Shown: positions 1 through 64,000 of the stretch, piece by piece
How positions within the stretch are numbered: position 1 is the stretch's first letter
Layout of the letters: each line of letters starts with the position of its first letter
Assembly (NCBI GenBank): GCA_039803545.1
Contig: JBDRYS010000002.1
Coordinates: forward strand, 68,385 to 132,384
Origin: a candidate division WOR-3 bacterium
GTDB lineage: Bacteria; Hydrothermota; Hydrothermia; UBA1063
Reading direction: 5' to 3'
DNA: 64,000 nt
Program-made: the position numbers and the translations under genes
The notes under the pieces: generated by a model
What the model saw: only the letters and a program-made list of their open reading frames with translations
What the model was told of the DNA's origin: nothing
Databases searched by the model: none

Positions 1-234
1 ATTCTTCCAATGCTCTCCTCCCCACTTCGGTTATCTTTATGAGAGTCTTGGGCTTTTTCCCCTCAAAGAACTTCTTAATCTCAACGTAGCCTGCTTCTTC
101 CAGCTTCGAGAGGTGTCTCGATAAGTTCCCCTCTGTTGTGGAAACCAGCTCCAGAAGTTCCTTGAAAGAGAGCTCTTTATACTTTGCAAGAGCTAACATC
201 GCCCGAAGCCGAACCGGTTCATGGATTACTGGAT
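1..234 (-). CDS. Winged-helix (ArsR/PadR-like) transcriptional regulator, N-terminal part only; the 3' end runs off the window
   Basis: Reverse translation from ATG at 234..232 gives MNPVIHEPVRLRAMLALAKYKELSFKELLELVSTTEGNLSRHLSKLEEAGYVEIKK.... The HxxxRLRIL...GNLSxHLxxLxxAG pattern is typical of ArsR-type wHTH. It is not in the ORF track because no stop lies within the window. Confidence 0.5.
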
Positions 235-945
235 TCATAATCTACTATTTTTAATCCTCAATTCAAGATAAATGTAAAATCCAACGTAGCAAATACCATA
301 TACCAAAAGTGTCAGCGGAATTTCCCTTTCATTCAAAAGCATAAAGGCGATAACCCCAGCAATGTTGCTGACCAAGGAGAATAAAAACAATGATTTTTCC
401 GAAAATAGGCCCCACAAACCTAAGGAAAAAGCTATTATACCAGGCCATAAAAGATATAAGAGCACTAAACTGTTAGATTTGACAACAGCAAAAGTCAAGA
501 GGACGTTGAAAAGTAATATATATCCCCAGAGCGCAGGTATAAAAGTAAATCTCGTATTCTTAGTGGCTTTTCTCATGTTAAAGAACACGCCCAGAATCGT
601 AATAAACCATATCAAGCCAAAGGACAGATATGTAAACTTAGAGCTTAAAAGGAGTAGATAAACAGCAAAAGCCGATATCCAATAAACAAAGGCTGTCCAT
701 TTTGTCCATTTAAAAGCATCAAGCAGGAAAAAGAAGGGGAGAAGAAAGTAAACATACCTCCAATCACCGGTGAAATAACTAAGGAGGGAAGAAGAGGCCT
801 GATAAAGTCCCCACACCAGGAACTCGGCCTTCGCGGAGCGAAGGCCGAGTTCCGTTTCCTTTTTCAACACCGCTTTAATCTCTTCAAGAGCAGATAAGGC
901 CTCCTTAATTTCCTTTTCTTTCATAACCGCCTCCGAATATAACAC
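235..945 (-). CDS. Polytopic membrane protein of unknown function (about 6 TM), co-operonic with the regulator
   Basis: 236-aa ORF with a cytoplasmic charged N-terminus followed by repeated hydrophobic helices. Its stop abuts the regulator start. The true start is probably the internal Met near 924. Confidence 0.45.
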   Translation of the reverse strand: MLYSEAVMKEKEIKEALSALEEIKAVLKKETELGLRSAKAEFLVWGLYQASSSLLSYFTGDWRYVYFLLPFFFLLDAFKWTKWTAFVYWISAFAVYLLLLSSKFTYLSFGLIWFITILGVFFNMRKATKNTRFTFIPALWGYILLFNVLLTFAVVKSNSLVLLYLLWPGIIAFSLGLWGLFSEKSLFLFSLVSNIAGVIAFMLLNEREIPLTLLVYGICYVGFYIYLELRIKNSRL

Positions 946-1555
946 TCAGGCTGAGAGAGAAAGAACCAAGTGGCGATTCGGGAGAATTCAAAAGTTCGTT
1001 ACCTTCTTGCAAACTCCAATTTTTTGATAAAATTGTGTTATAAGAAACCATAGCCATTAAGCCAACAGGAAGTTTCTGTGGTAAAACAACAAATCCAATG
1101 GATGGTGAAATCGAGAAACCGCCTCTTGACATGGTAACTTCCCTTTTGGGATCAGTCCAAACACTATCCCAGCTTAAACCTTGAGTTCTTACCCTAATCC
1201 TTACATCTTCACCAAATCCGCCTATTCCAAGCATCAGGAATGGGTTGAAAATCCCGAGGGATACGGGAATATACCCCACCTGGAAAAACCCACCGCTTAT
1301 GCTATAGGTTACCTCCATGGTATCCTTTACTCTTTTTTCTGAACCACCGACTCCACCGCCCCCAATCATGGTTTTCCCGAGGAAAGAGAAGCCATGACCA
1401 CCCTGTACAAAGACATACTCGATCTTCTCCATCCCCAGCCCTGCGAGCTTACTATTTACGCTTTCGTTATTGAATTTCACAAGGCCTGCGGTGTAACCGC
1501 CAAACCCACCGTACAGCACCCCTATCAGGATTGTAGTTATTATTGGACCTACCAT
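905..1555 (-). CDS. Glycine-rich hypothetical protein with an N-terminal hydrophobic anchor
   Basis: Track ORF 905..1603. The start was moved to ATG 1555..1553 (MVGPIITT...) because AAAGGAGA lies 7 nt upstream and the upstream Met sits inside the promoter spacer. GGxGG-rich sequence, no recognisable family. Confidence 0.4.
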   Translation of the reverse strand: MVGPIITTILIGVLYGGFGGYTAGLVKFNNESVNSKLAGLGMEKIEYVFVQGGHGFSFLGKTMIGGGGVGGSEKRVKDTMEVTYSISGGFFQVGYIPVSLGIFNPFLMLGIGGFGEDVRIRVRTQGLSWDSVWTDPKREVTMSRGGFSISPSIGFVVLPQKLPVGLMAMVSYNTILSKNWSLQEGNELLNSPESPLGSFSLSLSVIFGGGYERKGN

Positions 1556-1577
1556 TTTAAATCTCCTTTTGTAAATT

Positions 1578-1594
1578 ACTTTACAATGTAAAGT
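1578..1594. promoter_or_regulatory. Palindromic operator-like site ACTTTA-N5-TAAAGT overlapping the -10 and transcription start of the operon
   Basis: ACTTTACAATGTAAAGT has perfect 6-bp inverted arms. It overlaps the TATACT -10 by 3 nt and covers the predicted +1. Confidence 0.4.
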
Positions 1595-1620
1595 ATATTG
1601 CATTGGAAATGTATTGTCAA
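1592..1620 (-). promoter_or_regulatory. Sigma70-like promoter TTGACA-17-TATACT driving the 1555..1 operon
   Basis: Minus strand: TTGACA (plus 1620..1615), 17-nt spacer, TATACT (plus 1597..1592). A 37-nt leader with SD GGAGA follows. Confidence 0.5.
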
Positions 1621-2152
1621 GTCTCCTCTCCTAAAGCTGGAAAATCGAAAGGGTTCGCTTGAAAAGTAATTAATAATATATGGCTATGCTTTTACACAAA
1701 AAGGCCTGAAGACTTTGTGAATTACAAAAACGAGATTACGTGTTTCTTCAAAATTAATTCTACTTGAAAGATCGTCTATTGTAGTTCTGATGCCCATTCG
1801 AGCCTCCCCTTCTTGTTGTAAGCCCTGTCAAGCTCTCTTTGTAATCTGATTATCGTTTGTGTTAATATTATATCTTTATGTTATCCCTCAATCTCTCAAC
1901 CTTCTTTTTTATTTCTTTACATACGCTTTCGATTCTTAACCCTACCCGTTTAACGGTGCCTCTATCTCATATCCACTTTACCTTTATCCCGTTAATTTTG
2001 TGTTTCTCGCCACTTTCATTGGATACGACTACATTGCGTTCCTCCTTTTTTAAAGAACAAAAGGAGGCAATACGGTCACCGCTTTATTATTTTGCTATTT
2101 TTGATGAAACAATCCCATTTCGAGTAGATTAATTTTGAGGAACGCCGCGTTA

Positions 2153-2181
2153 TTGACAATTTGAATCTTAAAGGCTATAAT
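2153..2181 (+). promoter_or_regulatory. Consensus sigma70 promoter TTGACA-17-TATAAT
   Basis: TTGACA at 2153-2158, TATAAT at 2176-2181, exact 17-bp spacer. ATG at 2188 follows 6 nt after the -10 with no SD, a leaderless arrangement. Confidence 0.5.
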
Positions 2182-2187
2182 TTTTAC

Positions 2188-4335
2188 ATGGAACTAATTA
2201 AGTTAATCGAAAAAGTTGAAGAATATAAAGAAAAGCATAGCTCGATAACGCGAGCCCTTTCAAAGTTAAGCGACTTTTATAGCAAAGGTGAGATCACGGA
2301 AAAACAGTTCCTCATTCTAAAAGCGGATTATGAAAAGGAGATTAATTTTCTGACTAAGGAGCTCAACGAGCTTCTCAGTGAGGTAAAATCCAAAGTTGAA
2401 GAATTTGAGAATAGGTTAAAAGAGCTTAATATAGAGTATAAGAGAACTAAAATCGACATCCTCCTCGGTGATAAGCCTCCCGATATAGGAAGAGCAGAAT
2501 TAGCAAAAATAGCCAAGGAAATTGCTTTAACCAAACACGACTACAAGCAGTACAAAGCAATTCTCGAAGCAGAAACAGAAGAAGATTTCGAGAAAATAAG
2601 GAAAATGGCCCCTCCCACAAGCATTAAGGTAGAAAATGTCACCCCTGTCAATGAGTTACTGGAACAAGAAGAACAACTCAAAAAGAAGCGTTTAGAAGGT
2701 AAAGCTCAACTTTACTTAAAACCCCTTGAGGAAATTTACAAAAGGCTTGAGAAAATAAAGGATTTCTTAACAGAAAGCCTCACGGAAGTTGAAACGGTAA
2801 AAAATGCTCTTGAAGAAGAGGCAGGAAAGCTCGTTATAAAAATACGAATGGGCGGACCTGAAGAACAAAGCGCCAGAAATAGATTGATGGAAGTCATTAA
2901 AAAAGTGAAAGAGTACGATGAACTCCTGGCCAAGATTAGCAAAACCGTTGAAGAAATTAATAAGAGGCTGGGTGAAAAAGAACTTATAATGGTAGAAAGT
3001 CAGGAAGATGCCTCCAAGATCGGGCAGATAGAAGAGATTAACCTGGAGGAAGCTTCTAAAATACTAGAAGAGCTTGAAAAACAGGGTGTGGAAGTAATTA
3101 GTACGGTCCCTGAGGAAAAAGTCGAGGAAGAGAAGGAAGAAGAGGAAGAATTAACTAAGGAGCCCGCTCCAGAGTTTAAAACAGTAAAAAGCAGGAAACG
3201 CTCGCCTCTCGTTCCAATCCTCGTCTCAATTCCTATAGTATTGGGTTTACTTTTTGCAGTCTATAGAAAATTCTTCTTTACACCTTCACAAGAAGAAAAG
3301 GTAATATTCCCTGTATACATGGGCAATTCGGAGCACAATTTCAACGTAAAGGCCCTTTTGGGAAATCAAGTACCACGCATTGATTGGTCAAGGAATTTAA
3401 CCGGTATTCCGTCACAGCCTGCGATAAACAACGGCATAATATATGTAGGGACAGACCAGGGGATATTGTACGCATTAGATACTCTCGGTAATGTGCTTTG
3501 GCAGACAAACTTAAATGGCAGTATTAATCACGCTCCGGTTATATTGAATAACAATATAATCGTTGGCACTTCAAATGGAGTTTTACACATTATCAACACT
3601 TCGGGTCAAATATTGAAGTCAAAGAGTTTCAACGGGTCCATTGTCGCACCCCCTATTGCCTTCGGCGATATAATTTACGTACCTGTTTTTCAAGATGGTG
3701 TATACGCATACAACATCAATCAGGACAAAATTGAATGGAAATTCTCCACCGAGGGAATGGTTAAAAACATGCCTTTAATTGATGAAACAAACCTTTATGT
3801 GGCCGATTTAAACGGAAATATTTATATCGTGAATAGAACAACAGGAGTTGAGATAAACCACATTAAAACTTCAGCCCCAATAGAAGCTTATCTAAATCTC
3901 TATGAAAAACAGCTGTTCTATGGAAACACAGCAGGCGAAATAGGGTGTTTCGATGTGGCAAAGAATACTATCTTGTGGTCTTTTAACTTTACAGAGCCAG
4001 TCACTGGATCCCCTGCGGTTAAGGATAGCTTCGTAGTTGTAAGTACCGCTTTTGGAAAGATCTACTCCCATAACACAAAAACAGGAATCAGGATGTGGAC
4101 TTTTGACACTAAAAATTTTATATCTTCTACACCCGTGATTATCGATACCTTCGTACTTGTTTCAACTACAACCGAAACGGGAGAATTTGGTGAACTTTAC
4201 TGTCTGAACCTTAATAATGGCAATCTAATCTGGGTACTTCCAATACCCAAAGTCCTTGAAACCTCTCCACTCTTATGGGGCAGAAGGTTATTCATTGCAG
4301 CAAGGGACGGAACTTTCTATTCCTTGAGCTTTTGA
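2188..4335 (+). CDS. Coiled-coil / single-TM / PQQ-like beta-propeller repeat protein
   Basis: 724-aa track ORF from TTG 2161; ATG 2188 is preferred. The N-terminal ~330 aa is E/K-rich and coiled-coil. A hydrophobic helix PLVPILVSIPIVLGLLFAVY follows, then repeated motifs of the type IIYVGTDQGILYALD / LYVADLNGNIYIVN, typical of PQQ/BamB-like propeller blades. Confidence 0.6.
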   Translation: MELIKLIEKVEEYKEKHSSITRALSKLSDFYSKGEITEKQFLILKADYEKEINFLTKELNELLSEVKSKVEEFENRLKELNIEYKRTKIDILLGDKPPDIGRAELAKIAKEIALTKHDYKQYKAILEAETEEDFEKIRKMAPPTSIKVENVTPVNELLEQEEQLKKKRLEGKAQLYLKPLEEIYKRLEKIKDFLTESLTEVETVKNALEEEAGKLVIKIRMGGPEEQSARNRLMEVIKKVKEYDELLAKISKTVEEINKRLGEKELIMVESQEDASKIGQIEEINLEEASKILEELEKQGVEVISTVPEEKVEEEKEEEEELTKEPAPEFKTVKSRKRSPLVPILVSIPIVLGLLFAVYRKFFFTPSQEEKVIFPVYMGNSEHNFNVKALLGNQVPRIDWSRNLTGIPSQPAINNGIIYVGTDQGILYALDTLGNVLWQTNLNGSINHAPVILNNNIIVGTSNGVLHIINTSGQILKSKSFNGSIVAPPIAFGDIIYVPVFQDGVYAYNINQDKIEWKFSTEGMVKNMPLIDETNLYVADLNGNIYIVNRTTGVEINHIKTSAPIEAYLNLYEKQLFYGNTAGEIGCFDVAKNTILWSFNFTEPVTGSPAVKDSFVVVSTAFGKIYSHNTKTGIRMWTFDTKNFISSTPVIIDTFVLVSTTTETGEFGELYCLNLNNGNLIWVLPIPKVLETSPLLWGRRLFIAARDGTFYSLSF

Positions 4336-4371
4336 TAGGACGATTTAATTCCTTTATAATTGAGCACAACA

Positions 4372-4444
4372 GGGCCGTTAGCTCAGGAGGTAGAGCACCG
4401 GATTTTTAATCCGGTGGCCGCAGGTTCGAGTCCTGCACGGCCCA
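4372..4444 (+). tRNA. tRNA-Lys (anticodon TTT)
   Basis: GGGCCGTTAGCTCAGGAGGTAGAGCACCGGATTTTTAATCCGGTGGCCGCAGGTTCGAGTCCTGCACGGCCCA folds as a cloverleaf. Anticodon stem CCGGA/TCCGG, loop TTTTTAA. No encoded CCA. Confidence 0.85.
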
Positions 4445-4509
4445 TTTTCTCAAAATTTTGATCCTTTATAATTTAAATGCCTTTTTACAATACCTAAGAA
4501 GGGGGGATA

Positions 4510-4983
4510 ATGTCCCGTGTCTTAATCATAATGGGCTCCAAAAAGGATATAACATTTTGTGAAAACATCAAGAAAGAATTAGCAAAATTCGGCATCGAAG
4601 TAATCCTACGCATTGGTTCTGCCCATAAAGTTCCCTTAAAGGTTTTAGAAATTCTTAAAGAGTATGAAAAGGAGATTGATGTCATCATTACCGTTGCTGG
4701 AAAAAGTAATGCGTTAAGTGGCTTTGTTGACGCTCAGACTTCAAAACCCGTCATTGCCTGTCCACCCTATTCCGAAAAATTTGCCGGTGCCGACCTCTTC
4801 TCATCCTTAAGGATGCCAGAAGGAGTAGCCCCAATGGTGGTGCTTGAACCAGAACAAGCCGCCTTAGCTGCAGCTAAAATTGTGGGAGTTAAAGATGATG
4901 AAGTAAGAAAAAAAGTCGAAGAATATCAGATAAAACTCAAAGAAGAAATTGAAAAAAGTGACAAGGAGCTTCTCAATGGGTAG
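4510..4983 (+). CDS. purE: N5-carboxyaminoimidazole ribonucleotide mutase / AIR carboxylase catalytic subunit (PurE family)
   Basis: IIMGSKKD...SAHKVP...VAGKSNALSG motifs of PurE. SD GGGGGG lies 5 nt upstream. Confidence 0.75.
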   Translation: MSRVLIIMGSKKDITFCENIKKELAKFGIEVILRIGSAHKVPLKVLEILKEYEKEIDVIITVAGKSNALSGFVDAQTSKPVIACPPYSEKFAGADLFSSLRMPEGVAPMVVLEPEQAALAAAKIVGVKDDEVRKKVEEYQIKLKEEIEKSDKELLNG

Positions 4984-6010
4984 CGTAAAGGACTTAATCG
5001 TATTAAAGGAACCAACAGAAGAAACGACGGGAGTGGGCAATTTCGTGTTTTCGGACCGTTACTCGGTCTTTGACTGGGGGGAAATGCCAGATCAAATACC
5101 GGATAAGGGTAAGGCCATCTGCATTGTAACCGCTTACTTTTTCGAAAAGCTGGAACAAAGGGGCATAAGGACTCACTATCTTGGTATAGTCGAAGAAGGA
5201 ACAGTAAAAAAACTTAACGATGTAAAAGAGCCCTCGAACACACTTCAATTTAAGATGGTAAGAGTAATAAAGCCCACTTTTAATGGAAAAGACTATGACT
5301 ACTCAGCTTTTAAGACTTTAAAATCGAATTTTCTTATCCCCCTTGAGGTTATTTACAGAAATAGCCTTCCTGAAGGCTCTTCGTTATTAAAGAGGCTCTT
5401 AAAGGGAGAGTGGAAGCCCGAGGATGCGGGGCTAAAAAGCATACCACAACCCGGTGAGAAACTGGAAAAACCCATCCTCGATTTTTCAACGAAACTTGAA
5501 GTTACAGATAGATACATAAAAGAAAATGAGGCCTTTGAGATCAGCGGACTCACACCAGAAGAATTTACTAAACTTAAAGAAATCGCAATTAAAATTAACG
5601 CAATTATCACCGAGGAGGTAAGCAGATTCGGCCTCGTTAACGAAGATGGAAAGTTTGAATTTGCCCTTGATGAAGATAGAAACTTAATGGTAGTCGATGC
5701 CGTTGGGGCTCTTGACGAGTGCAGGTTCACCTACAAAGGAATTCCTGTGAGTAAAGAGATATTGAGAATCTTTTACAGGAAAACTGATTGGTATGAAGAA
5801 ATCGAAAAAGCAAAGAAGGAGGATAGACAAAATTGGAAGAACCTGGTTAAATCCAATCCTCCTTCTCTACCCGGGGAGTGGAAAGAACTGGTGAGTAACA
5901 TTTATAAAAGCTATGCTAACGAAGTCACTGGAAGAAAATTCTTCGAAACTCCAACCCTGACCTCGCTTCTTTCAGAATTAGAAAAACTAATTGAGAGGTT
6001 TAGAGATTAA
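4976..6010 (+). CDS. purC: SAICAR synthetase (PurC family, long form)
   Basis: Start ATG 4976 overlaps the purE stop (ATGGGTAG). GSVKDL, SDRYSVFD and LIPLEVIYRN motifs match the PurC family. Confidence 0.65.
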   Translation: MGSVKDLIVLKEPTEETTGVGNFVFSDRYSVFDWGEMPDQIPDKGKAICIVTAYFFEKLEQRGIRTHYLGIVEEGTVKKLNDVKEPSNTLQFKMVRVIKPTFNGKDYDYSAFKTLKSNFLIPLEVIYRNSLPEGSSLLKRLLKGEWKPEDAGLKSIPQPGEKLEKPILDFSTKLEVTDRYIKENEAFEISGLTPEEFTKLKEIAIKINAIITEEVSRFGLVNEDGKFEFALDEDRNLMVVDAVGALDECRFTYKGIPVSKEILRIFYRKTDWYEEIEKAKKEDRQNWKNLVKSNPPSLPGEWKELVSNIYKSYANEVTGRKFFETPTLTSLLSELEKLIERFRD

Positions 6011-6014
6011 AAAA

Positions 6015-7841
6015 TTAAACGTTTTCCTGCTCAAGTATATTGACCACAACTTTGACAAGTTGCGGATCAAATTGCTTTCCACTTTCTTTAATTAATTCAA
6101 AAATGACTTGTTCTTTGTTCAAAGCCTTTCTGTAAGGCCTGTCAGAGAGCATAGTTACTACAGCATCAGAAATACAGAGAATCCGACCTCCTAATGGGAT
6201 TTCCTCGCCTTTAAGACCATTGGGGTAACCTTTGCCATCATAACGTTCATGATGGGTTTCAACATACAGAGCAGTCTTCTCAAGTCCTGGAATGCTTTTC
6301 AATATTTCCTTCCCAACATAAGGATGATTTCTTATCTCATCCCATTCTACACTATTAAGGGGACCATCCTTTAGCAGGATAGCCCTCTCCACCACAACTT
6401 TTCCGATATCATGAAGTAAACCCGCCACATATATATTTTTCTTTTCATCAGCAGGTAAATTTAAGGCCTCTGCAACTCTCAAAGCAAATTCAGCCACATC
6501 CTTAGAGTGATTTGCCGTAAAATAGTCCTTTTTGCTCTCAAGCTGGGAAAGAATTTCGATGATTTTATCGAGTGCTTCCACACTCTTTTCGTATAGGAAG
6601 AGATTTTTTGAAGCAACTTTTACAGAACTGAATAGTACCTTAATCAATTCTTGATCTTCATCAGTGAGCTTTTCTTTAATTCTGGACCCAAGAATGGCCA
6701 GGTAATTATGATTTTCGATAGAAAAAGAAACGGTAAGTAAAACCTTATAATTTAGGTCCGCATTCTTTAAGCAGGTGGTACAAACCTCCCCTTCTCCCTT
6801 TGCTTCTTCCTCAAGAGGCAAATTCTTCTTAATTTCGGCGAGCTCGCTCTTCGAAAAGCCAAAATTGTACAATAAAGTGAAATGACCCAAGTTATTGCTA
6901 TAAAAAGCGCAATTCTCTATCTTTACAATTTCTCTAAGGTATTCCCTTGACACATCAAAGATTTTTAGAAGACTTGACTCGCTTAAAATGTTCTCTGCGA
7001 GATCCTTAACAAAAAGCAGAGCCTTCAACCTTTTTTCTGAATCTTCACGATATTTCAGTAATTTCAAAACGCTGGTGAGATAAGGAATAAGAGACCTTAA
7101 AAGCCTAACCTCTGCTTGCGTATATGGCGGAAATCCATAATATCGCCCAAGATAGATCATACCGAAGAGTTTATTGTCTACGAAAAGAGGAACTATCATG
7201 ACCCTTTCAACTTTGTAATAGTCCACAAATTGTTTCAAGATTCTCGGTTCATTTTTAGCATCATTAATAACAACTATATCTTTTTTCTCAAGCACCTGAG
7301 AAGCTGCTGTCTCCGGTGTAAGTGGAAAGTTGAACACGCCCTCGATGACCACATCTCCATGAAGAGAAAAGTCCATATAACCCTTACCCCTACCTAAAAG
7401 ATAATTAGTTACTTCATCGTAAACGGTGATACCTCCGATTGTCGAAGAAGTGATTTGGCAAAGGTGTTCTATGATTTCATTATAAATTTCGTCAAATTCC
7501 TTAACCATAGTAACCTTGTGCACAAACTCGTCAACAACACTCTGAAGGTACTCAGATTCAGAAATGGTCAATATAAGCTTTGCAAACCCTTTATGAATAT
7601 TCAACCACTTTACCAATCGTTCATCAGTTCCTTCAAAAGTAATAATTAAAGCACTTGGCGTATCAAGAAAGGCTACTTTATCATCAAAGGCAAAAATCTC
7701 GGGTATCTCGCCAGTCAATCCTATAAAATGTTGACGGTAAGGTGACTCATACACATTGTAATAGAACTCAACTCCCTTTGCCTGAGGTACAGCTTCTTTT
7801 AACAACGACTCAAAACTCAACAAAACCTTATTCTCACTCAT
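6015..7841 (-). CDS. GAF-domain HD-GYP cyclic-di-GMP phosphodiesterase
   Basis: C-terminal HDIGK...HHERYDGKGYP (HD-GYP signature) with N-terminal GAF-like regions. Start moved to ATG 7841, which sits 6 nt after a consensus -10. Confidence 0.7.
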   Translation of the reverse strand: MSENKVLLSFESLLKEAVPQAKGVEFYYNVYESPYRQHFIGLTGEIPEIFAFDDKVAFLDTPSALIITFEGTDERLVKWLNIHKGFAKLILTISESEYLQSVVDEFVHKVTMVKEFDEIYNEIIEHLCQITSSTIGGITVYDEVTNYLLGRGKGYMDFSLHGDVVIEGVFNFPLTPETAASQVLEKKDIVVINDAKNEPRILKQFVDYYKVERVMIVPLFVDNKLFGMIYLGRYYGFPPYTQAEVRLLRSLIPYLTSVLKLLKYREDSEKRLKALLFVKDLAENILSESSLLKIFDVSREYLREIVKIENCAFYSNNLGHFTLLYNFGFSKSELAEIKKNLPLEEEAKGEGEVCTTCLKNADLNYKVLLTVSFSIENHNYLAILGSRIKEKLTDEDQELIKVLFSSVKVASKNLFLYEKSVEALDKIIEILSQLESKKDYFTANHSKDVAEFALRVAEALNLPADEKKNIYVAGLLHDIGKVVVERAILLKDGPLNSVEWDEIRNHPYVGKEILKSIPGLEKTALYVETHHERYDGKGYPNGLKGEEIPLGGRILCISDAVVTMLSDRPYRKALNKEQVIFELIKESGKQFDPQLVKVVVNILEQENV

Positions 7842-7847
7842 GTGAAA

Positions 7848-7876
7848 ATTATAATAAGCAAAGACAAGAAAATCAA
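7848..7876 (-). promoter_or_regulatory. Promoter TTGATT-17-TATAAT, then 6 nt to ATG (leaderless) for the HD-GYP gene
   Basis: Minus strand: TTGATT (plus 7876..7871), 17-nt spacer, TATAAT (plus 7853..7848), TTTCAC, then ATG 7841. Confidence 0.4.
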
Positions 7877-7966
7877 AACGTAAAGAATTCATCCAAATAT
7901 CCTCTACAATACCTCCTTACAAAGTCCTCGCAAGCTCCGACACCAAATTAAGACTTAGTCCGTAGC

Positions 7967-7995
7967 TTGCTTATCCAGTATTTTGACTCTATAAT
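7967..7995 (+). promoter_or_regulatory. Promoter TTGCTT-17-TATAAT for the tRNA-Glu/tRNA-Gln(-guaB) unit
   Basis: TTGCTT at 7967-7972, TATAAT at 7990-7995. tRNA-Glu begins at 8005. Confidence 0.4.
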
Positions 7996-8004
7996 ATATA
8001 CATA

Positions 8005-8082
8005 GGCGCCATCGTCTAGTCTGGCTCAGGATACCTGGTTCTCAGCCAGGAGACCCGGGTTCAAATCCCGGTGGCGCTACCA
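8005..8082 (+). tRNA. tRNA-Glu (anticodon CTC), CCA encoded
   Basis: GGCGCCATCGTCTAG...CCTGG TTCTCAG CCAGG...GGTTCAAATCC...TGGCGCTACCA. The D-arm resembles tRNA-Glu/Gln. Anticodon loop TTCTCAG gives CTC. Confidence 0.8.
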
Positions 8083-8083
8083 C

Positions 8084-10056
<1,973 letters not shown>

Positions 10057-10062
10057 AGAAAA

Positions 10063-10091
10063 ATTTTAATGTCGCTTGTGTGAACGATTAA
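10063..10091 (-). promoter_or_regulatory. Promoter with TAAAAT -10 six nt before ATG 10056 (leaderless LytR_C gene)
   Basis: Minus strand: TAAAAT (plus 10068..10063), TTTTCT, ATG. The -35 is weak (TTAATC). Confidence 0.3.
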
Positions 10092-10167
10092 TAAAAGTGA
10101 AAATCGCCTCCTAATGCCCGTGCTAAAATTCAATTTAATCAATTCTGATTTCAAATTCAGGAGCCTT

Positions 10168-10196
10168 TTGAAAATAGGTTATCCGAGTTTTAAAAT
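10168..10196 (+). promoter_or_regulatory. Promoter TTGAAA-17-TAAAAT, then 6 nt to ATG (leaderless fumB)
   Basis: TTGAAA at 10168-10173, TAAAAT at 10191-10196, TTTCAC, ATG 10203. No SD. Confidence 0.4.
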
Positions 10197-10202
10197 TTTC
10201 AC

Positions 10203-10775
10203 ATGAATGAAAGGCGATTAACTCTTCCCATTGAAAAGGAAACACTTCTCAATTTAAAGGCAGGTGATAGGGTTTTTCTCACAGGAGTCATATATACCGC
10301 AAGAGATGCAGCCCACAAAAGGATTGTGGAAGAACTTGAGAAACACATTTTTAGTTTATTTCCATTAAAGGGTGCAATCATTTATTATTGTGGGCCATCC
10401 CCGGCACCCCCTGGAAGGGTTATCGGGTCAGCTGGGCCAACTACATCTTATCGAATGGATCCTTATGTTCCAATCCTTTTACAGCATGGGGTTTATGGAT
10501 TTATCGGAAAAGGGAAAAGAGGTGAAGAAGTACGAAACGCCCTGCGGAAGTTCAGAGGGGTCTACTTTATTGCCACAGGTGGGGCTGGCGCCATCCTTTC
10601 AACAAAAATTGTTCGCTCCACGATAGTAGGCTATGAAGACCTTGGCCCAGAAGCCATTTACGCACTTCATGTTGTCGATTTTCCTGTAATCGTTGGTATT
10701 GATGCCGAGGGTAATGATATTTACGAACTTGGCCCACAGAATTTCAAAACACAGATTAGTCAGCTAAATACTTAG
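10203..10775 (+). CDS. fumB: Class I (Fe-S) fumarate/tartrate hydro-lyase, beta subunit
   Basis: LKAGDRVFLTGVIYTARDAAHKR...YYCGPSPAPPG...GKGKRG..FIATGGAGA match the FumA/TtdB C-terminal (beta) domain. No alpha subunit gene is adjacent. Confidence 0.75.
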   Translation: MNERRLTLPIEKETLLNLKAGDRVFLTGVIYTARDAAHKRIVEELEKHIFSLFPLKGAIIYYCGPSPAPPGRVIGSAGPTTSYRMDPYVPILLQHGVYGFIGKGKRGEEVRNALRKFRGVYFIATGGAGAILSTKIVRSTIVGYEDLGPEAIYALHVVDFPVIVGIDAEGNDIYELGPQNFKTQISQLNT

Positions 10776-11721
10776 TAAAACCCTCAGAGTAAATTGTGGT
10801 ATCGTCCATTATTATGTAATACTCAAGGCCTTTAACCTTTTCCTGGAGTTCCTTAGCCTTTTCAGGGCCCATTACAAAAATTGCAGTGGCAAAACCGTCA
10901 CAGAGTGTTGCATCCTTAAATAACACCGTGACACTCCGCACGCCATTGGACACGGGATAGCCTGTTAAAGGTGAAAAAATATGACTATACCTTTTACCAT
11001 TCTGCTCAATGTATCTCTCATAATCCCCCGAAGTACAGCAAGATATATCGGAAAGAGCAACAACTTTATTAACGCCTTCTCTATTATGAGGGTCTCTTAT
11101 ACCAACACGCCAGGGCTTGCCTTCCTTTCTACCAACAAGGTAAAGATCCCCTCCAGCATCTATTATTGCAGAACTTACACCTTTATCTCTTAAGTAGCGG
11201 GCTGCAAGATCGATGGCATAACCTTTAGCTATGCCTGCAACGGTTATCCTTTGATTTTTACCTATTTTAACCCTATTATCCGACTCAACAACTTTCCTGT
11301 AATCAACGAATTTCCGATATTTTTCTATGGAATCTACAGGAGGAAAAGCATATTTACCTTGCTCGTCAAAGTGCCAGAGGTGCACCAAGGATCCCACAGT
11401 GATATCAAAGGCCCCGTCGGTAAGTTGAGATACATAAATCGCTTTCCTGATACAATCGGCCGTGTAAGGATGAACGGAAACAAACTTGCCAGAGTTATCG
11501 TTAATCTTATAAATGTCAGAATAGGGTTTTATTGGATTCATCAAAGAGTCTACGAGCCGGAATATTGAATAGACAGAATCACTAAGCAGGATGTCCTTCT
11601 GCGGAAGGGTTACATTTAAAACGGTCCCCATAACGAGGTATGTTTTTGTAACGTAGTTCGATTTTTCGGGTGAACACGAAATTATAGCTAATAACGAAAA
11701 TACAAATAATCTTTTCTTCAT
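10756..11721 (-). CDS. apbE: FAD:protein FMN transferase (ApbE family lipoprotein)
   Basis: Lipobox LLAIISC; ApbE motifs AFDITVGSLVHLW, GIAKGYAID, HIFSPLTGYP, DGFATAIFVMG. Confidence 0.8.
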   Translation of the reverse strand: MKKRLFVFSLLAIISCSPEKSNYVTKTYLVMGTVLNVTLPQKDILLSDSVYSIFRLVDSLMNPIKPYSDIYKINDNSGKFVSVHPYTADCIRKAIYVSQLTDGAFDITVGSLVHLWHFDEQGKYAFPPVDSIEKYRKFVDYRKVVESDNRVKIGKNQRITVAGIAKGYAIDLAARYLRDKGVSSAIIDAGGDLYLVGRKEGKPWRVGIRDPHNREGVNKVVALSDISCCTSGDYERYIEQNGKRYSHIFSPLTGYPVSNGVRSVTVLFKDATLCDGFATAIFVMGPEKAKELQEKVKGLEYYIIMDDTTIYSEGFTKYLAD

Positions 11722-13139
11722 TTTGATGGCACAACCCTCACTTTTCTGAATTTGCAGGGAGGACTGCCATGTCCAACCTTCATAGTCTGACCAGGCTCTC
11801 CCTTACCACAATTGGAAATCCCGTAATATTCAAACTCTTTCTCGTTTCCCACCATCACCAAGTTATTCCAAAAAACGGGGGTGATTCCAGTATAAGCAGG
11901 ATTTTTTACCATACCTACTATCTTCCCTTTAGAAATGAGGTAGCCTACTTCTGTTCCAAATTGAAAGTTTAACCTCTTATCGTCAATAGACCAGGACTTG
12001 TTCGTTTTCATAAGAATACCATACTTAGTGCTTTCGATCATCTCCTCTAAGGAAGAATTACCTGGAAGCAAGTTTATATTGGTCATCCTTACTAATGGAA
12101 TCCTCGACCAATCCTGCGCCCTTGCTGCACCAGAGCTCTTTGAATTAATATAATAAGCACTTTCCCTGGAAGAAAGGTATCCAGAAAGAATTCCATCTTT
12201 TATTAAAGGAATGTTTTGTGCCTTAACTCCCTCATCATCATACCCGAAAGTCCCAAGCCCATGGGGATAAGTTGAATCCTGGTATACATTTAAAAGCTCT
12301 GAACCATATTTAAAGGTGTTTAATTTATCAAGGGTCGCAAAACTCGTCCCTGCATATGAAGCTTCGAAGCCAAGGACTCTATCCAGTTCTAAGGGATGAC
12401 CAATGGACTCGTGGATCTGCAACGCCATCTGATCAGGGGCAAGAATCACATCCATCTCACCCTCAGGGCATGTGGGGGCAAATAAAAGCTCCTGAACTTC
12501 ATCCACTAGCTTTTCTGCAATTTCCTTAGCATTTAGCTCTATGATATACTCGTAACCCTTTCTGAGCATGTTAGAAAAGCTTCTTTCCTGAACCTCTCCC
12601 TCTCTTTCAGCCACTACTTTCATGGAAATACCAGAGTCAATAAACCTTTGATCGATTAAACTACCTTCGGTACTCGCAAATACCTGTTTAAAATCTTCAA
12701 ATTCCAGATAAGAAAGGCGCTTTCTTATATACCTCCCCTTCAAATGTAGATCCAGCTCAAGGAGCAAATTTATCTTATCTTCAAGGTCCACCTTGAAAGG
12801 GTCCTTAATATGGGGACTCACATAACTATCCACATAAGGGGGCTCTTGACTAAGTCCTGCAACCTTCGCAATCTTATGAGTAGACCGTGCTATTTCAATC
12901 GCTCTATTAACGGCTTCCTCCGCGTCCTTGATAGAAGTCGAACTCACTCCAGCAAAACCCCATCGATTATCAACAAGTACTCGAATTCCCACACCTTCGT
13001 TCACAGTTTTTTCGATCCTATCAACAATTCCATCCTTTACCAAAATGAACTCTTTAACAACCCTTACTACCCTCACATCTCCATACTGAACCCTTTTTAG
13101 TTTCAACAAATCTATGATACTTTCCGCCAGTTTCTTCAT
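11718..13139 (-). CDS. tldD: TldD/PmbA family metallopeptidase
   Basis: 473 aa with TldD-like N-terminus and HESIGHPLELD-type motif. Overlaps apbE by 4 nt. Confidence 0.7.
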   Translation of the reverse strand: MKKLAESIIDLLKLKRVQYGDVRVVRVVKEFILVKDGIVDRIEKTVNEGVGIRVLVDNRWGFAGVSSTSIKDAEEAVNRAIEIARSTHKIAKVAGLSQEPPYVDSYVSPHIKDPFKVDLEDKINLLLELDLHLKGRYIRKRLSYLEFEDFKQVFASTEGSLIDQRFIDSGISMKVVAEREGEVQERSFSNMLRKGYEYIIELNAKEIAEKLVDEVQELLFAPTCPEGEMDVILAPDQMALQIHESIGHPLELDRVLGFEASYAGTSFATLDKLNTFKYGSELLNVYQDSTYPHGLGTFGYDDEGVKAQNIPLIKDGILSGYLSSRESAYYINSKSSGAARAQDWSRIPLVRMTNINLLPGNSSLEEMIESTKYGILMKTNKSWSIDDKRLNFQFGTEVGYLISKGKIVGMVKNPAYTGITPVFWNNLVMVGNEKEFEYYGISNCGKGEPGQTMKVGHGSPPCKFRKVRVVPSK

Positions 13140-13142
13140 CCT

Positions 13143-13925
13143 CTACCCCCCAATTATCACGTTACTACTTATGTTTCTAAGAACCTGAAGGCACGAAAGG
13201 GCGGCTAAGAAACTGGTTTTTGGATTCTGGGGAAACGGCTTATTTTTCAAAACAATTTTTAACTCCGCCGCTTCTGACTTCACTTCTATTGTGTGCTCGT
13301 TGTTCTTAACTCTCGGATCCACAATGACCTCCACTTCAAGTTTTTCTAATATATCACCTGCGAGGCCAAGAGCAACGGCCACATTAATATTCTGTGGAAA
13401 AAGTTTTGCAGCCTCGATAGCAGATCCTTTGAACAGGGTCTCCGGAGCAGTAACTTCTTTTCCCAGTCCTGCTGGAGGCTTTCTCGTCGTAAGTTTGGCT
13501 TTCGAAATTTTAACATAAGAAAGGGCCTTTAATCCGTCTAAACCCGCTACAGCGCCTGAAGGAATGTAAATCTTTCTATTCTTCAATCGTGCAAAATCAA
13601 AGAGTTTGTGCCGGAATTCTTCGTCCGCAAAGGCGCCAGCACTCATGGCCACAAGGTCTTTACCCGACTCTAAAATCTGGAATGCATAATCTTTTAAAGC
13701 CTCTTGGGAAGCTGCTTCCAAAACTATGTCAATATCATGTTTTATAAAGTCCTCAAAAGTAAAGGCTATATCGGGCTTTCTTGAAAGTAAGTTCTGAAGC
13801 CCATATGCCTTTTCAACCTTTACATCATAAATAACTTGCAAATGCATATTCGGCAAAACGTCTTCTTCTATCGCCTGGGCCACGAAGCTTCCTATGGCAC
13901 CACATCCTATAATTCCAAGTCTCAT
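13143..13925 (-). CDS. nadX: L-aspartate dehydrogenase
   Basis: Very similar to Thermotoga NadX (GIIGCGAIG Rossmann, FPQNINVAVALGLAG, ENPKTS). Start at the internal Met abutting the nadC stop. Confidence 0.8.
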   Translation of the reverse strand: MRLGIIGCGAIGSFVAQAIEEDVLPNMHLQVIYDVKVEKAYGLQNLLSRKPDIAFTFEDFIKHDIDIVLEAASQEALKDYAFQILESGKDLVAMSAGAFADEEFRHKLFDFARLKNRKIYIPSGAVAGLDGLKALSYVKISKAKLTTRKPPAGLGKEVTAPETLFKGSAIEAAKLFPQNINVAVALGLAGDILEKLEVEVIVDPRVKNNEHTIEVKSEAAELKIVLKNKPFPQNPKTSFLAALSCLQVLRNISSNVIIGG

Positions 13926-14764
13926 TCCTCTACCTCCAGACTCACATCGCAACTTCTTATCGTTTTGGTTAAATAACCAGATGAGATGATGTTAACACCC
14001 GTTTTTGCATAATCTTCAACGTTCTCGAAATTAATACCTCCAGATGCTTCAAGGAGAACCTTTCCATAGTACCCCAGTTCTTTGTATCTTTCAACCACCC
14101 GGGAGATTTCCATTGGGCTCATATTATCAAGCATAACTATATCGGCACCCGCCTCTGCTGCGGATACTGCGTCTTCCAAACTCTCCACCTCAACTTCTAT
14201 TTTATGGACGAAACTTGTCTTCTCCTTGGCCAGCTTAACAGCCTCCTTTACCCCTCCAAGCAGTTTCAGATGATTATCTTTAATCATAACCGCATCGGAT
14301 AACGAAAATCGGTGGGTGTCACCCCCACCGGCCTTAAAGGCCATTTTTTCAAAGTATCTCATACCGGGAGTAGTTTTTCTTGTGCAGGCAATTACAATCT
14401 CCGGATTTACTGACCTGGCCTTCATAACGAAGAAGGCGACCTGAGTAGTTATACCGGAAAGATGCCCGATCAAATTCAACAGCGTTCTTTCCAGTTGTAA
14501 AATCAACCTTGCATGCCCTTCTAAAAAGGCAAGTACTTCATCCTTTACAACCCAATCACCGTCGTTTTTCTTAAGCTTAACATTTATACCATAATGTTCA
14601 CACAACCCTTTCGCATACTCAAGGCCGAAAACCTTGAAATTTTCCCTCGCCTCAATCCTTGCTTTACAGCGAGTGCCCTGGGGAATTAGTTCCGAGGTAA
14701 TGTCACCAAAAGGTATATCTTCCTCAACATATTCCAGCAGTTTCTTTAAAATTCTCTGTTCCAT
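13922..14764 (-). CDS. nadC: Nicotinate-nucleotide pyrophosphorylase (quinolinate phosphoribosyltransferase)
   Basis: [41 protein letters not shown] motifs of NadC. Confidence 0.85.
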
Positions 14765-14771
14765 CGTTATA

Positions 14772-14800
14772 ATTATTTAACCTCAGGCAGGTATAAGCAA
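14772..14800 (-). promoter_or_regulatory. Promoter TTGCTT-17-AATAAT, then 7 nt to ATG (leaderless nadC)
   Basis: Minus strand: TTGCTT (plus 14800..14795), 17 nt, AATAAT (plus 14777..14772), TATAACG, ATG 14764. No SD. Confidence 0.4.
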
Positions 14801-14809
14801 GGAGGAAAT

Positions 14810-15679
14810 ATGGCTATCCTATTAAGTAGGGAATCGAGGGTTATTGTTCAGGGAATAACCGGACGTGACGGTTCCTTCCACGCTAAATTGATGAAAGAAT
14901 ATGGAACAAAGGTTGTTGGAGGTGTGACCCCGGGAAAAGGCGGACAATTTGTCGATGGTATACCCGTCTTTAATACTGTCAAAGAGGCAGTTGAAAAGGA
15001 AGGGGCTGACGTGTCTTGTATTTTTGTTCCCGCTCCCTTTGCAGCCGATGCTATTATGGAAGCAGCCGATGCCGGAATAAAGTTAATAGTGGCAATCACA
15101 GAGGGCATACCTATCCAGGATATGGTGAAAGTTGTTAAATTTGTGGAGGAAAAGGGGGCAAGACTCATTGGACCTAACTGCCCAGGTTTGATAACCCCGG
15201 GGGAAGCAAAGGTTGGCATTCTTCCAGGTCACATTTTTATGAGAGGCCCAGTGGGTGTAATATCGAGGAGTGGAACGCTCACCTACGAAATTGTCAGTCA
15301 TTTAACGGCTGCAAAGATTGGGCAGTCTACTGCCATTGGAATTGGCGGAGATCCAATTATTGGGACTAAATTCATTGACCTTTTGAAACTGTTTAAAGAA
15401 GATCAGGAAACCAAGGCGGTTGTTCTCGTGGGAGAGATAGGGGGAACCGATGAGCAAGAGGCAGCTTCCTACATAAAAGCAGAATTTGGTAAACCCGTTG
15501 TTGCCTTTATCGCAGGAAGAACAGCACCAAGGGAAAAACGCATGGGACACGCAGGTGCGATAATTTCGGGGAGTGAGGGTACAGCGGAGGAAAAAATCAA
15601 GGCATTCAACGAGGCGGGGGTTCCAGTTGCCAAGGAGCCAAGAGAGGTTGCCGAACTCATCGCGCAGGTTCTCAAGTAA
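14810..15679 (+). CDS. sucD: Succinyl-CoA synthetase alpha subunit
   Basis: Near-colinear with E. coli SucD ([36 protein letters not shown], phosphohistidine loop MGHAGAII). SD AAGGAGG. No sucC is adjacent. Confidence 0.9.
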
Positions 15680-16158
15680 TGATCTTTATTCTACTTCTCT
15701 TAAATCAAATTGATTCTACCCTGCTGGCGAATCTGAAAGAGAAACCTTTCAAAACCGAATTTGTCGAAATCGTCCAATATAAAGAGATGAAAACCCAGGA
15801 TACCTTTCGTGGAAATTTAACTCGCAAAGGATCAAACATAAAAATGGAAGTTGTTTACCCATCCAAGGAAACCTACCTAATAAGAAATGATACACTTTTT
15901 GTAATAAGCCAGGGGAAAGTAACTTCTTATCCCCTTGAGGAAGATGCCCTCAAACTCTTGAACTTCCAATTTTTGAGCGACACCATTAATTATGAACTTA
16001 AGGTTTCCGAGGACACTCTATACCTTAAATCAAAAAAGGAGTCTCTGTTCCTCATGGCAAAGTTAGTAATACAAAAGGGCATTCCCGAAATTCTTTCCAT
16101 TGAAGACGAAGAGAAAATTCTTAAGTTCTCCTTTAAAAAATGGAAATTCTATGAGTGA
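15679..16158 (+). CDS. LolA-like fold hypothetical protein with N-terminal hydrophobic segment
   Basis: Start overlaps the sucD stop (TAATG). [19 protein letters not shown]...[12 protein letters not shown] resembles LolA/LolB-type carrier proteins. Confidence 0.4.
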
Positions 16159-16558
16159 GATTCTCGAAAGAGGTAACAACTGTTTTGTCTGCGGCGAAAA
16201 AAATCCAATCGGCCTAAAGGTGAAAGTTGAAGGTTCAGGCCCCGAAAGGTTTATAAAGGTGAGGCTTGATTCCAACTATGAAGGATACGAAGGGATAATA
16301 CATGGGGGGATTTTAGTTACACTCATGGATGAAGTAATGGCTTACGCAGTCTCTGATGGGATAAACTGGGGGGTTACCGCTTCTATTGAAGCGAAGTTTA
16401 GGAAAAAGGTCGAATCTGGGAAAACCGTTATAGTGTGGGGAAAACTAATTGAAAGATCAGGCAATTGGGCAAAAGCCGAAGCAAGGATTACTTATGAAGG
16501 AGACGACACGATACTCGCTGAAGCAAAAGCCCTTTTTAAATTAGTTTTGATAAAATAA
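16151..16558 (+). CDS. PaaI/YbgC-type hotdog-fold acyl-CoA thioesterase
   Basis: CFVCGEKNPIGL...GIIHGGILVTLMDEVMAYAV is typical of PaaI thioesterases. Start at the internal Met overlapping the upstream gene by 8 nt. Confidence 0.65.
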   Translation: MSEILERGNNCFVCGEKNPIGLKVKVEGSGPERFIKVRLDSNYEGYEGIIHGGILVTLMDEVMAYAVSDGINWGVTASIEAKFRKKVESGKTVIVWGKLIERSGNWAKAEARITYEGDDTILAEAKALFKLVLIK

Positions 16559-16675
16559 TCTCGCAACTTCTTCCTTAATTTGAAAAAATACAAAAATGCC
16601 TCTTAGCACATCAAAATATAAGACTGCTTACAGATTAACTAAACTAATTGTTGCTAAAAACTGTAGCCTTCCAGA

Positions 16676-17611
16676 CTACCAAAGGTAAAGGGTCCTCCCT
16701 GAATTCAATATTATCTTTAAGTAGTCTCTGTGAGCACTATCCTGATACTCGTACTTTCTACCGACCACATCCCCAATGTCTAAGTTATTCGCAAAGAAAT
16801 TCCCAGTTATATCCCTGTATCTTGGTCCCCCCTGGAGCGACTGAATCTTTGAAATAAGCGATACTATCTTAAATGTGATATTCTGATACGGGTAAATAAC
16901 CTCGACGCTTCTTGTGGAGTCAGATTTGCAAGTTGCTTTGACGAGAATCGAATCACAGCTTGAACTACTCTCCTTGTACACAGTTCCATTAATTGTCCCA
17001 ACAAACATAGACGCATTGCTAACACCGGTCCTTATTGCGTGAACATCAAAACTCGCAACATTGGCAATATAATAGTAGACATCAACCGTGTCCCCTTTAT
17101 TCGAAAAGACAGCAGCAAAAAGGGGATTTCCATTTTTAACAAGGTCTATTGAACCTTTCAGAACATGAATATAAGAAGTCATCCCATCAGTGCTGTCAAC
17201 ATGCAAAGTTAACCTAAAGGTGTCAGACTTTACCCATACAAGCCTAACACGGTTTGTATCAAAACTCTGCCTTACCCAGCTTGTATCAGCATAAAACCAT
17301 TCTCCGTATACATTGTCACTCTTAAGATATATATGTGAAAAGAGATTGACAACATTTATAAAAGGCGTCGGATCAGTGCTATCTTTTACCCAGAAGCTTT
17401 TGTCTATACCAACGAGAATAGGGGTTCCATCCGGTTCTGGTAATTGCGCCAGCTGGATTGCAGCCTCACTATTATTAACATCTTCATTTGTTTGATTCAA
17501 CTCAGTAGAGACAACGGCCGCTTCATCATCATAGTCCGTAGCAGGTTCCTTACAGGAAAAGAAGGCGAAACTTAAAGCTAACACTACCAACACACTCACA
17601 CATTTCATCAT
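16676..17611 (-). CDS. Secreted lipoprotein of unknown function
   Basis: Signal peptide plus lipobox (LALSFAFFSC). No recognisable domain. SD GGAGG before the second ATG. Confidence 0.5.
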   Translation of the reverse strand: MMKCVSVLVVLALSFAFFSCKEPATDYDDEAAVVSTELNQTNEDVNNSEAAIQLAQLPEPDGTPILVGIDKSFWVKDSTDPTPFINVVNLFSHIYLKSDNVYGEWFYADTSWVRQSFDTNRVRLVWVKSDTFRLTLHVDSTDGMTSYIHVLKGSIDLVKNGNPLFAAVFSNKGDTVDVYYYIANVASFDVHAIRTGVSNASMFVGTINGTVYKESSSSCDSILVKATCKSDSTRSVEVIYPYQNITFKIVSLISKIQSLQGGPRYRDITGNFFANNLDIGDVVGRKYEYQDSAHRDYLKIILNSGRTLYLW

Positions 17612-17662
17612 CCACCTCCTGTAAAAAATTCTATGCCTAAGCTAATAAAAAGTCAAGAAGCA

Positions 17663-20600
17663 TTAATTGAATTTTCTAAGAAATTCTAATAGAAGATAAG
17701 CGCCCCTCTCCTTTAGCATGCCAAAGAAATACCCCCTACTTCTTGGGTCCTTAAAAACCGGGAATTCAGAAAAATCTATCAAAACCCTCAAAGGCTCTTC
17801 CCATATCAAATGGGAAGCTTCTGGTTCAATCTTCCCCTTTAAAATAGAATATAAAGCCAACCAGAGTAATCTTAACTCTTGGGAATCCTTTTCAATATAT
17901 TCTCTTAATGAGCATAGGGATTCGTAATCAAGATAATCCACTTCACCCTTACAAAGGTAGCTTACACCTGCGGCGTAGAGTATTGATTCGGCCTTCCTAA
18001 GGCTAAAATCAGAATAACCTTCAAGCTCTTTTGCCTCTTTAAGATATTTTTTTGCAGCCTCACAATTCTCCATCAAGCATTCTAAAACAGCACAGTAAAC
18101 CTTTATCTGAAAAAGTTTTTCGCTATCATTGAGCTTAACGTACATTTCTTCTGACTTTAAGAAAGACTCCTTCGCTTCCTTAAACCTTCCCAACCTGTAA
18201 TTTAATATCCCGTTCAAAAAGAAAAGGATGGCGACGCGGGAGGGATGAAGACTGGGATAATTTACAATCACTGAATCAAGGAGTTCCTTTCCCTTCTCAA
18301 AATCAAATAACTCAAGGTACACATTTACAAGATTTATTGTAGACTCAGCTACATAACTTGGCAATTTTAAATCAAGGAAAATTCTCCTTGCTTCTAAATA
18401 GGAATTCTTTGCTTTTTCAAGGGCTCTCTTATTGAAATACACTCTTCCTAAATTGTGCATGACAATTGCTAATAAGAATCTACTTCCTGAATTTTTTATC
18501 ACAGACAATGCTTCTTGCAGGTAGTCTTCTGCAACATCAAATTTCCACAACCCAAGGTATATCTGGCTTAAATTTATTAAAATTTTTGCCCGTGCAGTAA
18601 GTTCACCTAACTCTTCAAAAATGGATTTGGCCTTTTCGTAATAATAGATTGCCCTTTCATAATTTTTGCAAACTTGTTCAATGTTGCCTAATAAATTAAA
18701 ATCTGCACCGAGCGTCCTTAAGGCATCCCATGTACTCAACCCATATTTTTCGATAATTTCAATACTTACATTAACATACTTTCTTGCACTTTCGTAATCT
18801 CCAATTCTCCAATAAACCCAAGCTTTTTTATAGTTGGCGTATGAACTGATTTCAGGATCATCAGAATTTACGGCTTCTTCAAGATAACTGAAAGCTTCCT
18901 CAAACCTCGATAACTTCTCGTAAATACTGGAAATTAGAATTTTGTACTTTAGCCTTAATGTATCCCCCTCAGCAATCTCCCCAATATGAGAATTTAGTAA
19001 ACTCAAGGAACTTTCGAAATCACCAAGACCCTCAAGACACTGAGCTATTTTATAAACAGACTTTGGAGTCTCTCTAAGATTTTTGTAACACTGTAAAGCA
19101 TAAGAGTAAAATCCTTTTGAAAAAGCGAGATCTCCAGCAGTTTCATAATAAAGGGCTGCTTTACTTGTGTCACCAAATCTCTCATAATGATAGGCTATCA
19201 TAAAAAGCATGTATTCATCTTTAGCTTCAACTTTTTCCAATTGCTGAGCAACCAAACTATGAAGCCTTTCTCTTTCCTTTTTGGTTATTAACGAATAAAC
19301 TGCCTCCCGTAATAGCTCGTTTTTAAAAATATACTCGAAGTCACCCTGAATAAATGACTTTCCCTGCGAAATAATAAAACCATTTTTTTCCAGTTCATTT
19401 AACTCTTCCCCAATCGATTTTCCAACTATTACTTCCAGTACGCCCCGCCAGAAATGCCTTCCAATTACCGAGGCAACTTTCAAAATCTCCTTCAAGGGTT
19501 CCGAAAGGTTATCGACTGCAGAAACCAACAGTCCATTAATAGACCCAGGAATCTCGTATTGTTCCTCTTTAATTCGTAAAGGGTTAAATTCCAGAAGCCC
19601 CTTGTCTCTCAAAAAGTAAATAAGTTCTTCGATGAAATAAGGATTGCCTTTCGTTTTTTCAAGCATTACACTAAAAAATTCCTCAGAGATTGAATCGGCC
19701 GGGACCTGCAAGATTGTAGAACAAACTTTTTTAACAAAATCTTCCCCCAACCCCTTCAGTTCCATCTTAAAGTCCACGGGAAAATACCCAAGGGACTCCC
19801 TCGAAATACACAATACGATAATATTCCCCAAGGTAATCTTCTTTGAACACTCATTTAAAAAGTATCGCGACTCGCTATCAATAAACTGGCAATCATCGAG
19901 AAAAATAATGAAGTTAACGACATCCTTAGCCAGGAATTCGAATAATCCCTGCATGCTTGCTAAAAACTCCTTAATTAATTCATCAGAAAACTGCATTTTT
20001 CCATTAAGAAAGGTGGATATTCTCTCCCCCAAAATGTCTGCATCTATTTTCGAAAGAGCATGATTTTTCTGTAGATACTCAGATATAGTCTCTTGAGTTT
20101 TCCATGAATAGGGCACTACCGCTGATAATATATCTTCCAATATTTTTCTTAAGGCATAGAGAGGCTGCTGTTTAATAGGATCGCACCTAAAAAAAGATAC
20201 TTTAGCTTTCGGTAAAATCGTTGTAATTCTCTCCTTAAATTCTGAGCACAACCTGGTTTTCCCTATTCCCGCCTCTCCTGTGATTTCGCAAAAATGGACG
20301 CCCGGTTTTGATGATTTGTCCAACACCCATTTTTCCAGCTCTAAAATCTCAGCTTCCCTTCCTACAAAAGGTGTCTTAAAACGACCGCGGATGGAGAACT
20401 CACTCTCCACCGGTTTCTCCCCTACAACTTCAAACACCTTCACCGGTTCTTCTCTGCCTTTAACTTTAAAGGTTCCTACATCTTTAAAGTAAAAATTCTG
20501 AAATGTTAAACTTACGACAGAATCAGTTACGTATACTTTCCCAGGTTCAGCTATGTCTTCGATTCTCTGTGCAACATTGACTGTATCGCCCAAAACGGTA

Positions 20601-20992
20601 GGTTTTTCACCCGCAATGGAAGACCACAATACTTCTCCGACATTGATCCCTATCCTCATCTTAACTTCTGTTCCTCTCTGAGTATTCACCTCTTCTAAGT
20701 GCTTTTGCATGGCAAGCGCAGTTATAACGGCCCGCCTTGCATCGTCTCCATAGGAAACAGGCGCGCCGAAAACCGCCATCACTGCATCCCCTATGAATTT
20801 ATCAAGATATCCACCATTTCTCTCAATTATCTCCTTAAACTTCCTAAAAATACTGTCAATCAGCTCCTGCAAATCCTCTGGGTCAAGAAATTCAGACAGA
20901 GAGGTAAACCCCTTAATGTCACCGAACAAAACGGCGACTATCCTCCTTTCGGGTTTAACACTGGATCTATTGTCAATTCCCATTTTATCCAT
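17663..20992 (-). CDS. Class III adenylate/guanylate cyclase fused to a STAND (AAA_16-like) NTPase and TPR repeats
   Basis: N-terminus VAVLFGDIKGFTSLSE...FIGDAVMAVFGAP...RIGINVGEV (CHD cyclase). Walker A GEAGIGKTRL. C-terminal half made of TPR-like repeats. 1109 aa. Confidence 0.8.
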   Translation of the reverse strand: MDKMGIDNRSSVKPERRIVAVLFGDIKGFTSLSEFLDPEDLQELIDSIFRKFKEIIERNGGYLDKFIGDAVMAVFGAPVSYGDDARRAVITALAMQKHLEEVNTQRGTEVKMRIGINVGEVLWSSIAGEKPTVLGDTVNVAQRIEDIAEPGKVYVTDSVVSLTFQNFYFKDVGTFKVKGREEPVKVFEVVGEKPVESEFSIRGRFKTPFVGREAEILELEKWVLDKSSKPGVHFCEITGEAGIGKTRLCSEFKERITTILPKAKVSFFRCDPIKQQPLYALRKILEDILSAVVPYSWKTQETISEYLQKNHALSKIDADILGERISTFLNGKMQFSDELIKEFLASMQGLFEFLAKDVVNFIIFLDDCQFIDSESRYFLNECSKKITLGNIIVLCISRESLGYFPVDFKMELKGLGEDFVKKVCSTILQVPADSISEEFFSVMLEKTKGNPYFIEELIYFLRDKGLLEFNPLRIKEEQYEIPGSINGLLVSAVDNLSEPLKEILKVASVIGRHFWRGVLEVIVGKSIGEELNELEKNGFIISQGKSFIQGDFEYIFKNELLREAVYSLITKKERERLHSLVAQQLEKVEAKDEYMLFMIAYHYERFGDTSKAALYYETAGDLAFSKGFYSYALQCYKNLRETPKSVYKIAQCLEGLGDFESSLSLLNSHIGEIAEGDTLRLKYKILISSIYEKLSRFEEAFSYLEEAVNSDDPEISSYANYKKAWVYWRIGDYESARKYVNVSIEIIEKYGLSTWDALRTLGADFNLLGNIEQVCKNYERAIYYYEKAKSIFEELGELTARAKILINLSQIYLGLWKFDVAEDYLQEALSVIKNSGSRFLLAIVMHNLGRVYFNKRALEKAKNSYLEARRIFLDLKLPSYVAESTINLVNVYLELFDFEKGKELLDSVIVNYPSLHPSRVAILFFLNGILNYRLGRFKEAKESFLKSEEMYVKLNDSEKLFQIKVYCAVLECLMENCEAAKKYLKEAKELEGYSDFSLRKAESILYAAGVSYLCKGEVDYLDYESLCSLREYIEKDSQELRLLWLALYSILKGKIEPEASHLIWEEPLRVLIDFSEFPVFKDPRSRGYFFGMLKERGAYLLLEFLRKFN

Positions 20993-21006
20993 TATTATAT
21001 AGCATC

Positions 21007-21366
21007 ATGTGGGTTTTGTGGGGAATTTTAACTGGGCTTATCGCAGGAATAGTAAGCGGCTTCTTCGGAGTTGGTGGGGCTACAGTAATTACCCCCATTC
21101 TCATTTACTTCTTCAAAATGTCACAACACAAGGCGCAAGGGACGTCCCTTGCAGCCCTTCTTTTACCTGTGGGATTCCTTGCTTTTTTACAATACTATAA
21201 AACGGGCAACTCCGATCTTAAACTCGGACTAACAATAGCCATTGGACTTTTCTTAGGTGGATTAATTGGGGGTATACTGGCTCAGAAAACGGACCCTTAC
21301 TATTTAAGGAAAGCTTTTGCTATATTTCTAATCCTTGTCGGCCTTCAACTCTTTTTTAAAAAATAG
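21007..21366 (+). CDS. Half-size TSUP/TauE-SafE (DUF81) 4-TM membrane protein
   Basis: 119 aa, four hydrophobic helices, GxGGG motifs as in DUF81 repeats. Confidence 0.55.
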   Translation: MWVLWGILTGLIAGIVSGFFGVGGATVITPILIYFFKMSQHKAQGTSLAALLLPVGFLAFLQYYKTGNSDLKLGLTIAIGLFLGGLIGGILAQKTDPYYLRKAFAIFLILVGLQLFFKK

Positions 21367-21369
21367 CAG

Positions 21370-21894
21370 TCAGAATCTATCCTTAATTTTATAAAAAATT
21401 TTACCCCCGGCGTAGCCTATAAGGGCACCGGCAACGACATCCGTTGGCCAGTGCCTTCGCAAATAGACCCTTGAAATAGCAACACCAGTTGCCCAAAGAT
21501 ATAAGGGAACTCTATATTTCGGGTACATTGAACTATAAAAAGACGCAACATAAAAAGCCGTGGTAGCATGCCCTGAAGGGAAAGAAGAATTACTCCGATT
21601 AGTCACACCATCGGGACGCTCCCTATTAGTAATGTACTTAATTGTCTGCATTAATAACGACGTTGCGCCAAGACCAAGCACATAAGACCTCATAACCGGC
21701 TTTTGGCAATCTCCCCAGAAAGCCCAGTAGAGCATAGAACCGAACATCACAACCTCACCATTTCCACTACTTGTAAATGTTTGAAAAACAAAATCTGACA
21801 CAGGCGCATGCAATCCTTCTGAAATGATCTTTAGCCCTGAAGAATCAATGCTTCCAAGTGAAAAAGCAAGGAGTAATTCTGCAAAAATCCTCAT
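21370..21894 (-). CDS. PAP2-family lipid phosphatase (BcrC/PgpB-like)
   Basis: KxxxxxRP (NRERPDG), PSGH (SFPSGHAT) and SRxxxxxHxxxD (RVYLRRHWPTD) acid phosphatase motifs. Confidence 0.75.
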   Translation of the reverse strand: MRIFAELLLAFSLGSIDSSGLKIISEGLHAPVSDFVFQTFTSSGNGEVVMFGSMLYWAFWGDCQKPVMRSYVLGLGATSLLMQTIKYITNRERPDGVTNRSNSSFPSGHATTAFYVASFYSSMYPKYRVPLYLWATGVAISRVYLRRHWPTDVVAGALIGYAGGKIFYKIKDRF

Positions 21895-22151
21895 AAAAGC
21901 CTCCTTTGAATCTCTTCCTCCTTTAAATTTTCCAAAATTTCAATCACTTTTAACTTGCTACGAAATCCTGAAAGGATCCTCACTGAAGATCTATTTACTC
22001 CAAGCTTCTCTGAAATAAAGCCTAATAAGTCTTCGTTAGCCTGGCCTTCAATGGGCGGTTTCTTTACTTTTATTATATAAATTCCCTCTGAATATTTCGC
22101 ACCGTATTCCTTTGCGCCTGGCTGAACCTTAACCCTAATTTTCACTCCCAT
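21891..22151 (-). CDS. DUF167/YggU family protein
   Basis: 86 aa; IKVKKPPIEGQANEDLLGFISEKLGV matches the YggU family. Confidence 0.6.
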   Translation of the reverse strand: MGVKIRVKVQPGAKEYGAKYSEGIYIIKVKKPPIEGQANEDLLGFISEKLGVNRSSVRILSGFRSKLKVIEILENLKEEEIQRRLL

Positions 22152-22198
22152 TGCTAAATTATAATATCCATTTTGCGAATATCATCACTATAAGAACC

Positions 22199-22227
22199 TT
22201 GACATTTACTCTCAAAGAGCGTATAAT
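22199..22227 (+). promoter_or_regulatory. Consensus sigma70 promoter TTGACA-17-TATAAT upstream of the GGDEF gene
   Basis: TTGACA at 22199-22204, TATAAT at 22222-22227. A second TATAAT at 22234-22239 lies 9 nt before ATG 22249. Confidence 0.45.
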
Positions 22228-22248
22228 ATTGTATATAATATTAAAACG

Positions 22249-22938
22249 ATGGAAGAAATTATTCTTAAAGATCCGCTTACAGGGCTTTACCATCACAACT
22301 ACTTCATCATTAAAATGAACGAGGAAATCTCCCGTGCAAAGAGGAAAGGCGAACCAGTTAGCCTGCTCTTTATCGATATGGACTTCTTCAAAATGATTAA
22401 CGATAATTTCGGGCATCAGGTCGGTGATGAGGTACTGAAGCAATTTGCCGTAAATCTTAAGTCGATTGTTAGGGAATCAGATTTACTATTCAGATACGGA
22501 GGTGATGAATTTACAATTATTCTTCCTGATGTCTCAATGGACGAAGCCATCAAGATAGCAGAACGAATAAAAAACCAACTGGAAAATGACGGATACGGAC
22601 CCTCGAAAAACTTAAAGATCTCTCTAAGCGTAGGTATTTCTCAATTCCCCATTGATGCTACCACTCCGGAAGAACTCATAAAAAAAGCGGATGAACGATC
22701 CTTAATCAGCAAAAGAACGGGGAGAGGTAAAATAGTTTTCGGAAACGAAGTACAGGAAGAAATTAAAAGCTTATCTTTATCAGAACTTCGAATCATTGGA
22801 AGAGAAAGGGAAATAAATCTCATCTCAAAAGCCCTATCTGATTTTTCAACAACGGGGAAAAAATTCATATTAATCCTCAAAGGTGTCAAGGGTGTAGGAT
22901 TTAACAAGATTATTAGAGGAAACCTTAAAACTCGGTAA
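22249..22938 (+). CDS. GGDEF diguanylate cyclase. This is the 5' segment of a disrupted GGDEF-STAND-TPR gene; its C-terminus ends in a degenerate P-loop
   Basis: RESD I-site and RYGGDEF active site. The C-terminus IIGREREI...ILKGVKGVGFNK parallels GREAEI...GEAGIGKTRL of the paralog, but the Walker A lysine is missing. Confidence 0.75.
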   Translation: MEEIILKDPLTGLYHHNYFIIKMNEEISRAKRKGEPVSLLFIDMDFFKMINDNFGHQVGDEVLKQFAVNLKSIVRESDLLFRYGGDEFTIILPDVSMDEAIKIAERIKNQLENDGYGPSKNLKISLSVGISQFPIDATTPEELIKKADERSLISKRTGRGKIVFGNEVQEEIKSLSLSELRIIGREREINLISKALSDFSTTGKKFILILKGVKGVGFNKIIRGNLKTR

Positions 22939-22969
22939 AGTATTAGATCTCAAAACGCTTAGCGTAAAA

Positions 22970-25612
22970 ATGGGCGAGAAGGAAGCCGGAGAGCCCTTTC
23001 CTCTCCTCAAAGCGATAATAAGAAGCCTTGTATTAGAACAGAACTTTATCCCTGAAGATGAAGTCATAAAAAACGTAGTCAACTTTTTCCTTCCAGAATT
23101 TTTTAGTAGTAAAAATACCATCACGATTACTATGAACGAATCGAAGGTCCTCCCGGTAGTTGGCGAAATGCTCTTTGCATTCGCAGGAGATGAACGATTA
23201 TTAATAACCATTGATAATGGTCATCTACTAACCAGTAGATGTCTGCTACACTTAGCACAAATTTTAAAGCAGGATAAAAATTCCCAAATCTCATTAGTAA
23301 TGACTTCCAGAACCCAATCTCATATTTTAGAAGGCCTAAAAACGGTTGCGGATGAGATCCGCACCTTAGAGATACAACCTTTAATGCGTGAAGAAGTAAA
23401 AACGATGCTTTGGCAAATACTAAGGTTTGAACCTGATGAAGAATTCCTTGACTGGGTTATGGCTAAAACCGGTGGCAGACCACTGTACATTGACAAATTG
23501 TTAAATGCTCTACTGATATCTAAAAAGCTAATTCCAGGCGAAACGAAATGGATATTAAGCGACACATACTACACATTGAGTGAAAGCATCGCACTACCTT
23601 TAGCCGAGGAAATTCACTACTTAAACCCAAAAGAAAAAGAGGTTCTGGATTTTTGTGCTGTTTATAACATTGATTTCTCGATAGCTTTCGTGGCACAGGC
23701 TTTAGATTTATCTGTTTCAGAAACTCTGGAAATCTTCGATAACCTCGCAAGAAACGGATACATCGAAGAGGTTATACCATATACCATTTATCGCTTTTCG
23801 AACCCTTTCGTTCGAGAGGTCATCTATGCACAGATCCCAAAAGAAAAACGCACAAAAATCCACTTCAAAATTGCAAAAATATTAGACGAAAATCCTGAAG
23901 AAACGTCAAGACTTAATCCACAAGTTCTCTATGAGCATTTCATAAACGGAGGAATGGAAAGCAAAGCCATACCATACATCGAACTTTTGATTAAGAACTC
24001 CATTAAAAAAAGAGAATTCAAAAAGGCAATTAGATACATACAGAGAATTTTTGAAATTGCAGAATTTAAGCTGCAAGTTTCAGAAAAAATAGGTCTTATA
24101 AGACAAATGGGCATGTGCTTGAGATGTACAGGCGAATACGAGGAAGCTCTTAATAAACTAAAAATCGCACTGGATCTTGCCATAAGATACAATGAAAAAT
24201 ATGAAGAAGCTTTAATAAGACTCGAAATGGCCTGGATACAGCACGAATTGGAACTTAAAACAGAATTATTGCTCAATATTGAAGAAATCCTAAAAATTGC
24301 AAACCAGATAAAGAACAATGAAATTCTCGCAAAGGCGATGATTTACAAGGCGTTGTACTATCAAGATTTTGAGAAAAATGTTACCAAAGCTATTCTCACC
24401 TATGAGGAAATAATTGAGCTTATAAAAGAAGAGGAAAACCACGAAATTCTCTCGAAAATATATGGAAATCTTGGTAAATGCTATACGCAATTGAAGCAAC
24501 ACGCGAAAGCAAAAGAATCCTTCGAAATCGCTCTATACCACGCAAGGTTGTGCAACAATCCTGAATACTTGGCATCTATTATGTTAAATTACGGAACAAC
24601 CCAGTTCATAATCCAGGACGTAGAAAATAGCAGAATAACCTTTGAAAAAACTTTTGAGTTAGTCAAAACGGAAAATATAACGCACCTATTGCCCCATGTC
24701 TTACAAAATCTTGCAATGATATATTCCAATTATGGAGAATATGCTATTAGTATCAGCTATCTCGAAAAAGCAGTGGAATATGCAAGAGAAATGAAATTGG
24801 AACTCGAGGAGCTGAAGTATTTACTATTGCTTTATGGGGTAAGATCATATCTTGGGGAACACAGGTACCTGGCTTCCAAATTAAATGAAATTCTTGAGAT
24901 CTCCAAAAAGACTGGAAATTTAAACCTCTTAGAAAAGGCTGTTCAGTATCTTGTAAGAATTTACACTTTTCTCGGGGACTTCAACCAGCTGGAACAACTC
25001 CTAAGGGAAGTGCAAAATTTCAAAACTCCAAGAGAGAAGGTCCTTACGGAAATTCAAATCTTCGAGACACTTGCTGTGTTCTCTACCAATCCGGCTAATT
25101 TATTCCAATCCATCGAAAAGAGGAGAAGAGAGGCGATGGATAAACATGATTTTACAAGCGAAATTGGTTTCAGCACCGACCTATACCTTTACAAACTAAT
25201 AACAAAAGACAGTGTAGATATCGACTTAGAAAGATTACTGGAAGCAGCTAATAGTATAAAATTAATTAGAGTTTACATTGACCTTTTGCTTTTCGAGTTC
25301 CTCCTTGGTAGAAACAGCAAAAAATACGTACAACTTTTGAAAAACTTCGAAGGTAAATTTAATTTAAAGCAGAAACTTTTATGGGAGATAGGGTTAAATC
25401 TAATGGAGATTTCATCCAAGACAAAGGAAGATATCGAGAACAAAGTTAGCGAACTCGAGAAAAAATTCCAAGAGATAGAATCTAAATATGCTCTGAATCT
25501 CCTTTACAGAAGTCTCCTGAACCAGCCCGTAGTTCAAGAAACAGACCTTCAGGATCTATACAAAAATAAACTTAACAACCTTGTAACTGACAAACTTAAC
25601 TTTTACGTTTAA
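22970..25612 (+). CDS. STAND NTPase (post-P-loop portion) plus TPR repeat protein. This is the 3' segment of the disrupted GGDEF-STAND-TPR gene
   Basis: 880 aa. The reading frame is open from 22898 (DLTRLLEETLKLGKV...), matching TRLCSEFKERI of the paralog. Long TPR-like C-terminal half. Confidence 0.7.
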   Translation: MGEKEAGEPFPLLKAIIRSLVLEQNFIPEDEVIKNVVNFFLPEFFSSKNTITITMNESKVLPVVGEMLFAFAGDERLLITIDNGHLLTSRCLLHLAQILKQDKNSQISLVMTSRTQSHILEGLKTVADEIRTLEIQPLMREEVKTMLWQILRFEPDEEFLDWVMAKTGGRPLYIDKLLNALLISKKLIPGETKWILSDTYYTLSESIALPLAEEIHYLNPKEKEVLDFCAVYNIDFSIAFVAQALDLSVSETLEIFDNLARNGYIEEVIPYTIYRFSNPFVREVIYAQIPKEKRTKIHFKIAKILDENPEETSRLNPQVLYEHFINGGMESKAIPYIELLIKNSIKKREFKKAIRYIQRIFEIAEFKLQVSEKIGLIRQMGMCLRCTGEYEEALNKLKIALDLAIRYNEKYEEALIRLEMAWIQHELELKTELLLNIEEILKIANQIKNNEILAKAMIYKALYYQDFEKNVTKAILTYEEIIELIKEEENHEILSKIYGNLGKCYTQLKQHAKAKESFEIALYHARLCNNPEYLASIMLNYGTTQFIIQDVENSRITFEKTFELVKTENITHLLPHVLQNLAMIYSNYGEYAISISYLEKAVEYAREMKLELEELKYLLLLYGVRSYLGEHRYLASKLNEILEISKKTGNLNLLEKAVQYLVRIYTFLGDFNQLEQLLREVQNFKTPREKVLTEIQIFETLAVFSTNPANLFQSIEKRRREAMDKHDFTSEIGFSTDLYLYKLITKDSVDIDLERLLEAANSIKLIRVYIDLLLFEFLLGRNSKKYVQLLKNFEGKFNLKQKLLWEIGLNLMEISSKTKEDIENKVSELEKKFQEIESKYALNLLYRSLLNQPVVQETDLQDLYKNKLNNLVTDKLNFYV

Positions 25613-26018
25613 TTTCAAACTCAAACAGAGATTCCGTAAGCTTTTTGTCAAACAGGCGAAGTACTAAGAAGTAAATAGCCATGAAAGCAAACCCGGTTAA
25701 TGCAGACGTTAACTCTGATAATCCGAGGGAAACACCAGCATAATACCCAAGAACAAAGGCAATTATTGGAACTATAAAGATTAGAGAAGTGGCAGCAATA
25801 ATTCCTGACACCTTCTCCTCTAAGATAACCTCGTCACCTGGTGCAAATCCATTACCTCGAACTTCTATAATGTCACCTTCGTCTTTCTTTCCGCCTATGC
25901 TACAGAACTTTGAAAATCCACAGGAAGAACAGGATCCGCCTTCTCTCAATATCTTAACAAGGTACTCACCTTCCCCAATCTTTTGAAGTACAATGCCTCT
26001 TAAGCTTTCTTTGTTCAA
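25596..26018 (-). CDS. RseC/MucC-family (SoxR-reducing system) membrane protein associated with Rnf
   Basis: Cys cluster GGSCSSCGFSKFC followed by two TM helices. Last gene of the rnf operon. Confidence 0.6.
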   Translation of the reverse strand: MNKESLRGIVLQKIGEGEYLVKILREGGSCSSCGFSKFCSIGGKKDEGDIIEVRGNGFAPGDEVILEEKVSGIIAATSLIFIVPIIAFVLGYYAGVSLGLSELTSALTGFAFMAIYFLVLRLFDKKLTESLFEFEIKRKS

Positions 26019-26842
26019 GATACCTTTACCTCAGCAAACTTCTTGTCTATTGCGATAGCTCCAGTTGGACAAACACTCACAACCTTTTCAGCAACTTCAT
26101 CAACCTTATCAGGCTGTAAAATATATGCCAGGTTATTTTCAAGTTTCATGGCACCTTCCGGTGCATTCTTAACGCAAAGGCCACAACCTATACAGGCTAC
26201 TTTACAATAACTCTTTGCAACAGGCCCCCTATCAAGACTCTTGCAGAAAACAAACACCTTCCTATCCACAGGTACCAGTTCAATTATGTCCCTTGGACAT
26301 GCCTCAACACATTTACCACAGGCAGTGCATTTTTCTTCAATCACCTTAGGCAACCCATCCTCTCCCATATACATAGCACCAAAGGGACAGGCATCAACAC
26401 AGTCACCGAAACCAAGACAACCATAAGTACATCCCTTATCACCCTTCAATGTAAAGTCAGCTACTCTGCAAGACTCTATCCCGTTGTACTCAGCCCTTCG
26501 CACAGCATTCTCTTTAGAACCATTACACATAACTTTTGCTACAAGCTTGGTGACAGTTACAACATCAAGTCCCAAAAAGTGAGAAATCTGATTAGCTACG
26601 TCCTGGCCTCCCGGAGCGCACTTTCCTGGGTTCTTTTCATGACCACTGGCGAGTGCCTCTGCATATCCTGCACAACCAGAATATCCACAGGCTCCGCAAT
26701 TGGCACCAGGAAGAATTTCGAGAATTTTTTCAACCCTCGGATCTTCTTGAACTGCAAGCTTTTTGAAAGAAATTAATAAAAAGAGACCAAAAAAGAGACC
26801 AAGTCCAAGAGAAAGAATCAAACTGTAAACTATTGTGTTCAT
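26015..26842 (-). CDS. rnfB: Rnf electron transport complex subunit B (polyferredoxin)
   Basis: N-terminal TM, NCGACGYSGCAGYAEAL motif, several CxxCxxCxxxCP 4Fe-4S motifs. Confidence 0.85.
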   Translation of the reverse strand: MNTIVYSLILSLGLGLFFGLFLLISFKKLAVQEDPRVEKILEILPGANCGACGYSGCAGYAEALASGHEKNPGKCAPGGQDVANQISHFLGLDVVTVTKLVAKVMCNGSKENAVRRAEYNGIESCRVADFTLKGDKGCTYGCLGFGDCVDACPFGAMYMGEDGLPKVIEEKCTACGKCVEACPRDIIELVPVDRKVFVFCKSLDRGPVAKSYCKVACIGCGLCVKNAPEGAMKLENNLAYILQPDKVDEVAEKVVSVCPTGAIAIDKKFAEVKVS

Positions 26843-26853
26843 TTAAGACCTCC

Positions 26854-27438
26854 TTATTGCAGGGAGATTATCCCCGAAAAGCCCATAAAGGCAAAAGCCA
26901 TAAGTCCAGCAATTATGAGGGTTATAGGTGCTCCCTTTAATGCCTTTGGTACATCTTTGGTCTCCAGTTCTTCCCTTATACCCGAAATTAGAAGTAATGC
27001 TATTGTAAATCCAACACCAGCGCCAAAACCCCAGAAAGTGTTCTCAATAAGATTATAATTTCTCATTGCTCCGAGAAGGGCAAGGCCAAGTACAATACAG
27101 TTTGTTGTGATGAGAGGAAGGTAAATCCCGAGAGCCTTGTATAGTTGCGGAGAAGATTTCTTAATTACCATTTCAACAAACTGCACGAGAACTGCAATGA
27201 CAAAAATAAAAACAATCATCTGTAAAAATTCAAGGTGAAGGGGCCTCAAAATCAAATGGTCAAGAAGATTTGTTATTATCGCCGTCATCGTCATAACAAA
27301 GGTAGCGGCAAAACCCATCCCTATAGCCGAGGAAACCCTTGCTGAAACCCCAAGAAACGGGCATAATCCCAAAAAGTAAGTTAATATAAAATTGTTTGTT
27401 ATTGCTGCGGCTAAAAATATTATTAAAGGCCTTAACAT
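26854..27438 (-). CDS. rnfA: Rnf complex subunit A
   Basis: MLRPLIIFLAAAITNNFILTYFLGLCPFLGVS conserved RnfA/NqrE N-terminus. Confidence 0.85.
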   Translation of the reverse strand: MLRPLIIFLAAAITNNFILTYFLGLCPFLGVSARVSSAIGMGFAATFVMTMTAIITNLLDHLILRPLHLEFLQMIVFIFVIAVLVQFVEMVIKKSSPQLYKALGIYLPLITTNCIVLGLALLGAMRNYNLIENTFWGFGAGVGFTIALLLISGIREELETKDVPKALKGAPITLIIAGLMAFAFMGFSGIISLQ

Positions 27439-27447
27439 TTAGTCCTC

Positions 27448-28053
27448 CTATTCTTTTTTGGTCACAAAATTCATAAAGCCAATTAAGAGCGCAAGGGTTA
27501 AGAAGGCTCCAGGGGGAAGGATCATTACCAGTATGGGTTTATACCAGCTCCCAAGAATTTTGTATCCGAAAATCGATCCAAAACCTAAAAGTTCACGTAT
27601 TATACCCATCGTCACAATAGTCAGAATGTAACCAAGGCTCATACCAAGGGCATCCATTATGGAAGGGAGAAGTTTATTCTTCTTAGTAAAAGCTTCCTGC
27701 CTGCCCATAATAATGCAGTTAACAACTATCAATGGAATGTAAGGCCCGAGGGCCTTCGAGATATCAGGGAACTTCGCCCTTAAAAAGAGATCAGCAATGG
27801 TCACAAAGGTTGCAATTACTATAATATAAACAGGAATTCTAACCTCATTGGGAACAAAATCTTTAATAAGCCCAATGACAAAAGAGGAGAAAAACAAAAC
27901 GAACAGTACTGATAATCCCATGGAAATACTATTTATAACCGCGTTGGAAACGGCGAGAACCGAACAGAGACCCAGAAGCTGGACAAGCACAGGATTTTCT
28001 TTAAACAGGCCCTTTATAAATTCATATCCAAGGCTTCTTTTATTTGGGGCCAT
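27448..28053 (-). CDS. rnfE: Rnf complex subunit E
   Basis: NPVLVQLLGLCSVLAVSNAV is the RnfE/NqrD signature. Confidence 0.85.
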   Translation of the reverse strand: MAPNKRSLGYEFIKGLFKENPVLVQLLGLCSVLAVSNAVINSISMGLSVLFVLFFSSFVIGLIKDFVPNEVRIPVYIIVIATFVTIADLFLRAKFPDISKALGPYIPLIVVNCIIMGRQEAFTKKNKLLPSIMDALGMSLGYILTIVTMGIIRELLGFGSIFGYKILGSWYKPILVMILPPGAFLTLALLIGFMNFVTKKE

Positions 28054-29003
28054 TATCTAATCTCTTTTTTTAAGTTTTCATAACCATTGTTTATGGCTGA
28101 AACTATAGCATCCTGGGTGACTGTGGCACCACTCACCACATCAAGGTCGCTCAACTTTAAAGGCATGGCTTTGTTACTTAAGCTTTTTAAAAATCCATCA
28201 AATTTTGTTCTCTCTGACATCACCTCTCCCGCAAGGGGAATAACTCCAAGAATCTTTTTTAAATCCTTGTCCATTGCGAGGAAAATCGAAATTGTATCAC
28301 TATATCCCAGCGCTTTGGAAATTACACCATAGCCGATCAACGTGTTTTCCTTTCCTTTAATCAAATAATAATTTCCCGCTTTTTCCAGTTTAGCATTTGG
28401 AAAGCAATTAGCAAAACTTGTTTCCAAATCCCTCTCTGTACAAGTGCCACCAGCACCAGAAAGGTAATTTTTTAAGGCCTGTGCAGCAGCATTTACAATA
28501 TTGGCGACAGACCTCGATGATATTGTCGCACCAGTTATGGCTTGAATTTGAGACTTAGTTTCGGGGGTCTTACCTTTTAAAACTTCAATGGGAGGAATCT
28601 TACCTGCAAATTGCTTTTTAAACCAATCTTCCACTATTCTATTACCAAGGCCCGGAGTTTCCACATTCTCTAAGATTTCTATACCCAAAACCTCGGAACC
28701 ATCCTTATTGAAACCAACCATCATTTTTATAGGACCTTGAAAACCGGCACCTTCAATCATCACACCATAACCTATCACATTCCCCTGGGCATCTTTCGCC
28801 GCAAAGATAGAAGTGTGATCGTTGATTTTCACTTCCTGGTAATCAGAGGTTCCATTCACAACAGCGAGGAGTGCTTTTTTCTTTGCATTTTCAAGATTCT
28901 TCTCAATATCCCTTTGAGTGGCAACATAAGTATAAGCCAAAATTCCTCCAGCAATCACTATGACGAGCGTTAAAACAAAAACCATTTTAAATTCTCTGTT
29001 CAT
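28053..29003 (-). CDS. rnfG: Rnf complex subunit G with two tandem FMN-binding domains
   Basis: N-terminal TM, then two FMN_bind-like modules ending in ITGATISS and VVSGATVTQ. 316 aa. Confidence 0.8.
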   Translation of the reverse strand: MNREFKMVFVLTLVIVIAGGILAYTYVATQRDIEKNLENAKKKALLAVVNGTSDYQEVKINDHTSIFAAKDAQGNVIGYGVMIEGAGFQGPIKMMVGFNKDGSEVLGIEILENVETPGLGNRIVEDWFKKQFAGKIPPIEVLKGKTPETKSQIQAITGATISSRSVANIVNAAAQALKNYLSGAGGTCTERDLETSFANCFPNAKLEKAGNYYLIKGKENTLIGYGVISKALGYSDTISIFLAMDKDLKKILGVIPLAGEVMSERTKFDGFLKSLSNKAMPLKLSDLDVVSGATVTQDAIVSAINNGYENLKKEIR

Positions 29004-29956
29004 TTCCGCACCTCCCCGAGAATTCTCGGCTTAGCTAACCTGTCAATCCATGGCCTTAAAGTATTCACAATCAAAATGCTGAACATTACCCCCTCAGGAT
29101 AACCTGAAAATAGTCTTATCAAAACCACCAGAAAACCTGCGATTATTCCGTAAATTATGCGACCACGAGGGGTTATTGGGGAAGTTACCATATCGGTAAT
29201 CATATAAAAAGCGCCCAACATTAAACCACCAGCAAGAATGTGGAAAAGTGGATCAGGGTATTTATGGGGATTAATTAGCCACATAATGCCCCCGAAAAAG
29301 GCAACCGACAATATATATGAGAGGGGGAGCCTGTAATCCACATAGCCTTTTAAAATCAATATAAGCCCACTAATGAGAATGAGCAAAGCCGATGTTTCAC
29401 CTGCAGAACCAGAAACGTTTCCAAAGAAAAGGTCTTTATAGGGGGTCAAAATCTTAGAAAACTTAAAGGCAGCAAGAGGCGTAGCACCGGTAAAGGCATC
29501 GGGTTTAATAAACCTTGTGGGAGTCCAAGTAGTAGTGTCTACAGGGAAAGCAGCCATAAGAAATGCTCTCCCAATTAAGGCAGGATTAAATATATTCTGG
29601 CCAATACCACCAAAGAATTGTTTCGCAAACACAATCGCAAAGGCCGCTCCAAGAGCCGCTTCCCATAGGGGGTATTTGGGGGGGAGGGTGAGTGCGAGAA
29701 GGATTCCAGTGATTACAGCACTTCCATCGAGGCACTGTTTCACATCTCTTCCTCTCAGTTTCAACATGATGGCCTCAGCCACAACGGCCGAAATTGCGCT
29801 CACAACCATTACAAGAAGCGGGTAAAATCCGAAAAAGTAAACGGCGCCAGCAGCAGGGAAGATAAGGGAAAATACAGTAAACCACATCACCTTCTTCACG
29901 CTTTCATCCGTTCTTATATGGGGCGAAGCCGATAAGATAAAAGTTTTTTCACTCAT
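29000..29956 (-). CDS. rnfD: Rnf complex subunit D
   Basis: FGGIGQNIFNPALIGRAF and TGATPL (FMN-threonine) motifs. Confidence 0.85.
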   Translation of the reverse strand: MSEKTFILSASPHIRTDESVKKVMWFTVFSLIFPAAGAVYFFGFYPLLVMVVSAISAVVAEAIMLKLRGRDVKQCLDGSAVITGILLALTLPPKYPLWEAALGAAFAIVFAKQFFGGIGQNIFNPALIGRAFLMAAFPVDTTTWTPTRFIKPDAFTGATPLAAFKFSKILTPYKDLFFGNVSGSAGETSALLILISGLILILKGYVDYRLPLSYILSVAFFGGIMWLINPHKYPDPLFHILAGGLMLGAFYMITDMVTSPITPRGRIIYGIIAGFLVVLIRLFSGYPEGVMFSILIVNTLRPWIDRLAKPRILGEVRK

Positions 29957-31269
29957 CCCAACCTCCTTAATTCCTGCTTGCCATATTTAATCCATTGAAC
30001 ATGGTTTATTCTGGACGGGCAAACAAAGGCGCAAGAACCACACTCAATACAATCAAGAAGTCCATATTTTTCCTTTGCCTCAACAAATCTTTTGGCCTTG
30101 ATATAATCTACAAGCATCAGGGGTAAAAGTCCCATAGGGCAAACATCAACACACTTCGAACAGCGGATACAGTTATATTCCACAAAAGTTTTTGCATATT
30201 TCTTAGTAAAGAGCAAGATTCCCGATGTGCCTTTTATCACCGGGACTTCAAGGGTGTATTGAGCGATACCCATCATTGGACCACCATTTATAACCTTTAC
30301 GACATCCTCTGTCATTCCACCGGTCATATCAACAACATCCTGAAATCTCGTTCCGATTCTGATAAGATAGTTTCCACTCCCCTTGACACCATCACCAGAA
30401 AGGGTTGTCACCCTTTCGATTAAGGGTTTCCCAAATCTCACCGCCTCGTAAACAGCTAAGGAAGTCTGGACATTCTGCACTAAACATCCAACATCCATCG
30501 GTAAGCCACCACGAGGTACCTCTCTTCCAGTCAAAGCTTTAATTAGCTGTTTTTCAGCCCCTTCCGGGTACTTAGTTTTAACGACCTTGAGCTCAAATCC
30601 TTCAAAATCTTTTAAAACTTCAGAAACCTTTTTTATAGCTTCGGGTTTGTTATCCTCTATCGCTATGTAAACCTTAGAGGCGTTTAAGGCCCTCTTTATG
30701 AGGAAGGCACCCCATAAAACATCGGTGGGGCGTTCCTGTAAGATCCTGTCATCGGCAGTGAGGAATGGCTCACACTCAGCGCCGTTAATTATCACGGTAT
30801 CAATAGGCTTTTCCTTAGGAGGAGAAAGTTTTACATGGGTCGGGAATGCAGCACCGCCAAGTCCAACGATTCCAGCTTCTCTTACTGCATTGACAATTTC
30901 TTCTGGTGACGATTCCTGCCAGTTAGGCCTTTCCTTTGGTTCTTCAAACCATTCATCTTTCCCATCTGCTTCTATCACAATTGCAGGATAAGAAGTTAGA
31001 AGCACTGGATGGGGATGCTCAATGATAGTCTTAACTTTACCCGAAGTGGGCGCGTGAATTGCAGCAGAGATGTAACCATCAGCCTCGGCGATCTTCTGTC
31101 CTTTCTTCACTTCGTCACCCCTTTTAACAAGAGGCTTAGCAGGTTTCCCCGTGTGTTGTATGAGTGGGAGATACAGGGTCTGTGGGACCTCCAATCTCAC
31201 AATGGGTTTGGAAGTGGTCCACTTATTGTAAGGAGGATGAATTCCTCCCTTAAAAGTGTACTTAACCAT
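29953..31269 (-). CDS. rnfC: Rnf complex subunit C
   Basis: GGAAFPTHVKL and two 4Fe-4S motifs (CIRCSKCVDVCP, CIECGSCAFVCP). Confidence 0.85.
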   Translation of the reverse strand: MVKYTFKGGIHPPYNKWTTSKPIVRLEVPQTLYLPLIQHTGKPAKPLVKRGDEVKKGQKIAEADGYISAAIHAPTSGKVKTIIEHPHPVLLTSYPAIVIEADGKDEWFEEPKERPNWQESSPEEIVNAVREAGIVGLGGAAFPTHVKLSPPKEKPIDTVIINGAECEPFLTADDRILQERPTDVLWGAFLIKRALNASKVYIAIEDNKPEAIKKVSEVLKDFEGFELKVVKTKYPEGAEKQLIKALTGREVPRGGLPMDVGCLVQNVQTSLAVYEAVRFGKPLIERVTTLSGDGVKGSGNYLIRIGTRFQDVVDMTGGMTEDVVKVINGGPMMGIAQYTLEVPVIKGTSGILLFTKKYAKTFVEYNCIRCSKCVDVCPMGLLPLMLVDYIKAKRFVEAKEKYGLLDCIECGSCAFVCPSRINHVQWIKYGKQELRRLG

Positions 31270-31283
31270 ACAGTGGGCTCCTT

Positions 31284-31874
31284 TTATTTTTTGTAGTAAT
31301 TTTTGCCCAGATAAAAAGCCTTTAAATTGACCTCAATCGTCTCTTTCTTAACGTTGTCTGAAATGACCTTCTCCCAAACTTTATCTTCAAAGGGTAAGAA
31401 GTTCGAAATCACCCCAAGCAAGACCGTATTTGCTGTCCTCGCGTCCCCCGCTTGTCTCGCTAAATCCGTTGCTGGGACTAAAATCACCTCTGCCTTTGCT
31501 TTATCCCTTATCTGGTCCTCAATGTTCGTAGGATAGGTATCCAGCTTAAGAGAAACAGTCGTAGGTATTATTTCAAGGTCGTTTATAACAACCTTTCCTC
31601 CCTCCTCCTTTAAATAGTGAACCCAGCGTAACGCTTCCGATTTTTCAAAGGAAAGAATAATGTCACAAGCACCCTTTTCAACTAAAGGAGAATACACCTT
31701 TTTCCCAAAACGAACATGACTCACTACACTTCCACCTCTCTGAGACATTCCGTGAACCTCGCTCTTCTTTGCATCAAGACCGACTTCCATTGCAACCTTT
31801 GCGAGAATTTCCGAAGCAGTTAGGATCCCCTGGCCCCCTACGCCCGCAATAATAATATTAAAAATTCTGTCCAT
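31284..31874 (-). CDS. iorB: Indolepyruvate:ferredoxin oxidoreductase beta subunit (2-oxoacid:Fd oxidoreductase gamma-like)
   Basis: IIAGVGGQGILTASEILA...GMSQRGGSVVSHVRFG gamma-domain signature. Lies directly downstream of iorA. Confidence 0.7.
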   Translation of the reverse strand: MDRIFNIIIAGVGGQGILTASEILAKVAMEVGLDAKKSEVHGMSQRGGSVVSHVRFGKKVYSPLVEKGACDIILSFEKSEALRWVHYLKEEGGKVVINDLEIIPTTVSLKLDTYPTNIEDQIRDKAKAEVILVPATDLARQAGDARTANTVLLGVISNFLPFEDKVWEKVISDNVKKETIEVNLKAFYLGKNYYKK

Positions 31875-31883
31875 TTTCCCCTC

Positions 31884-33629
31884 CTAAGATATTGCACCAA
31901 AGGGACAAACCTGAATGCAAAGATCGCAACCAACACAAAGAAGCTCAGAAATGTAAGCCTTCCCATCCTTCATGCTGATCGCAGGGCAGCCGAGCTTTAT
32001 ACACCCCATACACTTTTCTCCTCTACATACATCAGGATTAACCTTTCGCTTAGGCCTTGCCGCCTGTTTCTTTCGTTCCTCTGGAAGTAATGCACAGGGC
32101 CTCTTTGAGATTATCACAGCTGGCTCATCCAGCTCCATAACTTCCTTGAGTACATCCCTTGTCCCTCTTAAGTTGTGAGGATCAACTTCATAAACCTTAT
32201 CTATACCGCAAGCCTTTACAATTTCCTTTATATCTACAGCCTTTGTTGGTTCTCCCTTTGCAGTTTTACCGGTCCCCGGATGGTCCTGATGCCCCGTCAT
32301 AGCGGTTATACGATTATCAAGGATAATGATCTTCGTGATACCCTTGTTATAAACTATGTCAATAAGCCCTGGAATACCTGTGTGAAGAAAAGTAGAATCG
32401 CCAATCACCCCGAAGAGCTTCTTCGAAAAATCCTTCCCCCTCGCCAGTTCAAAACCAAAGGCATTGGTAATTCCGGCTCCCATACAGATTGTGGTGTCAA
32501 TAGATTCATAGGGAGGCAGTGCACCTAAGGTATAGCATCCGATATCTCCCGTCACCGTAGCCTTTAATCTCCACAAATTGTAAAAAATCCCGGTGTGTGG
32601 GCACCCTGCACAGAATACAGGGGGCCTCGCAACCGACTTCAAGGGTTCAGGATGTGGTAATTCTGCACCAAGCACTCCCTTTCTCACAACCTCAGGGGAA
32701 AGCTCATCGCAAAGGGGTATGTACTTCTTGCCTTCAACCCCAGTGTAACCAAGAATTTTGATCTCTTCTTCAAGAAAAGGTTCATTCTCCTCTATTACTA
32801 TAATTCTTTTAACCATATTAGCAAACTTTTTGAAAAGGTCTACGGGGAAAGGATAAGACATTCCCAGCTTTAGAAAAGTTGCCTCCGGGAAAACCTCTTT
32901 GGCGTACTGGTAAGAAATCCCACTGGTCACGATCCCAAGAGAGGGGTCCCCCTCTTCAATTCTGTTCAGATTGGTTTGAGAAGCAAACTCCTGGAGCTTC
33001 TTCAACCGCTCCTCCACCACATAATGCCTTACCCTGGCGTTTGACGGCAAAATAACATACTTGCGGAAATCTTTGACATAATTCTTAAGTGGAACCTCTT
33101 CTCTCTCGCCGAGTTCAACTACTGTTTTTGAGTGTGAGAGGCGCGTCGTCATCCGGAAAAGCACGGGGGTATCAAACATTTCGGAAATCTTAAAAGCCTC
33201 CTTGAAAAAATCCTTGGCTTCATGAGAATCAGAGGGTTCAATAAGAGGTAACTTTGCGAACTTGGCATATCTGCGATTATCTTGTTCATTCTGAGAAGAG
33301 TGCATTCCAGGGTCGTCACAGGTCACTATTACAAAGCCCGCATTAATTCCCGTATAAGATGAGGTAAATAAGGGATCAGCAGCCACATTTAAGCCAACGT
33401 GCTTCATCGAAGTCATGCTTCTTGCACCTGCTATTGCTGCACCAAGGGCTACTTCAAAGGCAACCTTTTCGTTCGTTGACCACTCTGCGTAAATTTCCTT
33501 GTACTTTGCCACATTTTCAAGTATTTCCGTAGATGGAGTACCTGGATAAGCTGTTGCTACCCTTACACCAGCCTCCCATGCGCCTCTGGCAATAGCTTCA
33601 TTGCCAGATAGCAATTCCTTTTTACCCAT
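31884..33629 (-). CDS. iorA: Indolepyruvate:ferredoxin oxidoreductase alpha subunit
   Basis: PorA-like N-terminus, TPP-binding middle part, C-terminal 2x[4Fe-4S] (CMGCIKLGCP, CVGCDLCIQVCP). Start moved to ATG 33629, which has GGAGG 5 nt upstream. Confidence 0.75.
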   Translation of the reverse strand: MGKKELLSGNEAIARGAWEAGVRVATAYPGTPSTEILENVAKYKEIYAEWSTNEKVAFEVALGAAIAGARSMTSMKHVGLNVAADPLFTSSYTGINAGFVIVTCDDPGMHSSQNEQDNRRYAKFAKLPLIEPSDSHEAKDFFKEAFKISEMFDTPVLFRMTTRLSHSKTVVELGEREEVPLKNYVKDFRKYVILPSNARVRHYVVEERLKKLQEFASQTNLNRIEEGDPSLGIVTSGISYQYAKEVFPEATFLKLGMSYPFPVDLFKKFANMVKRIIVIEENEPFLEEEIKILGYTGVEGKKYIPLCDELSPEVVRKGVLGAELPHPEPLKSVARPPVFCAGCPHTGIFYNLWRLKATVTGDIGCYTLGALPPYESIDTTICMGAGITNAFGFELARGKDFSKKLFGVIGDSTFLHTGIPGLIDIVYNKGITKIIILDNRITAMTGHQDHPGTGKTAKGEPTKAVDIKEIVKACGIDKVYEVDPHNLRGTRDVLKEVMELDEPAVIISKRPCALLPEERKKQAARPKRKVNPDVCRGEKCMGCIKLGCPAISMKDGKAYISELLCVGCDLCIQVCPFGAIS

Positions 33630-33665
33630 GTTGGCCTCCAAGGATTATAAGACTAAGAGATATCT

Positions 33666-33721
33666 TTGAAAAAGAAGAAAAAAGAAAAAGAAGCGAAAGG
33701 CTGATTAAATCAGCCTTCCGC
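33666..33721 (-). terminator. Rho-independent terminator of the alpha operon (after rplQ), overlapping the rplQ stop codon
   Basis: Minus strand: GCGGAAGGCTGAT-TTA-ATCAGCCTTTCGC (13-bp stem, one G-U) followed by TTCTTTTTCTTTTTTCTTCTTTTTC. Confidence 0.7.
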
Positions 33722-34102
33722 TTTAAGTTCAAAAGGTTTTTGTGGTTGTTCAAGGAGCTCCAGAATCGCCATTTGTGCATTGTCTCCCTTCCTGGGTGGG
33801 AGCCTCAAAATCCTGGTATACCCCCCATTCTTATCTTTAAATAGAGGGGCTATTTCCTTGAAAAGTCTCTCAAGGATCCTTCTGTCATTATTTAAGTACC
33901 TTGCAGCCAACCTTATGGATGCAAGGTCATTTTTCTTCGCAATGGTTATTAACTTTTCAATGAGTCTTCGCGTCTCTTTAGCCTTAGGAAGGGTAGTCTT
34001 AATTCTGCCGTGAATTATAAGTGACATAACCTGGTTTCTTAAAACAGCTTCTCTATGTTCTTTAACCATCCCAAGCTTTTTAACTTTTTTAAGGTGCCTC
34101 AT
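33710..34102 (-). CDS. rplQ: 50S ribosomal protein L17
   Basis: MRHLKKVKKLG...HGRIKTT family signature. Confidence 0.9.
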   Translation of the reverse strand: MRHLKKVKKLGMVKEHREAVLRNQVMSLIIHGRIKTTLPKAKETRRLIEKLITIAKKNDLASIRLAARYLNNDRRILERLFKEIAPLFKDKNGGYTRILRLPPRKGDNAQMAILELLEQPQKPFELKAEG

Positions 34103-34112
34103 TCGCTACCTC

Positions 34113-35129
34113 CTAAATTTCGTATTCCTTCAAGTTCATTCCAAAGGTGAGTCCATACAAAGCGAGTTTCTCTTCGATCTCCTTAAGAGACTTTTCCCCG
34201 AGATTCTTCATCTTTAAAATGTGTTCCTTATTCAAAGTAACCAGTTCCTTTATTTTTGTAATGCCCTCATCCTTCAGTACATTGAGAGTACGCTTTGAAA
34301 GCTCAAGTTCATCAATATCCTTTTCCAAGAGCTCCTTGATTTTCATCTTCTTTTCATAATCAATCACTGGCCTTACTTCTTTAAATAGTTCGGTCTCTTG
34401 CTTAAAGCGCGAGAAAACATCAAGAATAAGGTCTACCCCATATTGGAGGACCTCATCCGGGGAAACGGTGCCATCTGTCCACAACTCAAGAGTCAGCTTC
34501 TCAAAATCGGTTCTGGCCTTCACTCTCACATTTTCAACAGTGAAATTAACCTTAGTAACAGGAGAAAAGAGTCCATCCATCTTTATATAGCCTATCGGAA
34601 GGTCATCTATGTTTATATCCTCGGCTGGTACGTATCCTCTCCCATGAACAGCGTAAAGTTCCATATTCACGACAACATCATCTCCAGTAATGGTGAACAG
34701 ATGTTGATCGGGATTAACAATGGCAACATATTCAGGCGTTTTTATATCTCCAGCTTTATACTCTCTCTTTTCCTCCGCTCTCAAACTCAGGGTTGCTTTC
34801 TTCTCAATTTCAGGTTCAAATTTGATCCTAACCTTTTTAAGATTGAGAATGATATTTGTTACATCCTCATATACGCCGTCCATAGCGTAGAACTCATGGG
34901 GAACTCCATCAATTTTTACTGCAACAATCGCATAACCAGGAATAGAAGAAAGAAGTATTCTTCTCAAAACATTTCCAATAGTGTGTCCGAAACCTCTTTC
35001 GAGGGGAGAAAATACGTATCTTCCGTAATCATTAAGTACCTCCTCCTTGTAAACACCAAGGGGGAGGACATACTTGACATCCTTAACGAAACTAAAATCG
35101 ATACCTTCCTGTTTCTTATATACTGGCAT
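34113..35129 (-). CDS. rpoA: DNA-directed RNA polymerase alpha subunit
   Basis: Alpha NTD/CTD; position between rpsD and rplQ. Confidence 0.95.
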   Translation of the reverse strand: MPVYKKQEGIDFSFVKDVKYVLPLGVYKEEVLNDYGRYVFSPLERGFGHTIGNVLRRILLSSIPGYAIVAVKIDGVPHEFYAMDGVYEDVTNIILNLKKVRIKFEPEIEKKATLSLRAEEKREYKAGDIKTPEYVAIVNPDQHLFTITGDDVVVNMELYAVHGRGYVPAEDINIDDLPIGYIKMDGLFSPVTKVNFTVENVRVKARTDFEKLTLELWTDGTVSPDEVLQYGVDLILDVFSRFKQETELFKEVRPVIDYEKKMKIKELLEKDIDELELSKRTLNVLKDEGITKIKELVTLNKEHILKMKNLGEKSLKEIEEKLALYGLTFGMNLKEYEI

Positions 35130-35137
35130 AAGTTACC

Positions 35138-35767
35138 TCACTTAGAATAAAGCTCTACAATCAATGTTTCGTTAATCGGGAATGTAACGTCGCTTCTCTC
35201 AGGCAACCTAACGACTCTCCCTCTAAAATGCTCTTTATCGAGCTCTAACCACGTTGGAACATCAAAGGTCTTTCTTTCTTCAAGACTTTCTACCACAAAG
35301 GGTATATTCCTTGAGTTTTCTCTTACTTCAATAATATCATTAACGTAAACGAGATAAGATGGGATATCAACCTTTTTACCGTTAACCAGCACATGACCAT
35401 GTCTCACAAGTTGCCTTGCCTGATTCCTTGACTTGGCGAAACCCAATAAATAACAAACATTATCGAGCCTTCTTTCCAGTAAGCTTAGCAGATTTTCCCC
35501 AGTATTACCCGGCATCTTTTTCGCCATTTCAAAGTATCTTCTGAATTGAGCCTCTAAAACACCGTAAATCCTCTTAACTTTCTGCTTTTCTCTTAGCTGC
35601 ATTCCGTAAATAGATAACTTTTTCCGAGCCGCACCTGGGGGCGCACCAGGAACAGACTTTCTTCTTTCAAGAGCGCATTTGTTGGTTTTACAACGATCGC
35701 CCCTTAAAAATAACTTAATACCTTCTCTTCTACACAATCTGCACTTTGGGCCAGTGTAACGTGCCAT
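35138..35767 (-). CDS. rpsD: 30S ribosomal protein S4
   Basis: [16 protein letters not shown]... Confidence 0.95.
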
Positions 35768-35773
35768 AGCTAA

Positions 35774-36184
35774 TTAAACCCTCCTTCTCTTAGGTGGTCT
35801 GCACCCATTATGAGGTATTGGAGTTACATCTTTAATACCGATGACTTCAAGACCGGCAGATTGAATAGCCCTTATTGCCGTTTCTCTACCTGGTCCAGGG
35901 CCCTTAACCCAGACTTCAACCTTCTGGAGACCCAAATCTTTTGCTTCTTTTGCAGCTTTCTGGGCCGCAGAGCCAGCAGCAAAAGGTGTTCCTTTTCTGG
36001 TTCCAGTAAACCCGACCGTTCCTCCGCTTGCCCACGTGATGGTATTGCCCTTCAAATCAGTAATAGTCACAATAGTATTATTAAAAGTTGAATAAACATG
36101 AGCAATCCCTACGGGCTCAACTATTTTTGCCTTTCTCTTTCTTCTCTGTGCTTGCGACTCCCTCGTTTTCTTAGGTGCTGCCAT
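35774..36184 (-). CDS. rpsK: 30S ribosomal protein S11
   Basis: [16 protein letters not shown]... Confidence 0.95.
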
Positions 36185-36198
36185 ATATACCGCCTCCC

Positions 36199-36576
36199 TT
36201 ACTTACCTGCTGTTTTCTTCTTTTTAAACATGTTTCCTCTCGGACCCTTACGAGTTCTTGCATTGCAACGGGTTCTCTGTCCTCTTACGGGAAGACCAGC
36301 TTGATGTCTCAACCCTCTGTAACAACCTATGTCAATCAACCTCTTGATGTTTCTCTGAACTTCAGCCCTTAAAGCTCCCTCAACCTTATATTTGGAAACC
36401 TCGTCTCTGAGCTTAGCAACCTCTTCTGGCGTCAAATCCTTCGTCTTCTTGTCGGGTGAGATTCCAGTAGCTTCAAGTATCTTCTTTGCCGTTGAGAAGC
36501 CTATTCCATAAATATAGGTCAGGGCCACAAGAATCTTTTTATCTCTTGGTAAGTCAACACCAGCAATCCTTGCCAT
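36199..36576 (-). CDS. rpsM: 30S ribosomal protein S13
   Basis: [14 protein letters not shown]... Confidence 0.95.
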
Positions 36577-36584
36577 TTTCCCTC

Positions 36585-36698
36585 CTAACCCTGTCTTTGC
36601 TTGTGTTTAGGGTTTTCACAAATAACCATTACCCTTCCCTTTCTTTTAACAATTTTACATTTATTGCAAATCTTTTTGACAGAAGACCTTACCTTCAT
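36585..36698 (-). CDS. rpmJ: 50S ribosomal protein L36 (zinc-binding)
   Basis: Not in the ORF track because it is below 60 aa. Manual translation gives [37 protein letters not shown]. Confidence 0.9.
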
Positions 36699-36764
36699 TA
36701 AAAAATCCTCCTCGTGAAGTTTATCAATTTTAATGCAAACACCATAGAGTGTCAAAAGTAATCC

Positions 36765-36983
36765 CTATTTATACCTAAAAACAATACGACCTCTTGTGAG
36801 GTCGTATGGTGATAATTCCACTATGACTCGATCCCCGGGCAAGATCTTAATAAAATTCATTCTCATCTTACCCGAGACGTGAGCAAGTACAACCACACCG
36901 TTGTCAAGGGTAACGCGAAACATCGCGTTAGGCAAAACTTCTTTTACCGTTCCTTCCATTCTAATTACGTTTTTCTTATCCAT
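36765..36983 (-). CDS. infA: Translation initiation factor IF-1
   Basis: [16 protein letters not shown]... Confidence 0.95.
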
Positions 36984-37734
36984 AAACCACCTTAGTTAAG
37001 TTTTGAAAGCCATCCTTAGTAACCAAAATCGTCTCTTCAAAATGGGCTGCTAAGGAGCCATCTTGTGTAACTATCGTCCAACCATTTTCCTTTTCTCTCA
37101 CATCTCCACTTCCTAAGGTAAACATGGGCTCAATGGCAATGATTACCCCTTCGTAGAGTACCGGTCCATTTCCTTTGGGGCCAAAATTGGGTATAAAGGG
37201 ATCTTCGTGCAATCTAAGTCCTACCCCATGACCCCCCAGAATCTTAACAACACCAAGCTTAAATTTGTTAGCCGTTTCCTCAATTGCATGAGAAATATCA
37301 CCAACCCGGATTCCTTCCTTAATGACTGACATCCCTTCCATCAGTGCGAGTTTCGTACCACTCACTAACCTATTAATGTTAATATCACCATTATTTCCAA
37401 GGAAATACGTTTTGGCTGCGTCACTGAAAAAACCTTGATAATTAACGCCTATATCCACTTTAACAAGGTCACCCTCTTTTAAAACCCTCTGGTCAGGAAT
37501 TCCATGGACAACCTCATCATTGATTGATATACAGCTTGATGCAGGATATCCTCTGTAACCAAGAAAAGCGGGTTCAGCCTTGAAGCTAACAATAGTTTCG
37601 AAAATAAAATCATCCAGTTCCTTTGACGTGATGCCCGGCCTTATATATTCGTCTACTTTATGAAAAACTCTGCGGAGGATATCCGCAGACTTCTTGATCA
37701 TCTCGATTTCCTTGGGTTTTTTGATATAAATCAT
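36976..37734 (-). CDS. map: Methionine aminopeptidase type I
   Basis: Pita-bread fold motifs; position between adk and infA. Confidence 0.9.
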
Positions 37735-38375
37735 AATCCAATAATCTTGAGTAAATTCTTATAAACCTCGTCCGGAGATTGGTTCCCATCAACTTTCTTT
37801 AGAAGAGCCTTTCTCTCATAATACTCTAAGAGAGGCAAAGTTTGCTGGTAATAGACTTTAAGACGATTCTCGATGGTCTCTTCATTATCATCGCTGCGCT
37901 TTACCAATTTAACTCCGCAAAGATCACAAACCTCATCATTCTTTGGTGGTTCGGTAATCAAGTTATAAACTCTCTTGCAAGAAGGGCAAACCCTGCGTGC
38001 TAAAAGCCTCTTTTTAACTTCCTCATTCGAAACATCAAAATAAATAACTCCTGTTAAGCCCTTATTTAGCGTCTCCAGAAGGCGATCAAGACCTTCCGCT
38101 TGATTCACGTTCCTTGGAAAACCGTCAAGAACAAACTGTTCAAACTGCAGTACCTTCTCCCTGACCAGCCCAATAATAATATCGTCAGGCACAAGTTCAC
38201 CTCTTTCCATATAAATCTTCGCTACTTCCCCCAAAGTCGTTCCTTTACTTACAGCTTCTCTCAAAATATCACCCGTAGAAACTTTAACAATTCCGAAATC
38301 ATTCTGTAATTTATCCGCCTGGGTTCCCTTGCCAGCACCGGGAGGTCCAAGAAATACCAGCCTTATCCTCTCCAT
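37731..38375 (-). CDS. adk: Adenylate kinase (zinc-finger lid)
   Basis: LGPPGAGKGTQA P-loop; CPSC...CDLC lid. Confidence 0.95.
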   Translation of the reverse strand: MERIRLVFLGPPGAGKGTQADKLQNDFGIVKVSTGDILREAVSKGTTLGEVAKIYMERGELVPDDIIIGLVREKVLQFEQFVLDGFPRNVNQAEGLDRLLETLNKGLTGVIYFDVSNEEVKKRLLARRVCPSCKRVYNLITEPPKNDEVCDLCGVKLVKRSDDNEETIENRLKVYYQQTLPLLEYYERKALLKKVDGNQSPDEVYKNLLKIIGL

Positions 38376-39676
38376 CCCCTGATCTTGCCTTTTTTCAAAA
38401 GGCCTTCATACTGATTCATTATCAAGTAGGAGTTTATTTGTTGCATTAATTCAAGAGCAACACCCACAATAATGAGAATTCTCGTTCCTCCAAAATAAAG
38501 CTGAGCCCCCGTCCACCTCATTATATGATAAGGGAGAATGGCAATGAGGGCAAAAGCGATTGCACCGGGTAAAAGAATCCGGCTCATTACTTTATCAATA
38601 TATTCCGCAGTTTTCTGCCCAGGTCTTACGCCTGGTATAAACCCGGAATACCTTTGAAGGTTGTCAGCAAGGTCCTTGGGATTAAGAACAATTGAAGTAT
38701 AATAATAGGCAAAAAATACAATTAACACAGCGTAGATTAGATCGTATATCACATTTCCTGGCCTGAACTTAGTTGCAAAGTTCTGCAAGAAATCTACCTT
38801 TGCAAACATTGCTAAGTTACTGGGAATCATGAGGATAGTTTGTGCGAAAATGATAGGAATTACACCAGCGGTATTAAGAGTTAACGGGAGATATGTGGAC
38901 TGTCCACCGTATATCCTCCTACCCACAATCTTTTTCGCATATTGGATGGGTATACGCCTTTGCGCTTCTGTAATCATGACGACACCCGCAATTGTAAGAA
39001 CTATGATCACAAGTAAAAATAGAAAAGCAAGAGGCGAAATAGAACCAGAACGCAATAACTGGAAAGTATTGGCAAATTCATATGGAACAGAATCGAGAGA
39101 ACCAGCGAAAATAAGTACAGAAATACCGTTTCCTATTCCATTATCGGTAATCTGTTCGCCAAGCCACATTAAAAACAAAGTTCCCGCTATGAGAGATACT
39201 ATTGTCTGAAACATAAAGGCTGGACCCGGATTGGGGACAACTCTCGCCCCTGAAGGGGCAACAACGTTCGATAGAAAGAGGGCAATACCAAAAGCCTGAA
39301 TGCCAGCAACAACTACAGTAAAATACCTTGTATACCTGTTTATGAGCCTTCTTCCGTGTTCACCCTCCTTTTGCAGTCTCTCTAAGTAGGGCCATGTAGT
39401 TGTAAGTAACTGGATGATAATCGAAGCGGAAATGTAAGGCATTATTCCAGCACCGAAAATTGCAGCCCTTTGTAATGCACCTCCAACGAAGATGTCGTAG
39501 AGTCCAAATATGGTCCCTGTAAACTGCGTTTTGAAAAACTCAGCTAAAGCTTGACCGTTAATGCCAGGGAGGGGAATATGGGTACCAATTCTGTATATCA
39601 CTATGATGAAAAGGGTAAAAAGTATCCTCTTCCGTAATTCTCCTATTTTGGGTATGGCATCAAGATTCTTTAACAT
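38363..39676 (-). CDS. secY: Preprotein translocase SecY
   Basis: 10-TM SecY. Confidence 0.95.
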   Translation of the reverse strand: MLKNLDAIPKIGELRKRILFTLFIIVIYRIGTHIPLPGINGQALAEFFKTQFTGTIFGLYDIFVGGALQRAAIFGAGIMPYISASIIIQLLTTTWPYLERLQKEGEHGRRLINRYTRYFTVVVAGIQAFGIALFLSNVVAPSGARVVPNPGPAFMFQTIVSLIAGTLFLMWLGEQITDNGIGNGISVLIFAGSLDSVPYEFANTFQLLRSGSISPLAFLFLLVIIVLTIAGVVMITEAQRRIPIQYAKKIVGRRIYGGQSTYLPLTLNTAGVIPIIFAQTILMIPSNLAMFAKVDFLQNFATKFRPGNVIYDLIYAVLIVFFAYYYTSIVLNPKDLADNLQRYSGFIPGVRPGQKTAEYIDKVMSRILLPGAIAFALIAILPYHIMRWTGAQLYFGGTRILIIVGVALELMQQINSYLIMNQYEGLLKKGKIRGWRG

Positions 39677-40112
39677 TTATTTTCCCACCCGCTTTTTCAA
39701 TTTTTGCTTTTGCACTTTCCGAGATCTTGTCTACTTCTATGACAAAAGGCCTCGAAACCTCACCGCGGCCGAGAACTTTCACCGGCTTATTTTCATCCTT
39801 TATCAACCCTTTTTGTAGAAGTGTTTCCCGATTCACAACATCACCAGCGTCAAAGTATTTATCAAGGATATCAAGATTCACAATCTGATATTCAACGCGG
39901 AATGGGTTTTTAAACCCTCTCTTAGGCAACCTTCTGTAAAGGGGCATCTGCCCACCTTCAAACCATACGGGCTTAGCTCCGCCACTTCTTGCCTTTTGCC
40001 CCTTATGCCCCCTTCCTGCAGTCTTACCATGACCTGATCCTGGGCCTCTTCCAACCCTCTTCTTTCTTTTCTTGGCCCCTTCGTTAGGACGTAAAGAACT
40101 CAAATCCATCAT
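39660..40112 (-). CDS. rplO: 50S ribosomal protein L15
   Basis: Family match. Confidence 0.9.
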
Positions 40113-40318
40113 TTCTTCTCCTCCCCCTCAATTTCTTCAACCTTAAGCAGATAAGCAACCTGATTTATCATACCCCTGATCTGTGGTGTATCTTTATGAA
40201 TCTTCGTCTTTCCAATTCTACCAAGACCAAGAGCTTTTAAGGTCAATTTATGCCTTTTATCAACATCTATCGAACTTTTAATTTGTTGTACTTTCAGAAG
40301 CTTTTGTGACACGGCCAA
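40109..40318 (-). CDS. rpmD: 50S ribosomal protein L30
   Basis: Family match. Confidence 0.9.
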
Positions 40319-40829
40319 ACCTCCTTAAAACTTTTTCTGGGTTAAGCCCCCTTTCCTTTATGATTCTTTCTGGATCCACCAGCGAGGTCACAGCCTTATA
40401 AGTAGCCTTCATAAGGTTAATAGGGTTATTGGACCCCAAGGACTTAGTCAGAACATTCTGATAACCAGCCGCTTCAAGAACAGCTCTAACCGCTTGAGTT
40501 GCAATAATACCTGTACCAGGGGCAGCAGGTTTGAGTAAAATCTCCGATGCACCTTCCTTGACAATCACTTCATAAGGTAGAGTTCCATTTTTGATCACAC
40601 ACTGCTTCAGGTTTTTGCGAGCCCTCCTGAGGGCTTTTTGTATTGCCTCTGGAGTTTCAGCAGCTTTCCCGTGTCCGATTCCCACTCTACCATTTCCGTC
40701 ACCCACAACCACCCACACCGACATTTTAAGGTTTTTGCCACCCTTTGTAACTTTTGTAACTCTGTTGATATAAACTATATTTTCAATTAGTTCAGAACTT
40801 TCCCTTTCAAATTCTTCAAAAAGTGCCAT
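40278..40829 (-). CDS. rpsE: 30S ribosomal protein S5 (C-terminal extension overlapping rpmD by 41 nt)
   Basis: [29 protein letters not shown]. Confidence 0.9.
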
Positions 40830-40839
40830 ACCTTACCTC

Positions 40840-41217
40840 CTAAAATTCAAGGCCAGCTTCCCTGGCAGCTTCCGCCAGTGCTTTCACTCTACCATGATAT
40901 TTATAGCCAGCTCTATCGAAAACCACTTTCTTGAAACCCTTCTCGAGAGCTCTCTTTGCAATCAATTTTCCAACGAGCTTAGCCTTTTCGATTTTCCCTT
41001 TTAATCCCTTTACCTCTTCGCGGATTTCAGGGGAAAGAGTAGAAGCGCCACAAATCACTTTGCAAGGGCCAATGGGTGGGTCAATAACCAATTGAGCGTA
41101 TATGTGCTTTGCTGATCTGAAAACTACAAGTCTTGGTCGTTCTTCCGTTCCTTTAACCTTTTTTCTGACCCTTAAATGGCGTCTTTTTCTCCTCAAAACC
41201 TTAGTTTCCCTATCCAT
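40840..41217 (-). CDS. rplR: 50S ribosomal protein L18
   Basis: Family match. Confidence 0.9.
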
Positions 41218-41768
41218 TACTTACCTCCAGCTTTAACACCAGCCTTACCAGCCTTTCTTCTCACTATTTCACCACGATACCTTATTCCTTTTCCTTTGTA
41301 AGGTTCAGGCGGTCTCACCCTTCTTATTGTAGCTGCAATGTCTCCAACGAGATATTTGTCAATTCCTTTTACTCTAATAATGTTTTGTCCTTCTACTTCA
41401 AATTGAATTCCAGGAGGTGGTGTAAATTCAACAGGATGTGAAAAACCAACGTTAATAACAAGCTTTGAACCCTCCATCTTTGCACGATAACCAGTGCCCA
41501 CGATTTCCAGTTCTTTTACAAATCCTTTAGTAACGCCTTCAATCATATTGTTGATAAGCTGCCTCGTTGTGCCATGCAATGCCTTATGGAATTTTTTGTC
41601 TGAAGGCCTTTCCACGAATATTTTATTCCCTTCGATCTTAACCATCATGTCAGGATGAATGTCCATTTCGAGCTTACCCTTGGGTCCTTTGACTTCAATA
41701 TGGTTGCCATTAAGCTTTACCTCAACACCTTTTGGAATTTCAATAGGTTTCTTTCCAATTCTCGACAT
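41217..41768 (-). CDS. rplF: 50S ribosomal protein L6
   Basis: [12 protein letters not shown]... Confidence 0.95.
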
Positions 41769-41779
41769 ATTCCACCTCC

Positions 41780-42178
41780 TTACCAGACGTAGAGGAGATA
41801 CTCTCCCCCAATTTTCCTTTTCCTTGCTTCGCGGTCTGTCATAACGCCCTGAGAAGTAGAAATGATTGCAATTCCCATTCCATTTTTAATCCACGGTATC
41901 TCGTCTTTACCGATGTAAATCCGCCTTCCCGGTTTTGAAACCCTTTGCAAATCGTTGATCGCTGGTCTGCCACCCGTTAAATAATTCAGCGTTACCTCAA
42001 TTAAACCACCTTTTTCTGTAGAAACGACCCTGTAATCCTTGATAAATCCTTCTCTCTTTAAAATATCGAGTATAGCAAGCTTTAGTTTGGAAATTACTGC
42101 AATCGTGGTCTTCTCATGCCTGGCTCTGACGGCATTTCTAATCCTTGTGATCATATCAGCAATGGGATCTGTAAGCAT
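41780..42178 (-). CDS. rpsH: 30S ribosomal protein S8
   Basis: [16 protein letters not shown]. Confidence 0.95.
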
Positions 42179-42190
42179 ATTTATACCTCC

Positions 42191-42379
42191 TTACCAGCTT
42201 GCCTTTTTGACGCCAGGCAACTCGCCTCTTAATGCCAGCTCTCTGAAGCAAATCCTACAAATTCCAAACTTCCTGATGTATCCGCGAGGCCTGCCACAGA
42301 TCTGGCATCTATTTCTTTTCCTCACTTTAAACTTTGGTTCAACCGTGAAAGCTCTTGTAAACTTCGCTTTTGTAGCCAT
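42191..42379 (-). CDS. rpsZ: 30S ribosomal protein S14 type Z (zinc-binding)
   Basis: 62 aa with CQICGRPRG...CRIC. Confidence 0.9.
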
Positions 42380-42385
42380 AGATCA

Positions 42386-42931
42386 TTACCCCCTTTCAAA
42401 AGGAAACCCAAAGGCTTCCAAAAGTTTCATTGCTTCCTCATCAGTCTTTGCTGTTGTTACAATTGCAATATCCATTCCAAAAACCTTTTTCACTTTATCT
42501 ATGTCAATTTCAGGGAAGACCGTCTGCTCATCGAGACCAAAGTTGTAATTACCCTTCCCATCAAAGGATTCTCTGCTAAGTCCTCTGAAATCCCTCACTC
42601 TCGGTAGTGCAAAATTAATCAGCCTATCAAGAAAGTCATAAGCCCTTTGTTTCCTGAGAGTAACTCTAAGGCCAATAGGCATGCCCTTTCTGAGATGATA
42701 GGCAGCTACCGATTTTCTTGCACGTCTCACCTGAGGCTTCTGTCCTGTTATGCGAGCCAGATCTTCAGAAACGACCTCAATAAGCTTAGGATCCTGAACC
42801 GCCTCACCGAGTCCCACGTTTATGACAATCTTTTCAATCCGTGGAACCCGCATAATGTTTTTGAATCCAAGCTCTTTCATTAAAAGAGGTCTGATCTTTT
42901 CTCTATATTCTTTAAGTAATCTGGACATCAA
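42386..42931 (-). CDS. rplE: 50S ribosomal protein L5
   Basis: Family match. Confidence 0.95.
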
Positions 42932-43245
42932 TCAATCTCCTTTCCACACTTTTTACAAACCCTGGATTTTTTGCCATCTTCCTTTATTACAAAGCCAACC
43001 CGTGTAGCTTGACCACACATGGGACATACCAGTTTTACATTGGATACGTGGATAGGGGCTTCCATTTGTATAATACCTGATGGCAATTCCGGTCCCCTTG
43101 CTCTCATGTGTTTTTTAACAATGTTAACACCCTCAACGACAACCCTCGATTTCTCCCGAATGACCTTTTTGACCTTTCCAATTTTGCCCTTGTCTTTACC
43201 GGCAATCACGAGAACCAAATCATCCCTTTTAATTTTAATACCCAT
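42928..43245 (-). CDS. rplX: 50S ribosomal protein L24 (with C-terminal C4 zinc ribbon)
   Basis: KOW N-terminus; CPMC...CKKC tail. Confidence 0.9.
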
Positions 43246-43246
43246 T

Positions 43247-43615
43247 CTATACTACCTCCGAAGCAAGAGAGACAATCTTCATAAATTTCTTTTCTCTCAA
43301 TTCCCTCGCAACGGGTCCGAATACTCTGGTACCGCGGGGTTCATTGAAGTTATCAATCAATACAGCAGCATTATCGTCAAACTTGACATAAGTACCATCA
43401 GGACGTCTTAATTCTTTTTTTGTTCTTACGATGACCGCCCTCGCCTTGTCACCCTTCTTAACGGGAGCACCTGGAATAGCATCCTTAATTGTAACAACCA
43501 CGATATCTCCGACATAAGCGTACTTTCTTCTACTTCCGCCGAGAACCTTAATGATTAATGCCTCTTGAGCACCTGTATTGTCAACTATTTTAACTCTGGA
43601 AATATCTTGAATCAT
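43247..43615 (-). CDS. rplN: 50S ribosomal protein L14
   Basis: [16 protein letters not shown]. Confidence 0.95.
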
Positions 43616-43875
43616 TCTCCCTCCCTCCTTTGAGCTCTTCGAATAATTTCAACCAATCTCCATCTTTTGAGTTTAGAAAGTGGCCTTGTTTCCTCTATCC
43701 TTACCAGATCGCCCACTCTTGATTCATTGTTTTCGTCATGGACGTAGAATTTCTTTTTTCTCCTCACGTATTTACCATAGAGGGGATGCTTCTTAAGGAA
43801 TTCGAATACAACAACTCTCGTCTTGTTCATTTTGTCACTAACAACGACACCGATTCTCTGTTTTCTAATTCCCAT
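43612..43875 (-). CDS. rpsQ: 30S ribosomal protein S17
   Basis: Family match. Confidence 0.9.
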
Positions 43876-44068
43876 TGTTACCCCCTCTTTTCTCGTTCAT
43901 CACCGTCAGAACCCTTGCTATCTCCCGTTTTACCTGTTTGAACCTGTGAGGTTGGTTTAGCCTGTGAAGAGCTTTGTCCATTCTTAGAGTAAAAAGCTCT
44001 TCCTTCAACTCCTTTAACTTTTTGTTAAGTTCATCTAAAGAAAGTTCCCTCAATTCTTTCGCTTTCAT
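43865..44068 (-). CDS. rpmC: 50S ribosomal protein L29
   Basis: Family match. Confidence 0.9.
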
Positions 44069-44484
44069 ACTCCACCTTCCTTAATTGATACAAAACGTGT
44101 CTTTATAGGTAATTTGTGAGATGCAATTCTGAAAGCCTCTCTCGCATCTTCTTCTGAAACGCCACTGAGCTCAAAGAGAATTCTACCGGGCTTTACAACT
44201 GCAACCCAGAACTCAACGTTACCTTTTCCCTTACCCATTCTTGTTTCGGCGGGTTTCTTTGTAACAGGTTTATCAGGGAAAATCCTTACCCAAAGCTTTC
44301 CGCCCTTTTTTAAGTACCTCGAAATAGCCATTCTTGCCGCTTCAATCTGATTCGCTGTGAGCCAGTGGGCTTCAAGGGCTTTGAGCCCGTATTCACCAAA
44401 AGCCAAATAATTCCCTGCAAGGGCAATGCCCTTTAATCTTCCCCTTTGCTGTTTTCTATATTTGGTCCTGGATGGCATCAACAT
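44065..44484 (-). CDS. rplP: 50S ribosomal protein L16
   Basis: [16 protein letters not shown]. Confidence 0.95.
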
Positions 44485-44487
44485 AGC

Positions 44488-45138
44488 TCATTCCTCCGTT
44501 GGCTTCTTCAGGATATCGCCTTTGTATATCCACACTTTCACGCCGATTGTTCCGTATTTTGTAAAGGCTGTTTCCTGTGCGTAATCGATATCAGCTCTCA
44601 ACGTCTGAAGAGGCACTCTACCCTTCAAATACCATTCCTTTCTTGCAATTTCAGCACCAGCCAATCTGCCCTTAGAATATACTTTGATTCCCTGGGCACC
44701 TGCTTTCATAGCCTGTTCAACAGCTCTTTTCATAGCACGCCGGTGGGAGACCCTCTGTTCAATTCTGAAAGCTATCTGCTGAGCGACGAGCGAGGCGTCG
44801 ATTTCAGGTGTCTTGACCTCTTTCACATCGATGTGAAGATCTTTGTAAGGGGCAATTGCAGCAATTTCTTTCTTGAAAGACTCAATCTCCTTTCCTCCTC
44901 TTCCGATTATCATTCCAGGCTTTGCAGTATAGATGGAGATGGATATTTTATCTGGGAGAACTCTCTCGATTTCGACTCTGGAGATACCCGCTTCCTTAAA
45001 TCGTGCTCTTATATATTTCCTAATTTCATAATCTTCTTTGACGAACTTCCGGTAATGGGTATCGTCTGCATACCAGCGAGATAACCAACCCTTGTTAACG
45101 CCTATTCTAAAACCATAAGGATGAACTTTCTGACCCAT
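44488..45138 (-). CDS. rpsC: 30S ribosomal protein S3
   Basis: [13 protein letters not shown]. Confidence 0.95.
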
Positions 45139-45485
45139 TACTCAACCTCCCTTGGAGCTACTTCAATTGTCAAATGTGAAGTTCTCTTTAAAATTAGAGT
45201 AGCCATTCCCCTAAACATTGGTCTTACTCTCTTCCAAATAGGACCCCTATCAACCTTTGCGACCTTTATGAAGAGCTTATCCTCAGGTAAATCCCCGCCT
45301 TTATCTCTGTAGGAAGCTACTGCAGCCTTAATAGCCTTCATTGCGAATCTTGCCGATTTCTTATTCAGAACCTTTAACATTCTCAGGGCTTCAGCTACAC
45401 TTTTACCCCTAATTTCATCAAGAAGAGGGGCAACCTTCTTGGGTGAAATCCTTCTATATTTCAAAACACACTTCCCTTCCATCAT
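45138..45485 (-). CDS. rplV: 50S ribosomal protein L22
   Basis: Family match. Confidence 0.9.
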
Positions 45486-45769
45486 TTTAACCTCGCCTTT
45501 TCAGCTGCCTTTTTATCCTTATGACCCCTAAAGGTTCTTGTTGGGGAAAATTCGCCAAGTCTGTGCCCAACCATTTCTGCTGTAATATAGACAGGTATAA
45601 ACTTTCTTCCATTGTGGACCGCTATGGTGTGCCCAACAAATTCTGGTATTATCATAGACGCTCTGGAATAGGTTTTGATAACTTTCTTTTCACCCTTTTC
45701 GTTCATTTCCATAATTCTTTTGTACAGTTTAGCATCAACAAAAGGACCTTTTTTCTTTGATCTGGCCAT
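45482..45769 (-). CDS. rpsS: 30S ribosomal protein S19
   Basis: [29 protein letters not shown]. Confidence 0.95.
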
Positions 45770-46590
45770 TACTTGCGCCTCCTTACTATGAACCTGTCAC
45801 TTGGTTTTCTCTTCTTTCTGGTCTTTTTACCATCAACAACACCCGTAGGACTACAAGGATGCCTTCCGGATTTGGACCTACCTTCGCCACCACCAAGAGG
45901 ATGATCCACAGGGTTCATAACCATACCACGAACATGCGGCCTCCTACCAAGCCACCTCGACCTACCTGCCTTTCCAATAATGACGTTCTCATGATCCAGA
46001 TTAGAAACTTGACCGATTGTAGCATAACACTTGACGTTTATCAATCTAACTTCACCAGATGGAAGCTGTACATGGGCATATTTGCCTTCTTTGGACAATA
46101 TCACAGCACTCGCACCAGCTGCCCTCACCAGTTGTCCACCCTTTCCTGGAACCAATTCGATATTGTGAATGGGAATCCCTTCAGGTATCCTCTCAAGAGG
46201 GAGAGCATTACCAACTTTAATTTCTGCATCCGGACCTGACATGACCATATCCCCCACCTTGAGTCCTTCAGGAGCTATAATGTACCTCTTTTCCCCATCC
46301 ATATATTGGAGCAATGCAATCCTCGCAGTTCTGTTAGGATCATACTCGATCGAAACAACCTTTGCTGGTACGCCAACTTTCTCTCTCTTGAAATCGATTA
46401 TTCTATAATGCCTTCTATGGCCACCACCACGGAATCTGACGGTGATCCTACCGGTATTATTTCTACCACCCGACTTTTTAAGGGGCTCCAGTAATGATTT
46501 TTCGGGCTCTTCCTTAGTAATTTCTGAAAAATCTGATACCGTCATAAAACGCCGTGACGGCGTAACAGGTCTAAATTTTTTGACTCCCAT
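45769..46590 (-). CDS. rplB: 50S ribosomal protein L2
   Basis: Family match. Confidence 0.95.
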
Positions 46591-46592
46591 GA

Positions 46593-46880
46593 CTACACTC
46601 CTTCAAAGAATGGGATGGATTCACCTTTCCTAAGGGTTACAATCGCTTTCTTCCATGTCTTGGTGTAACCTGGGGCAAGTCTAACCCTTCGTGGTTTTGG
46701 CTTTACATTAATCACCCTTACCTTCTCCACATGCACCTTGAAAAGGTCTTCAATAGCCTTCTTTATCTCAATTTTATTAGAATCCGGAGCAACTTCGAAG
46801 ACAAACTGACCATATTCCCTCAAAAGCGCCGTCTTTTCTGTTATAATTGGCCTTATTACAATGTCTCTTGGGTCTTTCAT
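46593..46880 (-). CDS. rplW: 50S ribosomal protein L23
   Basis: Family match. Confidence 0.9.
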
Positions 46881-47503
46881 ATCGCCAACCTCTTTTCTAA
46901 TTTTTCTAACCCATCCTTCTCTATCACTACATATTTGTGATTGAGCACTTCCAAGGAATTGACGTCCTTCACCTCTATAACATCGCAGTAAGGGATATTC
47001 CTGCCAGACAGGTAAAGATTTCTATTGTAATCAGCGGAGAGAACTAAGGTTTTATCTTTATTCAGTCCCATCTTATCTAACAGCTCAGCCATTCTCTTCG
47101 TCTTAGGAACTTGAAATTCAAACTTTTCGATTACCAGTATACGCCCATTCTGCGCCTTATCAGCAAGAGAATGTAACAAAGAGAGTCTCTTTAGCTTAGT
47201 GGGAATCTCTGTGTAGTAATCCCTTGGCCTTGGACCGTGGGCCTTGCCACCGCCAACAAAAACTGGAGCCTTAACATCACCGTGTCTTGCTCTTCCAAGC
47301 CCTTTCTGTGGGTAAATCTTCCTACCCGATGCGTTAACCTCTGCACGTGTCTTTGCTTTATGAGTTCCCTGCCTTTTGTTCGCAAGATATAGCCTTGTGA
47401 TTTCCCATAGTAGATGGAGATTGGGCTTAACACCAAATAATTCTTCCTTTAATTCAATTTCCCCTATTTGCTCACCATTTGGGTTGTATAAAGGTGCCTT
47501 CAT
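46877..47503 (-). CDS. rplD: 50S ribosomal protein L4
   Basis: Family match. Confidence 0.9.
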   Translation of the reverse strand: MKAPLYNPNGEQIGEIELKEELFGVKPNLHLLWEITRLYLANKRQGTHKAKTRAEVNASGRKIYPQKGLGRARHGDVKAPVFVGGGKAHGPRPRDYYTEIPTKLKRLSLLHSLADKAQNGRILVIEKFEFQVPKTKRMAELLDKMGLNKDKTLVLSADYNRNLYLSGRNIPYCDVIEVKDVNSLEVLNHKYVVIEKDGLEKLEKRLAI

Positions 47504-48147
47504 TGCTCTTTCTCCTTAGCTTTCCTGAGAAATATTATTCCACCCCTTGGTCCAGGGACAGCGCCTTTCACGAGCACCACATTCTTGTCAGGAATTATCT
47601 TGACTATTTCCAGATTTTTAACGGTGATTCTTTTCAACCCGTCGTGACCAGGTAATTTCTTTCCCTTATATACCCTCGCAGGCTCAGTATGCTGACCGAT
47701 AGAACCGGGCCTATTGTGGAATTTAGAGCCGTGAGATTTAGGGCCACCAGAAAATCCCCATCTTTTGATGACGCCCTGAAATCCCTTGCCTTTCGAAATT
47801 CCTGTGACATCTATCCGCTCACCTTCATTAAAGAGGTCTACAATCTTTATCTCCTGTCCAACCTGAAACTTAGAAACGTCATCTACACGAAATTCCTTAA
47901 TCACCAGTGCAGGATACTTTTCTCTTTCGCCGAGAGCCTTACGCAATTCGCCGAGTTGAGGCTTATTAAGCTTTTTTGCCTCAACCTCACCATAACCCAC
48001 TTTTATTGCGGTATAACCATCCCTTTCCACAGTCTTCCCCTGTATAACTGTACAGGGGCCGGCTTCAATGACCGTAACAGGGATCATCGAGCCGTCTTTG
48101 GTAGGGATCTGGGTCATACCCAGTTTTCTACCAATTAACCCTGCCAT
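47500..48147 (-). CDS. rplC: 50S ribosomal protein L3
   Basis: MAGLIGRKLGMTQI. Confidence 0.95.
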   Translation of the reverse strand: MAGLIGRKLGMTQIPTKDGSMIPVTVIEAGPCTVIQGKTVERDGYTAIKVGYGEVEAKKLNKPQLGELRKALGEREKYPALVIKEFRVDDVSKFQVGQEIKIVDLFNEGERIDVTGISKGKGFQGVIKRWGFSGGPKSHGSKFHNRPGSIGQHTEPARVYKGKKLPGHDGLKRITVKNLEIVKIIPDKNVVLVKGAVPGPRGGIIFLRKAKEKEQ

Positions 48148-48155
48148 AGTTCACC

Positions 48156-48470
48156 TCAGATCATTTTTATTTCAACATCTACTCCAGGTGGTAAATCCAG
48201 CCTGGAAAGTTTATCTATCGTTTCCGCTGTGGGTTTCCTAATCTCTATTAGCCTTTTGTGAACTTTAAGCTCAAACTGCTCCTGGGACCTTTTGTCTATA
48301 TGGGGAGACCTTATAACTGAAAATAGCGTCCTTTTGGTAGGAAGAGGTATCGGCCCTGAAACTTCAGCACCACTCGACCTTGCAGTATGGGCAATATTTT
48401 GTGCCGAGCGGTCCAGGAGCGCTGGGTCAAAGGACTTTAGTTTTATTCTTATTTTGGCTTCAAGTACCAT
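48156..48470 (-). CDS. rpsJ: 30S ribosomal protein S10
   Basis: Family match. Confidence 0.9.
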
Positions 48471-48475
48471 GATTT

Positions 48476-49678
48476 TTACTCGACAATATCGGTTACGACA
48501 CCCGCACCAACCGTCCTGCCACCTTCACGAATTGCAAATCTGAGCTCTTTCTCAATCGCTACAGGATACATGAGTTCAACGAGAAGGTTGACATGGTCGC
48601 CAGGCATCACCATTTCTCTACCTTCTGGAAGAGTAATTGTTCCGGTAACATCAGTGGTCCTGAAATAGAATTGAGGTCTGTAACCAGTCATAAATGGGGT
48701 GTGGCGTCCTCCCTCTTCCTTTGTTAACACGTAAACCTGAGCTCTAAATTTCTTGTGGGGCTTAATCGAACCCGGCTTCGCGACCACCATTCCTCTTTCT
48801 ACATCTTCTTTCTTAACACCTCTCAAGAGCAATCCTACATTATCGCCGGGGAGTGCTTCATCCAGTTCCTTTCTAAACATTTCAATAGAAGTAACAACGG
48901 TTCTGAGCGGTTCATCTCTAAATCCTACAACTTCGACTTCCTCACCAGGGACCAATCTTCCACGCTCCACTCTTCCCGTAACAACCGTTCCACGGCCAGT
49001 AATGGAGAATACGTCCTCAATTGCCATGAGGAATGGCTTGTCTACTGCACGCTGAGGCTCTGGAATATAATTATCCAATGCGTCAAGAAGTTCCTGAATT
49101 GGCTTGTACCATGGGCAATTGGGGTCGTCCCCACATTCCTCAATAACCTTGAGGGCCGAACCCTTAATAATGGGAACCTCATCACCAGGGAACTCATACT
49201 TGTTAAGAAGGTCTCTCACCTCCAGTTCAACAAGTTCCTGAAGCTCTGGGTCATCAAGCATATCTATTTTGTTCATGAATACAACTATGTAAGGAACGTT
49301 TACCTGCCTTGCAAGGAGTACATGTTCCCTTGTCTGTGGCTGGACGCCATCAGCCGCAGAAACAACAAGGATTGCACCATCCATCTGCGCAGCACCGGTG
49401 ATCATGTTCTTAATGTAGTCTGCGTGGCCAGGGCAATCAATATGAGCGTAGTGGCGTTTCTCTGTTTCATACTCAACGTGAGCAAGCTGGATTGTAATTC
49501 CACGAGCCTTCTCTTCCGGTGCTTTGTCTATTTGATCGTAGGGTACATAGTTAGCAAATCCCTTCAAGGACAGGTATTTTGTGATTGCAGCGGTTAAAGT
49601 GGTCTTTCCATGGTCAATGTGACCAATGGTACCCACATTTATGTGTGGCTTTGTTCTTACAAACTTTTCCTTAGCCAT
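48476..49678 (-). CDS. tuf: Elongation factor Tu
   Basis: [18 protein letters not shown], NKxD. Near-identical to Thermotoga EF-Tu. Confidence 0.97.
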
Positions 49679-49693
49679 TTCTACATACCTCCA

Positions 49694-51739
49694 TCATATT
49701 GTTAATGTTTTTTCCTTTTTTACAGGTGCATAATGATCCAGTTTCATCCAGAAGCTTGCCCTTCCCTGGGTTAGTGACCTCAAATCTGTCACATAACCAA
49801 GGAGTTTTTTTAAAGGCACATAAGCCTTTAGCTTCTGAATGTTATCACTTATATTCTCAATTTTATCCAGTTCTCCACCCCTCTGACCGAGGTCACTTAC
49901 AACATTTCCAATGTACTCAGAGGGGCACACAACCTCGAGTAGAACTATTGGCTCAAGCAAAATAGGTTTCCCCTCCTGCAGCGCCCTCTGTACTGCCTTC
50001 CTTAAAGCCAGTTCATTTCCCAGCTGTGTAAAAGTACTATCTTCCCCTACTGCAACCAGTTGCACTTCCACATCAGTAACTGGGTAGCCCAAAATCGGAC
50101 CGAAAGATATTGACTCGTAGGCTATATTTATGAAAAGTTCTCTAAGCTGAGGATTCATCTCGGGCAAAATGGTAACCTTGTTACCTTCACCTCTGTTACG
50201 AGGTATTAGTTTGACCTTCGCATATCCCTTTTCCTTAACCCCTCCAATCTCCCTTTCAAAGAGTTCCTCAACTTCTGCTTCAACCGTTATCGTTTCTCTA
50301 TACGTAACCTGCGGTTTTCCTGTCTTGATGGGTATTTTAAATTCTCTCACAATTCTATCAGTAATAATCTCAAGATGCAACTCACCCATACCACTAATAA
50401 GAAGTTGACCTGTCTCCCGGTCTTTTCCCACCTTAAAGCTCGGGTCTTCAATCTGTATTATATTGAGAACCTCCTTTAACTTATCTTCGTCCTTGGAGGA
50501 TTTAGGTTCAATGGCTATTGAAATGAGAGGATCAGGAAAGTGCATTCCCTCAAAGAAAATAGGTGCCTCAGGATCACAAAGAGTGTCACCAGTCTTAACA
50601 TCTTTTATTCCAACTATTCCAACTATTTCTCCCGCCTTCGCTTCTTTGATCGGCTCTTTCTTATCGGCATGTATAAGGTAAATTCTCATCGCCCTTTCTA
50701 TCTTCCCTGTAGAAGAATTCAGCACCTTCTGGTTCACATTTAAAATTCCCGAATAAACGCGGGTAAACAAAACATTTCCCGCGTGCGGATCATTTTGTAT
50801 CTTAAATACCACCGCTGAAAAAGGTGCATCATAAGTAGGCGAACGCTTTACATATTCCCCTGTTTTAGGGTCAACACCTACCACATCTCCTTTATCGAGT
50901 GGAGATGGAAGGTAATCAACGATTGCATCAAGGAGAGGCTGAATTCCTTTGTTTTTGAGGGCAGCCCCCATAAGGACGGGAACCGCTTTCATAGAAAGTG
51001 TCGCTTTCCTTATCGAAGATTTAAGGATATCGACCGTAATCTCTTTTTCTTCTACAGCGAGTTTTAAAATCTCTTCATCTATTTCAGACAGCTTATCCAG
51101 GAGATTATTCCTAACATCTTCGACCTCTTCTTCGCTTGCATCCTCAATGCGGTAATTCTCACCCGTCCCATCCACATCCCAGATATACTTTTTCTTAGCG
51201 ATAACATCTATGACACCAATAAAGTTTTCTTCGATACCGATGGGGATTTGGAGTGGTAATGCCAAAATGTTAAATTTCTCTTCAATTTCCTTCATGACCC
51301 TGAAGGGGTCGGCACCTACACGGTCGAGTTTGTTTATAAAAACGATCCGCGGTACCTTATACCTATCGGCTTGGTGCCACACCGTCTCGGATTGAGGTTG
51401 AACACCTGCAACCCCACAAAAGATTACAATCAAACCATCGAGGACTCTAAGTGAACGCTCAACTTCAATTGTAAAATCTACGTGGCCAGGAGTGTCGATA
51501 ATGTTGATCCTGTGACCTTTCCAGTAGCAGCTTACAGCAGCGCTGGTAATGGTGATACCTCTCTCCTTTTCCTGAATCAAATAATCAGTGGTTGCAGTTC
51601 CTTCATCCACGTCGCCAAGACGGTGGATTTTCTTAGTATAATATAAAATTCTTTCAGTAGTAGTAGTCTTACCCGCATCAATGTGAGCAGCGAATCCGAT
51701 GTTTCGCAGGTTAGTGATATTATCAAATGCAATATCCAT
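49694..51739 (-). CDS. fusA: Elongation factor G
   Basis: AHIDAGKTTTTE, DTPGHVDF. 681 aa. Confidence 0.95.
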   Translation of the reverse strand: MDIAFDNITNLRNIGFAAHIDAGKTTTTERILYYTKKIHRLGDVDEGTATTDYLIQEKERGITITSAAVSCYWKGHRINIIDTPGHVDFTIEVERSLRVLDGLIVIFCGVAGVQPQSETVWHQADRYKVPRIVFINKLDRVGADPFRVMKEIEEKFNILALPLQIPIGIEENFIGVIDVIAKKKYIWDVDGTGENYRIEDASEEEVEDVRNNLLDKLSEIDEEILKLAVEEKEITVDILKSSIRKATLSMKAVPVLMGAALKNKGIQPLLDAIVDYLPSPLDKGDVVGVDPKTGEYVKRSPTYDAPFSAVVFKIQNDPHAGNVLFTRVYSGILNVNQKVLNSSTGKIERAMRIYLIHADKKEPIKEAKAGEIVGIVGIKDVKTGDTLCDPEAPIFFEGMHFPDPLISIAIEPKSSKDEDKLKEVLNIIQIEDPSFKVGKDRETGQLLISGMGELHLEIITDRIVREFKIPIKTGKPQVTYRETITVEAEVEELFEREIGGVKEKGYAKVKLIPRNRGEGNKVTILPEMNPQLRELFINIAYESISFGPILGYPVTDVEVQLVAVGEDSTFTQLGNELALRKAVQRALQEGKPILLEPIVLLEVVCPSEYIGNVVSDLGQRGGELDKIENISDNIQKLKAYVPLKKLLGYVTDLRSLTQGRASFWMKLDHYAPVKKEKTLTI

Positions 51740-51750
51740 CTCTCAAACTC

Positions 51751-52233
<483 letters not shown>

Positions 52234-52608
52234 TTATTTTTTGGGCTTTTTAGTCCCGTAAAGGGACCTTGAATTTTTCCTACCCTCAACGCCCGCGGCA
52301 TCGTATTTTCCTCTAATTATGTGATACTTCACACCCGGAAGATCCTTAACCCTGCCACCCCTCACCAGCACCACAGAGTGTTCCTGGAGGTTATGCCCTT
52401 CACCCGGTATGTACGCTATCACCTCTTTCCCGTTAGATAAGCGAACCTTAGCAACCTTTCTCAAAGCAGAATTAGGCTTCTTAGGAGTAGTCGTATAAAC
52501 CCTTATACAAACTCCTCTCTTTTGAGGACAGCCATCCAGGGCAGGAGACTTTGATTTTCTTTTCTTTGGCGTCCTGCCCAACCTAACAAGTTGATTAATT
52601 GTCGGCAT
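52234..52608 (-). CDS. rpsL: 30S ribosomal protein S12
   Basis: MPTINQLVR...PNSALRKV. Confidence 0.95.
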
Positions 52609-52637
52609 AATACTTCCCCCTTTAAATGCAGTGTTTA

Positions 52638-52666
52638 ATTTTACTGCAATATCAATAAACGTTCAA
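52638..52666 (-). promoter_or_regulatory. Candidate str-operon promoter TTGAAC-17-TAAAAT in the rpoC-rpsL spacer
   Basis: Minus strand: TTGAAC (plus 52666..52661), 17 nt, TAAAAT (plus 52643..52638). Inverted repeat TGCAGT-N10-ACTGCA overlaps the -10. Confidence 0.3.
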
Positions 52667-52677
52667 GTTTAAATTTA

Positions 52678-55600
52678 CTATTCTTCTTCGCGTTCTGAAG
52701 GTTCTTCCTCCTCTTCCTGGAGGAGTTCCTCTTCCTCCACGACAAGATTTCTATATTTCCTGGTTCCAGTTCCTGCCGGAATCAGATTACCAATAATAAC
52801 ATTCTCGATGAGACCCTCGAGTTTATCCTCTTTCCCCGCTATTGCAGCCTCGGTAAGAACCTTTGTGGTTTCGATAAATGAGGCGGCCGAAAGGAAGCTT
52901 TCGGAAGCCAGAGCGGCTTTCTTTATTCCCAATAACTGGAACTCATAGGTTGCCGGCTTTCCACCTTTTTCACGCACCTCGCGGTTTTCCTCCTCCACAA
53001 CGCTTATATCAACAAGATCACCTTCGATCAAATTCTTTGTATCGCCAGCGTCTTTAATTAGCACCTTCCTCCCCATTTGCCTTACGAAAATTTCAACATG
53101 CACATCTTTAATCTTTACATCAGAGGCCGCATAACTACGCAAAATATTATCAAGGAGGAACTCCTGAGCTTTATCTATTCCCTTAATTCTCAGAATATCC
53201 TTAGGATTGATTCTTCCACCAGTAAGTTGTTCCCCTGCTTCGACCCAATCACCCTCTGCAACCGTTAAATACTGTCCGAAAATCGGATACTCTTTGACCT
53301 CTCCAGAATCGCTGGTTACTTTGATTATATATTTACCTTTGTCACCCTTTTCAATGCTAACCCTTCCGCTGATCTCAGACAGAATTGCATGTTTGAATCT
53401 GCTACCACCATAGGCATAAATGTCAAGAATTGATTCAGTAAAGAGCTCAAGCCAATACTCAATGGCCTGGAACCCAACGGTAATATCCCTTGTGCCAAGA
53501 GCGAGCACGTCTTTAATGGGTAATCTTGCAAGGACATCTCCCGGTTCTACGATATCCCCTTCGTTAATGTCAGCAGATAAAATCGCACCATTGGAGAGCA
53601 ATATCTCCTCGAGAAGTTCACCGGTCTCAGGGTCAACAATGTGCATTCTTGGATACATGGTTGATCTCCTATCGAACTTCACGATCCTTTCCTCTTCTGC
53701 TCCAGTTACAAGGGTCTTGCCAGGGACCAAATCGACGTAAACCACTTTGCCTTTCTTTGTAGCAAGAATTAGATATCTGTAAGGATCCCATTCGCAGAAA
53801 ACCTGACCTTTCTGGATCTTCTGACCATCCTCAACGTAAATCCTTGAGCCATAAGGTACTTCGAATTTCCTCTCGAGTTTTCCATCAGGGGTTCTTATAA
53901 TGATACGAGCCCTCTTACCAACATTTATCATTCCCGACTTTGAGTTGACAACCACTTTTACATTAACGAACTCAACTATACCATCAAAAGGTGCCTCGTG
54001 ATAGGATGCCCCCACCGTCCTTTCGCCAGTACCTCCAGTATGGAAAGTCCTCAAAGTGAGCTGCGTGCTTGGTTCTCCCAGTGATTGTGCTGCCATTACT
54101 CCGACGGCTTCTCCAACCTCAACAAGGTGCCCAGTAGCATGGTTTCTACCATAGCATTTCGCACAAACACCCTTCTTTGCCTTACAAGTAAGCACAGACC
54201 TTACCCATACTTCGGTAATTCCGCTTTCTTCAATTTTCTTCGCTGCTTCCTCGTCAATTTCCTGACCCTCTTCTACGATGACCTCACCGGTAATAGGATG
54301 ATAAATATCTTCCAGTGCTACCCTTCCTACAATCCTTTCAGCGAGGGTAATGAGAGGCTGATTCTTTTCATCAGTCAATGCTGACACCTTTCTCCCTGTT
54401 AGAGTTCCACAGTCTTCTTCCGTTACCACAATGTGGTGAGCAACATTTACCAATCTCCGCGTGTAATAACCGGAAAGTGAAGTCTTCATAGCTGTATCCA
54501 CAAGTCCCTTTCTCGAACCGTGGGTGGAAATGAAATACTCAAGAACTTTAAAACCTTCCTTGTTATTGGAGATAATCGGCACCTCCAGAAGCTGGTTAAT
54601 TTGAGTCTTCACTTTTCCAAGTTTTGCCATGAGACCACGCATTCCAGCCAGCTGCTTGACCTGATCTTCGTTTCCTCTCGCACCCGACTTAAGCATCATG
54701 TAAATGGGGTTAAATCCATCTTTATCCTTTTCCATAACCTTGAGCATTTCTTTCTTGACTTCTTCAGTGGCACGGGTCCATATAGACTGAACCAGGAGCT
54801 GTCTCTCTTTTTCGGAGATCGTTTTCTTCTCGTAAGCTCTTATAACCTTTTCTACCTCTTCCCGAGCCTTCAGGATGATTTCCTTCTTCTTCTCCGGAAC
54901 CACCATGTCGTCCATTCCAAAGGTGATGCCTGCCACCGTTGAATATTTAAAACCAAGTTCCTTCAATGCATCTAGAAGCTCCGCTGTTCTCGCCGGGCCA
55001 AACTTTCTATGAGCCATGGCAACAAGGTTGGAAAGCTGACCTTTCCTCATTTCTTCATTGATAAACCTCAGTTCCTCTGGCAGGGCGTCATTGAATATAA
55101 TGCGTCCCACTGAAGTTTCAATAATCTCATTTCCAAGCTTTACCCTTATCTTTGCACGAAGCCCTACATAGCCATTCTCGTATGCGATAAGCGCCTCTTC
55201 GGGAGAAGAGAAGAGCTTACCTTCGCCCTTATCTCCTGGTAAAATCTTTGTTAAATAGTTTAATCCAAGAACGATGTCACGCGTTGGTGCTGCCAGAGGG
55301 CCTCCATGAGCAGGAGATAAAATATTGTAGATTGAAAGAAGAATCCCGTAACTTTCCAGCTGTGCTTCATAAGAAATCGGCACATAAACAGCCATTGTGT
55401 CGCCATCAAAGTCAGCGTTATAAGCAGGGCAAACAAGTGGATGGAGCCCAATAGCCTTGTTCTCCCAGAGAACTGGCTCAAAAGCCTGAATTGAAGGTCT
55501 ATGAAGTGTTGGAGCTCTATTAAGGAGTACTGGGTGATCTTTGACTATTTTTTCGAGCATCTCCCAAATTGCCGGATCCCTTTGCCTGAGCTTTGCCTCA

Positions 55601-56796
55601 GCCTCTCTGATGCTACTCGCAAGACCGGATTCATTAAGTTTATGCTCCACCATCGGCCTGAATAGCTCAAGAGCCATTTCCTTCGGTAAAGCGACCTGGT
55701 TCATCTTGAGTTCGGGAGCTACGACAATTACGGAACGCCCTGAATAATCTACTCTCTTACCGAGAAGATTTCTCCTCAAAACGCCCTTCTTACCTCTGAG
55801 GACATCCGAAATAGACTTCAGTTTCCTGCCACTCTTAGACAAAACGGGTTTTCTTCTCTTCGAGTTATCCAGTAATGCTTCAACCGCTTCCTGTAAGTTA
55901 CGCTTCTCATTATTTATTATGATCTGAGGAGCTCCCTGTTCCATCAACTGTTTCAATCTATTATTTCTCATTATAACTCGTCTATAAAGCTGATTTATTT
56001 CAGTGGTAGCGATTTGGCCATTCTCGAGGAATACGATGGGCCTGAGGTCTGGCGGAATTACGGGGATAACCTCTAAAATCATCCATTCGGGTCGAGTCTT
56101 AGAATTCAAAAGAGCTTGAACAATCTTATATTTTTTAAGAAACTTGGCTCTCTTGATGGGAGACTGCTCTTTCTTGATTTTAACCCTTAACTCATTCCTA
56201 AGATCTTCAAGATTCATATTGGCGAGGATCTTCTTTATACCCGGAGCCCCCATCTCCGCTTCAAACTGGTTGCCATAGAGCTTCTTGTATTCTTGATATT
56301 CTGAGATGGACAAAACTTGACCCACCCTCAATTTGGCATCAGCCGATTCTCCTCCCTTCATCAAATCTTCTGAAACCTTCGTCACGATGTAAGCGTCATA
56401 GTAAATTACCCTTTCAAGGTCCTTAACACCAAGATCCAAAAGAATACCAATAGGTGAAGGAGTTGCTTTGTAAAACCATATGTGGGCAACGGGGACTGCC
56501 AGCTCTATATGCCCCATCCTCTCTCGTCTAACTCTCTTCTCTGTGACTTCAACTCCACATCTGTCGCACTTTACACCTTTATATTTTCTGCCCTTAAACT
56601 TGCCGCAACTACACTCGTAGTCTTTAATGGGCCCAAAAATCCTTTCACAGAAAAGTCCGCCAGGTTCGGGTTTTTGTGTCCTGTAGTTTATGGTTTCTGA
56701 ATTTGTTACTTCACCATGAGACCAACTTCTGATGGTCTCAGGTGAAGCAATTTTTATCCTTATTGACAACAAATTTTTAGGTAATAATTTTTCCAT
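52678..56796 (-). CDS. rpoC: DNA-directed RNA polymerase beta' subunit
   Basis: 1372 aa; zinc finger CSCGKFKG..C..C; NADFDGD catalytic motif. Confidence 0.97.
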   Translation of the reverse strand: MEKLLPKNLLSIRIKIASPETIRSWSHGEVTNSETINYRTQKPEPGGLFCERIFGPIKDYECSCGKFKGRKYKGVKCDRCGVEVTEKRVRRERMGHIELAVPVAHIWFYKATPSPIGILLDLGVKDLERVIYYDAYIVTKVSEDLMKGGESADAKLRVGQVLSISEYQEYKKLYGNQFEAEMGAPGIKKILANMNLEDLRNELRVKIKKEQSPIKRAKFLKKYKIVQALLNSKTRPEWMILEVIPVIPPDLRPIVFLENGQIATTEINQLYRRVIMRNNRLKQLMEQGAPQIIINNEKRNLQEAVEALLDNSKRRKPVLSKSGRKLKSISDVLRGKKGVLRRNLLGKRVDYSGRSVIVVAPELKMNQVALPKEMALELFRPMVEHKLNESGLASSIREAEAKLRQRDPAIWEMLEKIVKDHPVLLNRAPTLHRPSIQAFEPVLWENKAIGLHPLVCPAYNADFDGDTMAVYVPISYEAQLESYGILLSIYNILSPAHGGPLAAPTRDIVLGLNYLTKILPGDKGEGKLFSSPEEALIAYENGYVGLRAKIRVKLGNEIIETSVGRIIFNDALPEELRFINEEMRKGQLSNLVAMAHRKFGPARTAELLDALKELGFKYSTVAGITFGMDDMVVPEKKKEIILKAREEVEKVIRAYEKKTISEKERQLLVQSIWTRATEEVKKEMLKVMEKDKDGFNPIYMMLKSGARGNEDQVKQLAGMRGLMAKLGKVKTQINQLLEVPIISNNKEGFKVLEYFISTHGSRKGLVDTAMKTSLSGYYTRRLVNVAHHIVVTEEDCGTLTGRKVSALTDEKNQPLITLAERIVGRVALEDIYHPITGEVIVEEGQEIDEEAAKKIEESGITEVWVRSVLTCKAKKGVCAKCYGRNHATGHLVEVGEAVGVMAAQSLGEPSTQLTLRTFHTGGTGERTVGASYHEAPFDGIVEFVNVKVVVNSKSGMINVGKRARIIIRTPDGKLERKFEVPYGSRIYVEDGQKIQKGQVFCEWDPYRYLILATKKGKVVYVDLVPGKTLVTGAEEERIVKFDRRSTMYPRMHIVDPETGELLEEILLSNGAILSADINEGDIVEPGDVLARLPIKDVLALGTRDITVGFQAIEYWLELFTESILDIYAYGGSRFKHAILSEISGRVSIEKGDKGKYIIKVTSDSGEVKEYPIFGQYLTVAEGDWVEAGEQLTGGRINPKDILRIKGIDKAQEFLLDNILRSYAASDVKIKDVHVEIFVRQMGRKVLIKDAGDTKNLIEGDLVDISVVEEENREVREKGGKPATYEFQLLGIKKAALASESFLSAASFIETTKVLTEAAIAGKEDKLEGLIENVIIGNLIPAGTGTRKYRNLVVEEEELLQEEEEEPSEREEE

Positions 56797-56799
56797 AGT

Positions 56800-59700
56800 C
56801 TACTCCGTCTTAAGGTTTACTTTCAAAAACTGCTTTTCTTTTTCTTCTCCAGTTTTTAACTCCACATCAAGGCAAAGACCCCTCAAATGGTTAACAAGCA
56901 CCTTAAAAGATGCTGGGAGTCCAGGTTCTTTAGGCCTCTTACCCAATTGTAATTCTTTGTAAAGCTTGTTTCGCCCTTCGATATCATCCGATTTGATAGT
57001 TAGCATTTCCTGCAACGTGTAAGCTGCACCATGTGCTTCGAGAGCCCATACCTCCATCTCACCAAACCTCTGGCCACCGAAGTGAGACTTTCCACCGACT
57101 GGCTGTTGAGTAATTGAAGAGTAAGGACCAATTGCCCTCGCATGAATCTTATCCTCAACCATATGAATTAGCTTTATCATGTACATGTACCCCACTGTCA
57201 CGGGGTAGTGGAAGTATTCGCCTGTCCTTCCATCTCTCAATCTAACTTTACCTGGATACGTTAAACCCGCCTCTTCCATTTCTTTTTGTATTTCTTCCAC
57301 GGTCATACCCTCGAAAGCAGGGCAAGCGTAATAAACGCCTTTCTTTTTACCAGCCCAACCCAGGATAGTTTCCAAAATTTGACCCACATTCATACGAGAA
57401 GGAACACCGAGGGGGCTCAGAACCACGTCTACTGGTGTGCCATCCTCCAAGAACGGCATATCTTCAACAGGTGCAATCTTTGCAACAACACCCTTGTTTC
57501 CATGTCTTCCGGTAATCTTATCTCCAACCTGAAGTCTTCTCTTTTGGGCAATGTAAATTTTGATTAGCTGATTTACTCCTGGAGGTAGCTCATCACCCCT
57601 TTCGATCTCCTGAATCGTCTGGTTCAATTTCTCTTCAATTTCTTTTTCTCTCTTATCATAGTCCTGGATAAGGTTCTTAATTCGAACCAGCTTTTCTTCA
57701 GAAATAACCGGGAGATCATAATTCAGCCTTGTCAAGTCAACGCGCTTGTTAACCATGAGGTCTTCCAAGAGCTCCCTTGTCACAAGCGTCCCCTTAGGCA
57801 AAATAACGGTTCCGTCTTTTGCCTTCAAATCATCGTTAAGAACTTCATCGATCAGCATCTCAACAATAAAGTCTCTCAATCTTGTCTTAAGTAACCTCTT
57901 CTCTTCCTCTGCTCGCCGGTATGCCTTTTCTTTGCGCTCCATAATAACCTTTAGTGAAAGTGGATCATTCTTTGTTTTAGTAAGTATCACAACATCAACT
58001 ACATAACCTGAAACCCCTGGGGGTACTCTCTTCGAAGTATCTTTAACGGGCTGGTCATATCCCACAATGGCAAGAAGCAACTTCTTTTCCGGTGATAGTT
58101 CTTCTTCCTCACCCTTAGGCGTAACTTTACCCACTAAAATATCCCTTGGCTTAACCTCAACTCCAACACGGATGATTCCGAAATTATCAAGATTCTTTAA
58201 ATCTTCTTCCATCACTCCCGGGATCTGATTAGTCACCTCTTCGGGACCAAGGGAAGTTTCCCTCACTTCCACTTCGAATTCAAGGATGTGGATGGACGTC
58301 AAAGCATCTTCTTTGAGAATATTCTCAGAGACAACAATAGCGTCTTCATAGTTATAACCATACCAAGGTACGAAAGCCACCAGCAGATTTTTTCCAAGTG
58401 CCAACTCTCCATTCTTGGTGGCAGCAGCATCCGCAATAATATCACCAGCCTTGACCTTGTCACCCACCTTAACAATGGGCTTCATGTTGATCAGTGTATT
58501 CTGGTTGGACCTTCTAAATTTTATCAGTTTGTACTCTTCAATTTCATCCTCAAACTTGGAGAGTTTCTTTCCCCTTTTTGAAACCCTCACAAGAATTCTC
58601 TTGGAATCAACAAAAACAACCGTGCCACTGTTTCTTGCAGTGAGGAGAGTTCCAGAATCTCTCGCAACCTTAGCCTCCATTCCCGTTCCCACTATTGGAG
58701 GTTCAGGATCAATCAAAGGAACCGCTTGCCTCTGCATGTTACACCCCATCAACGCCCTGAGAGCATCATTATGCTCAAGGAAGGGAATAAGCGAAGCGGA
58801 AGGTGAAATCACCTGACGTGGTGAGACATCTATGTAATTTACTTTTTCTCTATCCACCTCGATATAATCGTCCTTATAACGTACCCAAACCTTTTTATCT
58901 TTTATAAGGCCAGTCTCAGGGTCATACTCTACATCTGCAGATGCTACATAGGCATCCCTTTCCTCGTTCCTACTGAGCTCCACGATTTTATCAGTAACTC
59001 TCCCGTTTTCTACAACCCTCAGAGGGGTCTTAATAAAACCATATTCATCAACCTTAGCATAGGTAGTAAGTGAATTAATTAATCCAACGTTTTGACCTTC
59101 CGGCGTTTCGATGGGACACAATCTACCATAATGAGATGGGTGAACGTCTCTCACCTCAAACCCAGCGGTCTCCTTGGTTAACCCGCCTCTACCGAAAGCA
59201 GAAATACGTCTCTTATGGGTAAGCTCAGAAAGTGGATTGGTCTGGTCAAGGAATTGGGACAAGGTATCACGCATGAAGAAGTTAATCAAAGAGTTAGTAA
59301 TTACCTTAGGATCAATGAGAACCTTAGGTACAATCCTCGACTCATCAGAAATTGAAAGAATTTTTTCGGCAATATTCTTTACCAATTTCTTACTGAAAGC
59401 ATCTCTGATTTGTTCATAAAGAAGCTCACCGACACTGCGGATCCTTCTATTAGCGAGGTCATCAATATCATCCGGCTCCTCTTCGCCTTTGTACAATCCC
59501 ACAAGCTTTTTCACAACCTCAACAATATCTTCAATAGTAAGAACATGTTCAGTCTTCTTCTGATTCCCGTAGAGTCTTAAGTTAAACTTGTACCTTCCAA
59601 CTTCCCCAAGGTAGAAATAGGCTTCGCTCAAGAAAAAGTTTTTAATGAAAGTTCTTGCCTCTTCTAAATCGCTCGGTGGCTGGCTAAACTTCAAAGTCCT

Positions 59701-60621
59701 ATAAATGTTTCCAATGGCATCAGCTTCTTTCTTTAATCTGTCTTGTCTATAAGTTGTGTAAAGGACACTACCTTCCGGCGTTTCAACATCAAATACCTCG
59801 ACCCTTTTAATATTTCTTTCCTTCAACTCCTTCAGGATGGTTGAATTCAATAGTTCAAGGGCTTCAAAAAGAACCTCACCAGTATTTGTATCTACAATAT
59901 CTTTTGCAAGAATATACCTTTCAAACTCCTTTATCTCATCCACATCAAGTTTTTGAACCTCAAGGAACATCTTAAAGATCTCAACAAAGGGTAATCCGGT
60001 AAGCGCCCTAAAAAACCTCGTGAAGGGGATCTTTCTTCTTTTGGAAACGGTTACGGTAAGATTCTTGTTACCGTCAATAACAAATTCAACCCATGGACCT
60101 CTGTAAGGTACCAATAACGCTCTGCAAGGAAGAGACTCACCTTCAATTTCAGGACCTTCGAAGTAAACACCGGGTGATCTATGAATCTGGCTAACGAGTA
60201 CTCTTTCCACTCCGTTTATAACAAAGGTACCACGGCATGTCATATATGGGATCTCACCCATATAGACTTCTTGGGTAACACTTTCTTCAAATTCCTTAGT
60301 TTCAGGATTTTTCTTTGACAACCTGAAGACCGCTCTTAGTGGAACAGAATAGGTCAAATTTTTCTCCTTACACTCTTCTGGTGTAAGGCGTGGAGTTCCG
60401 ACAGAATAATCGATGTACTCAAGTTTATAAATACCGTTTTTATCTGTCACAGGGAAGAATTCTCTGAATATATATTCCAAACTGCCCAATGGCCGTTCTT
60501 CTTTTGGAACCCCTTCAGACAGCAACCTTCTGAAGGAGTCCAGCTGAATGAAAAGAAGATCCGGCATCGGGTATTTTTCTGGCTTGTATCCTATCCTTAT
60601 AATTTTGTCCATAATAGACAA
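56800..60621 (-). CDS. rpoB: DNA-directed RNA polymerase beta subunit
   Basis: 1273 aa. The start may be TTG 60621 (GGAGG 6 nt upstream) or ATG 60612. Confidence 0.97.
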   Translation of the reverse strand: MSIMDKIIRIGYKPEKYPMPDLLFIQLDSFRRLLSEGVPKEERPLGSLEYIFREFFPVTDKNGIYKLEYIDYSVGTPRLTPEECKEKNLTYSVPLRAVFRLSKKNPETKEFEESVTQEVYMGEIPYMTCRGTFVINGVERVLVSQIHRSPGVYFEGPEIEGESLPCRALLVPYRGPWVEFVIDGNKNLTVTVSKRRKIPFTRFFRALTGLPFVEIFKMFLEVQKLDVDEIKEFERYILAKDIVDTNTGEVLFEALELLNSTILKELKERNIKRVEVFDVETPEGSVLYTTYRQDRLKKEADAIGNIYRTLKFSQPPSDLEEARTFIKNFFLSEAYFYLGEVGRYKFNLRLYGNQKKTEHVLTIEDIVEVVKKLVGLYKGEEEPDDIDDLANRRIRSVGELLYEQIRDAFSKKLVKNIAEKILSISDESRIVPKVLIDPKVITNSLINFFMRDTLSQFLDQTNPLSELTHKRRISAFGRGGLTKETAGFEVRDVHPSHYGRLCPIETPEGQNVGLINSLTTYAKVDEYGFIKTPLRVVENGRVTDKIVELSRNEERDAYVASADVEYDPETGLIKDKKVWVRYKDDYIEVDREKVNYIDVSPRQVISPSASLIPFLEHNDALRALMGCNMQRQAVPLIDPEPPIVGTGMEAKVARDSGTLLTARNSGTVVFVDSKRILVRVSKRGKKLSKFEDEIEEYKLIKFRRSNQNTLINMKPIVKVGDKVKAGDIIADAAATKNGELALGKNLLVAFVPWYGYNYEDAIVVSENILKEDALTSIHILEFEVEVRETSLGPEEVTNQIPGVMEEDLKNLDNFGIIRVGVEVKPRDILVGKVTPKGEEEELSPEKKLLLAIVGYDQPVKDTSKRVPPGVSGYVVDVVILTKTKNDPLSLKVIMERKEKAYRRAEEEKRLLKTRLRDFIVEMLIDEVLNDDLKAKDGTVILPKGTLVTRELLEDLMVNKRVDLTRLNYDLPVISEEKLVRIKNLIQDYDKREKEIEEKLNQTIQEIERGDELPPGVNQLIKIYIAQKRRLQVGDKITGRHGNKGVVAKIAPVEDMPFLEDGTPVDVVLSPLGVPSRMNVGQILETILGWAGKKKGVYYACPAFEGMTVEEIQKEMEEAGLTYPGKVRLRDGRTGEYFHYPVTVGYMYMIKLIHMVEDKIHARAIGPYSSITQQPVGGKSHFGGQRFGEMEVWALEAHGAAYTLQEMLTIKSDDIEGRNKLYKELQLGKRPKEPGLPASFKVLVNHLRGLCLDVELKTGEEKEKQFLKVNLKTE

Positions 60622-60653
60622 AATTCACCTCCTATAATTTTTTCCAAATAGCT

Positions 60654-60676
60654 AAATGGGGCATAAAGCCCCATTT
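60654..60676 (-). promoter_or_regulatory. rplL-rpoB intergenic hairpin (attenuator / processing-site candidate)
   Basis: AAATGGGGC-ATAAA-GCCCCATTT: perfect 9-bp stem, 5-nt loop, flanked by T-runs on both strands. Confidence 0.5.
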
Positions 60677-60723
60677 TACACCTCATAGAGAGATTGTACA
60701 CAAGGTATACTCGTAGGAGTGTG

Positions 60724-61113
60724 TTACTTAATCTCTACCTTAGCGCCTAATTTTTCGAACTGCTGTTTAATCTTTTCAGCTTCTTCCTTTGAGACTCCTT
60801 CCTTTAAAGGCTTAGGCAGGTTATCCACAAAATCCTTTGCCTCTTTCAAACCGAGTCCGGTCAATGCTCTTACTTCCTTGAGAACATTGATCCTGTCCTG
60901 GCCGGCATCCACAAGAATTACGTCAAACTCAGTCTTCTCTTCTACAACAGCTGCAGGTGCTGCACCACCAGCAGCAACGGGTCCGGCCATAACGGGCATA
61001 GCAGCGGAAACACCGAACTTATTCTCCAGTTCCTTCACAAGCTGTGAGAGTTCCAGTACGGATAAAGACTCGATCATTTCGACTATTTCAGCAACACTTT
61101 TCTTTTCAGCCAT
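60724..61113 (-). CDS. rplL: 50S ribosomal protein L7/L12
   Basis: Start at internal Met [23 protein letters not shown]. The track ORF extends upstream into rplJ. Confidence 0.95.
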
Positions 61114-61114
61114 T

Positions 61115-61645
61115 TTACTTAACCTCCTCTTTTTGTTTTCTAATTTGCTCAAGTGCAAAAACTAAGGCCTGTAAAGGCCAGTTCAAAGAATAAACAAGTT
61201 TAAATATTGGTGCATTTAGCGCACCAACAACTTGTGCTTGAAGTTCTTTCTTAGAAGGCAATGTAGCAACAACTTTCAGCTCATCCGGACCAAAAACCCT
61301 ACCGTCTAACCATCCACCTTTGAAAGAAAGCTTTGATATTTCCTTAGAATAATCGAAAGCAACCTTCAGAGGTTCTACCTCATCTTCCATTGCAAACAAT
61401 ACCGCTGTTGGCCCGGGGATAAATTTCTCAATCTCATCCAAATTCTTTTCTTTAAGTGCAAAATACAGCGCAGTATTTTTAACGACTTTCAGGGTTGCAC
61501 CTTTTTCTCTAAGCCTCTTTCTGAGTTCTGTAATCTCGGCAACAGTCAATCCTGCATAATTACAAAGATAAAAAGCCTTCGCCTTATCCAGTTTTTCCTT
61601 CAACTCTTTAACTCTTTCAATTTTTTCCGGTCTAACTTTCACCAT
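61115..61645 (-). CDS. rplJ: 50S ribosomal protein L10
   Basis: Family match. Confidence 0.9.
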
Positions 61646-61646
61646 G

Positions 61647-62357
61647 TTATGCCCTCTCCAGTTGTGAATAAATACTATTTAGATCCAATTTAATACTTGG
61701 ACCCATTGTTGTCGTCAGATAGGCTTGCTTGATATAAGTGCCTTTCATAGTCTTTGGCTTTGCGTTGATAAGTTCCTGGAAGAAAGCAAGGATATTCTCT
61801 TTAAGGGCCTCTTCTGGGAAAGAAACTTTACCTACTGGAACATGAACATTGCCGGTTTTATCCACTTTAAACTCAACCCTACCCATTTTTAGTTCTCTGA
61901 CAACGCGTCCAACTTCCTTTGTCACCGTTCCCGTCTTAGGAGAAGGCATCAGACCTCTGGGACCTAAGATTTTTCCAAGTTTTGCAAGTTCCGGCATAAC
62001 TTCGGGGGTGGCAACTAACGCATCAAATTCAAGCCAACCATTCTTAATCTTTTCCATTAAATCTTGATAACCCACATAATCCGCACCTGCTTCAAGAGCC
62101 TCCTTCTCCTCTTCGCCCCTCGTAATTACCGCAACTCTAACACTCTTTCCCAGGCCTCTTGGAAGTACTGCAGACCCCCTTACCATCTGATCTGCCTTTC
62201 TGGGGTCAACACCAAGCAAAACTGCAAGCTCGACAGTCTCATCAAACTTTGCGCTTGCCAATTCCTTTACTTTCTTTATAGCCTCGTCTAAAGGGTACTC
62301 CTTCCCCTTCTCAACCTTTTCCAGCAAAGCCAAATATCTTTTCCCATGCTTAGCCAT
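61647..62357 (-). CDS. rplA: 50S ribosomal protein L1
   Basis: Start at MAKHGKRYLALLEKV. Confidence 0.95.
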   Translation of the reverse strand: MAKHGKRYLALLEKVEKGKEYPLDEAIKKVKELASAKFDETVELAVLLGVDPRKADQMVRGSAVLPRGLGKSVRVAVITRGEEEKEALEAGADYVGYQDLMEKIKNGWLEFDALVATPEVMPELAKLGKILGPRGLMPSPKTGTVTKEVGRVVRELKMGRVEFKVDKTGNVHVPVGKVSFPEEALKENILAFFQELINAKPKTMKGTYIKQAYLTTTMGPSIKLDLNSIYSQLERA

Positions 62358-62358
62358 T

Positions 62359-62796
62359 TTAACCCTCCACCACCTCAATACCCATACTACGAGCAGTACC
62401 TTCAATTATTCTCATAGCAGCTTCAATATCGTTTGCATTCAAATCCTTCATTTTTAATTCTGCAATCTTCCGAATATCCGACTTTTTGACCTTTCCGACC
62501 TTAACCTTATTGGGCTCACCAGAACCTTTTACAATTCCTGCCGCCTTTTTAAGCAATTCGGAAGCCAATGGGGTCTTAACCTCAAAGGTAAAGGACCTAT
62601 CTTTGTAGACAGTAACTATAACTGGTACAACAAGTCCCTGGAGATTTCTGGTTCTGTCATTAAACTCTTTAACAAATTGCATCAAATTAACACCGTGTTG
62701 TCCCAAAGCCGGTCCTACTGGCGGGGCTGGAGTTGCCTGGCCTGCAGGTAACTGTAACCTAACCTGAGCAACAACCTCTTTCTTTTTCGGGGGCAT
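62359..62796 (-). CDS. rplK: 50S ribosomal protein L11
   Basis: [21 protein letters not shown]. Confidence 0.95.
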
Positions 62797-62808
62797 CTTT
62801 GTCCTCCT

Positions 62809-63414
62809 TTATCCAGCTTTTTCTACCCCATCAAAATCTATATAAATAGGGGTAGTCCTGTTCAACAAGTGAATTAAAACCTTCAATTTTCTCTTCTGTG
62901 GATATACTTCCTCCACTGTACCAATCATACCCTCATAGTCTCCTATAAGGACCTTAACCCTTTCGCCCTCAAGATAGGGTACCTTCTGTTCCTTCTTCTG
63001 TTGTTCGATTTCTATCTTCTTCTTCAACTCTTCAACCTCTTCTTCCTTCAGAAATGCATAAATAGGTTCCCCAGTTTTCTCGTCTCTTTTTGTAAGAGCT
63101 CTCATCAAGCGTGTTTCAGCCAGAAGATTAGCAACCTTATCGATCAGTTCCTTATCTCCCTTCACTCCAACGAAAAGATAACCCCTGTAAATGGGCTTTT
63201 CGATATTTACCCTCACCTTTTCCTTTTTGTCACCGCGACCCTTAGTTACTACCTTGGAAATAAATTCGGTGGGCAGGAGAGGTTCAACCACATCCTCAAG
63301 CCCGTGTTCTTTTATGACCTTTTGTGCGGCAATAAAAGCCTTCTTCTCTTTACCTGAGAAAGTTTGGAAGATCAACCACTTTCTCTCGGTAAGTTCTGAA
63401 TTTTTCTCTGTCAT
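62809..63414 (-). CDS. nusG: Transcription termination/antitermination factor NusG (with insertion domain)
   Basis: NGN N-terminus, C-terminal KOW (GERVKVLIGDYEGMIGTVEEV). 201 aa. Confidence 0.9.
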   Translation of the reverse strand: MTEKNSELTERKWLIFQTFSGKEKKAFIAAQKVIKEHGLEDVVEPLLPTEFISKVVTKGRGDKKEKVRVNIEKPIYRGYLFVGVKGDKELIDKVANLLAETRLMRALTKRDEKTGEPIYAFLKEEEVEELKKKIEIEQQKKEQKVPYLEGERVKVLIGDYEGMIGTVEEVYPQKRKLKVLIHLLNRTTPIYIDFDGVEKAG

Positions 63415-63417
63415 ATT

Positions 63418-63600
63418 CTACCCCAAAATGAGCTGTATTAGCTTTGAAATGATAAAATCAACAACAAACATGAACAAAATAAAAAAGAGCGAAATCAATA
63501 TAACACCGAGCGTACCACCCCAAAGGCTCTCTTTCGTCGGCCAGGTTATTTTCATAAACTCTTGATAGGACTCTTTCAAAAACTCAACAATCTTCTTCAT
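63418..63600 (-). CDS. secE: Preprotein translocase SecE
   Basis: 60 aa with a single C-terminal TM. Confidence 0.85.
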
Positions 63601-63746
63601 ACCTTCGACTCCCTATGAACGGTGTGCTTTCCACAGAATTTGCAAAACTTTTTAAGTTCAACCTTTTCTTTTTTGTCCTTGTTTTTGGTCGAATAATAAT
63701 TTTTCCTTTTGCACTCGGAGCAAACTAAAGCAATTTTCACTCTCAT
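63597..63746 (-). CDS. rpmG: 50S ribosomal protein L33 (C4 zinc type)
   Basis: Not in the track because it is below 60 aa. Manual translation gives [49 protein letters not shown]. Stop overlaps the secE ATG (ATGA). Confidence 0.85.
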
Positions 63747-63760
63747 AACTCCCCCTTATA

Positions 63761-63833
63761 CAGGCCTGGAGGGATTTGAACCCCCAACCACTGGATTTGG
63801 AGTCCAGCGCTCTGCCAAGTTGAGCTACAGGCC
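63761..63833 (-). tRNA. tRNA-Trp (anticodon CCA)
   Basis: Reverse complement AGGCCTGTAGCTCAACTTGGCAGAGCGCTGGA CTCCAAA TCCAGTGGTTGGGGGTTCAAATCCCTCCAGGCCTG. Confidence 0.85.
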
Positions 63834-63885
63834 TATTGAAGTTGCAAAATTATAATTAATTATACCTGAACAGTCAAGTAGCATA

Positions 63886-63959
63886 TGCCCCCGAGAGGAT
63901 TCGAACCTCTGGCCTGCGGTTTAGGAAACCGCCGCTCTATCCTCCTGAGCTACGGGGGC
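63886..63959 (-). tRNA. tRNA-Arg (anticodon CCT)
   Basis: Reverse complement GCCCCCGTAGCTCAGGAGGATAGAGCGGCGGT TTCCTAA ACCGCAGGCCAGAGGTTCGAATCCTCTCGGGGGCA. Confidence 0.8.
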
Positions 63960-64000
63960 CAGCTACGCTAAATGATAAAGGGGCAAATATGGAAATTCAA

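Follow-up and report, generated by a model that had tools for sequence, protein, structure and literature searches.

Two open reading frames of a candidate division WOR-3 assembly read as one GGDEF-NOD-TPR gene with an extra T

STAND NTPases with a TPR sensor have been described in PH0952 of Pyrococcus horikoshii (PDB 6MFV) and in MalT of E. coli, and STANDs are known to operate through an ADP/ATP-driven switch from a closed to an open state (PMC6468293). The locus reported here combines a module of this kind with a diguanylate cyclase and is located in a window of 64 kb (the whole stretch of DNA that was analysed) from a metagenome-assembled genome (MAG) deposited at NCBI. The initial annotation had looked to Thermotogota for relatives of this DNA, while the window belongs to candidate division WOR-3. 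With high confidence, we read the locus as one ordinary GGDEF-STAND NOD-TPR gene that carries one extra T in codon 218 in this MAG alone. The features to which the text refers are as follows, all on the forward strand.

22199..22227, +, promoter of sigma-70 type ahead of the gene, TTGACA-17 nt-TATAAT, in agreement with the consensus at 12 of 12 positions
22249..25612, +, whole gene as found in relatives, 1120 codons (GGDEF, NOD and TPR), interrupted in the window by one extra base
22249..22938, +, ORF1, 229 aa, NCBI MEO0239337.1; 217 native residues, the 12-residue out-of-frame tail FNKIIRGNLKTR, then TAA
22267..22728, +, diguanylate-cyclase (GGDEF) domain over aa 7-160, with an RxxD I-site (22471-22482) and the GGDEF motif itself (22498-22512)
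22882..22906, +, NOD motif that resembles a P-loop, G-V-K-G-V-G-(L)-T, in which the lesion falls; aligns with GEAGIGKT of the paralogue and GxxGxGKT of outgroup homologues
22900..22902, +, lesion in codon 218 (TTA, Leu); TTT in place of the TT of all relatives
22904..23929, +, remainder of the NOD in the +1 frame, from aa 219 to about 560, with NBD, helical and winged-helix parts; LLITIDN (Walker-B-like), 23198-23218; G-R-P (GxP motif), 23474-23482
22970..25612, +, ORF2, 880 aa, NCBI MEO0239338.1; starts at internal Met241 and has no ribosome-binding site
23957..25612, +, TPR / MalT-type sensor region, aa about 570-1120, and stop codon

Two reading frames of one gene

The two ORFs are as initially annotated. 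The C-terminal end of ORF1 reads ILKGVKGVGFNKIIRGNLKTR followed by the stop, while the +1 frame is open from 22898, after a TAG at 22895-22897, and reads DLTRLLEETLKLGKV...MGEKEAG. The frames of ORF1 and ORF2 meet at GGA-TTTA-ACA (22897-22906), with GGA at 22897-22899, TTTA at 22900-22903 and ACA at 22904-22906. The earlier reading of the DNA as GGA-TTTA-ACAAGA is exact, but the junction had been placed at about 22893-22897, and the true junction lies a few bases to the right. Removal of one T yields 1120 aa with no stop, a GGDEF-NOD-TPR protein of an uncultured WOR-3 bacterium.

The joined protein shares 98% identity with the intact metagenomic orthologue P0001 and 51-81% identity with seven others (P0002-P0008), each of which is a single intact ORF. 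These eight full-length single-ORF orthologues are 1118-1146 aa long and cover 97-100% of the joined sequence. In a BLASTP comparison with the paralogue at 17663..20992, the alignment passes straight over the junction (E = 9e-11), which bears out the alignment of the joined frames with this paralogue that had been proposed initially. Because eight intact orthologues cover 97-100% of the joined sequence and the paralogue alignment crosses the junction, the proposal of one GGDEF-STAND-TPR gene split by a 1-nt lesion within a P-loop-like motif holds. On these sequence comparisons the joining of the two frames is far beyond chance, and ORF 22249..22938 and ORF 22970..25612 are best regarded as two frames of one gene. 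The NCBI annotation lists them as two separate proteins, MEO0239337.1 and MEO0239338.1, which should be treated as parts of a single frameshifted gene.

A deliberately split gene, with a stand-alone GGDEF enzyme and a separately translated NOD-TPR protein as two subunits, would account for two ORFs that are both long and open, for the two proteins in the NCBI annotation and for the short distance (31 nt) from the stop to the next ATG. We consider such a design very improbable. The cut falls inside the NBD, between what are predicted to be its first strand and first helix, and ORF1 finishes with 12 out-of-frame residues. The ATG of ORF2 has no Shine-Dalgarno sequence, against 35 of 47 window genes that have one, and the sites in use in this genome are strong ones (GGAGG). 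In relatives with more than 95% identity the residue at Met241 is either Ile (P0001, P0123, P0125 and P0134) or Leu (P0129), and all orthologues at 51-98% identity are fused. No orthologue among those examined is split at the window's site; other split versions break elsewhere, and one of them is an assembly error. The option of a deliberate split that had been offered initially is thus not sustained. The gene's own ATG at 22249 was likewise found to have no Shine-Dalgarno sequence before it; the promoter at 22199..22227 is the only such site within 21800-26100.

It is equally hard to credit that full-length protein is recovered from the TTT template by a programmed +1 ribosomal frameshift or by slippage during transcription. 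A +1 shift anywhere in 22898-22935 would yield a full-length product, and one exactly at TTT-A would alter residue 218 only. Yet no orthologue needs recoding, since all sequences examined are contiguous save three assembly-specific breaks, and three T in a row are far too few for the polymerase to slip. Inspection of 22870-22940, which is a reading of the sequence and not a statistical test, reveals neither a slippery codon ahead of a stop or rare (hungry) codon nor an SD-like stimulator upstream. A prfB-type programmed +1 frameshift would be expected to have its site conserved in orthologues, and all orthologues are contiguous at this site. The missing Shine-Dalgarno sequence before ORF2 and the Ile or Leu at Met241 in close relatives therefore leave a designed split or recoding unsupported.

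A native P-loop that lacks the Walker A lysine

The domain content of the protein was evaluated with profile models, and the native orthologue P0001 was run against them as well. ORF1 matches PF00990 with 151.6 bits (cut-off 23.8), and P0001 matches TIGR00254 with 160.1 (cut-off 37.4). The GG(D/E)EF active-site motif and the conserved metal- and GTP-binding residues are present, as is an invariant RxxD inhibitory site (R75-E-S-D78) five residues before GGDEF. An NBD-HD-WHD fold, the mark of a STAND protein, is situated between this effector and the repeat sensor. The joined protein gave weak AAA_16 and AAA_22 matches, with scores slightly above native as the query carried Lys at the junction. 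Among PDB sequences, a profile search brought up no relative of the NOD; relatives emerged from fold searches only. A PADLOC scan made no defence-system assignment for the GGDEF protein. By analogy with its domain homologues, a ligand bound to the TPR sensor of the intact protein would change the conformation or oligomeric state of the NOD, and this change would bring the GGDEF domains together for c-di-GMP synthesis under RxxD product inhibition.

The AF2 model places the P-loop-like motif between strand 206-212 and helix 218-231. An AAA (Lys) codon had been expected at the lesion, and this expectation fails. In eight of eight intact orthologues the position of the Walker A Lys is occupied by Leu or Ile (GVKGVGLTR, GVKGAGLSR, GMKGIGITR etc.), nine close variants likewise have Leu or Ile, and the DNA of L001, L011 and L002 reads TTA. 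The motif of the clade is G-x-x-G-x-G-(Leu/Ile)-(Thr/Ser)-Arg, in which the Gly residues and the Ser/Thr are kept and the phosphate-binding lysine of the Walker A consensus GxxGxGK(S/T) is lacking. The lysine is present in the paralogue, in the outgroups P0135 (the nearest), P0153, P0223 and P0009, and in 147 of the 157 instances of the motif among the closest NOD homologues. Leu or Ile throughout the clade means that the NOD is natively lysine-less and that the lesion therefore did not destroy a Walker A lysine, so the dead P-loop that had been attributed to the lesion is native to the clade. A guess of a lysine codon from the motif can fail in a degenerate family, and a check against orthologues is needed. 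The second acidic residue of the Walker B-like LLITIDN is Asn, and D322 is retained in seven of eight orthologues (Asn in P0008). We considered this D-N pair as a sign of a dead ATPase and rejected it, because the Lys-bearing relatives P0153 and P0009 share it.

We tentatively propose a wider reading, which we hold to be a serious possibility that stops short of the probable: P0001-P0008 (51-98% identical) could represent a pseudo-NTPase of STAND origin in which TPR sensing is coupled to c-di-GMP synthesis and the canonical ADP/ATP switch plays no part, with the rest of the NOD under strong constraint, and the frameshifts of the window and L006 together with the stop of L004 could be real segregating null alleles. 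The lysine-less P-loop across the clade is only a mildly new point. A small conserved clade of diguanylate cyclases under a STAND module without the Walker A lysine is of modest biological interest, and offers a natural test case of whether a NOD can signal without nucleotide hydrolysis.

Error or recent null allele

The DNA of relatives locates the lesion precisely. A global alignment with contig L001, which is 98% identical, contains a single net frame-shifting indel in 6 kb, namely the extra T at 22900-22902, although when gap penalties are relaxed some clusters of substitutions come out as +1/-1 pairs that compensate each other. Contigs L001, L004, L005, L006, L008 and L011 read GGA TTA ACA at the site and the 80% relative L002 reads GGA TTA TCG. 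Since relatives have TTA at codon 218, the lesion is a change of TT to TTT inside a native Leu codon. TT is found at the site in eight other independent contigs (L001, L002, L004, L005, L006/L007, L008-L010, L011 and L012), and GVGLTR in P0123, P0125-P0129, P0133 and P0134. The extra T is also absent from seven other intact proteins of the 90% cluster to which this gene belongs, and of which 15 of 32 members were examined. An exact look-up of ORF1 and ORF2 among encoding contigs returned no match, and the cluster listing has both in NCBI only; there is therefore no independent assembly of the TTT allele. A scan of the contigs of representative genomes, among which the source species is not included, picked up the 80% relative L002 and, besides it, no more than a GGDEF locus that is unrelated. 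Across the sequences compared, the extra T is private to this MAG and the insertion has no evolutionary depth. It shifts the frame so that translation ends 12 codons on, with the remainder of the gene left as an 880-codon ORF from an internal Met without a ribosome-binding site. If the insertion is real, the product in the cell would be a GGDEF-only fragment that escapes regulation, with the sensor part made scarcely or not at all.

The interrupted allele shows no decay. On the window's own branch there are 10 synonymous and 3 nonsynonymous changes (7 and 3 downstream of the shift), and none of the three private amino-acid changes falls at a column that is invariant in distant orthologues. No further indel or stop was found in the window gene, and a singleton analysis indicated no relaxed constraint in L006 or the window. 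A decayed pseudogene was considered and rejected: the frame is broken, but there is no further lesion, the synonymous to nonsynonymous ratio is 10:3 and no private change occupies an invariant column.

Other assemblies carry breaks of the same gene. In L008-L010 a C4 run is reduced to C3 at codons 133-134, which in L008 leaves a split of 143 + 880 aa. L008 is 99.95% identical to the intact L011, and 8 kb of its sister assembly L009 contain 14 homopolymer indels; judged from these sequences, the L008 break is demonstrably a long-read homopolymer error in an under-polished contig. L006 has its own frameshift (A6 to A5 at codons 204-205) and is identical to the independent Logan assembly L007. 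In L004, TGG is changed to TAG at an invariant tryptophan (W388*). Such breaks raise the alternative of recurrent natural loss, in which a c-di-GMP cyclase gene would be repeatedly knocked out in hot-spring WOR-3 through relaxed selection, positive selection in favour of loss or a switch akin to a contingency locus, and one such real null allele would be present in the window. This is consistent with three different 1-nt indels, each in another assembly (the window, L006/L007 and L008-L010), that all lie within the gene's first 652 nt, with W388*, with flanking genes that are intact over about 20 kb in each broken-allele assembly, and with the agreement of L006 and the Logan assembly; the L006 frameshift and the L004 stop could mean that the gene is genuinely being lost repeatedly. 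Against it, the window was chosen for its frameshift, only L006 and L004 are independent among roughly 13 sequences, and the case rests on 15 of 32 cluster members. The runs of 2, 4 and 6 nt are too short for classical phase variation, and none of the broken alleles is under relaxed constraint. Recurrent inactivation was downgraded because L008 is an under-polished long-read contig and there is no relaxed constraint in L006 or the window, and we regard it as improbable.

For the single insertion in this MAG, both of the origins that had been offered initially, a genuine frameshift and a sequencing error, remain live. The classic long-read error deletes a base from a run of at least four, and the change of TT to TTT is not of this type. 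No second indel error was found within the 64 kb of the window, which favours a real mutation. The rest of the assembly is clean, with 95% coding density, with rpoB, rpoC, fusA, tuf, secY and all ribosomal-protein genes intact, and with only one gap between the window and L011/L012 over 11.4 kb. The lesion resembles the residual homopolymer indels of long-read metagenome assemblies in that a single-base change in a mononucleotide run splits one gene, as in L008/L009 against L011, and differs from them in being an insertion in a two-base run with no second such indel in 64 kb. By our own estimate from these sequences, a consensus or assembly error is slightly favoured as the source of the extra T, and a null allele that arose very recently in the population sampled is nearly as likely. 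Because the same gene in a sister assembly is broken by a proven homopolymer error, frameshifts in MAGs call for read-level confirmation.

Comparison with known systems

The closest comparison within the window is with the paralogue at 17663..20992, a class III nucleotidyl cyclase-AAA_16-TPR protein that shares the three-part plan and has a NOD of the same type (22% identity across 480 residues). TIGR03903 (TOMM kinase/cyclase fusion) matches a region shared by the two proteins, and in each of the two genes a TATAAT box lies shortly ahead of the ATG and no SD is present. The paralogue differs in its Guanylate_cyc effector, its canonical GEAGIGKT Walker A, its FLDD Walker B and its intact gene. 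It also matches PycC models (PADLOC), only via the generic cyclase domain.

Relative to PleD and WspR, the regulator of the present cyclase is a C-terminal NOD-TPR module rather than an N-terminal receiver, PAS or GAF domain, and in the window assembly the GGDEF domain is cut off from this module by the frameshift. Relative to the STANDs PH0952 and MalT, the effector is a GGDEF cyclase and not a DNA-binding domain, and the Walker A lysine is replaced by Leu or Ile in every member of the clade; the ADP/ATP closed-to-open switch of those proteins may therefore not operate as such in this one.

One gene in two reading frames

Two reading frames, listed as separate genes by NCBI on a 369,492-bp contig of a candidate division WOR-3 MAG, occupy the region downstream of a perfect promoter.

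22199-22227: promoter TTGACA-17-TATAAT, perfect (sequence match)
22249..22938, + strand: ORF1, 229 aa, C-terminal end ...ILKGVKGVGFNKIIRGNLKTR before the stop (MEO0239337.1)
22970..25612, + strand: ORF2 as listed, start ATG at 22970, frame running to 25612 (MEO0239338.1)

At the junction, frame 0 reads GGA (22897-22899) followed by TTT and AAC. The +1 frame has a TAG at 22895-22897, is open from 22898 to 25612 beginning with DLTRLLEETLKLGKVLDLKTLSVKMGEKEAG, and reads TTA (22901-22903), ACA (22904-22906) and AGA. The initial annotation had given this DNA as GGA-TTTA-ACAAGA, which reading the codons in both frames showed to be exact, although its junction coordinates were a few bases off.

Joining the frames yields 1120 residues, of which 183-637 align across the junction with the paralogous cyclase-AAA_16-TPR protein at 17663..20992 (BLASTP, E = 9e-11). 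A search of 5.8 billion proteins recovered eight full-length orthologues, each a single ORF. The paralogue alignment and these orthologues bear out the proposal that the two ORFs are one split gene. The proposed GGDEF-STAND-TPR architecture is likewise sound: Pfam places a GGDEF domain at aa 7-160 (151.6 bits) and TPR/TPR_MalT matches in the C-terminal half, NCBIfam TIGR03903 spans aa 179-602 of orthologue P0001 (E = 1.1e-21), the AlphaFold2 model of P0001 has a mean pLDDT of 87, and the top PDB match by Foldseek (E = 2.3e-15) was 6mfv_A, in which the STAND protein PH0952 carries a TPR sensor. P0001 (UniRef A0A7V3J9Y0) is labelled candidate division CPR3; the 98%-identical window proteins are labelled candidate division WOR-3 by NCBI.

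Table. Single-ORF orthologues: identity and P-loop motif (alignment A1).
P0001: 98%, 1120 aa; GVKGVGLTR
P0002: 81%; GVKGAGLSR
P0003: 78%; GVKGAGLSR
P0004: 59%; GVRGVGLTR
P0005: 56%; GVKGVGLSR
P0006: 51%; GMKGIGITR
P0007 (named candidate division WOR-3): 51%; GLRGVGITR
P0008: 52%; GVKGSGITR

The interval from the -10 box to the ATG (window 22228-22248) has a 14-15 nt indel polymorphism; the window and L001, a 98%-identical contig, read TATAATATTGTATATAATATTAAAACG-ATG with a duplicated TATAATATT, and contigs L004, L005 and L006 have the ATG about 7-9 nt after TATAAT, a start that looks leaderless. A CC/CCC difference (22197) lies immediately 5' of the -35 box. Four first genes of transcription units, at 17663-20992 (-), 21007 (+), 21891-22151 (-) and 22249 (+), have no Shine-Dalgarno and a TATAAT-like box about 5-10 nt from the ATG, in contrast to the strong GGAGG sites at most window genes, a pattern that points to leaderless transcripts from these signalling genes. 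The 3' end overlaps by 17 nt (25596-25612) a convergent RseC/MucC-like gene (25596..26018, -) heading the Rnf operon, whose rnf genes extend to about 31269, an arrangement kept in L001, L006, L008 and L011.

The extra base

Global alignment with L001 (JGI Ga0123519) gave 51 substitutions and a single indel, the additional T at 22900-22902; with laxer gap penalties some substitution clusters become compensating +1/-1 pairs and the frame is unchanged. The codons at the site are GGA TTA ACA AGA (G-L-T-R) in L001 and L011, and GGA TTA TCG AGA in L002, an 80% relative. The lesion is TT to TTT within a Leu codon. A pattern scan of metagenome contigs, permitting TT or TTT, added two near-identical contigs, L004 and L005, both with TT. 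The TT form is found in L001, L002, L004, L005, L006 (identical to L007), L008 (same contig as L010), L009, L011 and L012, and TTT is confined to the window among the contigs compared.

When substitutions were polarised using L001, L004, L005 and L002, 10 synonymous and 3 nonsynonymous changes fell on the branch of the window itself, 7 and 3 of them downstream of the shift. The three amino-acid states private to the window all lie outside the columns that distant orthologues keep invariant. This pattern marks an allele under purifying selection up to the present, so the insertion is either very recent or not real. The window is otherwise well assembled: coding density is 95% (greedy ORF map), rpoB, rpoC, fusA, tuf, secY and the Rnf operon are all unbroken, as are the S10-spc-alpha ribosomal operons, which are complete. 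Same-strand overlapping pairs, considered as candidates for additional splits, are distinct complete genes in all but two cases, where Pfam annotation is absent or partial. No second frameshift was found across the 64 kb, and comparison with L011 and L012 over 11.4 kb gave a single gap.

The idea of a deliberately split gene is not supported. GGAGG-type Shine-Dalgarno sequences precede 35 of 47 genes checked and none was found in the 25 nt before 22970 (AGATCTCAAAACGCTTAGCGTAAAA); relatives with over 95% identity have Ile or Leu in place of Met241; and the break lies inside the nucleotide-binding domain, between strand 1 and helix 1 in the P0001 model. None of the orthologues examined requires a frameshift, and inspection of the 38-nt window for +1 rescue revealed no slippery codon plus stop and no long A/T run. 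What stands of the initial reading is a frameshifted single gene, not the expected Lys codon or the split by design. We regard the extra T as an ordinary one-base indel private to one MAG, with an error and a newborn null allele about equally probable.

Other interrupted copies

Two more split versions occur within the same 90% cluster.

L006/L007, L006 9282-12643 (= window 22856-22861): A6 to A5 in GGGGAAAAAATTC, codons 204-205, 207 + 880 aa
L008/L010 (Ga0453288_0504, 61,393 bp), 3705-7066, and L009 (= window ~22647-22650): C4 to C3, codons 133-134, 143 + 880 aa

These separate 1-nt frameshifts first pointed to a gene repeatedly inactivated in nature across relatives. L006 (JGI Ga0496376_000001, 721,915 bp) is 100% identical to the Logan assembly L007 (SRR25522543), and its frameshift, the only one in 22.6 kb, is concordant in both assemblies and may be real or an error. 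The L008 case, however, is a homopolymer error: L008 is 99.95% identical in DNA to L011, an intact copy from a sister sample, and once repaired it encodes the same protein as cluster member P0128. Within 8 kb, its sister contig L009 (61,503 bp) shows 14 homopolymer indels of one base each, so L008 is a long-read contig with residual errors. Since the window was itself chosen for its frameshift, there is little independent support for repeated real loss.

L004 (Ga0272449_1008845), a short metagenome contig, carries a TAG stop in place of the TGG for invariant W388 (window ~23411-23413) and G115E at another invariant site; its private-change ratio there does not depart significantly from the usual, and the stop could reflect either a genuine null allele or an error near the contig end. 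The independent short-read contigs L004 and L005 end about 60 nt apart inside the gene (window ~23625 and ~23681), some 700-760 nt downstream of the junction, which may be a strain-variable spot that breaks assemblies.

A P-loop without lysine

The AAA (Lys) codon expected at the junction was derived from the paralogue and is inapplicable, as the orthologues carry Leu or Ile (Table). GVGLTR also occurs in each of nine additional 90%-cluster members. A query with the NOD part against 1.84 billion representatives gave just two proteins at E < 1e-30. P0135, the closest outgroup (30% identity, likewise GGDEF plus NOD), has GDRGCGKT, and Lys is present in 147 of 157 motif instances from the 149 nearest NOD homologues. 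Because the clade has Leu or Ile where the outgroup and most NOD homologues have Lys, the absence of the Walker A lysine is an old and fixed trait of a small clade. The Walker-B-like LLITIDN was discarded as evidence, as Lys-bearing relatives have D-N too. In four distant GGDEF-linked homologues (P0010, P0011, P0012 from Dactylosporangium, and P0017) a first P-loop-like motif has Arg, Leu, Tyr or His in place of Lys, and a second motif about 230-250 residues further on is the canonical GxxGxGKT of the NB-ARC type; degenerate P-loops that immediately follow a GGDEF domain may be more widespread.

GGDEF enzymes are active only as dimers. In this gene the GGDEF catalytic motif and I-site are intact, the middle module has a STAND-type NOD fold and the C-terminal part is a MalT-like TPR sensor. 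By analogy with STAND proteins (PMC6468293), ligand binding by the TPR sensor would alter the conformation or oligomeric state of the NOD, whereupon the GGDEF domains would pair and make c-di-GMP. A NOD without the Walker A lysine is probably unable to hydrolyse nucleotide and perhaps unable to bind it, which means that switching may not depend on nucleotide. If real, the extra T would leave a 229-aa GGDEF fragment detached from its regulator, with little or none of the remainder, effectively a null or deregulated allele.

The paralogue at 17663-20992 (-) differs in being intact (1109 aa), with a class III nucleotidyl cyclase-AAA_16-TPR architecture; its Walker A is the canonical GEAGIGKT and its Walker B is FLDD. 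Pycsar PycC models match its cyclase domain moderately well (best E = 2e-21), probably through similarity common to cyclases in general. The architecture of the gene studied here is of a known kind, and its clade-wide lysine-less P-loop is the sole mildly new element.
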